From positions 1 through 28,179 of the IMG/VR virus record IMGVR_UViG_2778261154_000006: a DNA stretch of 28,179 bases. The stretch is one strand, 5' to 3'. The position numbers were made by a program, and so were the translations under genes. This stretch comes from a virus (Duplodnaviria; Heunggongvirae; Uroviricota; Caudoviricetes). Below the pieces are notes generated by a model. The model saw only the letters and a list, made by a program, of their open reading frames with translations. It was not told the origin of the DNA and did not search any database. Positions 1 through 28,179 of this stretch are shown one piece after another; the first letter of the stretch is position 1; every line of letters begins with the position of its first letter.

Positions 1-72
1 AATCGGTGGAGCTGCATGACAAGGTCATCGGGCATTATCTGAACATAAAACACTATCAGTAAGTTGGAGTCA

Positions 73-321
73 TTACCACGGTAACGCACCAAATGTTTTA
101 CCTTTTATTCGAGCCAAACCTGTAAGCGCATATAACTTATTATCGTCAAAATTCATCACATAAGGATTACCATCAAGACACTGTAATTGAACCTCATCAG
201 TATTAAATGGCCATACCCCATTGAAACTCTCACGTTCAATAGTTTTAAAAGGCATTGCGACGGCGGAAAAAGAAAACATAGATAAAAAAGTAACTAATAG
301 TTGAACCTTTTTTACTTTCAT
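73..321 (-). CDS. small secreted/periplasmic protein of unknown function (predicted N-terminal signal peptide)
   Basis: 82-aa ORF. N-terminus MKVKKVQLLVTFLSMFSFSAVA has a basic n-region, hydrophobic core and an AxA-type cleavage site. Low GC relative to the phage body. Starts 30 bp downstream of the preceding minus-strand gene. Confidence 0.45.
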   Translation of the reverse strand: MKVKKVQLLVTFLSMFSFSAVAMPFKTIERESFNGVWPFNTDEVQLQCLDGNPYVMNFDDNKLYALTGLARIKGKTFGALPW

Positions 322-350
322 ATCATTACCTCAATTTAGCTCAAGTAAGA

Positions 351-998
351 TTACAAATTAAAAAACACCCTAGAAATGGCGCCGCCTACCAAAACCCCTA
401 CGCAGATAAAGAATATTATTTCTTTTGGATAAAGTCGGAGTAATTCTGAAGCACGAAGTCGGACTTCTGGTAAGGTCGAACTCTCTGTGTGGCTTGATGC
501 CGATTGTTGCTCTAACCACGACAATGCAGACTGTAACTGAGAACGAGTAAGATCGTTTAAACGTCCTGTACCGAAATTGATATGGCAATACCGCAGAAGT
601 TTTTGTCGAAGTCCACAGTCTTCACTGTTACGTAGTAATAAACTTACAAGAGTCTTACAGGCATCATGATCTTTACATCGCTCAAGCATTGCATGCAGAA
701 AACTCTCCGCTGTTTTATATTGATTTACTGTCATATCATCAATACCAGCTACACCAATCTCCGCATGTACTTTTTGCCAAATAATAAACGCTTCAGTATT
801 GCTAGCTTCTGCAATAGCAGCAACCAAGCTATTTAGCTCCTTACGCTGAGCCTTAAGCAAAGGGCGATCATCATCATTATTCGAAGGGATTGCGATATTG
901 ACGGTATGAGAACCATCATATCGCTCTATCTGAATATTCTTTTCGTGAAAATCACGCCCAGCAACGCGATTGTTTGAACCGTTTGAGTTGACGGCCAT
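351..998 (-). CDS. tail-anchored membrane protein of unknown function; N-terminus carries the peptide motif found at the C-termini of the two adjacent HTH proteins
   Basis: 215-aa ORF. C-terminal hydrophobic segment IIFFICVGVLVGGAISRVFF. GGAGGT Shine-Dalgarno 3 nt upstream of the ATG. N-terminal residues 5-19 (NGSNNRVAGRDFHEK) match the C-terminal tails of the ORFs at 1014-1418 and 1445-1870. Confidence 0.5.
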   Translation of the reverse strand: MAVNSNGSNNRVAGRDFHEKNIQIERYDGSHTVNIAIPSNNDDDRPLLKAQRKELNSLVAAIAEASNTEAFIIWQKVHAEIGVAGIDDMTVNQYKTAESFLHAMLERCKDHDACKTLVSLLLRNSEDCGLRQKLLRYCHINFGTGRLNDLTRSQLQSALSWLEQQSASSHTESSTLPEVRLRASELLRLYPKEIIFFICVGVLVGGAISRVFFNL

Positions 999-1013
999 GT
1001 CACCTCCCTACTA

Positions 1014-1418
1014 TCACCTACCCTTAGTTTCGTTATAGTCACAACCAGCGATACGGTTATTACCGCCAGAAATATTTAACTCACGTCCTGATGGCTGAGT
1101 TTCCTTTTCACTGATCGCACCTTTTAAAGCCCCGATCACCGCGTTTTTCACATCTAACGAAGCTGCTCGAAAGCGAGTAATCAACTCCTGCTCATCATCG
1201 TTATAAGTTTCAGATGAGTGAATTCCCAACACAACATACTGAACATCAAGGCCAAAACGAGACAGCGCTGCCAAATACGCAGCATCAGGAAAACTATCTC
1301 CTTTCTCATATCTAAGCTGAGTTAGCTTTTTGACTCCGCCAATGTCGCTCATAGCAACTTGACTAAGTCCCAACCTTTCCCTTTCCTCACGCAACCGCTG
1401 ACCAATATCACTTTTCAT
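1014..1418 (-). CDS. XRE-family helix-turn-helix transcriptional regulator (phage repressor-like), paralog of 1445-1870
   Basis: N-terminal region IGQRLREERERLGLSQVAMSDIGGVKKLTQLRYEKGDSFPDAAYLAALSRFGLDVQYVVLG fits the XRE/Cro-CI HTH pattern. C-terminal tail NISGGNNRIAGCDYNETKGR is shared with the neighbours. Confidence 0.7.
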   Translation of the reverse strand: MKSDIGQRLREERERLGLSQVAMSDIGGVKKLTQLRYEKGDSFPDAAYLAALSRFGLDVQYVVLGIHSSETYNDDEQELITRFRAASLDVKNAVIGALKGAISEKETQPSGRELNISGGNNRIAGCDYNETKGR

Positions 1419-1444
1419 ACAAAAACCTTGACAGGTATCTTTCG

Positions 1445-1870
1445 CTAACCCTTCGTTTCATTATAGTCACGACCTGCAATACGATGGCCTTTACCTGATA
1501 CGTTTACCGTATTTGATGCAGAACTACCCGCAGTCAGGGCAGCAAGAGCTGCAGCCTTTACGGCAAGCGGAGCATTTCTAAAATGCTTGATAATTTCCAT
1601 CTCATCACGGTTTAGAGCACCCCCGACAGCCTCACCAGTTAGTATGTATTGGACGTTAGCCCCATTAAGCGCAAATGAGAGCAAAACATCTCCCCCAGGT
1701 ACCATAGTTCCCCGTTCGTACTTCCCCCAAGATTCTCGCGATACGCCGCAAAGAGCAGCAGCATCAGCCTGTTTGAGAGATAAACGCTTTCTCTCAGCCT
1801 TCAGTCTCGCACCACAAAGAGATGAAAAATTCACTTTTATACCTTGACTAAAGAGATCTATTGATCTCAT
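1445..1870 (-). CDS. XRE-family helix-turn-helix regulator, probable immunity repressor (CI/C-like); the true start may be the GTG at 1834
   Basis: HTH region LKAERKRLSLKQADAAALCGVSRESWGKYERGTMVPGGDVLLSFALNGANVQYILTG. It is the first gene of the leftward operon, divergent from the rightward early genes. C-terminal tail VSGKGHRIAGRDYNETKG. An in-frame GTG at 1834 has an AAGG 7-8 nt upstream. Confidence 0.7.
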   Translation of the reverse strand: MRSIDLFSQGIKVNFSSLCGARLKAERKRLSLKQADAAALCGVSRESWGKYERGTMVPGGDVLLSFALNGANVQYILTGEAVGGALNRDEMEIIKHFRNAPLAVKAAALAALTAGSSASNTVNVSGKGHRIAGRDYNETKG

Positions 1871-1873
1871 AAT
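1844..1873 (+). promoter_or_regulatory. predicted sigma70-type early rightward promoter (TTGACT-N18-CATAAT) in the repressor/early-gene switch region
   Basis: TTGACT at 1844-1849 and CATAAT at 1868-1873, just upstream of the first rightward gene at 1911. The palindrome TTAATTAA (1873-1880) overlaps the -10 region and is a possible operator. Pattern-based only. Confidence 0.35.
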
Positions 1874-1910
1874 TAATTAACAAACCATTAGATGATCACA
1901 ATATACCACT

Positions 1911-2117
1911 ATGAAACAAGTTCTTCACGATACCAGATCACGCATTCCGCGTAACACCGCCGCAGGTCCAAGACTGGCACTTCGGCTGTCCATCGAGGAG
2001 CGAGCCGTCATTGATGAAATGGCAGCTAAAGAACAACGCTCATCCTCTAACATGGCGCGCATGATCTTCCTTCGCGGCCTAGAGCTAACCCAGAAAGAAC
2101 AAAACAAATCTTCCTGA
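1911..2117 (+). CDS. small ribbon-helix-helix-like regulator (Cro/CII-position gene of the early operon)
   Basis: 68-aa ORF, first gene divergent from the repressor. Segment RLALRLSIEERAVIDEMAAKEQRSSSNMARMIFLRGL resembles the RHH (Arc/MetJ/CopG) pattern. Confidence 0.45.
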   Translation: MKQVLHDTRSRIPRNTAAGPRLALRLSIEERAVIDEMAAKEQRSSSNMARMIFLRGLELTQKEQNKSS

Positions 2118-2133
2118 TCAGGAGGCTAGTGGG

Positions 2134-2337
2134 ATGTCAGGTATAACCATCAATATCAATGTGAATGCCCCCTATGTATCCCTGCAGAAATATGCAGAGA
2201 TAACAGGTATCCCTCTTAATACATGCAAAAAGATGTTGGCTGACGGTCGAATTATTATCCGCCCCAAACGTGCCAAAATGGAAAAGCCTGAAGTAAACCT
2301 TGTGGCGATGTTAAAAGACGCTTTGGCTAACAGCTAA
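2134..2337 (+). CDS. small HTH protein, possibly Cox/Apl-like excisionase or regulator
   Basis: 67-aa ORF with GGAGG SD upstream. Segment SLQKYAEITGIPLNTCKKMLADGRI resembles the HTH of P2 Cox (recalled from memory). Confidence 0.4.
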   Translation: MSGITININVNAPYVSLQKYAEITGIPLNTCKKMLADGRIIIRPKRAKMEKPEVNLVAMLKDALANS

Positions 2338-2358
2338 AACAATGAACAGAGCATCATC

Positions 2359-2709
2359 ATGAAAAAAAACGCTAATAATCCATACTCCAAATTTCGTAAT
2401 GGCGTAGAACGCCATGTACACCACGTTGCTACCAGTGCATCACGTAGCAACATCCGCTACAGCCTGAGCGATACACACGCAACGCCGGATGGCTACCCCG
2501 TAAAACAAATCGGCGAGCACGCCTGGCTGATTGAGAAAGCTGGAATCGTAGTCCACAAATACCCACGCAATCCGTTTACCGGAAACCGCATTTTTGCTCT
2601 GAGCTGCGGCGACAATCAGTTCGGGCAGGATTTCACGTTGTACGAAGCGCTACGCACAGTTGATCGCCTTCTTTACGGAGAAAATTTTATTAAACAGGCT
2701 GAGTTATAA
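2359..2709 (+). CDS. hypothetical early protein
   Basis: 116-aa ORF, co-directional and tightly spaced in the early operon. No recognisable motif. Confidence 0.4.
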   Translation: MKKNANNPYSKFRNGVERHVHHVATSASRSNIRYSLSDTHATPDGYPVKQIGEHAWLIEKAGIVVHKYPRNPFTGNRIFALSCGDNQFGQDFTLYEALRTVDRLLYGENFIKQAEL

Positions 2710-2750
2710 CAGCGGGTTTATCACCGGTTATTTTTAACGAGGACTCCGTT

Positions 2751-2993
2751 ATGAGAAAACACACAGCAGAACAGGTAAACGAATTTCTGCAGGGATATTA
2801 CTTCGATAACGAAATTAATCCCCGCGCCAGAAAAACACACTTCGAAGTAATGAAGTGCGGAATATTCAGCGTCCGCAACACCCTGTTTTGTTCAAAAGAT
2901 ACGGGAGCCAGCGAGGACCTTAAAGAACTTAACCGGATGGCGAAACAATTAATGGATGGCATGGTTCCCGAACCCGCAATAATTACGGAGTAA
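2751..2993 (+). CDS. hypothetical early protein
   Basis: 80-aa ORF with GAGGA SD-like sequence upstream. Confidence 0.4.
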   Translation: MRKHTAEQVNEFLQGYYFDNEINPRARKTHFEVMKCGIFSVRNTLFCSKDTGASEDLKELNRMAKQLMDGMVPEPAIITE

Positions 2994-2998
2994 TCACG

Positions 2999-3184
2999 AT
3001 GAATTTCAGTTATTCATTCAGTGTACCGGAGTCGTTATTTGTTATCACACTGATTGCAGCCGCAATGTTTTTTGCCATCTGCATACTGACACTTATTGAT
3101 ACATGGCGGGAAATACGCGACAGACGTCGCCAGAAAAAAAACGGGATGCATACAACGCATTCATTCAGCACAAAGAAGACGTAG
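2999..3184 (+). CDS. small single-pass membrane protein
   Basis: 61-aa ORF with GGAG SD 9 nt upstream. Hydrophobic stretch LFVITLIAAAMFFAICILTLI followed by a basic tail RDRRRQKK. Confidence 0.4.
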   Translation: MNFSYSFSVPESLFVITLIAAAMFFAICILTLIDTWREIRDRRRQKKNGMHTTHSFSTKKT

Positions 3185-3281
3185 AGCGTAAAGCACGCCG
3201 CCGTCTTTAGTTAATTAACCGGTTTCGTTAATACACCGCTCACGCGGCGGGATTCGCACAATCTGAATAAGGGAAATAAAA

Positions 3282-3704
3282 ATGATTAATCCGACACTCA
3301 CCCTCAAAGATAAAGCCCTTGCGGGCGCAATGTTTTTACGCAACTACGCCGCAATGATGGCTGACACTGACAACCCGATTATGGTGCTGTCAGTGGAGCC
3401 TCACCTTATCGCCGCAGACGCAATTGAACAGGTGGTACAGGAAAACACCTGTCTGAGAAATCAGCTTGCCACCCTTCAGACAGCAGCTGACCCGGCAAAG
3501 GAAAGTGCTGAACACACCTGCCACACCACATTCATCAAAGGGACCCGCGTATGTCTGAAAAACAGTCCGCAGCAACGCGGAACGGTCGTTGACACCCGCA
3601 CCAGTAGCCCCGCCATTGACCGGGTTTTCGTCCGTTTCGATTCCCCCTTCGAGGAAGACCGCCGGGTAAAGACCAGAAACCTGGAAATAACCCCCGACAA
3701 ATGA
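3282..3704 (+). CDS. hypothetical early protein
   Basis: 140-aa ORF with AAGGG SD upstream. Preceded by a 97-bp intergenic region containing the palindrome GTTAATTAAC. Confidence 0.45.
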   Translation: MINPTLTLKDKALAGAMFLRNYAAMMADTDNPIMVLSVEPHLIAADAIEQVVQENTCLRNQLATLQTAADPAKESAEHTCHTTFIKGTRVCLKNSPQQRGTVVDTRTSSPAIDRVFVRFDSPFEEDRRVKTRNLEITPDK

Positions 3705-3958
3705 AGCTGATTATCCCTGCGCGACACCGCAAAAACCGGATGAAGCCAGGGGGAAAGCCGGAGCGGGCAGCAAGGGCGGCATACCGTCGCCTGCTGAAGG
3801 GGGACCGGTCACACGTGCGACGGCTGGAGCGGGTACCGCCCGCCCGCGTCATCAACGTCATGTACCGTTACCGGCTGTTAAGTCTGGACGAAGGCCGGAC
3901 ATGGGTACTGCTTAACCATAACGAATACGTGAAGAGGATAAGACGATGTTACAGATGA
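3701..3958 (+). CDS. hypothetical small basic protein
   Basis: 85-aa ORF, start overlapping the upstream stop. Arg/Lys-rich. GC-rich region, so weak support. Confidence 0.3.
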   Translation: MKLIIPARHRKNRMKPGGKPERAARAAYRRLLKGDRSHVRRLERVPPARVINVMYRYRLLSLDEGRTWVLLNHNEYVKRIRRCYR

Positions 3959-4476
3959 AATTTAAGCCCTGCTTTATTGACGCATTCCGCAACGGACGCA
4001 AGACCACATCCCTTCGCCCGACGGGGTTTGATTGCTACCAGGCGGGCCAGGAGTCAGCAGAATATTTTCATGAAGACACCCTGACCCGCAACATCGTTCT
4101 TCCCGATTACAGCGCCGGCGGTACCCTGGTTTTTGAGGAGGGAACCACATTTACCCGCGCATCAGACTTTGCCGGACTCCTGAAAAGACAGCCCTACCGA
4201 CAGTATGACAACATTCATCTGGTCACAGAAAACAAGAACGGCGAAACCGTGCCGTTCGCCGTGGCCTTCATTGCCGATATCGGTGTAATACAGGGCCGCC
4301 AGATAACCGATGAAGTGGCCGTCAGGGACGGCTTTAACCCTGAAAACCATCCCCGCGACGAACTCTTTGCATTCATGCGGGACACCTGCCACATAGAAAA
4401 CCCCAAAAACGAAACCTACTGGCGGTACACCTTCACCCACATCGTGATGTTGTCGCAGTGGAGGGCTGACGCATGA
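3946..4476 (+). CDS. hypothetical protein, possibly ASCH/PUA-like fold
   Basis: 176-aa ORF. N-terminal FIDAFRNGRKTTSLRP loosely resembles the ASCH-domain G-x-K-T-x-E/S-x-R signature. Sits upstream of the Dam methylase. Confidence 0.4.
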   Translation: MLQMKFKPCFIDAFRNGRKTTSLRPTGFDCYQAGQESAEYFHEDTLTRNIVLPDYSAGGTLVFEEGTTFTRASDFAGLLKRQPYRQYDNIHLVTENKNGETVPFAVAFIADIGVIQGRQITDEVAVRDGFNPENHPRDELFAFMRDTCHIENPKNETYWRYTFTHIVMLSQWRADA

Positions 4477-4712
4477 AACCCGCCATTATCTGCATTCTGT
4501 GCGAGAGCACTGTCACCGGCGGCCATTACCGCATCAGGGAACGCCACATCAACCCTGACCGTTCGCTGCTGGACAACATCACCGGCCCGAATGATGAACG
4601 CGTGATCTGCCTGAACGACGGCTCGCAGTTACGCGTGCGCAATATCCGGCGCGAAATCACGCTCGAACCCACCCCATTCACACGCGGGAAAAAACCGGAG
4701 AGTGACGCATGA
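4473..4712 (+). CDS. hypothetical protein
   Basis: 79-aa ORF, translationally coupled between neighbours (overlapping start and stop). Confidence 0.35.
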   Translation: MKPAIICILCESTVTGGHYRIRERHINPDRSLLDNITGPNDERVICLNDGSQLRVRNIRREITLEPTPFTRGKKPESDA

Positions 4713-5668
4713 AAGGTATTCTGAACCAGCGCTCACCGCTCAAATGGGCGGGCGGCAAATTCAGTATCATGCCGCAGCTGCGCGAATATTTACCCAAAGC
4801 CGCCTGCCTGATCGAACCCTTCGTGGGCGGCGGCTCGGTCTTCATGAACACGGATTATGACTATTACGTATTGTGTGACAGCAACCCCGCGCTGATTAAT
4901 TTCTACCAGCAACTGACGACCAACACCACGGAATTAATGGATCGTGCATGGTCACTCTTTAAGGATGGCGGCACACCGGAAGCCTACAAACGCCATCGCG
5001 GAGCATTTAACACCATCGCGCTGGCCACCGACAGATTACGCGGAGAATCCCTGGAATGGGCAGCGCTGTTTCTGTACCTGAACCGCCATTGCTTTAACGG
5101 CCTGTACCGCACCAACCAAAAAGGCGAATTCAATGTGCCATTCGGCAAACACCGCATGCCTTATTTCCCCTGCCAGGAAATGCGCCTGTTTGCTGATAAA
5201 GCCAACGAGACCCGGACCCGCTTTATTCACGCGGATTTCCGTACAGCCTTCACAATGCCGGCTGAGATCCACCGTTTTTCTTCGGTGCACGGCGATATCG
5301 CCATTTACTGCGATCCGCCCTACCTGCCACCGAACGGTAAAGAGGCGTTCACTCACTACAACGGCCGGGCATTTACCCGCAAAGACCACCGTGACCTTGC
5401 GGCGCTCATGATGAACGCCTGGCAACGTTACGGTATCCACCCGGTGGTCTCCAACAGTGACACCTCCGAAACCCGGCAGATCTATTCCTCGTTTGAGCTG
5501 CACACCCTGAGCGTTCGCCGCGCTGTGGCTGCCAGCAGCAGTGCACGCCAGCAGGCAAAAGAGGTGATTGGTGTTTATCCGCCAGCCCGTGAGGTCCGGA
5601 TCCGGGATGTCAATGCGGGCTGGCTGTCTCACATTCCCGCTCCACACCCCACCACGGAGATCATGTAA
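4709..5668 (+). CDS. dam: DNA N6-adenine methyltransferase, Dam family (GATC-type)
   Basis: LKWAGGK near the N-terminus, EPFVGGGSVF SAM-binding motif, DPPY catalytic motif (YCDPPYLPP), and FLYLNRHCFNGLYRTNQKGEFNVPFG closely resembling E. coli Dam. Confidence 0.9.
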   Translation: MKGILNQRSPLKWAGGKFSIMPQLREYLPKAACLIEPFVGGGSVFMNTDYDYYVLCDSNPALINFYQQLTTNTTELMDRAWSLFKDGGTPEAYKRHRGAFNTIALATDRLRGESLEWAALFLYLNRHCFNGLYRTNQKGEFNVPFGKHRMPYFPCQEMRLFADKANETRTRFIHADFRTAFTMPAEIHRFSSVHGDIAIYCDPPYLPPNGKEAFTHYNGRAFTRKDHRDLAALMMNAWQRYGIHPVVSNSDTSETRQIYSSFELHTLSVRRAVAASSSARQQAKEVIGVYPPAREVRIRDVNAGWLSHIPAPHPTTEIM

Positions 5669-5979
5669 TGGCCATTATCTATATCGCCGGCCCCATGACG
5701 GGGAAGCCTGATTTCAACCGCACCGCCTTCACCATGACGGCGACCCGCCTGAGGATGCAGGGTCATACCGTACTCAACCCCGCAACACTCCCTGACGGGC
5801 TGAGATACAGGGACTACATGCTTATCGGGAGCGCCATGCTGCACTGTGCCGATGTGATTTACCTGCTGGATGGCTGGGAGGACTCGCCGGGGGCAAAAGA
5901 GGAACACGCCACCGCCCTGAAACTGAATCTGATCATCTCCACACCAGAAAGCCGTAAGGAGGCCAAATCATGTTTCTGA
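5668..5979 (+). CDS. DUF4406-like protein (nucleoside 2-deoxyribosyltransferase-like fold)
   Basis: 103-aa ORF whose start overlaps the dam stop (ATG within TAATG). N-terminal IIYIAGPMTG resembles the DUF4406 family (family assignment from memory, unverified). Confidence 0.5.
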   Translation: MAIIYIAGPMTGKPDFNRTAFTMTATRLRMQGHTVLNPATLPDGLRYRDYMLIGSAMLHCADVIYLLDGWEDSPGAKEEHATALKLNLIISTPESRKEAKSCF

Positions 5980-6524
5980 AACCAATGGGGGGACCAGGTA
6001 AAGCACCGAAGCACGTCAGTGCCTGGACACAACAGGAAGACGAACTGCTTATCTCGCTTTATCAGGATCACAGCACATGGCAAATGGCTGAACGACTTCA
6101 GCGAACCCGCAGCGCAGTGATGCACCGGATTCTTTTTTTACGTAATCGCGGGTTGATTGGTCGCAAGAGAAAAGCACCGCTGAGTGCAGAAGCCATCGCC
6201 TTTCTCACCAAAAACCGTCACGCAAAAACCGCACGGGAACTGGCCCGGAAGGCGGGATGCAGCGAGTGCACCGTGAGGTACACACTGCATAAACGGGGTT
6301 ACAGCCTTAAGAAATGCGGCGAGAGCCACCATTGCACCAGATACAGCGATCGTCTGGCTGAGCTGGTTACGGAGCTACGCGACAGACGCAACATGACGTT
6401 CTGCATAATCGCGAAACACATCAACATCACGATGCAAATGCACATCAGCGATGATACGGCGTTTCACCTCTACAACCGCCGGACCGCCGCCGACGCCCTG
6501 TTGTACGAACTGCTGCCGAACTGA
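5970..6524 (+). CDS. putative DNA-binding protein with two HTH-like segments
   Basis: 184-aa ORF. Segments WTQQEDELLISLYQDHSTWQMAERLQRTRSAVMHRI and AKTARELARKAGCSECTVRYTL look HTH-like. Followed by an intrinsic terminator. Confidence 0.45.
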   Translation: MFLKPMGGPGKAPKHVSAWTQQEDELLISLYQDHSTWQMAERLQRTRSAVMHRILFLRNRGLIGRKRKAPLSAEAIAFLTKNRHAKTARELARKAGCSECTVRYTLHKRGYSLKKCGESHHCTRYSDRLAELVTELRDRRNMTFCIIAKHINITMQMHISDDTAFHLYNRRTAADALLYELLPN

Positions 6525-6644
6525 GTGATCATCATGCACACACAAAAAAACCGCTTGCCATGTCGCAATCAGTCAGGTTACATTTCCGCTGCACCTCATA
6601 AAACGGGTGCCGGGATTGAGACCCCGCTGACAAACGTAGCGCAC

Positions 6645-6665
6645 AACCGCGCCAGCGGTTTTTTT
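6645..6665 (+). terminator. rho-independent terminator (6-bp GC-rich stem, GCCA loop, 7-T run)
   Basis: AACCGC-GCCA-GCGGTT followed by TTTTTTT, about 120 bp downstream of the stop at 6524. Confidence 0.55.
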
Positions 6666-6844
6666 GTGCGTACCGTATCGTCACACCTTTTTCGCATCAG
6701 AATTATGGTGGGGCGTACAGGGCCGACTTCGGTCGGGCCGGGTTCTGCGTTTGCCGGTAGTCTCAACCCTGTACGTCTCACCACCCCGAGTTTGAGACCT
6801 CTGGATGGTGAGTTTTCAAAACTTACACACGTAGAGGCCACACC

Positions 6845-7072
6845 ATGGCAAACCGCAAACAACAGCGCGCATACGCTGCGCGTCGTCACATCCGGACTGA
6901 AATCAACCGCAGACTTTTCCGCGCCTTCCGCGTCGCGCATATCATGCACATCAATATGCTGCATGAGCGCAGTCACGCACTGTCAAACACCTATTCCGCC
7001 GCTGTTTTCAGCTATCTGGCGGATGATCTGCGCGGGCTGCGGGACCTCATTAACCAGCACTACCACCACTAA
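6845..7072 (+). CDS. hypothetical small basic protein
   Basis: 75-aa ORF with GAGG 7-8 nt upstream. Lies after the structured non-coding region. Weak support. Confidence 0.3.
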   Translation: MANRKQQRAYAARRHIRTEINRRLFRAFRVAHIMHINMLHERSHALSNTYSAAVFSYLADDLRGLRDLINQHYHH

Positions 7073-7129
7073 TCAACATCCCGCATCCATACGCGGGAGG
7101 CTTCCGCACGTCCGTTTCCGGAGGTTCTC

Positions 7130-7543
7130 ATGAAGAGCGTTAAGGGACTTTCAGATATTCAGGATTTTTTTAACTGGATGTGGGCGGTGGATCCACGCCT
7201 CGCTTCCCGTCTCAATGACCTGCACGACTATTACCGCCGCGCCTGTAAACAGGCCGCCAGCAGCGCCACCACATACGGTGAGTTTTCCTTCACCGTTGAC
7301 GACCGTTACCGCGTGGACGTCAGAGACCAGAACAACAGCCTGGAGCTGGGCCTGTTCCACATCAACGGACTCGACAGCAGTGTTATCAGCTGGTCATCGT
7401 CAGAAATGGTGCTCGTTCTGGAAATGACCACCCACAGCGTGGTCGTGAAAGGGATTAAAACGGCAGAAGACTTTATCGCTGAATACCAGCGTCTTCTTGT
7501 GCTGTACCGGGCTGTATTTCAGAAGGCAACAGCAGGGGAGTAA
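7130..7543 (+). CDS. hypothetical protein immediately upstream of the replication gene (P2 B-position)
   Basis: 137-aa ORF with GGAGG SD upstream, ending 5 bp before the A gene start. Confidence 0.45.
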   Translation: MKSVKGLSDIQDFFNWMWAVDPRLASRLNDLHDYYRRACKQAASSATTYGEFSFTVDDRYRVDVRDQNNSLELGLFHINGLDSSVISWSSSEMVLVLEMTTHSVVVKGIKTAEDFIAEYQRLLVLYRAVFQKATAGE

Positions 7544-7548
7544 GCGGA

Positions 7549-10065
7549 ATGAGCCATCACAACACACACCTGGCGTACCCGTGGAATGCCCCGCTGCCGG
7601 TTATTGATCCTGAGACGTTCGGCAGAGCGTTACCGCAGAAGCCAACCGCATTACAACGGGCAATCCGGGACTACCTCACCGAAGACATTCGCACTGAGGC
7701 CCGGCTGGATGAAGAAACCGTGGTCTTCCTGACAACCACGGACAAAGGCAAACAAATTAATTCACACCTTCACCGGGACGAAGAGCGGCAGACAAGGCTG
7801 GATAAGCTGGCACGACACAGACGCGAAAATCCGCCAACGGAGGTATCGGAAGCGATAGCCGAACTTCGCGCCCTGCCACCGTTTCTTGCCAGCGTGCTGA
7901 TCCGCGATCTGGCACGCCTGAACCGGAAACAGCAAAGCGCCCGCAGCAAAGGTGTAAAAAACAATAGCGCATACGTGGCCGATAACTTCGTTCGCCGTGG
8001 ACTGCGCGCGCGCCTGAAACGTATCGAACGGGTTAACGACCGCTTTGCAACGCCGGCATTCAAATCCAGTGTCATACGCCATCGCCTTGAAGAGCTGCTC
8101 ATGCTGCCGCAACTCAGCCGCGACAAGATCCAGCGCATCGCCACACTGACTGCGCAGTTCTTTACCGCAGAATTTGAACGCATATGTGATGAAGTTCCTG
8201 AACAGACCGGAAAGAATAATGACAGCCCGGTTATCTGGCTGCTGGCCTACCAGAAGATGGCACGCATAGCCTTAACGCTGGGCGTGATCCCGCCATACTG
8301 GCCGGAACTCGAAATCAGGCACAACCGACGCACACCGCCGGACCCTGAACTGATACCGGGTGCGGTACTGCGCATCACCTGCGCGACCTGGTGGAACAAC
8401 CAGTTACGCCACATCGCCGATCTCTGGCGGGAGGAGTTACTGCGTGCCGCCGGCAGAGTGTCACGTAAACAATCCCCTTATATCAGCCATGAATCACTAC
8501 TGGAGTTTCGCGAGAAGCGCCAGCGCACCCGTGATTTTCTCAAAAGCTGGGATATTGAAAACGAAGACGGCGAGCGCCTGAGTCTGGAGGAAGTGTACTG
8601 GGCGGGCCCGGGGAATCCACGCAACCGCCGCAATGAAATGATGGTCTGCGTCAGAGGGATGGAGATGGTAGCCGAATTGCGGGGTGACGTCGCATTCTTC
8701 ATCACGGTAACAGCCCCTTCCCGCTTTCACAGCGTGAACGAAGACGGCAGCCTGAACCCGAAATACAACGGTGCCACTGTACGCGATACCAGTGATTATC
8801 TGGTTTACGACTTCTTCGCAGCCGTAAGAAAAAAAATCAAAAAAGAGGGGCTGGGCTGGTACGGCGTGCGAACCGCTGAGCCACACCATGACGGCACGCC
8901 ACACTGGCATATGCTGGTATTCACGTCCCCTGAGAACGCAGAGCACATCATCGAAATTATGCGCGACGCAGCGATTAAATCAGATCGCCACGAACTGGGG
9001 GACGATATTTCGCCGCGCTTTGAATGCGAGAAGATAGATCCGGAAAAAGGGTCGCCGGCAAGCTATATCGCAACCTATATCGGTAAGAACCTGGACGCCA
9101 GCGCCTTCCACAACAATGATCCGAAAACCGGAAAACCTTACGTCGATAAGGAATCCGGGAAAACCATGGCGGAAACCGTGGAGAACGCCATTGCATGGGC
9201 GAGCCTTCACCGCATACGTCAGTTCCAGTTTTTCGGCATTCCGCCCCGCCAGGTGTGGCGTGAACTCCGCCGCCTTGCAAGCCAGATGGGGCGCAACCCG
9301 GCATCACCGAAGCGACTCGATCATGGCGATATTGACGCCATTATGGCCGCCGCAGACGTAGGGTGTTTTGCCACCTACATCATGAAACAGGGTGGCGTGC
9401 TTATTCCACGCAACCAGTATCTGGTCCGCACCGCATACAAAACCGCAGACGAAGCTAATGACTACGGCGAATTCCCGCAGCGCATCTACGGAATTTGCGC
9501 CCCGTCACTCGGGGAACGGTACACCATCTGCACCCATCCGGATGAGTGGAAACTGGTCAGAAAAGAATCTGACGCCGACAACAGCACGGACGAGGGTTTT
9601 GACCTTCGGGGCGGCTTCGCCGCACCTTGGACTCGTGGCAATAACTGTCCCGGTGACGAAAAAACAGCCGGAACCGGCACAGAAAACAGGCAGCGTGGGT
9701 CGCGGCTGACGCTTCCGGAAAGCGGCCTGGCGCACTGGTTGCAGACGTTAACCCGTCACGAGCGGAAACAGCTCATCAGACAGCTTAAAAATCAGCCGCC
9801 CACCACGGATACCGGACAAAATAACACCAGACCAGCATCAGACACCCCTGTCAGGGTGGAGGTTGTCGTGCCTGTCGACACCACGACCATCGCACAAATC
9901 ACCCGCGAACTCGACGCGCTGGGTGTGCAGCTGCCTGACGCAGCCATTATTTCCGTGAGTAACGGTGCCCGCGTTCGCCCGGGCGACGGGCGTATCGCGT
10001 ACTGGAGCGCCACAACCCGCCGTATCGTCATCACACAGGAGTCGTCAGCGGAGGTAAGATCATGA
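7549..10065 (+). CDS. A: rolling-circle replication initiation endonuclease, P2 gpA family (HUH nuclease)
   Basis: 838-aa ORF. HUH motif in GTPHWHMLVF, and a Y-x-x-x-Y pair in SYIATYIGKNLD as in the gpA active site. Size and position match P2 A. Confidence 0.88.
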   Translation: MSHHNTHLAYPWNAPLPVIDPETFGRALPQKPTALQRAIRDYLTEDIRTEARLDEETVVFLTTTDKGKQINSHLHRDEERQTRLDKLARHRRENPPTEVSEAIAELRALPPFLASVLIRDLARLNRKQQSARSKGVKNNSAYVADNFVRRGLRARLKRIERVNDRFATPAFKSSVIRHRLEELLMLPQLSRDKIQRIATLTAQFFTAEFERICDEVPEQTGKNNDSPVIWLLAYQKMARIALTLGVIPPYWPELEIRHNRRTPPDPELIPGAVLRITCATWWNNQLRHIADLWREELLRAAGRVSRKQSPYISHESLLEFREKRQRTRDFLKSWDIENEDGERLSLEEVYWAGPGNPRNRRNEMMVCVRGMEMVAELRGDVAFFITVTAPSRFHSVNEDGSLNPKYNGATVRDTSDYLVYDFFAAVRKKIKKEGLGWYGVRTAEPHHDGTPHWHMLVFTSPENAEHIIEIMRDAAIKSDRHELGDDISPRFECEKIDPEKGSPASYIATYIGKNLDASAFHNNDPKTGKPYVDKESGKTMAETVENAIAWASLHRIRQFQFFGIPPRQVWRELRRLASQMGRNPASPKRLDHGDIDAIMAAADVGCFATYIMKQGGVLIPRNQYLVRTAYKTADEANDYGEFPQRIYGICAPSLGERYTICTHPDEWKLVRKESDADNSTDEGFDLRGGFAAPWTRGNNCPGDEKTAGTGTENRQRGSRLTLPESGLAHWLQTLTRHERKQLIRQLKNQPPTTDTGQNNTRPASDTPVRVEVVVPVDTTTIAQITRELDALGVQLPDAAIISVSNGARVRPGDGRIAYWSATTRRIVITQESSAEVRS

Positions 10066-10493
10066 CGCGATTTCACTGCACCATGCAGCGTCAGCAGTTC
10101 GACGCCGTTATGCGCCAGCGCACGCCAGCCATGACACTGAGAGGCGTAGCCACAAGACCACAGCCCGGGGACGAACTGGAAATCACGGTGGCCAGCCCCG
10201 ATCGCACCACCACAACCACCATCACCGACATACTTAACAGGCGACCGGGCAGTGAATATCAGAGCTGGACCATTGCCGTTCGCCCACGCCGTTCGCCGGA
10301 AGAACCGGAGCCGCTCACCCCGGCCGGAAAAATCATGCAGAAGTACCACGAAGAGCAGGCCCGCAAACACAATGTCGCGCTGGCCAGAACACTGACTGCC
10401 GTCAATCGCAAGGCCGCACTGGCGCGAAGGGTCTTTTCATCGCAGCACCCTTCATTCGCCAGACCGGCACAACACAGGAGAGATCCACAATGA
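10062..10493 (+). CDS. hypothetical protein
   Basis: 143-aa ORF whose start overlaps the A stop. No confident motif. Confidence 0.4.
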   Translation: MTRFHCTMQRQQFDAVMRQRTPAMTLRGVATRPQPGDELEITVASPDRTTTTTITDILNRRPGSEYQSWTIAVRPRRSPEEPEPLTPAGKIMQKYHEEQARKHNVALARTLTAVNRKAALARRVFSSQHPSFARPAQHRRDPQ

Positions 10494-10738
10494 GAGAGCA
10501 ATTACCAGACACCGTGCCAGTACAGGAAATCAAAGAAAATATCAGGCAACAACTTCACGGATTTTATATTACTTATGATTTGTGGCTGAAAAACGGAGCA
10601 AATCCAGACGGAATATTTTCGCGAAACTGTGGTTTATGCGCCAGCCTCTGGGATTATCTCGAATTAACGGGTGCTGATAAAGAAGCCGCACTGGAGCTAT
10701 TGCACATTGATTTCAGAAATGCCGGGCGAACCGCATAG
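10490..10738 (+). CDS. hypothetical small protein in a lower-GC patch (accessory gene at the P2 tin/old-equivalent position)
   Basis: 82-aa ORF with ATGA start/stop overlap. Visibly AT-richer than flanking phage DNA. Confidence 0.4.
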   Translation: MREQLPDTVPVQEIKENIRQQLHGFYITYDLWLKNGANPDGIFSRNCGLCASLWDYLELTGADKEAALELLHIDFRNAGRTA

Positions 10739-10793
10739 CGGTGAGTCTGTCAGGGCGAGGAAGCGGAAGATCCACCGCCCCACAGAATGGCAC

Positions 10794-11069
10794 TTACGCG
10801 CCATCACTGAGCAGAATATCCAGTGCCATTTGCCTTTCGTCTGGTTTAAGGCGCTGGAGCAATGCTTTAACGACACCATCAGTTTGCAGGTCACTGGGTG
10901 AAATCACGCGAAGATCGGAAAGATTGAGCGAAAAACGCATATTACAGTCAGAATTAGTGCAGGTGCAATAAACTACCGCCAGCGTTTTTGCGTCATCCTG
11001 CCATGCAGTTTTGCGTATAGCCGCCCGGCAGTGACACGCCGGACATTCAATTTTCATCACACCCGCCAT
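10794..11069 (-). CDS. Ogr/Delta-family zinc-finger late-gene transcriptional activator (putative)
   Basis: 91-aa ORF. ECPACHC...YCTCTNSDCNMRF gives a C-x2-C...C-x4-C arrangement with spacing like P2 Ogr (CPLCQH...CQNVNCSATF, recalled from memory). Confidence 0.55.
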   Translation of the reverse strand: MAGVMKIECPACHCRAAIRKTAWQDDAKTLAVVYCTCTNSDCNMRFSLNLSDLRVISPSDLQTDGVVKALLQRLKPDERQMALDILLSDGA

Positions 11070-11119
11070 ACCCCCCCCACAATCTGACCGGTTGCAGGGG
11101 TAATATAGTCTTTTTCGGG

Positions 11120-12175
11120 TTATTTTTCATCAGCCAGCGCAGACACCACATTTTCCACATCTTCCAGCGTAAAATTAAGGTGTAACGACGGGGGGATTTC
11201 GGGATCGCTGTTCACAGCCTGCATGAATTTACGGCAGACAGGTGTCACTTCATCCCGTCCATAGGTTGTCCTTGCCTTATCGGGATCGCCAAGTCCGCTC
11301 GCATTTTGCGGGATAATACCGGCAAGACCAGCCGGAAAGCGGTGCGCCGTAAGAACATCCTGAGCGCTGATATTCTTCACATTTGAAAACTCATCTTTTT
11401 GCTGAATATCCCCAACCGGAATAATTTTAATCCCGTCCGGTTGCCCTTTTGGGATACTGATAAACATGTTACGGAAATTCCCAAGCCCGTTACCGCTCTC
11501 TATTTTTTTACGTATAGCTTCTTCAGCCTCAACAGACATATTCGGGTCGGACGCGTACATGATGAACCCCATATGCGCACCGTTGTGATAGTAGCGACGT
11601 CTGAAAATGGTCGCCTCACTGTTCAGTAACGCTGAATGAATACCACCGATATAATCAGGCAGTCCATAAATCTGCTGTCGCGGATCATGCATACGTAAAA
11701 ACACAACATCAGACGGCGAATAGACCAGCGGCTCGCCCTCCTGTAACACGATAAAATCAAGTTGCTTGCTGCGACGCAGATACAAAGACGGTAATGGTGC
11801 CAGCGCCACCACCCGTCCCCACCCGTTACGGACCTTCAGAATGGCCACATCACCAAACAGCAGGTAGTCAAAGACAGCCATTTCCATCTGATCGGTCGTC
11901 AGTCCACCCCCCTGGTAGCTGGCACACACCATATTTTTGCGTGCATACAGTACGCCGCCATGCTGGGCGTTAAGGTTCGGCAACTGCGCGAGCGCAAGTC
12001 TGTCTATTGGTAGTGTCCAGTAGTTGTAGCTACCGTTATACCAGACGTTGATGTATTCCGTGCCGGTAGTCAGTATCGGTTCCGGCTCCCCAAAAGTGAT
12101 AATATTGCCGCGTCCGGGAGTAAAATTTTCTGTCTGTGCCCGTTTACGCAGGCGTGCGCTTTTACGTTTACTCAT
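11120..12175 (-). CDS. Q: portal protein, P2 gpQ family
   Basis: Leftward gene directly downstream of the terminase with ATGA overlap at 12172-12175. About 351 aa from this start, close to P2 Q. The track ORF extends to 12196, but the ATG at 12175 is translationally coupled to the P stop. Confidence 0.8.
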   Translation of the reverse strand: MSKRKSARLRKRAQTENFTPGRGNIITFGEPEPILTTGTEYINVWYNGSYNYWTLPIDRLALAQLPNLNAQHGGVLYARKNMVCASYQGGGLTTDQMEMAVFDYLLFGDVAILKVRNGWGRVVALAPLPSLYLRRSKQLDFIVLQEGEPLVYSPSDVVFLRMHDPRQQIYGLPDYIGGIHSALLNSEATIFRRRYYHNGAHMGFIMYASDPNMSVEAEEAIRKKIESGNGLGNFRNMFISIPKGQPDGIKIIPVGDIQQKDEFSNVKNISAQDVLTAHRFPAGLAGIIPQNASGLGDPDKARTTYGRDEVTPVCRKFMQAVNSDPEIPPSLHLNFTLEDVENVVSALADEK

Positions 12176-13995
12176 GCAGCCTTCCCGAATGCCCACACCG
12201 AGGGGCGGTCATATTCATAGTCGAGCGGTTCATTACAGACCGCGTGCGATATGGCAAAAAATACGTCCGCGTGACCGGTCGTTTCGCTGCGTTCGGCGGC
12301 GAACGTCATTGCGTTCTGACTGGCAGTCATTACACGGCGGATGGCCATAAATGCCAGCGGGATATCGGCACGTTCTTTTGTCACCTCATCAACCGCATCT
12401 TTCACCCACTGGATACGTCGCCGCTCAATGAGGTCAATCATCTTAAGCACCAGTTTATTTTTATTATCAACACTGTAGTTAATCCCCATCACCTCACGCG
12501 GTGCGGAGCGTACCAGTTGATCATAAACACCCCGGCCAATACCCGTGATATCCACCCCGATATGCGTAAACCGGTAGCGTTTCATTAATTCTTCAATCTG
12601 CTTAACCTGCCAGGTGAAGTTAAGCCCCACCCACTGGTAGACAGCCAGCACGCGAAATTTTTCTTCAGGCTCAACAGGCGGGGCCACAATAACAAATGTT
12701 GAGTTATCACCCGTTCGTGACGGATCAAAACCACCCCACACCTCACGATTACCAAAAGGCCGTAATGCGGAGGGGTCGAAGTCCTGCCAGATGCCGAACT
12801 CAACCTCACATTTTTCAAGGTCTGAGAATTTAAATACTGTGTCGCGGGAGTCAGTGAACTCACACATGTACAGCATGGCAAACGCCGTGGCGCTGTAGCG
12901 GTTACGCAGCTTCTCAATGTTAACTCTGGCACTGAGTCCCTTAGCGCACGCATCCTCCATTGTGATGACATAGCGCCAGATCCCGTCAGGGCAGACCTGT
13001 CCACCTTTACGCAATTCCTTGCTGGTCGGGAACTCCGCCGCCTTACGTTTCGGATCGTCGCCCTTCCATTCATCCCCTGTCCACAGCCTGTAAGCCTGGT
13101 GCGTTTTAGCGCTGGGGGTTGAAAAATAGGTAATACGGAATTCGTCATGCGTCGCCATCGCTGACGCCACTTCATGCAGGCGGGCAAATTTCGGTATCCA
13201 GAAGACCTCATCCCCGTACAGGTCGCCACTGTAGGACTGCGCCGTATTGGGATTGGTCGCCAGAAAACGCAGTATCGCACCATTGCTGAGGCGAATCGGG
13301 TTGCCTTTAAGCTCGACACCAAAGAATTGCTGCGCAATACTGAGAATATAGAAACGGAAAACTTCCGCCTGGGGTTTACTGGCGGAAAAGAATATCTGAT
13401 TCTTGCCCGTGAGAACGGCCTTTTCAAACCCTTCCCATGCAAAATAGTAGGTAAATCCTTCCTGTCGCCCTTTCAGAATGAAGCGGAACAGTTCGTCGCC
13501 GTGCTCACGCACATATTGCTGATATTCAAACAGATGACCATTCGCTTTTTCATCAAATATTTCTTTTGTCAGTCCGCCGACATCATTTTTACGTAGTCGC
13601 TTCCTTTTTTTACCACCTTCGTCATTCCCTTCTTCACTGCTACCCTGTCGGCCATCATTGACCACCACGCCGGTATTGACCATCGCCCGGATCTCTTCCA
13701 TCCGTTCAGCATGTTTGTTCTTCTGCGCCATCAGCCTGACGTGCTGGGATATCAGGAAGCGCAGCTCTTCAAGCTCAAGCTCGCTTTTACCATCCTTGCA
13801 GGTCAGTCGTTCCACTCGCCGGGCGACAGCCACTTCCACCGACTCGGCTGGTAACATTTCATTCCATTGCCCCCGGACAGCCCAGTTATAAACGGTACGC
13901 ACAGGAAGCCCCAGCGTGGCCGCTATCTCTTTTGGTGTACTGAATTTCAGATACAGGGCGCGGGCAGCGTCCCTGACTTCTTCGGTATATTTCAT
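12172..13995 (-). CDS. P: terminase large (ATPase) subunit, P2 gpP family
   Basis: Long leftward ORF divergent from the capsid operon. N-terminal HTH-like segment after MKYTEE. About 607 aa from the ATG at 13995. The track ORF extends to 14190; the start is uncertain. Confidence 0.8.
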   Translation of the reverse strand: MKYTEEVRDAARALYLKFSTPKEIAATLGLPVRTVYNWAVRGQWNEMLPAESVEVAVARRVERLTCKDGKSELELEELRFLISQHVRLMAQKNKHAERMEEIRAMVNTGVVVNDGRQGSSEEGNDEGGKKRKRLRKNDVGGLTKEIFDEKANGHLFEYQQYVREHGDELFRFILKGRQEGFTYYFAWEGFEKAVLTGKNQIFFSASKPQAEVFRFYILSIAQQFFGVELKGNPIRLSNGAILRFLATNPNTAQSYSGDLYGDEVFWIPKFARLHEVASAMATHDEFRITYFSTPSAKTHQAYRLWTGDEWKGDDPKRKAAEFPTSKELRKGGQVCPDGIWRYVITMEDACAKGLSARVNIEKLRNRYSATAFAMLYMCEFTDSRDTVFKFSDLEKCEVEFGIWQDFDPSALRPFGNREVWGGFDPSRTGDNSTFVIVAPPVEPEEKFRVLAVYQWVGLNFTWQVKQIEELMKRYRFTHIGVDITGIGRGVYDQLVRSAPREVMGINYSVDNKNKLVLKMIDLIERRRIQWVKDAVDEVTKERADIPLAFMAIRRVMTASQNAMTFAAERSETTGHADVFFAISHAVCNEPLDYEYDRPSVWAFGKAA

Positions 13996-14152
13996 TCGCC
14001 CATCATAAAGAGCAATAACACTCTGAAATATCGTTAAATTTTGGCATTTTTCGCACATAAAATCATATACGAAAAGCCCGGATTCAGAACGAATGAAACC
14101 CGCGAAAACAGCCGCAATAATACCGCCAGATACATCAAAAAGCGGTAATGAA

Positions 14153-15265
14153 ATGGCAAAGCAGAAATACACCACTGACTGGATATGCATAGCAACCGAA
14201 GGCTACGCCATCGACGGTCGCCCCATTACCCGCGAAATGATCCAGCAGGCCGCTGACAACTACAGCACCGCCAGATACACAGCGATGATCTGGCCTAATC
14301 ACCCCGTATACAGTCTTCAGGAGCGAGAATTTACCCCCAATCTGGGGCTTGTTTCCGAGCTGGCGGCTAAAGAAGACGCCGGAAGACTGCGCCTTATGGC
14401 GAAGCTGGAGCCTAACCAGGCGCTGGTTAACCTTAACGATCGCGGCCAGAAGCTCTTTACCTCGTGCGAGTTCTGGGAGAACTATGCCAACACCGGGCAA
14501 ACCTATCTGTACGGGCTGGCAGCAACCGACAGTCCGGCAAGTCTGGGAACCCAGCGCATGGAAATCAAATCAGTGGAAAACAACACACAGGGCTCACGTC
14601 CGCAGTATGCCGCCGCTGGAAATATTGAAATGTTCAGTCTTGGGCGTCTGACGCTGGTCGCTGACACCCCAACAAACCATCATGAGGATAAATCCATGAC
14701 TAAAGAACAGGCGAACCAGTTGCTAGCCCAGATTGTCACTCTGACGGCAAAAATTGACGCGCAGGCGAACACGCAACCACAGGCACAGCAACCCGCACCG
14801 GCGCAGCCCACGGCATCCGCAACAGCAGACACACAGCCAGTAACCGGGGATTTCAGCGCTCACGCTAATCACGTTGCGGAGCTGAGTGAAAAGCTTTCCG
14901 TTGCCACTGACACACTGGCCATCAACCCGAAAGACGACACGGCACGCCAGAACTACACCACCGCCGTGACGGAGCTACAGACCGCACTTAACACCTTTAC
15001 GGTGCAGCCACAGGATGCTGAAACCGCAAAACTCCAGGCACGTATCGCCGCCCGTAATGGCGGACAACAGCCAGCGCCAGCCGCAGCGCAGAATTTCAGT
15101 ACCCGGAAGACGGAAAAAGATGATGAGGCCGACGCCGCCACACTGACAACGCTTACCAGTGCAATCGAAAATCTGAGCCAGCGTTTTTCGGTCATTGAAA
15201 GCCAGCGCACACCGACGCCGGGCGCAGCCCCCGGCGGACAACCCGCACAGTTTGAGCCGCTGTAA
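14153..15265 (+). CDS. O: capsid scaffolding protein, P2 gpO family
   Basis: Segment FWENYANTGQTYLYGLAATDSPASLGTQ matches the conserved gpO core (recalled P2 gpO: NFANTGKCYLVGLAVTDDPASLGTE). Ala/Gln-rich coiled-coil C-terminus. Start placed at MAKQK (14153); the track start is 14093. Confidence 0.8.
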   Translation: MAKQKYTTDWICIATEGYAIDGRPITREMIQQAADNYSTARYTAMIWPNHPVYSLQEREFTPNLGLVSELAAKEDAGRLRLMAKLEPNQALVNLNDRGQKLFTSCEFWENYANTGQTYLYGLAATDSPASLGTQRMEIKSVENNTQGSRPQYAAAGNIEMFSLGRLTLVADTPTNHHEDKSMTKEQANQLLAQIVTLTAKIDAQANTQPQAQQPAPAQPTASATADTQPVTGDFSAHANHVAELSEKLSVATDTLAINPKDDTARQNYTTAVTELQTALNTFTVQPQDAETAKLQARIAARNGGQQPAPAAAQNFSTRKTEKDDEADAATLTTLTSAIENLSQRFSVIESQRTPTPGAAPGGQPAQFEPL

Positions 15266-15312
15266 GCGGTCGTTGAGAAAAACAGACAAAAGGACCAACC
15301 GGAGAAAAACCA

Positions 15313-16362
15313 ATGGCCGCACAGATGTTATCACCACAGGCGCAAAAGTTTTTGCGTAATTACGCCATTTCGATGGCAAAAGCCAATGGCGTATTTACAG
15401 CACAACAGTTTTTTACCATCAGCCCACCACGTGAAACCCTGCTACGCGATGCCCTGATTGAGAATGCCGACCCGTTCATGGGCAAGATCACCGTCATGCT
15501 GGTCGAACAGCTTGTCGGCCAGGTAGTCAGTACCGGAATTCCGGGGCTGTATACCGGGCGCAAGAAAGACGGACGCTTCAATAAAGCGCTGGGGAGTGAA
15601 GGCAACGAGTACAAGCTTTACGAAGTGGATTCCGGTTCATTCCTGGACTACACCACCCTGACCAACTGGGCAAACGCAGGCACCGAAAACGAGTTCTATA
15701 ACCGTCTTCAGGCGTTCTTTTACAAGTCAGTCACCAACGACCTGTTACGCGTGGCACTGAACGGTACGCATGCCGCAGATGAAACCAATCCTGATACCTG
15801 CCCGAACGGGGAAGATATTCACCCGGGATGGCATCAGATTGTTAAAGCGCGCACACCAAAACAGATCATTACTGACAAGGTCGTATTGAACCGTACAGGA
15901 ACCGGGGCTGATTTTACGTCTGTTGATGCTATTGCCGCCGATGTAATTAATACCTGCATTCCACCCGAATTCCGTCAACACCCGGATCTGGTTGTACTGG
16001 TATCACAGAACATTATCGCAGCAGATACGGTCAGTATGCTGAACCGCATCGACCGCCCGACAGAAAAAGTCGCCGCCCAGCTTATCAACCGTGAGATCGC
16101 CGGACGCAAGTCATTCAGTCCGCCATTTATGCCGGATAACCGCCTGGTTGTCACCACGCTCTGGAATCTGCATATGTACTTCCAGCGCGGAACACAGCAA
16201 CGCCGTGCTGAATGGATTGATGACCGCAAACGCTTCGAAAACAACTGGCTGCGTATGCAGGGTTGCGCCGTGGAATATGACGCACTCTACGGTTCATTTG
16301 ACAACATTGAACTGGCGGGACTGCCATCACCTGAACATGCGAAACCAAACCAGGTAGCATAA
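15313..16362 (+). CDS. N: major capsid protein, P2 gpN family
   Basis: 349-aa ORF after the scaffold gene. Segment NTCIPPEFRQHPDLVVLVS resembles P2 gpN (NLIEPWYQEDPDLVVIVG, recalled from memory). Gene order O-N-M-L. Confidence 0.85.
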   Translation: MAAQMLSPQAQKFLRNYAISMAKANGVFTAQQFFTISPPRETLLRDALIENADPFMGKITVMLVEQLVGQVVSTGIPGLYTGRKKDGRFNKALGSEGNEYKLYEVDSGSFLDYTTLTNWANAGTENEFYNRLQAFFYKSVTNDLLRVALNGTHAADETNPDTCPNGEDIHPGWHQIVKARTPKQIITDKVVLNRTGTGADFTSVDAIAADVINTCIPPEFRQHPDLVVLVSQNIIAADTVSMLNRIDRPTEKVAAQLINREIAGRKSFSPPFMPDNRLVVTTLWNLHMYFQRGTQQRRAEWIDDRKRFENNWLRMQGCAVEYDALYGSFDNIELAGLPSPEHAKPNQVA

Positions 16363-16373
16363 CGGTCTGACGT

Positions 16374-17075
16374 ATGCAGACTCCGGCGCAAAAGTTCAGA
16401 GCCAGACTGGCCGCGCAGCAGGCGATGGAACGCCACGAGGCACTGACCGTACGCGACAGTCTTCATCTGCAACTGGCGCAACTGGAAATCGACTGCAGGG
16501 CTGTGAGCAGTTGCGCCACCAACGCCGATCGTGTGGCATTCAAGCGTGAATCCCTGCTGCCGCGCTGGATGCCGACGATTGAGGCGTGGCTGCAAAGCGG
16601 CGAGGAGTACAAATACATCCCGTTTACCTGGTGCATCGTCTGGCTGTTTGATACCGGCGAAATGGACAAAGCCCTGGAATGGGCCGATATCGCCATCGGG
16701 CAGAATCAACCCATGCCACCACGCTTTGACCGTGATTTGCCAACGTTCGTTGCCGATGAGGTCATGCAGTGGGCACAGATTCAGTTTGATAAAGGCCTTT
16801 CCGTCGAGCCCTATTTCAGCCGCGTGATGAGCCATATCGAAAAAGACTGGACACTGCACGAAGAGATAGTTGCCAGATGGTACAAATTCGCCGGTCTTAA
16901 CCTGTTACGGGACAGCGATGGCAAACCGACAACCCCGGCCGCCATTTACGACGTGGCGAAACTACGTAGCGCCGATGAGTGGATGGCCCGTGCGCACAGC
17001 ACCACCCCCAAAGCAGGTGTTCGCGCCATACGAAACAAAATAGCCGCCCGTCTGCGCGCATTACGGGCGGTATAA
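16374..17075 (+). CDS. M: terminase small/endonuclease subunit, P2 gpM family
   Basis: 233-aa ORF. Segment ESLLPRWMPTIEAWL...WLFDTGEMDKALEWADIAI parallels P2 gpM (RELLPFWLPWV...WRLDTGDIAGALEIARYAL, recalled from memory). Confidence 0.78.
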   Translation: MQTPAQKFRARLAAQQAMERHEALTVRDSLHLQLAQLEIDCRAVSSCATNADRVAFKRESLLPRWMPTIEAWLQSGEEYKYIPFTWCIVWLFDTGEMDKALEWADIAIGQNQPMPPRFDRDLPTFVADEVMQWAQIQFDKGLSVEPYFSRVMSHIEKDWTLHEEIVARWYKFAGLNLLRDSDGKPTTPAAIYDVAKLRSADEWMARAHSTTPKAGVRAIRNKIAARLRALRAV

Positions 17076-17179
17076 CGAAAGCCCCACGGCTTCAGGCGGG
17101 CACGGTGAGGATGACACGCACAAGCGTCAGTCATGCCGCAGAACCGTTCGCCCGACCTGACCTACACAGAGAATCAGTC

Positions 17180-17650
17180 ATGAACCTGAAACCAGGCTAC
17201 AGCACAGACCAGAACACAGACACTGCTACAGGCATGCTTAAAAATGATGGCTTCTGGCCGGATCTGGTCATGGCTGATTTTCGCAGAAGCCGAACTATCC
17301 CACTGGATATCCCTGCATCACTGGCAGAACAGGCGTTATTGTCTGCCGTCTTTGAGGTGAACACCGCACTGACCGGTGTGAAATCCCGCTACGTAGTGCA
17401 GGGAATAGCGCAGGCGGCGGACGTGGAAGGCCCGCAACTTAACGGCGAAAGCGCCCTTTGCGCACAGTACAAAAAAGCGGTCTTTGCCCGCGCCAAAGCC
17501 GATCTTCTCGGTGAGTTTACGGCGGTGAACACCCGCCACGCCGACAGCAATATCGACAGTAATGACACCCGCGAAACCCTGCTTGCTGAAGCGGCCTTTG
17601 TGCTGCGTGCTATCCAGGGCGCAGGCCGTGTGGGAGTGTACATCTTATGA
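17180..17650 (+). CDS. L: head completion/stabilisation protein, P2 gpL family
   Basis: About 157 aa from the ATG at 17180 (MNLKPGY...). C-terminal RAIQGAGRVGVYIL parallels the P2 gpL C-terminus. The longer track ORF (16979) would overlap M by about 100 bp. Confidence 0.72.
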   Translation: MNLKPGYSTDQNTDTATGMLKNDGFWPDLVMADFRRSRTIPLDIPASLAEQALLSAVFEVNTALTGVKSRYVVQGIAQAADVEGPQLNGESALCAQYKKAVFARAKADLLGEFTAVNTRHADSNIDSNDTRETLLAEAAFVLRAIQGAGRVGVYIL

Positions 17651-18126
17651 GCCAGTTCGACAGCCTTTATGCATATCTGCGGCAGGTGTTTGACATTTCC
17701 GTGTTTGACAATACCGGCTTTGATTCGTGGATGAGTGATATTCGTCTTTTGCCCGCAGAGAAAGACATGGGGCTTGGACAGATAAGAATGGGTATTCGCC
17801 AGTACAACGCCGTGTTCGACTGGCAGCGCTGGCCATGGCGTCAGGTTGACCCTGATTTGCTGTTATGCGCCCTGCTTGTCTGGCGGGACGAACAGGCTAA
17901 TGACTACTACAGCCAGCTTGAGCTTGATGCGCCGGATGTCAACATCGAACCCACGGACGACAACATTGCAGAAGTGACTGTCAGTATGCCGCTCGCTGAC
18001 CCCATCATTCTGATCCCGGACGAGGCCGGTTTTATCATGATGGGCGGCATCCGTTACCGGCTGGATAAGCCAGAGATCTGGGTGGCAGAAAATATCACTG
18101 TATCCACCATCAGGGCAGGGAAATAA
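17647..18126 (+). CDS. putative virion/head-tail joining protein
   Basis: 159-aa ORF with ATGA overlap to L. Position between the head and tail genes. No confident motif. Confidence 0.4.
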   Translation: MSQFDSLYAYLRQVFDISVFDNTGFDSWMSDIRLLPAEKDMGLGQIRMGIRQYNAVFDWQRWPWRQVDPDLLLCALLVWRDEQANDYYSQLELDAPDVNIEPTDDNIAEVTVSMPLADPIILIPDEAGFIMMGGIRYRLDKPEIWVAENITVSTIRAGK

Positions 18127-18129
18127 ACA

Positions 18130-18858
18130 ATGGACATCTCCCTGCACGGCGAACTTAACCGGACACAGCTTAAGCAGCTGCAGACAATGCTGGCCAACGG
18201 TGAGCTCCCCCCGGCAAAACAACAGCGTCTGCTGCAGCGTATCGCAAAACGCGGCGTTATTCCGGCCGCAAAGCGCCATGTTCGCGAACAAAAGAATGTT
18301 GATGGCAGCAGTTTTGCAGAACGCCGCTATGGCAACAGACCGCTGCTGAAGGGGCTCCCTAAATTTCTGAAAGTGCACGACATGCCATCAGCGAAATCGG
18401 TGCGTATATACGCAGCAGGCAGGAGCTATCGCCAGCCCCACAACCACAGGGAAATCAGCGTGGGTGCAGTGGGATATATCCAGAGCCATGGCGTTACGTT
18501 CACAGTGAACGCATCGCAGCTGAAAACCGACGCGATGGAAAAAGCCAGCAAGGAACCCTGCTCCCGCCGTCAGGCGATAAAGCTGCGCAAGCTGGGCTAT
18601 ACGGTGAGCGGCAAAAAAAGGGGGACGCGCCGCAAACCATCAACGGCAGATATCCGGACGTCGCTCACGAAAGGGCAGGCAGGCGTGATTATCCGCAGCA
18701 TGGAAGGCATACCATCCAAAAGCTGCTGGACGATAACCATCCCACCCCGTCAGTTCCTTGGTGTCAGTAACGAGGAATTTGCACGGATACTGTCCCGCCA
18801 GTTGCAGGGCATCAATTATGGCTGGCAGACAAAGCCGCAGGACATTAAGAGGAAATAA
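18130..18858 (+). CDS. putative virion morphogenesis / tail completion protein
   Basis: 242-aa ORF in the structural operon, very basic C-terminal half. Assignment by position only. Confidence 0.35.
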   Translation: MDISLHGELNRTQLKQLQTMLANGELPPAKQQRLLQRIAKRGVIPAAKRHVREQKNVDGSSFAERRYGNRPLLKGLPKFLKVHDMPSAKSVRIYAAGRSYRQPHNHREISVGAVGYIQSHGVTFTVNASQLKTDAMEKASKEPCSRRQAIKLRKLGYTVSGKKRGTRRKPSTADIRTSLTKGQAGVIIRSMEGIPSKSCWTITIPPRQFLGVSNEEFARILSRQLQGINYGWQTKPQDIKRK

Positions 18859-18861
18859 CCC

Positions 18862-19986
18862 ATGACGTTTCCACAGGTCACAATTAATCAGCTCAACACC
18901 CACAGCGGAAGCAAGCGTGGGATCGCCTGCACCCTGCTGATGGTGGGCGAGCATACAAAAGCCATTCTCCCGACACCGGTTACAGCACAAACCGATCTTG
19001 ACTCGCTGTTAGGAACAAAGGATTCATTGTTACGCAGTAACGTGCAGGCGTTTCTGGATAATGCCGGACAAAATGCCATGATCTGGCTGGCAACCGTGCA
19101 GACACCCCAGCCTTCTGGTCAGACCCGAACGTGGGCTGATGTGGTTATGGATGCACAGGCCACCCTCTCGGTGGAAGGCGTTGTCGTTGTTCGCGCTAAC
19201 GCCTCAGGTAACGATATCGACAAAGCGCAGCAACTGCGCAGCGAACTCAATAACACCTTCCAGCGCTGGACATGGTTTATCCTGGCTGTTCGCGGCTGCG
19301 GAACAGGCGAGAAGTGGTCAGAATACGTCACCGTCATGACCGGACTACAGAAAGGCATTGCCGCTTACGCGGTGCAGCTTACCCCGATGCTGTTCGGCAA
19401 TGAACCGGGGATACTGGCCGGTCGCCTTTGCAATCCATCAGTGACGATTGCTGATTCCCCCGCCCGTGTTGCAACCGGCGCACTGGTCAATATGGGCCGC
19501 AACGATAAACCGCAGGACAGCGACAAGCGCGAACTGGACATTGCCACCATCAGGGCCCTGAACAGGGCGCGTTTCAGCGTACCAACGTGGTATCCCGACT
19601 ACGAAGGTTACTACTGGGCCGACGGCGTCACGCTCGATGTGGACGGTGGCGATTATCAGGCTATCGAATATCTGCGCGTTGCCGATGAAATGGCCCGTCA
19701 GGTGCGTTTGCTGGCTATCCCAAAAATCGCCAATCGCTCACTGAACTCCACCCCGGCAAGTGTGGCCGCGCACCAACAGCTTTTCGCGAAGCCCATGCGC
19801 GACGGCGCAAAGAGCCTGAAAATCAACGGCACGGTATTCCCTGGCCTTTGCATGTCACCGCACGACGGCGACGTAAAAATCTCATGGCCGGAAAAAGACA
19901 AAGTGCAGATTGCGATCGTGGTTCGCCCGTATAACTGCCCGAAAGAAATCACCATCAGCATCATGCTGGACGAAAGCGGAGAGTAA
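18862..19986 (+). CDS. putative tail sheath protein
   Basis: 374-aa ORF directly upstream of a 153-aa ORF, a sheath/tube-like size pairing. Not recognisably similar to P2 FI from memory, so the assignment is positional. Confidence 0.45.
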   Translation: MTFPQVTINQLNTHSGSKRGIACTLLMVGEHTKAILPTPVTAQTDLDSLLGTKDSLLRSNVQAFLDNAGQNAMIWLATVQTPQPSGQTRTWADVVMDAQATLSVEGVVVVRANASGNDIDKAQQLRSELNNTFQRWTWFILAVRGCGTGEKWSEYVTVMTGLQKGIAAYAVQLTPMLFGNEPGILAGRLCNPSVTIADSPARVATGALVNMGRNDKPQDSDKRELDIATIRALNRARFSVPTWYPDYEGYYWADGVTLDVDGGDYQAIEYLRVADEMARQVRLLAIPKIANRSLNSTPASVAAHQQLFAKPMRDGAKSLKINGTVFPGLCMSPHDGDVKISWPEKDKVQIAIVVRPYNCPKEITISIMLDESGE

Positions 19987-19989
19987 CCC

Positions 19990-20451
19990 ATGAACACCGA
20001 ACGCATCAGTGGTATGAGCTTTGACACGTCATTTAATGGCCGCATCGTTCACGTAAAAACCGCCACCCTTGATATTACCGACAACACCAAAGCCATTCAG
20101 GAGCGCGGTGTACCTGATGGCTGGGTACGCGGCGACGTGGAAGCCGGCGGTGAAATTGAACTGGATACCGTTAACTTCCAGCTTCTTGGTGAAGCCGCGC
20201 GTGAAGCAGGGAGCTGGCGCGACATCGAAGAAGCCGACTTTCTCTTCTTTGCCCGTGCAGCAAAGACAGAACTCAGGGTGGAAGCCTTTGGTTGCAAACT
20301 GCTGATCAGTAACCTGCTGAATATCGACAGCAAGGGCGGTGACAACATAAGCCATAAAATCAAATTTATGGTGACTTCGCCGGAGTTCGTCAAAATTGAC
20401 GGTGTTCCGGTTCTCAGCGCCACCGATGTTCGGGACATCATGAACCAATAG
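19990..20451 (+). CDS. putative tail tube protein
   Basis: 153-aa ORF following the putative sheath gene. Positional assignment. Confidence 0.45.
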   Translation: MNTERISGMSFDTSFNGRIVHVKTATLDITDNTKAIQERGVPDGWVRGDVEAGGEIELDTVNFQLLGEAAREAGSWRDIEEADFLFFARAAKTELRVEAFGCKLLISNLLNIDSKGGDNISHKIKFMVTSPEFVKIDGVPVLSATDVRDIMNQ

Positions 20452-20459
20452 GAAAGACA

Positions 20460-20798
20460 ATGCAAAGCACCCCCCACAACTGGAGCGACTGGCTGGCGAT
20501 AATCAAAGACTGGTTACGTGGTGATATCCCTCTTGACAGTCTGCTGATGACTGCCGTCATTGCAGCACTCAGAGTGTTTTACACAGGCCGCAGCTGGCGT
20601 CGTCTTTTGCTTGAGGTGCCGTTGTGTTGCCTGCTGGCCGTGGCGGCATTCACCCTCATTAAGCCGGTCCCCGTCGCATGGCTGACCGAAGACTGGCGCG
20701 TCGGTATCGGTGCCGCAATTGGCCTTATTGGTGTTGAACATATCCGGGCACTGGGTGTGTTCATCACAAAGAAATTTGCAGGGAAAAGTGACGAATGA
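20460..20798 (+). CDS. holin (putative, multi-pass membrane protein)
   Basis: 112-aa ORF with hydrophobic segments (LLMTAVIAALRVF, LCCLLAVAAFTLI, IGAAIGLIGV) and a charged C-terminus. Overlaps the lysozyme gene start. Confidence 0.6.
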   Translation: MQSTPHNWSDWLAIIKDWLRGDIPLDSLLMTAVIAALRVFYTGRSWRRLLLEVPLCCLLAVAAFTLIKPVPVAWLTEDWRVGIGAAIGLIGVEHIRALGVFITKKFAGKSDE

Positions 20799-21238
20799 AA
20801 ATTTCAGACAACGGGCTGGCCGCACTTAAACGCGAAGAAAACTGCAAACTGACCGCTTACCCCGATCCGCGCGGCGTATGGACCATTGGTACAGGTCACA
20901 CAGGAAAGGTTGATGGTGTCGCAGTTCACAAAGGCATGACCATCACCCAGGACACCGCCGACAGACTGCTACGCGACGATCTGTCATGGGTGGAGCACTG
21001 CATCGCTGAACGGGTAACAGTTCCGCTGAACCAGAGTCAGTATGACGCGTTGTGTAGCCTGATTTTCAATATCGGCGCTGACGCTTTTATCGGTTCCACC
21101 GTTCGCCGTCAGTTAAACGCCGGCAACTACACCGCCGCCGCTGATGCTTTCCTGAAATGGAGCCGCGCAGGCAGTAACCCGACAATTCTGGCCCCGCGTC
21201 GCGGACGTGAGCGGGCAATGTTTCTGGGACAGAGGTAA
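20795..21238 (+). CDS. phage lysozyme / endolysin (GH24, lambda R / P21 R-like)
   Basis: GVWTIGTGHTGK matches the GH24 endolysin core (compare P21 R GVWTVCHGHTGK, recalled from memory). N-terminal E-x8-T context. Flanked by holin and spanin genes. Confidence 0.85.
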   Translation: MKISDNGLAALKREENCKLTAYPDPRGVWTIGTGHTGKVDGVAVHKGMTITQDTADRLLRDDLSWVEHCIAERVTVPLNQSQYDALCSLIFNIGADAFIGSTVRRQLNAGNYTAAADAFLKWSRAGSNPTILAPRRGRERAMFLGQR

Positions 21239-21244
21239 GGCCAC

Positions 21245-21709
21245 ATGAAACGCGCAACACTCGCCTTTATCGTCTTCATGGTCGTCGCCGTGGCCGTGCT
21301 CGGCTTCACAGCTGACTACTGGCACAACCGCTTCACCAGGGCAGAAAAAGCCCGCCAGAAAGCCGTAAATCTTGCCGACACCCGACAGCAGACCATTGAC
21401 GACATGACACTGCGTCAGCGCCAGAACGCCGCGCTTGATGCGAAATACACAAAGGAGCTCGCCAATGCAAAAGCTGAATCCGAAAAGTTACGCGCCGATC
21501 TTGCTTCTGGCCGTCGCCGGTTGCAGCTCCACGCCGTCTGTATGCCCGCCGCCACGCGTGATACCACCGCCACCGGCTCAACTGATGCAACCGCCGCCCG
21601 ACTTACTCCGGACGCTGAACGGGATTATCAGCATCTCAGAGCCGAAGCGAAAGCCGTCGTTGCACAAGTGAACGGCCTGCAACAGTACATTACTGAACAA
21701 TGTCATTAA
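21245..21709 (+). CDS. Rz: i-spanin (Rz-like)
   Basis: N-terminal transmembrane segment LAFIVFMVVAVAVLGF, then a charged coiled-coil-like periplasmic domain. Contains an embedded out-of-frame lipoprotein ORF. Confidence 0.8.
   Translation: MKRATLAFIVFMVVAVAVLGFTADYWHNRFTRAEKARQKAVNLADTRQQTIDDMTLRQRQNAALDAKYTKELANAKAESEKLRADLASGRRRLQLHAVCMPAATRDTTATGSTDATAARLTPDAERDYQHLRAEAKAVVAQVNGLQQYITEQCH
21465..21671 (+). CDS. Rz1: o-spanin (Rz1-like outer-membrane lipoprotein), embedded in the +1 frame of Rz
   Basis: AAGGAG SD 8 nt upstream of the ATG at 21465. Signal peptide plus lipobox LAVAGC. Proline-rich mature peptide (PPPRVIPPPPAQLMQPPP). Confidence 0.75.
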   Translation: MQKLNPKSYAPILLLAVAGCSSTPSVCPPPRVIPPPPAQLMQPPPDLLRTLNGIISISEPKRKPSLHK

Positions 21710-21712
21710 AAA

Positions 21713-22012
21713 ATGGCACCACTCACCGGGGAAAATAGCATGAAAGACGAAAATACCACCATCATCACCCTGACCGTCGCAGGCGAGGACATTCGCTTCG
21801 CCCCGACCGAAGCTGTCTACAACAAGTTCGTGAATGAAATAACGATGGATAACAAGGTGGCGCCAGCCAAAAACTACCTGATGCGCTGTGTACACCCGGA
21901 AGACAAAGAGAAACTGGAGAAGCTCATTCACCGCCCGGGAGCAGCCCTTCAGATGGCAGCAAAACTCAATGAAGATTTTGCCGTCAATCTGGATATCACC
22001 GTAAAAAAATAA
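21713..22012 (+). CDS. tail assembly chaperone (zero-frame product; G/E-equivalent)
   Basis: 99-aa ORF immediately upstream of the tape-measure gene. Ends in ...GTA AAA AAA TAA, i.e. a slippery A7 run directly before the stop. Confidence 0.6.
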   Translation: MAPLTGENSMKDENTTIITLTVAGEDIRFAPTEAVYNKFVNEITMDNKVAPAKNYLMRCVHPEDKEKLEKLIHRPGAALQMAAKLNEDFAVNLDITVKK

Positions 22013-22200
22013 AGGCGGCACTGTCCGGCATTGAGCGCAACGGCTACGCGCAATATCTGGTATTACGCCGCCACTGGCTACCGGATGGCGAGGACACACC
22101 GGAAGACATTGCCGCTGCGGTCTGGCTGGACAACCGTTATTTCGAAAACATGAGTATTGCCGTCAATAACGGCATTGCGAGAGCATTTAAAGGTGGGTAA
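21713..22200 (+). CDS. tail assembly chaperone, predicted -1 programmed-frameshift fusion product (GT/E+E'-equivalent), slip at the A7 run 22003-22009
   Basis: After a -1 shift on A AAA AAA, the frame is open for about 62 more codons (KKIKAALSGIERNGYAQYLVLRRHWLPDGEDTPEDIAAAVWLDNRYFENMSIAVNNGIARAFKGG). It stops at TAA 22198-22200, overlapping the tape-measure ATG at 22200. No ATG-initiated ORF covers this 188-bp stretch. Confidence 0.5.
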
Positions 22201-24281
22201 TGGCTGCTGAACTTGATTTTACGCTAAGTCTGGTTGATAAGCTGACGAGACCCTTAAAACAGGCGCAATCGGCTGTGACCGGATTTGCTGACAAGGCAAC
22301 AGCCGACTTTAAACGTCTCGGTTTTGGTGTGGCCGGGTTATGGGGGGCTGCTCAGGGAATAAAAGGACTGGTCAACCCCGCCCGCGACATGGAAGCCGCG
22401 CTGGCCGAAGTCAGCTCGCTGGATGTGGCAAATAAAACACTCGATCAGCTGCGTAAAACTTCACAGACGTTTGCCATTAACTACGGCGAAAGCGCCAGCA
22501 ATTTCGTCCGCAGCGCCTACGATATCCAGTCCGCCATCGCAGGACTTCAGGGTGACGAACTGCCAAAATTTACTGAAGCATCCGCCATTCTCGCCAAAGC
22601 CACCAAATCAGACACGGCCACCATTACTAACTATATGGGCACCATGTACGGTGTTTTTAAAAATACCGCAGAGAAGATGGGGCGCACGCAGTGGGTTGAA
22701 CAAATTGCCGGGCAGACCGCAACCGCCGTTCAGGTGTTCAAAACTACCGGTAATGAAATGTCTGCTGCCTTTACTGCGCTGGGTGCCAACGCGCAGGCAA
22801 TGAAGGTATCTGCCGCTGAACAGTTCGCCGTACTGGGACAGCTCCAGTCCACCATGTCAGGCAGCGAGGCGGGAACCAAATATAAATCATTCCTGGCGGG
22901 GATTGGGAATGCGCAAAAAGTGCTGGGGCTGAACTTTACCAACCGGGACGGCAGTGCCAGAAGCATTACCGGTATCATCGACCTGATTAAAGGAAAGTTT
23001 GGCGATCTGTCAAAAGTGGCAGATGCAGACCTGCTGAAAAAAGCCTTTGGCAGCGATGAAGCGGTGTCCATGATTAAACTACTGACCGGAGATGTTGACG
23101 GGCTGAAACGGAACATCAATACATTAGGTAACATCAAAGGCATGGATAAAGCCATCGAAATGGCGAAAAAGATGGTTGACCCGTGGGATCAGGTTAATTC
23201 TTTACTGGAGCAGGTTCGCGTCAGCATTGGTCTGCGGCTCGATCCCGTCTTTGCCCCGTTCCTGCAAAAAATCATCACCGGCGGGAAAGCCTTCATGAAA
23301 TGGCTGGATACGTTCCCCAATATTGCCCGCTGGCTGGGATATATCACTGCAATGACCCTCGCCTTTGCCGCAGCAGGGGCGCTTGCCAGTATCACGATGG
23401 GGGCCTTCGGCTTTATCATGACCGGGCTCAGCGGAATTGCTGGCGTGCTGAAAGGCGCATGGAAAGGACTAATCTTCACCCTGGATTTATTACGCCCCTC
23501 CCTGCTTTCAACCCGTCTTGGCCTGATGGGGCTATGGATTCAGGAAAAAGCCGTCTGGGTGTGGTCAAAGCTGGTCGCTCTTTGGGCAGGGATCTGTAAA
23601 GCAGCGATCGTAGCCTGGAACGTAGTGTTACGTGCGGGCGCGGTTGCAATGCGCCTGTGGGGCGTGGCGACGGCATTCGCAGGCGGTGCGCTTCAACTCC
23701 TGATAAGTCCCATAACCCTGATTATTCTCGCCATTGCCGCACTTGCCGTAGGGATCTGTCTGGCTATCAAATACTGGGACAGTATTAAAGCCGCCATCAT
23801 GGACACGGAAGCTTTCAGTGCCCTGCTAAAAGTCATTAACGCTGTGGTGGGCTGGTTTGATGATGCATGGAACAGCATTAAAGCCGGATGGGACAATCTG
23901 ACGAACTGGTTTAAAAATTTCTCGCTGGCCGACACATTCGGCAATATCACAGCTGGAATTGGCAAGCTCTTTGACGGCATATGGGATTCCATTAAGAGCG
24001 CCTTTACCGGGACATGGAACTGGATAGCAGAGAAGCTCAACAAAATCCCCGGTGTCAATATCAGCACCGCACAACAGACCGTCGCACCGACACCCGCCCC
24101 GGAGCTTATCACTGGCAACCGTAGCGCCGCCATCCAGGGCGGGCCGGTAAGTCACCAGATAAGCAACAACCGGGGCGACAAAGTCACCAATAACAACGTT
24201 AAGCAGGATATCACACTGCACGTTGACACCCTGGCGACACCGGGACAACTGGCGGAATACAGCGAACTGGCAGCGGGGTGA
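22200..24281 (+). CDS. tail tape measure protein
   Basis: 693-aa ORF directly after the chaperone/frameshift pair. Ala/Gly-rich with a central hydrophobic block (ITAMTLAFAAAGALASITMGAFGFIMTGLSGIAG...) and repeated W/G-containing segments. Confidence 0.85.
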   Translation: MAAELDFTLSLVDKLTRPLKQAQSAVTGFADKATADFKRLGFGVAGLWGAAQGIKGLVNPARDMEAALAEVSSLDVANKTLDQLRKTSQTFAINYGESASNFVRSAYDIQSAIAGLQGDELPKFTEASAILAKATKSDTATITNYMGTMYGVFKNTAEKMGRTQWVEQIAGQTATAVQVFKTTGNEMSAAFTALGANAQAMKVSAAEQFAVLGQLQSTMSGSEAGTKYKSFLAGIGNAQKVLGLNFTNRDGSARSITGIIDLIKGKFGDLSKVADADLLKKAFGSDEAVSMIKLLTGDVDGLKRNINTLGNIKGMDKAIEMAKKMVDPWDQVNSLLEQVRVSIGLRLDPVFAPFLQKIITGGKAFMKWLDTFPNIARWLGYITAMTLAFAAAGALASITMGAFGFIMTGLSGIAGVLKGAWKGLIFTLDLLRPSLLSTRLGLMGLWIQEKAVWVWSKLVALWAGICKAAIVAWNVVLRAGAVAMRLWGVATAFAGGALQLLISPITLIILAIAALAVGICLAIKYWDSIKAAIMDTEAFSALLKVINAVVGWFDDAWNSIKAGWDNLTNWFKNFSLADTFGNITAGIGKLFDGIWDSIKSAFTGTWNWIAEKLNKIPGVNISTAQQTVAPTPAPELITGNRSAAIQGGPVSHQISNNRGDKVTNNNVKQDITLHVDTLATPGQLAEYSELAAG

Positions 24282-24284
24282 CAA

Positions 24285-24623
24285 ATGAGTACGAAATCAC
24301 TTTATATCGACCTGCTCATTACTGACGGCGATCTTACGTTCAACTCCGCCAGTGAGCCGGTCTTGTGTGACAACCGCCAGAGTATTGCTCAGGACATGAT
24401 TCACGCCCTGATTGAAAGTGGTCTGCCCTGTCGTCTGATTGCGGAGAACAGCCCCACACTCAGGGCCGACCTGTTCACGCAAATGGTGATACTCCTGGAG
24501 GAGGATGAACGCCTCATTCCCGGCTCCGTATTTATTGACGAAGAGCAACGCGGCCAGCTCCTTGTTACCGCCGATACCTACGATTTTGGTCAGTTAAGCC
24601 AGGGGATGCGCTATGCAGAATAA
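24285..24623 (+). CDS. putative tail/baseplate protein
   Basis: 112-aa ORF between the tape-measure and baseplate J-like genes. Positional assignment. Confidence 0.4.
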   Translation: MSTKSLYIDLLITDGDLTFNSASEPVLCDNRQSIAQDMIHALIESGLPCRLIAENSPTLRADLFTQMVILLEEDERLIPGSVFIDEEQRGQLLVTADTYDFGQLSQGMRYAE

Positions 24624-25791
24624 TATCGACTTCAAAAACATACTGCGCGAAAGCGGAATGCCGGTTGATGAACAGACCGTACGTGACACCCTGCAACAGG
24701 TGGCAGATGATGAAAAACTCATCACCAATACGTCGCGCATGTCGCCATTCTGGCGGCTGATTCAGTTGCTGGTTATCACGCCGTATGTGTGGATTGTTGA
24801 CACACTGGCTGACAATGTACTGCATAATCTGTTTCTGATGACTGCCAGAGGGCCGTTCGTTGACCTGTTCGCTGCCGCCCTCAAGCTTACCCGCAAGGAA
24901 GCCACGCGTGCGATCGGTAAAATCATTTTTACCAAAAACAACCAGAATGACAGTGTGACCGTACCGGCTGGCACACTGATTCAGACGGAGCGTATTAACG
25001 GTGTGATTTATTCCATGGCGACCCGCGAGCAGGTAATTATCCCCGCAGGCACGCAAAGCACCCTTATTGATGTGATCGCCACCGACAGCGGTACGGCATT
25101 CAATCTGGCACCAGGCTATTACCAGATACTCCCCAAAGCGATTAACGGAATTGCGTCTGTACGTAACGGTGATAACTGGCTGACCATACCGGGCGCAAAC
25201 CGCGAAAGTGACGACGAACTGAAAGATCGTTGCCGTAACCAGTTTAACCTTGCCGGCAGTTATCACACTGACGCAGTTTACCGCAGCCTGATAGCTGCAC
25301 AGGCCGGACTGACCATCGATCGCATCTTCTTTTTACATGACGCCCCGCGAGGACCTGGTACAACTAATGCCTACCTGCTGCTGGATACCGGGGTTATTTC
25401 GCAACCCTGGGTTGACAGCGTGAATGATTACATCATGGCACAGGGACATCACGGCCACGGCGATGATATGCGTTGTTTTGCCATGCCGGAAACCCGCCAC
25501 GATCTGGCGGTTACGGTGTATGTTGAAAACCTTTCCAATATCAGCAAAAACGATATCGACGCCCTGAAATCAGGCACTGAAAACCTGATTCGTTGTGCAT
25601 TCCGTGAAAACAGTAACTACGACGTAACCCGCACATGGCCATACAGTCGCTTTTCATTCTCGCAACTGGGACGCGAACTGCATGACACCTTTCCTCTGGT
25701 GGGATCCGTGACGTTTTCCCTTGAGGATATCATCAGCGATCTGAACGTACCCCGCCTGAACACACTGACAGTTGAGGTGAAGAATGCCTGA
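24613..25791 (+). CDS. baseplate protein, J/gp47-like (putative)
   Basis: 392-aa ORF upstream of a gpI-like gene and the tail fibre. Size and position fit the baseplate J family. Confidence 0.5.
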   Translation: MQNNIDFKNILRESGMPVDEQTVRDTLQQVADDEKLITNTSRMSPFWRLIQLLVITPYVWIVDTLADNVLHNLFLMTARGPFVDLFAAALKLTRKEATRAIGKIIFTKNNQNDSVTVPAGTLIQTERINGVIYSMATREQVIIPAGTQSTLIDVIATDSGTAFNLAPGYYQILPKAINGIASVRNGDNWLTIPGANRESDDELKDRCRNQFNLAGSYHTDAVYRSLIAAQAGLTIDRIFFLHDAPRGPGTTNAYLLLDTGVISQPWVDSVNDYIMAQGHHGHGDDMRCFAMPETRHDLAVTVYVENLSNISKNDIDALKSGTENLIRCAFRENSNYDVTRTWPYSRFSFSQLGRELHDTFPLVGSVTFSLEDIISDLNVPRLNTLTVEVKNA

Positions 25792-26356
25792 TAAATCACC
25801 GGACATTAAGTTGCCGTCATGGCTGAATCGCGGCGATGTGCTCCGCCTGAAAAACACCTTTATCCGTTTCTGGGGAAAGGTGCACGACTGGGTAACATGG
25901 CCACTGAGCCAGACCGACCCACTGACATGTGCGGAATCCATTCTGAACCTGACAGCCTGGCAATATGATATAGCCCGTTTTGACGGCGAACCGCTCACGC
26001 TGTACAGAAAGCGTGTCAAATATGCCTTTATCAACGCACAGGACGCGGGCAGCGTGGCGGGATTCAGGGCAATTTTTGAACGACTGGGGATCGGTTATGT
26101 GGAGATTCAGGAGCGCCAGCCAGGCACAGACTGGGATGTTGTTCTTTTGCGCCTGACAGACAACCAGATCTCAGAAAATACAACATTACTCAATCAGATA
26201 ATTCGCCAGTACGGTCGCACCTGCCGCCGTTACCATCTTCAGATAATCACATCCACGGATTGTGTTATCGGACACGGATACTGGCATGGCAGCTATCACT
26301 ATTTTTATGCACCGGAGATGAAAAATGACCCAGAGCGCTATCACTTCAGCATTTGA
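25784..26356 (+). CDS. tail (baseplate) protein, P2 gpI-like
   Basis: Segment ILNLTAWQYDIARFDGEPLTLYRKRVKYAFINAQDAGSVAGFRAIFERLG parallels P2 gpI (LLPWLAWAFSVDRWDEKWPEATKRAVIRDAYFIHCHKGTIGAIRRVVEPLG, recalled from memory). Immediately upstream of the fibre gene. Confidence 0.55.
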   Translation: MPDKSPDIKLPSWLNRGDVLRLKNTFIRFWGKVHDWVTWPLSQTDPLTCAESILNLTAWQYDIARFDGEPLTLYRKRVKYAFINAQDAGSVAGFRAIFERLGIGYVEIQERQPGTDWDVVLLRLTDNQISENTTLLNQIIRQYGRTCRRYHLQIITSTDCVIGHGYWHGSYHYFYAPEMKNDPERYHFSI

Positions 26357-28163
26357 GCGCCTGAAAGCGCAGGAAGCCGCAGGCGGCAACCGTATCATCA
26401 TTGATCAGTTTGTATTTGCAAATATCCCGGATCTGAACATTGCCGACACGCCGTCTGAAAACGAACCATTGCCCCCCGATGCACAGATAGTTCACCGCCA
26501 GAACGTTGATCGCAACGGAATGGTAAATGAGAACACCGTCGCCTACTCCGTTACCCTGCCGGAGTCCACGGGTGATTTTACTTTTAACTGGCTGGGTCTG
26601 GTAAGCAGCACCACAAATACACTTTGTATGGTGGTATATCTTCACCCTCAGAAAAAAATAAAAACCGCAGACGGCAAACAGGGTAATACCCTGATTTATT
26701 CTGAAATTATGGAATACGCCGGAGCCAGCGCCGCAACCGGCATCACCACGCCAGTAAGCACCTGGCAGATTGATTTTACGGCACGGCTTCACGGCATGGA
26801 CGAGGCCACCCGCAAAGCGGCGCTGGATATCTACGGGCCTGGCCTGTTCTTTAATAACGCCTTTAAACTCACCGCTCAGGCTACCGGGCAGGCGACCTTC
26901 GCGCCGGGTATTGCCTATCTGCGCGGATTACGTGTGGAGCTGGATGAACAAGGCACACTGACATACGCCACCGGAATTTCACAAACTGTTTATGTTGACG
27001 CGGCATTAACCGGTACCCTGACCGGGGAAAATAAAGCCATATTCAGCCTGACGAGTCAGAAAACAGCCGACTATACCGACAGTTCAGGATTTGCCCATTA
27101 TGTCGAACCCATCGCCACAATATCAGACAGTGGCGAGATCACCGATATACGAAAAACCCGCAAACCATTAAATGACCGCCTTGATGGCGAATACCTGACC
27201 CGTAACGGGAACCTGAAAGAAATTGCTGACAAAGGTGAACAGGCCCAGTCTGATGCCAGAAAGCATATGGGCCTCGGCGACAGCGCCACCCTTAATGTTG
27301 GCACCGCGCAGGACACTGTAGCCGCAGGTGACGACATCCGCATCACAGGAGCGCTGCAAAAAAATCAGAACGGAGCAGATATTCCCGATAAACCGCTGTT
27401 TATCCAGAACGTTGGTTTACAGGAAACGGTAAACAAGGCTGATAACGCTGTCCAAAAGACAGGCGATACCTTGTCCGGTGGACTTACTTTTGAAAACGAC
27501 TCAACCCTTGCCTGGATTCGAAATACTGACTGGGCAAAGATTGGTTTTAAAAATAATGCCGACAGCGATACTGATTCATACATGTGGTTTGAAACAGGTG
27601 ACAACGGCAATGAGTATTTCAAATGGAGACACCGCCTCGCTGGCGGCCGGGTTAAAGACCTGATGAATCTCAAATGGGATACACTAAATATTCTGGTTAA
27701 TGCCGTCATTAATGGTTGTCTTGGAATTGGTACGACGAATGCGTTAGGTGGAAGTTCAATCGTTTTAGGAGATAACGATACCGGGTTTAAACAAAATGGC
27801 GATGGTCTGCTTGATGTTTATGCGAATGGACAGCGTGTATTTCGTTTCCAGAATGGCAGTATCCAGAGTAATAAAGCTGTAAACGTTACAGGACGGGTAA
27901 CACCGTCAGACTACGGAAACTTTGATGCCCGTTACCAGCAGCGAAATGGTGGCGTGCAGGATGTGCGGTATGGTTATGAAATGTATTACAACCCTGGCAG
28001 CAACACCGTTTCATGGACGTTTCGCTCACCTTCGGGACACGGGCTGTCAGGGATATCGATATCGGATACCGGCCGTAACTCAGCGGATAACGTCAACGGT
28101 GTGTATTACCGACCGCTGCAAAAACTGATTAATGGCACCTGGTATAACGTAGCGAGTATTTAA
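26325..28163 (+). CDS. H: tail fibre protein with P2 gpH-like C-terminal half
   Basis: 612-aa ORF. Residues about 365-612 (LQETVNKADNAVQKTGDTLSGGLTFENDSTLAWIRNTDWAKIGFKNNADSDTDSYMWFETGDNGNEYFKWR ... YRPLQKLINGTWYNVASI) closely match the C-terminal region of P2 gpH as recalled. The N-terminal about 360 aa is different. Confidence 0.85.
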   Translation: MTQSAITSAFERLKAQEAAGGNRIIIDQFVFANIPDLNIADTPSENEPLPPDAQIVHRQNVDRNGMVNENTVAYSVTLPESTGDFTFNWLGLVSSTTNTLCMVVYLHPQKKIKTADGKQGNTLIYSEIMEYAGASAATGITTPVSTWQIDFTARLHGMDEATRKAALDIYGPGLFFNNAFKLTAQATGQATFAPGIAYLRGLRVELDEQGTLTYATGISQTVYVDAALTGTLTGENKAIFSLTSQKTADYTDSSGFAHYVEPIATISDSGEITDIRKTRKPLNDRLDGEYLTRNGNLKEIADKGEQAQSDARKHMGLGDSATLNVGTAQDTVAAGDDIRITGALQKNQNGADIPDKPLFIQNVGLQETVNKADNAVQKTGDTLSGGLTFENDSTLAWIRNTDWAKIGFKNNADSDTDSYMWFETGDNGNEYFKWRHRLAGGRVKDLMNLKWDTLNILVNAVINGCLGIGTTNALGGSSIVLGDNDTGFKQNGDGLLDVYANGQRVFRFQNGSIQSNKAVNVTGRVTPSDYGNFDARYQQRNGGVQDVRYGYEMYYNPGSNTVSWTFRSPSGHGLSGISISDTGRNSADNVNGVYYRPLQKLINGTWYNVASI

Positions 28164-28179
28164 CAATGTTGCATTTAAA

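What the first reader, a model, noticed from the sequence alone, without database searches (positions are those of the whole stretch)
22003..22200. Unannotated coding gap before the tape-measure gene is best explained by a -1 programmed frameshift on an A7 slippery run
The 99-aa chaperone ORF ends ...GTA AAA AAA TAA. The following 188 bp have no ATG-initiated ORF yet are open in the -1 frame from the slippery site to a TAA that overlaps the tape-measure start codon. This is the conserved tail-chaperone frameshift arrangement (lambda G/GT, P2 E/E+E'), and the extension would be missed by ORF callers.
Basis: partly seen in the sequence, partly recalled or inferred. Interest (0 to 1): 0.5.

Follow-up and report, generated by a model that had tools for sequence, protein, structure and literature searches.

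The report
Tail-chaperone −1 frameshift, HP1-type prophage
This E. coli prophage almost certainly makes a longer version of its tail assembly chaperone by a ribosome slipping back one base on a run of A's just before the stop codon; this is a well-known phage trick, already catalogued for its relative HP1, that genome annotation pipelines still miss.

Summary
The chaperone ORF ends GTA AAA AAA TAA, with A7 at 22003..22009. The −1 frame is open from 21973 to a TAA at 22198..22200 that overlaps the tape-measure ATG, and no usable start codon precedes the conserved part.

The 63-aa −1-frame extension matches Pfam DUF6890 (E = 6e-24). The upstream ORF matches Phage_TAC_10, and its model resembles the solved HK97 tail assembly chaperone.

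Across 85 distinct junctions from more than 30 gammaproteobacterial genera:
- the extension is always in the −1 frame;
- 83 carry A AAA AAN in the zero frame at the same alignment position;
- the preceding codon is always NTA;
- 81 of 83 have a stop directly after the heptamer.

Substitution periodicity switches to the −1 frame exactly at the heptamer. No conserved RNA structure or SD-like stimulator was found.

This is not new in kind. Xu, Hendrix and Duda (2004) listed HP1's AAAAAA site, and the phage ACA1 record annotates the joined CDS. RefSeq instead annotates this exact sequence with a 30-aa ATT-initiated "DUF6890 family protein". It is a well-supported but ordinary new member of a known kind. 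No expression data exist.

The parts
21740..22012 (+). Tail assembly chaperone, short form. 90 aa and 10.2 kDa from ATG 21740. The longest ORF starts at ATG 21713 and gives 99 aa. This is the product of standard decoding.
22003..22009 (+). Slippery heptamer A AAA AAA (X XXY YYZ in the zero frame: GT[A AAA AAA] TAA).
   Evidence: The homologous position is A AAA AAC in 72, A AAA AAA in 10 and A AAA AAG in 1 of 85 distinct junctions. It is the only run of invariant columns in a 35-sequence alignment. The preceding codon is always NTA, against 12% A-ending V/I/L codons elsewhere.
22010..22012 (+). Zero-frame stop TAA directly 3' of the heptamer. It is a possible 'shifty stop' stimulator (inferred).
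   Evidence: A stop codon directly follows the heptamer in 81 of 83 junctions. No other conserved stimulator was found.
22009..22200 (+). −1-frame extension of 63 codons plus TAA (22198..22200), forming the DUF6890 domain. It is the equivalent of the lambda T or P2 E' part.
   Evidence: Pfam DUF6890, E = 6e-24, and phrog_7050, E = 4.9e-24. Third-position variability is in the −1 frame. Predicted as a helical hairpin, pLDDT 89.7. No canonical start lies upstream of the domain. PGAP resorts to ATT at 22108.
21740..22200 (+). Predicted frameshift fusion product, join(21740..22009, 22009..22200). 153 aa, 17.2 kDa. Junction ...NLDITVKK|IKAALSGIER...
   Evidence: tblastn of the fusion finds two-piece matches covering at least 80% in 76 phage records. 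The same joined CDS is annotated in phage ACA1, OR438928 gp36a.
22200..24281 (+). Tape measure protein gene. Its ATG overlaps the extension's stop (TAATG).
   Evidence: Pfam PhageMin_Tail, E = 1.7e-28, and phrog_28, E = 3.7e-90. No promoter-like or terminator-like site lies in 21600..22400.

Best explanation
This is a programmed −1 ribosomal frameshift in the tail assembly chaperone gene of an HP1-type (Peduoviridae) prophage.

How it most likely works:
- Most ribosomes translate the chaperone gene from 21740 and terminate at TAA 22010. This gives the 90-aa chaperone.
- A minority slip when the two Lys-tRNAs sit on AAA AAA (22004..22009). They re-pair one base back, on 22003..22008.
- Those ribosomes then read ATA AAG GCG ... 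in the −1 frame to TAA 22198. This gives a 153-aa fusion of chaperone plus DUF6890 domain.

By analogy with lambda G/GT, the shared N-terminal part would coat the tape measure protein encoded immediately downstream. The rare C-terminal domain would recruit tail-tube subunits. The fixed low shift rate would set the ratio of the two forms.

Shown here: the signal, its conservation, coding constraint in the −1 frame, the lack of an independent start, and the chaperone fold.

Inferred: that the shift is ribosomal, its efficiency, stimulation by the adjacent stop codon, and the binding partners.
For: (1) Anatomy. The heptamer A AAA AAA is in the zero frame and directly followed by the stop. The −1 frame is open to a stop overlapping the tape-measure start.

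(2) The extension is a conserved protein domain. It matches DUF6890 at E = 6e-24 and phrog_7050, and the fold prediction is confident.

(3) Comparative test.
- All 85 distinct junctions have the extension in −1.
- 83 have A AAA AAN.
- The X position is kept as A through V/I/L changes: GTA 51, ATA 26, CTA 6. This is expected for tandem two-tRNA slippage, but not for reinitiation or for single-tRNA slippage on the last codon.
- In ACA1 and phi3 the zero frame runs 8–9 codons past the heptamer, yet the heptamer stays at the same position in the protein alignment.

(4) Wobble periodicity moves from the zero frame to the −1 frame at the heptamer. Mean column entropy by col mod 3 (order 0/1/2) is 0.65/1.43/0.86 upstream and 1.62/0.96/0.83 downstream.

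(5) No conserved start codon. Orphan ORF calls for the domain across 1.84 billion proteins are 28–81 aa with scattered N-termini, and none is an in-frame fusion.

(6) Most relatives have only A6 followed by C. That suits ribosomal slippage, not RNA-polymerase slippage.

(7) Precedent. A_AAA_AAA, A_AAA_AAC and A_AAA_AAG each give more than 0.1% −1 shifting in E. coli without stimulators, and IS1 uses A_AAA_AAC with no established stimulator (PMC4066793). The lambda G:GT ratio is 30:1 (PMC5009743).

(8) The same anatomy is annotated as a −1 frameshift in P2 E/E+E' and projected in ACA1 gp36a. HP1's AAAAAA site is listed by Xu et al. 2004, as cited in PMC5221750.
Against: - There is no expression, proteomic or reporter evidence for this prophage. 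I also found none for any HP1-type relative.
- No conserved downstream RNA structure. RNAalifold gives 0 pairs. The window fold has z = −1.1. There is no Rfam match.
- No SD-like upstream element. Efficiency may therefore be low.
- One relative, Citrobacter sp. FP75 (L034), has a broken heptamer, GTA AAG AAA TAA.
- The A7 run in this window could also support some transcriptional slippage, which would give the identical protein.
Confidence: 0.85

Rival explanations
1. Transcriptional slippage. RNA polymerase adds one extra A on the A7 tract, giving an A8 mRNA. Standard translation of that mRNA reads GTA AAA AAA ATA AAG ..., which produces the same fusion protein without any ribosomal shift.
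For: The window has a 7-A homopolymer. AAAAAAA is under-represented in all three frames of E. coli genes, possibly because of transcriptional slippage (PMC4066793). The product is indistinguishable at the protein level.
Against: 72 of 83 relatives have only six A's followed by C, and one has A6G. The conserved unit is the frame-specific heptamer including the NTA codon, which fits tRNA re-pairing. From general knowledge, efficient programmed transcriptional slippage in bacteria uses longer runs of about 9 or more. It could still contribute a minor share in the A7 variants.
Confidence: 0.06
2. DUF6890 is made as a separate small protein. This would be by independent initiation, as RefSeq annotates with ATT at 22108, or by termination–reinitiation at the chaperone stop. 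It would not be a fusion.
For: PGAP and several phage records call small stand-alone ORFs here. The stop and the next frame overlap, as in coupled genes.
Against: - The window has no ATG, GTG or TTG upstream of the conserved domain. The only in-frame ATG (22150) removes three quarters of it and lacks an SD.
- Only 8 of 85 junctions have any start-like codon before the domain.
- Called ORFs start at scattered positions.
- Amino-acid conservation and −1-frame wobble begin right at the heptamer.
- The −1 codon overlapping the stop varies (ATA, CTA, CTG, GCG) and is not a consistent start.
- Reinitiation would not constrain the A at the third position of the NTA codon.
Confidence: 0.05
3. The arrangement has no function. 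It would be a chance open frame, a decaying gene split by a frameshift mutation, or a sequencing error in a homopolymer.
For: Homopolymer runs are error-prone, and the open −1 run alone has only p of about 0.02–0.05.
Against: - The identical sequence is found in six complete E. coli genomes and six IMG/VR contigs.
- The same split, the same frame and the same heptamer recur in 85 distinct junctions over more than 30 genera, including cultured, plaque-forming phages such as HP1, K139, phiO18P and ACA1.
- Purifying selection acts on the −1 frame.
- The zero-frame stop is retained everywhere.
Confidence: 0.01

Closest known systems
Haemophilus phage HP1 orf26 plus its downstream −1 extension, and the HP1-type Peduoviridae (HP2, K139, Kappa, phiO18P, F108, phi3, ACA1 gp36/gp36a)
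   Same: Homologous in both parts. tblastn gives two pieces at 41% identity to HP1. The Pfam pair is the same (TAC_10 + DUF6890), as are the heptamer position, the −1 frame and the gene order with the lysis cassette between tube and chaperone. ACA1's record annotates the joined CDS as a projected programmed frameshift. HP1's AAAAAA site is attributed to Xu et al. 2004 in PMC5221750.
   Different: The window uses the minority A AAA AAA variant (10 of 83). HP1 and most relatives use A AAA AAC. This E. coli prophage is not annotated with slippage in RefSeq.
Phage P2 E / E+E' (−1 frameshift at T TTT TTG in the FETUD operon)
   Same: Same virus family, Peduoviridae. A ~90-aa chaperone becomes a ~140–150-aa fusion by a −1 shift near its 3' end. 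The long form's stop overlaps the tape-measure start. The gene lies directly upstream of the tape measure gene.
   Different: The Pfam families differ: Phage_TAC_7 + Phage_P2_GpE against Phage_TAC_10 + DUF6890. There is no detectable profile similarity, with hhalign probability 0.5%. The heptamer differs. The P2 slip site lies 7 codons before the E stop rather than abutting it.
Phage lambda G / GT
   Same: The arrangement is functionally analogous: a chaperone short form plus a rare −1 fusion, located upstream of the tape measure gene. The mechanistic model is that G binds the tape measure, T binds the major tail protein, and the ratio is about 30:1 (PMC5009743).
   Different: Lambda is a siphovirus. 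Its heptamer is G GGA AAG (general knowledge). No sequence relationship was tested or expected. Here the tail is contractile and the partner would be the tube protein.
IS1 insA / insAB' −1 frameshift on A AAA AAC
   Same: The heptamer is the same as in most relatives. It is a proven −1 shift in E. coli with no established stimulator and low efficiency (PMC4066793).
   Different: It makes a transposase, not a chaperone. It is unrelated biology and serves only as a precedent for the signal.

Membership tests
Tail assembly chaperone with programmed −1 frameshift (lambda G/GT-type arrangement, Xu et al. 2004) | Two overlapping reading frames lying between the major tail (tube) gene and the tape measure gene, directly upstream of the latter | tested here: met
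   The order is sheath 18862, tube 19990, lysis cassette, chaperone 21740, extension, tape measure 22200. The lysis cassette inserted between tube and chaperone is the HP1 order.
Tail assembly chaperone with programmed −1 frameshift (lambda G/GT-type arrangement, Xu et al. 2004) | A slippery X XXY YYZ heptamer in the zero frame within the overlap, allowing −1 re-pairing | tested here: met
   A AAA AAA at 22003..22009. It is conserved as A AAA AAN in 83 of 85 junctions.
Tail assembly chaperone with programmed −1 frameshift (lambda G/GT-type arrangement, Xu et al. 2004) | The downstream frame encodes conserved protein but lacks its own conserved start codon or ribosome binding site | tested here: met
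   Pfam DUF6890. −1-frame wobble. No start upstream of the domain. PGAP uses ATT. Orphan ORF calls have scattered N-termini.
Tail assembly chaperone with programmed −1 frameshift (lambda G/GT-type arrangement, Xu et al. 2004) | The upstream protein has the tail-assembly-chaperone fold | tested here: met
Tail assembly chaperone with programmed −1 frameshift (lambda G/GT-type arrangement, Xu et al. 2004) | Both short and long proteins are made in a fixed ratio, both are needed for tail assembly, and neither is in the virion | not testable with these tools
   This needs western blots or MS of induced lysogens, plus genetics.
Tail assembly chaperone with programmed −1 frameshift (lambda G/GT-type arrangement, Xu et al. 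2004) | The frameshift-encoded domain binds the major tail (tube) protein, and the shared domain binds the tape measure | not testable with these tools
   Inferred from lambda (PMC5009743). The extension's helical hairpin gave no informative fold match.
Pfam Phage_TAC_10 (PF10963) + DUF6890 (PF21830) | HMM score above the curated gathering threshold | tested here: met
   107.3 bits against a 25.7 cut-off, and 84.0 bits against a 23.6 cut-off. Both are found in the fusion.
P2 gpE / gpE+E' sequence family (Phage_TAC_7 + Phage_P2_GpE) | Sequence or profile homology to P2 E and E' | tested here: not met
   hhalign probability is 0.5%. The Pfam families are different. It works like P2 E/E+E' but is not a member of that sequence family.
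Stimulated bacterial −1 frameshift sites (dnaX / IS911 / IS3 type) | A conserved upstream SD-like element and/or a downstream hairpin or pseudoknot | tested here: not met
   RNAalifold gives 0 pairs on 35 sequences. The hand-picked hairpin pairs in 65% of cells against 61% in shuffles, and is absent from the window. Window fold z-scores are −1.1 and +1.2. Only a GGA trinucleotide lies upstream. No Rfam hit.

The most novel reading that the evidence does not exclude
In this lineage the only conserved stimulator is the zero-frame stop codon abutting the heptamer (81 of 83 junctions). The short:long chaperone ratio may therefore be set by a kinetic competition between release-factor-mediated termination and −1 slippage, a 'shifty stop', with no RNA structure involved. 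This would make tail-chaperone stoichiometry sensitive to release-factor activity and stop-codon identity. TAA, TGA and TAG all occur among the relatives. It would also define a distinct sub-class of tail-chaperone frameshift signals.
Probability: 0.3. Interest if true: 0.35.

Novelty: new member of a known kind. Interest (0 to 1): 0.2.

Why it matters
The value is mostly in annotation and curation.

- The exact sequence is carried in RefSeq as two unrelated CDSs: a chaperone, and a 30-aa ATT-initiated "DUF6890 family protein". Most HP1-type phage records either leave the gap empty or call an orphan mini-ORF.
- The data here show that Pfam DUF6890 / phrog_7050 is the frameshift-encoded C-terminal domain of Phage_TAC_10 tail assembly chaperones. 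In other words, it is the lambda-T / P2-E' equivalent of the HP1 lineage. That gives the DUF a function and gives pipelines a simple rule: TAC_10 ending NTA AAA AAN, followed by DUF6890 in the −1 frame, should be annotated as a ribosomal_slippage join.
- It adds a large, clean comparative set (85 junctions) for a stimulator-less, stop-adjacent A AAA AAN signal.
- It does not change the understanding of phage tail assembly or of recoding.

Tried and rejected
- **Downstream stimulatory RNA structure.** The window folds gave z = −1.1 and +1.2. RNAalifold on 35 non-redundant junctions gave no pairs. A hairpin seen by eye in Evevirus-like relatives (columns 46–52 with 70–76) pairs in 65% of cells against 61% in shuffles, and does not form in the window. 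Rfam gave nothing. Rejected as a family-wide element.
- **Upstream SD-like stimulator.** Only GGA, 9 nt upstream, in 24 of 35 sequences, and the Leu-Glu/Asp codons explain it. Rejected.
- **Homology to P2 E/E'.** None.
- **Natural in-frame chaperone–DUF6890 fusions as 'Rosetta stone' support.** None among 1.84 billion representatives. The two long hits are unrelated repeat proteins.
- **A deposited fusion protein in the 5.8-billion-protein database.** None. All hits cover only the chaperone part.
- **Fold match for the extension.** Uninformative.
- **Alternative slip site T_TTT at 21976..21979 in the overlap.** Not conserved. Relatives have Tyr codons there, and many have only a 13-nt overlap.
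- **First genome scan with the 14-sequence alignment.** It failed because the alignment was too diverse and was redone with 5 sequences.
- **Literature.** Christie 2002 could not be read. 'DUF6890' occurs in no paper of the library.

Full report
**1. The observation.**
- The zero-frame ORF ends GTA AAA AAA TAA, with the stop at 22010..22012. The A7 run is 22003..22009.
- In the zero frame this is a canonical X XXY YYZ heptamer, GT[A AAA AAA].
- A −1 shift there gives ...DITVKK-IKAALSGIER... and runs 63 codons to TAA 22198..22200. The last base of that TAA is the A of the tape-measure ATG (TAATG).
- The −1 frame is open from 21973, so any shift must occur within a 40-nt window.
- The only start-like codon in that frame is ATG 22150. 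It lies 16 codons before the stop and has no SD.

Small corrections are needed.
- The gap is 187 nt.
- The chaperone probably starts at ATG 21740 (90 aa). GGGGA lies upstream, all homologues begin there, and PGAP uses that start. The longest-ORF start at 21713 gives 99 aa.

In the window alone the case is only moderately better than chance. P(63 open codons) is about 0.017 to 0.05, and in-frame heptamers occur at 6 of 3016 codon positions.

**2. What the parts are.**
- The window is a P2/HP1-type (Peduoviridae) prophage. It carries a replication nickase, portal, terminase, scaffold, capsid, tail terminator, sheath, tube, a holin–lysozyme–Rz cassette, the chaperone, the tape measure, a DUF2590 protein, baseplate J and a tail fibre.
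- The upstream ORF matches Pfam Phage_TAC_10 (E = 4.5e-31).
- The 63-aa −1-frame translation matches Pfam DUF6890 (E = 6e-24, full profile length) and phrog_7050. The "gap" is therefore conserved coding sequence.
- The extension is predicted with high confidence (pLDDT 89.7) as a two-helix hairpin. Its fold search was uninformative.

**3. Public annotation.**
- The identical sequence occurs in 6 of 5426 complete E. coli genomes.
- RefSeq annotates a 90-aa chaperone and, separately, a 30-aa "DUF6890 family protein" at window 22108..22200. Its start codon is ATT. The pipeline recognised the domain but had no normal start to use.
- No protein spanning the junction exists in the 5.8-billion-protein collection.
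- An exhaustive HMMER scan of 1.84 billion representatives with the extension found only orphan ORFs of 28–81 aa with scattered N-termini. It also found two unrelated repeat proteins.

**4. Comparative test.
tblastn of the predicted fusion against 50,697 phage records gave 76 records. Each matched as two pieces covering at least 80% of the query. They include HP1, HP2, K139, Kappa, phiO18P, F108, phi3 and ACA1. A genome scan added 65 prophage loci from one genome per species.

Over 85 distinct junction sequences:
- The extension is in the −1 frame relative to the chaperone C-terminus in all of them. The one automatic outlier, L025, has an upstream indel in the chaperone but the standard junction.
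- 83 carry A AAA AAN at the homologous position: C in 72, A in 10, G in 1.
- One locus, L034, has GTA AAG AAA TAA.
- A stop codon follows the heptamer directly in 81 of 83.
- In ACA1 and phi3 the zero frame continues 8–9 codons, but the heptamer stays at the same place in the protein alignment.
- The codon before the heptamer is always NTA (GTA 51, ATA 26, CTA 6). Only 12% of V/I/L codons elsewhere in the alignment end in A. This nucleotide-level constraint on X is what tandem two-tRNA slippage predicts.

In a gap-free alignment of 35 junctions sharing less than 85% identity, the only run of invariant columns is TAAAAAA. The most variable codon position switches at the heptamer from the zero-frame third position to the −1-frame third position. 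Mean entropies by col mod 3 (order 0/1/2) are 0.65/1.43/0.86 upstream and 1.62/0.96/0.83 downstream.

**5. Stimulators.** None was found.
- The window's downstream fold is no better than shuffled sequence.
- RNAalifold finds no pairs.
- A hairpin visible in Evevirus-like relatives is marginal across the family and absent from the window.
- There is no Rfam match, no SD-like element, and no promoter-like or terminator-like site in the gap.
- The only conserved flanking feature is the abutting stop codon. Its role as a "shifty stop" is an inference.

This is compatible with published data. A_AAA_AAA, A_AAA_AAC and A_AAA_AAG each give more than 0.1% −1 shifting in E. coli without stimulators. IS1 uses A_AAA_AAC with no established stimulator (PMC4066793). 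Lambda needs only about 1 GT per 30 G (PMC5009743).

**6. Mechanism and rivals.**
- Best explanation (0.85): a programmed −1 ribosomal frameshift gives a 10.2-kDa chaperone and a rare 17.2-kDa chaperone–DUF6890 fusion. The lambda-type division of labour is inferred.
- Transcriptional slippage on A7 would give the identical protein. It is disfavoured because most relatives have only A6C and because the conserved unit is frame-specific (0.06).
- A separately initiated or reinitiated DUF6890 peptide is disfavoured. There is no conserved start, and both conservation and −1-frame wobble begin at the heptamer (0.05).
- Chance, pseudogene or sequencing error is excluded by the comparative data (0.01).

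**7. Comparison with what is known.**
- P2's proven E/E+E' has the same anatomy. E is 91 aa and E+E' is 142 aa, the shift is −1 at T TTT TTG, and the long form's stop overlaps the T gene start.
- Its proteins belong to other Pfam families, Phage_TAC_7 and Phage_P2_GpE, and show no profile similarity. The window therefore works like P2 E/E+E' without belonging to that sequence family.
- It is a true homologue of HP1 orf26 and its extension.
- Prior art exists for this lineage. PMC5221750, citing Xu, Hendrix and Duda 2004, lists HP1 among phages with AAAAAA slip sites. GenBank OR438928 annotates ACA1 gp36a as a [quoted passage not shown].
- I found no experimental test in any HP1-type phage, and no paper mentioning DUF6890.

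**8. Verdict.**
- The finding is a new, unannotated member of a known kind.
- Its practical value is to annotation: DUF6890 is the frameshift-encoded domain of TAC_10 chaperones.
- Interest is low (0.2).

Noticed in passing
window 21465..21671 (+), inside the Rz-like gene 21245..21709: An embedded +1-frame ORF encodes an Rz1-type o-spanin lipoprotein (MQKLNPKSYAPILLLAVAGC..., Pro-rich). It matches Pfam Rz1 at E = 2.8e-10, above the gathering score. It is not annotated in the identical RefSeq record.
   Followed up: yes
window 22108..22200 (+): RefSeq/PGAP annotates a 30-aa 'DUF6890 family protein' here with a non-canonical ATT start. This is an artefact of fitting an HMM hit where no start exists.
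   Followed up: yes
L034 1431..1450 (Citrobacter sp. FP75, NZ_JAFDOE010000001.1): This is the only junction with a broken heptamer, GTA AAG AAA TAA. The −1 extension is intact. An A_AAG tetramer remains that could allow single-tRNA slippage, or the prophage may be defective.
   Followed up: partly
L025 1200..1450 (Enterobacter sp. EA-1, CP025776.1): The chaperone gene itself is split by an indel about 25 codons upstream of the slip site. This is a pseudogene or an assembly error. The junction GTA AAA AAC TGA and the extension are normal.
   Followed up: partly
L012 940..970 (phage ACA1) and L016 946..976 (Pseudomonas phage phi3): The zero frame continues 8–9 codons past the conserved heptamer instead of stopping immediately. 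The abutting stop is therefore not obligatory in every lineage.
   Followed up: partly
L002 2701..2731, L003, L017 (Evevirus, Quadragintavirus, Seongnamvirus relatives): A 6–7-bp hairpin (GAGTCC ... GGACTC, ~17-nt loop) lies 9 nt downstream of the heptamer in this sub-clade. It is marginal family-wide and absent from the window. It could be a clade-specific stimulator or a by-product of the R-V / G-L codons.
   Followed up: partly
window 25873..25879 (+) in gene 25784..26356, and 19719..19725 (+) in the sheath gene: Other in-frame slippery heptamers are present. G GGA AAG is followed by only 29 open −1 codons. C CCA AAA is followed by a 69-codon open −1 run. No conservation check was done, and they are probably incidental.
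   Followed up: no
window 21976..21979 (+): A T_TTT tetramer lies inside the 40-nt overlap window and is a formal alternative slip site. It is not conserved, because relatives have Tyr codons there.
   Followed up: yes
L048 (JAEWTL010000126.1, labelled 'MAG: Bacillota bacterium'): An HP1-type junction typical of Enterobacterales prophages (attgaagtaaaaaacTGA) sits on a contig binned as Bacillota. This is probably a binning error.
   Followed up: no
window 20460..21709 (+): The holin–lysozyme–Rz/Rz1 lysis cassette sits between the tail tube gene and the tail chaperone gene. This is the HP1-type order, unlike P2, where the chaperone gene E directly follows the tube gene FII.
   Followed up: partly

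Follow-up and report, generated by a model that had tools for sequence, protein, structure and literature searches.

The tail fibre encoded at positions 26325–28163 (stop codon counted) of the window, that is, of the whole 28,179-nucleotide stretch of DNA analysed here, is the product of an ordinary mosaic tail-fibre gene of a P2-family prophage. That P2, Mu, P1 and lambdoid phages swap distal modules of their fibres is an observation dating back to the early 1990s. We consider it very probable that the protein is built of an attachment domain, a shaft and a distal cassette with a short tip. The mosaic is real, yet it is laid out otherwise than in an earlier note on this DNA, which had described a distal half of the P2 gpH type on an unrelated proximal half.

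According to the list of open reading frames and the sequence itself, the gene lies on the + strand, as do all features described below, starts with ATG, ends with a TAA stop codon at 28161–28163 and encodes 612 amino acids (WP_096971014.1); PGAP puts the start codon of the fibre genes of relatives at the same place. It comes directly after two genes for baseplate wedge proteins, a gpJ-like gene (24613–25791; PF04865, Baseplate_J) and, directly 3' of the latter, a gpI-like gene (25784–26356; PF09684, Tail_P2_I) that overlaps the start of the fibre gene by 32 bases, and the order of the genes is the J-I-H-G order of P2. The chaperone gene had been expected to start just beyond the window. A gene probably of the Tfa/gpG type does follow the fibre, but its ATG is at 28166, inside the window, of which the last 14 bases (28166–28179, ATGTTGCATTTAAA) encode MLHLK before the contig end cuts this putative tail-fibre assembly gene. 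A complete PF02413 gene occupies the same position in relatives. The MLHLK start is identical to that of the 181-aa PF02413 Tfa found in Mu-like loci, whereas P2 gpG starts with MQHLK and the Tfa of the P2 lineage with MMHLK. Annotations of the relatives include a P2-family capsid, gpM and a replication endonuclease, and among classified phages that share the tail gene order, Salmonella phage SI7 (Peduoviridae, Irrigatiovirus) is the closest. The prophage is an Irrigatiovirus-like member of the Peduoviridae of enteroinvasive-type E. coli (EIEC).

By comparing the 612-aa fibre with P2 gpH (AAD03286.1), which likewise follows the gpJ and gpI genes and has its chaperone gene, for gpG, directly 3', we found a similarity far beyond chance (BLASTP E = 7e-97, tblastn E = 1e-82) that is strongly non-uniform along the protein. 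When identity is counted in bins of 30 residues, it amounts to 7–30% over residues 1–360, 73–93% over residues 361–510 and 23–40% over residues 511–600. With such sharp breakpoints the fibre is a mosaic relative to gpH, and not a protein of uniformly low gpH similarity. The fibre has both sequence marks singled out by the earlier note, WFETGDNGNEYFKWR and, at its end, INGTWYNVASI; gpH has WFETGDNGNEYFKWR too and ends with INGTWYNVAQV. The close match to gpH had been said to cover the C-terminal ~250 residues. It does so for 148 of them (129 identical between residues 364–511 and gpH 380–526), but not for residues 512–612, which align with gpH 527–669 at ~37% identity (37 identities, 78 gap columns). 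The gpH-like part is thereby limited to a conserved block, common to Mu S as well, and falls short of a gpH-type distal half.

The N-terminal domain (residues 4–158, 26334–26798) matches PF12571 at E = 2.9e-27, the same family that gpH residues 1–151 match at E = 3.2e-57, and the two domains are ~24% identical. It is followed by a lineage-specific shaft (residues 159–363, 26799–27413), likewise devoid of any BLAST match to gpH. The view that the N-terminal ~360 residues differ from gpH agrees with the lack of a BLAST match to gpH across the proximal half, but they are hardly unrelated, PF12571 being found in both proteins, from phages of one family. Domain and shaft are only ~23% identical to their gpH counterparts, and the PF03406 fibre repeats of gpH were not detected in the scan of the window fibre. 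On the other hand, residues 1–366 share 40–45% identity with the fibres of the Irrigatiovirus-like phages SI7, SW3 and vB_YenM_324, and the last ~70 residues of the shaft are similar to the constant part of Mu S, of which residues 82–184 align with residues 290–377 of the fibre. By analogy, the PF12571 end would be the baseplate-attachment end: this distant homologue of the gpH N-terminus may anchor the fibre trimer on a baseplate wedge of the gpJ/gpI type, with the lineage-specific shaft coming next.

The conserved distal block (residues 364–511, 27414–27857) is common to P2 gpH, Mu S and the fibres of Mu-like prophages. At the DNA level it is 84% identical to P2 H. Mu S (gp49, PDB 5yvq; its Tfa is U, gp50) matches the fibre at E = 8e-71, residues 290–523 aligning with Mu S 82–337, and over residues 361–450 Mu S conserves the gpH-like block to an equal degree, while in the fibres of Mu-like prophages it is near-identical. 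PF21446 (Gp34_trimer) is recorded for the 612-aa protein and also matches gpH and a 668-aa form of the fibre, and the block may well be a structural and trimerisation element. Depending on the sequence compared, the breakpoints lie at 27414 (P2), 27461 (Mu-like prophage fibre) and 27857/27858 (long versus short tip). The left one is marked by a solitary relic gix/cix-like site (TTATCCAGAACGTTGGTTTACAGGAA, 27400–27425), which matches the Mu sequence around the annotated boundary of the G segment at 23 of 26 positions, where chance would be expected to give no such match. Its right half-site is perfect despite the three mismatches in the whole site, and it is in this half-site, at the centre of the gix-like sequence, that DNA similarity to P2 begins (27414). 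The distal cassette would begin at the relic site, with the conserved block first and the variable tip after it.

The short tip (residues 512–612, 27858–28160) consists of a 33-base link (27858–27890), occupying the place of 201 bases in the long form, and a C-terminal domain that ends with INGTWYNVASI. This leaves a gap of 56 residues relative to the 668-aa form, and a segment of roughly 56 residues is absent relative to gpH. Homologues of the terminal domain are Mu S 426–503 and residues 481–552 of the phiTE short tail fibre, Mu S 338–423 having no counterpart in the short tip; the phiTE fibre (PDB 9cuy) is modelled for residues 3–92 only, outside this match, and therefore offers no tip structure. 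Mu-like, ipaH-linked prophage remnants in the same EIEC-type genomes have fibres 99–100% identical to the window over 27835–28179, with 100% identity for the VL40 ipaHb-locus fibre over 27791–28179 and for the CFSAN029787 Mu-like locus over 27836–28179. Among isolated phages, the closest tip is that of Actinobacillus phage vB_Apl-pPE4 (79% identity over 80% of the tip), full-length matches reach ~60% at most, and the short-type tips present in Peduovirus phages share only 46–60% tip identity. Judged by its sequence, the short tip is of the type carried by the Mu-like, ipaH-linked prophage remnants, and not of the long gpH-like type.

Two sets of related fibres frame this mosaic. The 410-aa fibre of Mu-like remnants adjoining ipaH effector genes (WP_000647602.1) is 99.0% identical over 27461–28179 (O121 locus) and is followed by the same Tfa start as in the window, whereas its proximal part is entirely unlike and belongs to another type of baseplate (DUF2612 and baseplate J genes). 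In EIEC, E. coli and Shigella, the prophage of the window encodes a 668-aa fibre (e.g. WP_046880195.1, WP_151297224.1) in a genomic context like that of the 612-aa form. In VL40, residues 1–503 of this fibre are identical to those of the 612-aa form, other copies having a few substitutions in the conserved block, and in the commonest variant (P0018) the terminal ~60 residues are identical too. It differs by 56 extra residues between block and terminal domain, where it is gpH-like, and by the 175-aa P2-type Tfa (MMHLK) that comes next.

Moreover, at least five other distal modules occur in E. coli and Salmonella behind the same proximal ~360–375 residues (88–99% identical), and fibres with the common proximal module diverge between residues 357 and ~378. 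Compared with the window, 12 prophage copies differ at 0–1 positions in bases 1–1075 of the gene, at 2–48 positions in the next 397-base block and at 19–34 positions in the terminal 273 bases, indicating that diversity is confined to the cassette. Complete genomes hold varied patchworks, such as a VL40 block identical to Mu-like loci and an FDAARGOS_943 terminal domain identical to them over 27976–28163. Host range would be changed by swapping the cassette or its parts, through recombination in the conserved sequences. The description of the fibre in terms of modules draws on domain content, the gene order J-I-fibre-Tfa, the breakpoints and the gix-like site, and takes the roles of the modules from homologues.

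A gix-like sequence with a perfect right half-site, lying exactly at the junction of constant and variable parts, could belong to an active invertible segment alternating two fibre tips, like the Mu G or P1 C switch. We rejected this candidate as highly improbable: there is one site only, neither the window nor the 6 kb downstream in a relative containing a second or inverted copy (the window and the relative's locus each have a single right half-site), and the central dinucleotide of the site is TT instead of TC. In addition, the annotation of relatives shows no Gin/Cin/Pin-type invertase in the 6 kb downstream (the window itself stops at 28179), nor does this region of their prophages have alternative fibre or Tfa genes on the opposite strand. 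Another reading, from which the earlier note had predicted P2-like specificity, takes the distal ~250 residues for the gpH receptor-binding region and has the phage adsorb to the LPS-core structure used by P2. In its favour, gpH identity over residues 364–511 is strong, the C-terminal INGTWYNVA motif is conserved, and P2 does adsorb to LPS, its host-range region being C-terminal (PMC9594776, PMC9942202). We nevertheless regard it as unlikely, given that the gpH-like block is just as well conserved in Mu S and the Mu-like prophage fibres, and that the distal part differs most from gpH in the host-range region, after the block, where ~56 residues are missing. [quoted passage not shown] Since the tip is of a different, shorter type than that of gpH, P2-like receptor specificity does not follow, and a gpH-like conserved block must not be read as a sign of it. 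The identity of the receptor cannot be read from P2 similarity, nor can a receptor be transferred by homology from the nearest tips in isolated phages. By analogy with Mu and P2, the tip would contact the receptor, most likely an LPS sugar structure as in relatives, and would be folded with, possibly capped by, the Tfa chaperone encoded directly 3'; Mu Tfa stays bound to the LPS-binding end of its fibre (PMC9608196, PMC7291167).

The 612-aa form itself arose either when resident prophages recently exchanged sequence or through a join made in assembly. Among roughly 15 billion proteins searched, the exact protein occurs on one draft contig only, NJNE01000062.1 (assembly GCA_002467185.1), which in its entirety is the window and ends 16 bases past the fibre stop codon, whereas the 668-aa form is present on >130 contigs. 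In the long contigs and complete genomes examined, this prophage never carried the short tip: all copies had the 668-aa fibre or a frameshifted derivative, apart from one locus without a called fibre gene. Nor was a P2-lineage shaft joined to a short tip found elsewhere, the fragments clustered with the 612-aa protein being tip or Mu-like fibre pieces. The last ~345 bases (from 27835, comprising the short tip and the Tfa start) may therefore have been joined by the assembler via a repeat shared with a Mu-like prophage fibre in the same genome, the real gene being the long-tip form of 668 aa with the 175-aa Tfa after it, a possibility that we place slightly short of an even chance. In favour of this, 27461–27834 (374 bases) is identical in the P2-lineage fibre of VL40 and the Mu-like fibre of O121, and a Mu-like fibre fragment (P0006) is identical to the window protein at residues equivalent to 380–612. 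All six complete genomes with the prophage (6/6) carry one to four further fibre loci with the short tip, and many drafts break inside the fibre gene, e.g. to give a partial protein of 548 aa (65 member sequences). The left end of the contig is a 77-base repeat, at a median of 10 places per genome, which we take to be an IS1 end although the search itself shows a high-copy repeat only, and which suggests k = 77. In draft assemblies of prophage-rich genomes, fibre ends can be chimeric. However, the natural patchworks between loci in complete genomes make a real exchange equally expected, the case for a join is argued from the assembled sequence, and the contig end exactly at 28179 is not accounted for by the loci compared, none of which shares 28103–28179 while differing at 28102 or 28180.

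For a real short-tip fibre, which we hold to be an evenly balanced prospect, the origin would be a recent gene conversion in which an intact P2-family prophage acquired the tip and chaperone cassette of a defective ipaH-linked Mu-like prophage remnant on the same EIEC chromosome. In that case, cryptic prophages would form a standing library of host-range cassettes, and the region after the relic gix-like site a diversification hot spot, as the contrast among copies of one prophage between the bases before this site and those of the next block would suggest. If real, the short-tip form would be a clean natural case in which an intact prophage is re-equipped from a resident cryptic one, and would offer, with the 668-aa form, a natural pair to probe the role of the ~56-residue segment.

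For biology at large these results change little. The mosaic gpH proteins of the P2-like L-413C, P88 and pro147 follow the same principle of conserved proximal and recombined, host-range-setting distal regions (PMC7460101, PMC5285337), and distal fibre exchange has already been used to retarget P2 particles (PMC9594776, PMC9942202). Compared with these phages, whose proximal parts are true P2-type, the window fibre carries its own lineage-specific proximal part, and compared with Mu, its baseplate-attachment end is unlike.

By comparing the 612-residue product of the fibre ORF at 26325-28163, whose first 32 bases also belong to the gpI-like gene, with gpH taken from the P2 record, we obtained a single significant BLASTP alignment (E = 7e-97, residues 320-612, 86 gap columns). 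In 30-residue bins, identity to gpH was 7-30% for residues 1-360, 73-93% for residues 361-510 and 23-40% for residues 511-600, and it reached 75% in the last 12 residues. Exact counting gave 129 identities out of 148 between residues 364-511 and gpH 380-526, and 37 identities with 78 gap columns between residues 512-612 and gpH 527-669. The sole P2 DNA match covers 27414-27856 (84%). These identity regimes and the extent of the DNA match thus define an internal gpH-like block flanked by two breakpoints. An earlier note had described one breakpoint followed by roughly 250 distal gpH-like residues. Both motifs that it quoted are present in the ORF, and its prediction of a mosaic breakpoint holds, but we find two breakpoints rather than one, and the gpH-like stretch is the internal block of 148 residues.

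The same note had taken the proximal half to be unrelated to gpH, which our data contradict. Pfam places residues 4-158 in family PF12571 (N-terminal domain of phage tail-collar fibre proteins; E = 2.9e-27), together with gpH residues 1-151 (E = 3.2e-57), and gpJ- and gpI-type genes lie upstream of the fibre, as in P2. Given this shared domain and the P2-like upstream genes, the proximal part is a diverged gpH homologue. BLAST misses the homology because the two PF12571 regions are only ~24% identical pairwise, a divergence as expected between different genera of the same virus family.

At the left breakpoint, positions 27400-27425 read TTATCCAGAACGTTGGTTTACAGGAA and match, at 23 of 26 positions (chance expectation none), the Mu sequence spanning the annotated G-segment boundary. 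The start of the P2 similarity, 27414, coincides exactly with the right half-site of this gix-like site. There is a single copy of the site, with TT instead of TC as its central dinucleotide; neither an invertase nor an inverted partner site was seen in the window or in the 6 kb downstream in relatives. We read it as a putative fossil of the constant/variable junction of Mu-/P1-type invertible fibre genes; the 1992 paper on the sequence of P2 H reportedly pointed out such a fossil there. The peptide encoded by the gix-like DNA is GADIPDKPLFIQNVGLQETVN. In some homologues (P0072 and P0087, Salmonella), the motif QxNQNGxDIPxKxxFxxNxG, also a product of gix-like DNA, occurs twice in tandem at about residues 345-400, which looks like the footprint of successive cassette insertions.

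In a database search, the first ~360-375 residues recurred at 88-99% identity in front of at least five different distal parts. Fibres with this proximal part and other distal parts (724 aa in E. coli; 581, 658, 670 and 688 aa in Salmonella) differ in Pfam content and, read residue by residue, cease to match the window protein within residues 357 to ~378, at or just after GADIPDKPLFIQNVGLQETVN. The distal block also recurs in P2 gpH, in Mu S and in a 410-aa fibre of Mu-like prophage remnants, each time behind an unrelated proximal part. Module exchange is directly visible in these comparisons, and the window fibre belongs to a long-known kind, mosaic tail fibres with exchangeable distal cassettes.

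The window is the complete draft contig NJNE01000062.1 (E. coli assembly GCA_002467185.1) and covers the greater part of a P2-family prophage. Six complete E. coli genomes (CFSAN029787, VL40, VL46, RMDEC332, RMDEC364 and FDAARGOS_943) harbour the same prophage at 97-99% identity; they carry ipaH effector genes and IS600 copies, both typical of enteroinvasive E. coli (EIEC) and Shigella. Among classified phages that share its order of tail genes (tape measure, DUF2590, baseplate J, gpI-like, fibre, Tfa), the closest is Salmonella phage SI7 (Peduoviridae, Irrigatiovirus). Counting differences from the window in 12 copies of this prophage (loci L013-L022, L001 and L012), we found 0-1 in the first 1075 bases of the fibre gene, 2-48 in the next 397 and 19-34 in the terminal 273. 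Fibre-gene diversity is therefore limited to the distal cassette, with a jump right after the gix-like site that points to repeated gene conversion of the cassette.

The tip of the window fibre differs from the one normally carried by this prophage. Up to 27857, the window and the VL40 prophage are 99.9% identical, with two mismatches (27835 and 27848); past this point the window has 33 bases versus 201 in VL40 and all other copies, and the remainder is 87-93% identical. The usual fibre has 668 residues, and its additional 56 residues resemble gpH. Window 27461-28179 matches, at 99.0% identity, the fibre gene that a Mu-like prophage remnant carries in an O121 strain (L003). Identity is 100% with the equivalent CFSAN029787 locus over 27836-28179 and with an ipaHb-linked VL40 locus over 27791-28179; the loci syntenic to L003 in VL40 and CFSAN029787 adjoin ipaH3 and sitD. 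The Mu-like loci then encode a 181-aa Tfa starting MLHLK. The window shows the same start: an ATG at 28166, three bases past the fibre stop (two bases between), opens MLHLK before the contig ends at 28179; the usual Tfa of this prophage has 175 aa and starts MMHLK. The terminal domain (~residues 523-612) has homologues in Mu S (426-503) and at the C-terminus of the phiTE short tail fibre, whereas nothing in the window tip corresponds to Mu S residues 338-423 or to the equivalent segment of gpH. Isolated Peduovirus phages, phiP27, Rac-SA53 and L-413C likewise have short-type tips, which are only 46-61% identical to that of the window.

The EIEC genomes O121 201805972, CFSAN029787, VL40 and FDAARGOS_943 (loci L003 and L005-L009) each hold several Mu-like tail modules, mostly remnants, with a short-tip fibre, Tfa, a DUF4376 gene and a second fibre-like gene. 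Those of VL40 and O121 directly adjoin T3SS effector genes (ipaH3, ipaHb). Among the modules, one fibre is split by IS2.

That the short tip is an assembly join has, in our estimation, a little under an even chance. Records of the exact 612-aa protein come from a single contig, while the 668-aa form or a frameshifted derivative is found on more than 130 contigs and on all long contigs examined, the short-tip form being on none. Each of the six complete genomes with this prophage has 1-4 further short-tip loci, 27461-27834 can be identical between P2-lineage and Mu-like fibre loci, the contig ends 345 bases beyond the switch, and many draft assemblies break within the fibre gene. However, natural patchworks exist in complete genomes: the VL40 prophage fibre and Mu-like loci share an identical block, and the terminal domain of the FDAARGOS_943 fibre is identical to such loci over 27976-28163. 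The concentration of diversity in the cassette also speaks for a real exchange. We lean slightly towards a real exchange between loci, and the last 345 bases of the window are to be read with caution.

Beyond the domain content, gene context and mosaic structure established here, homologues suggest that the fibre would be a trimer whose N-terminal domain docks on the baseplate wedge, and whose distal end would fold together with Tfa, perhaps be capped by it, and bind a sugar structure on the cell surface. P2 uses LPS for adsorption and has its host-range region at the C-terminus (PMC9594776, PMC9942202), and in Mu, Tfa stays at the end of the fibre that binds LPS (PMC9608196, PMC7291167). For the P2-like coliphages P88 and pro147, host range has been located in hypervariable regions of the far C-terminal fibre; it changes when a 31-residue region is exchanged or when single residues are replaced at two positions of that region (PMC5285337). 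The LPS terminal sugar used by L-413C, also a gpH mosaic, is a different one (PMC7460101). By analogy, the receptor is likely LPS. The particular specificity of P2, which the earlier note had foreseen, is not predicted, because the gpH-like part is a block conserved among these fibres and the part expected to set specificity is unlike gpH. Overall, the observation in that note was partly confirmed and its interpretation partly supported.

At the left end of the window, positions 1-77, which we take to be the end of IS1, are a high-copy repeat found by sequence search in ~72,000 places (median 10 per genome). A 77-base repeat at the contig start suggests that a k = 77 de Bruijn assembly was broken at the repeat. 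Positions 78-400 are 99% identical to many E. coli genomes, where a DUF2511/YebY-family gene and a membrane protein are annotated; since they match this chromosomal flank, the left end is host DNA adjoining the prophage.

The tail assembly chaperone ORF at 21713-22012 terminates ...GTAAAAAAATAA, with a seven-A run preceding the stop, and is followed in another frame by a DUF6890 ORF reaching the tape-measure start (region 21995-22200). This arrangement looks like the programmed frameshift usual in tail chaperones, of the P2 E/E+E' type. The lysis genes (within 20460-21709; holin PF05106, lysozyme PF00959 and lysis protein PF03245) are located between a DUF2586/HP1_Orf24-family pair downstream of the major capsid operon, presumably sheath- and tube-like, and the chaperone/tape-measure genes, an order that differs from that of P2.
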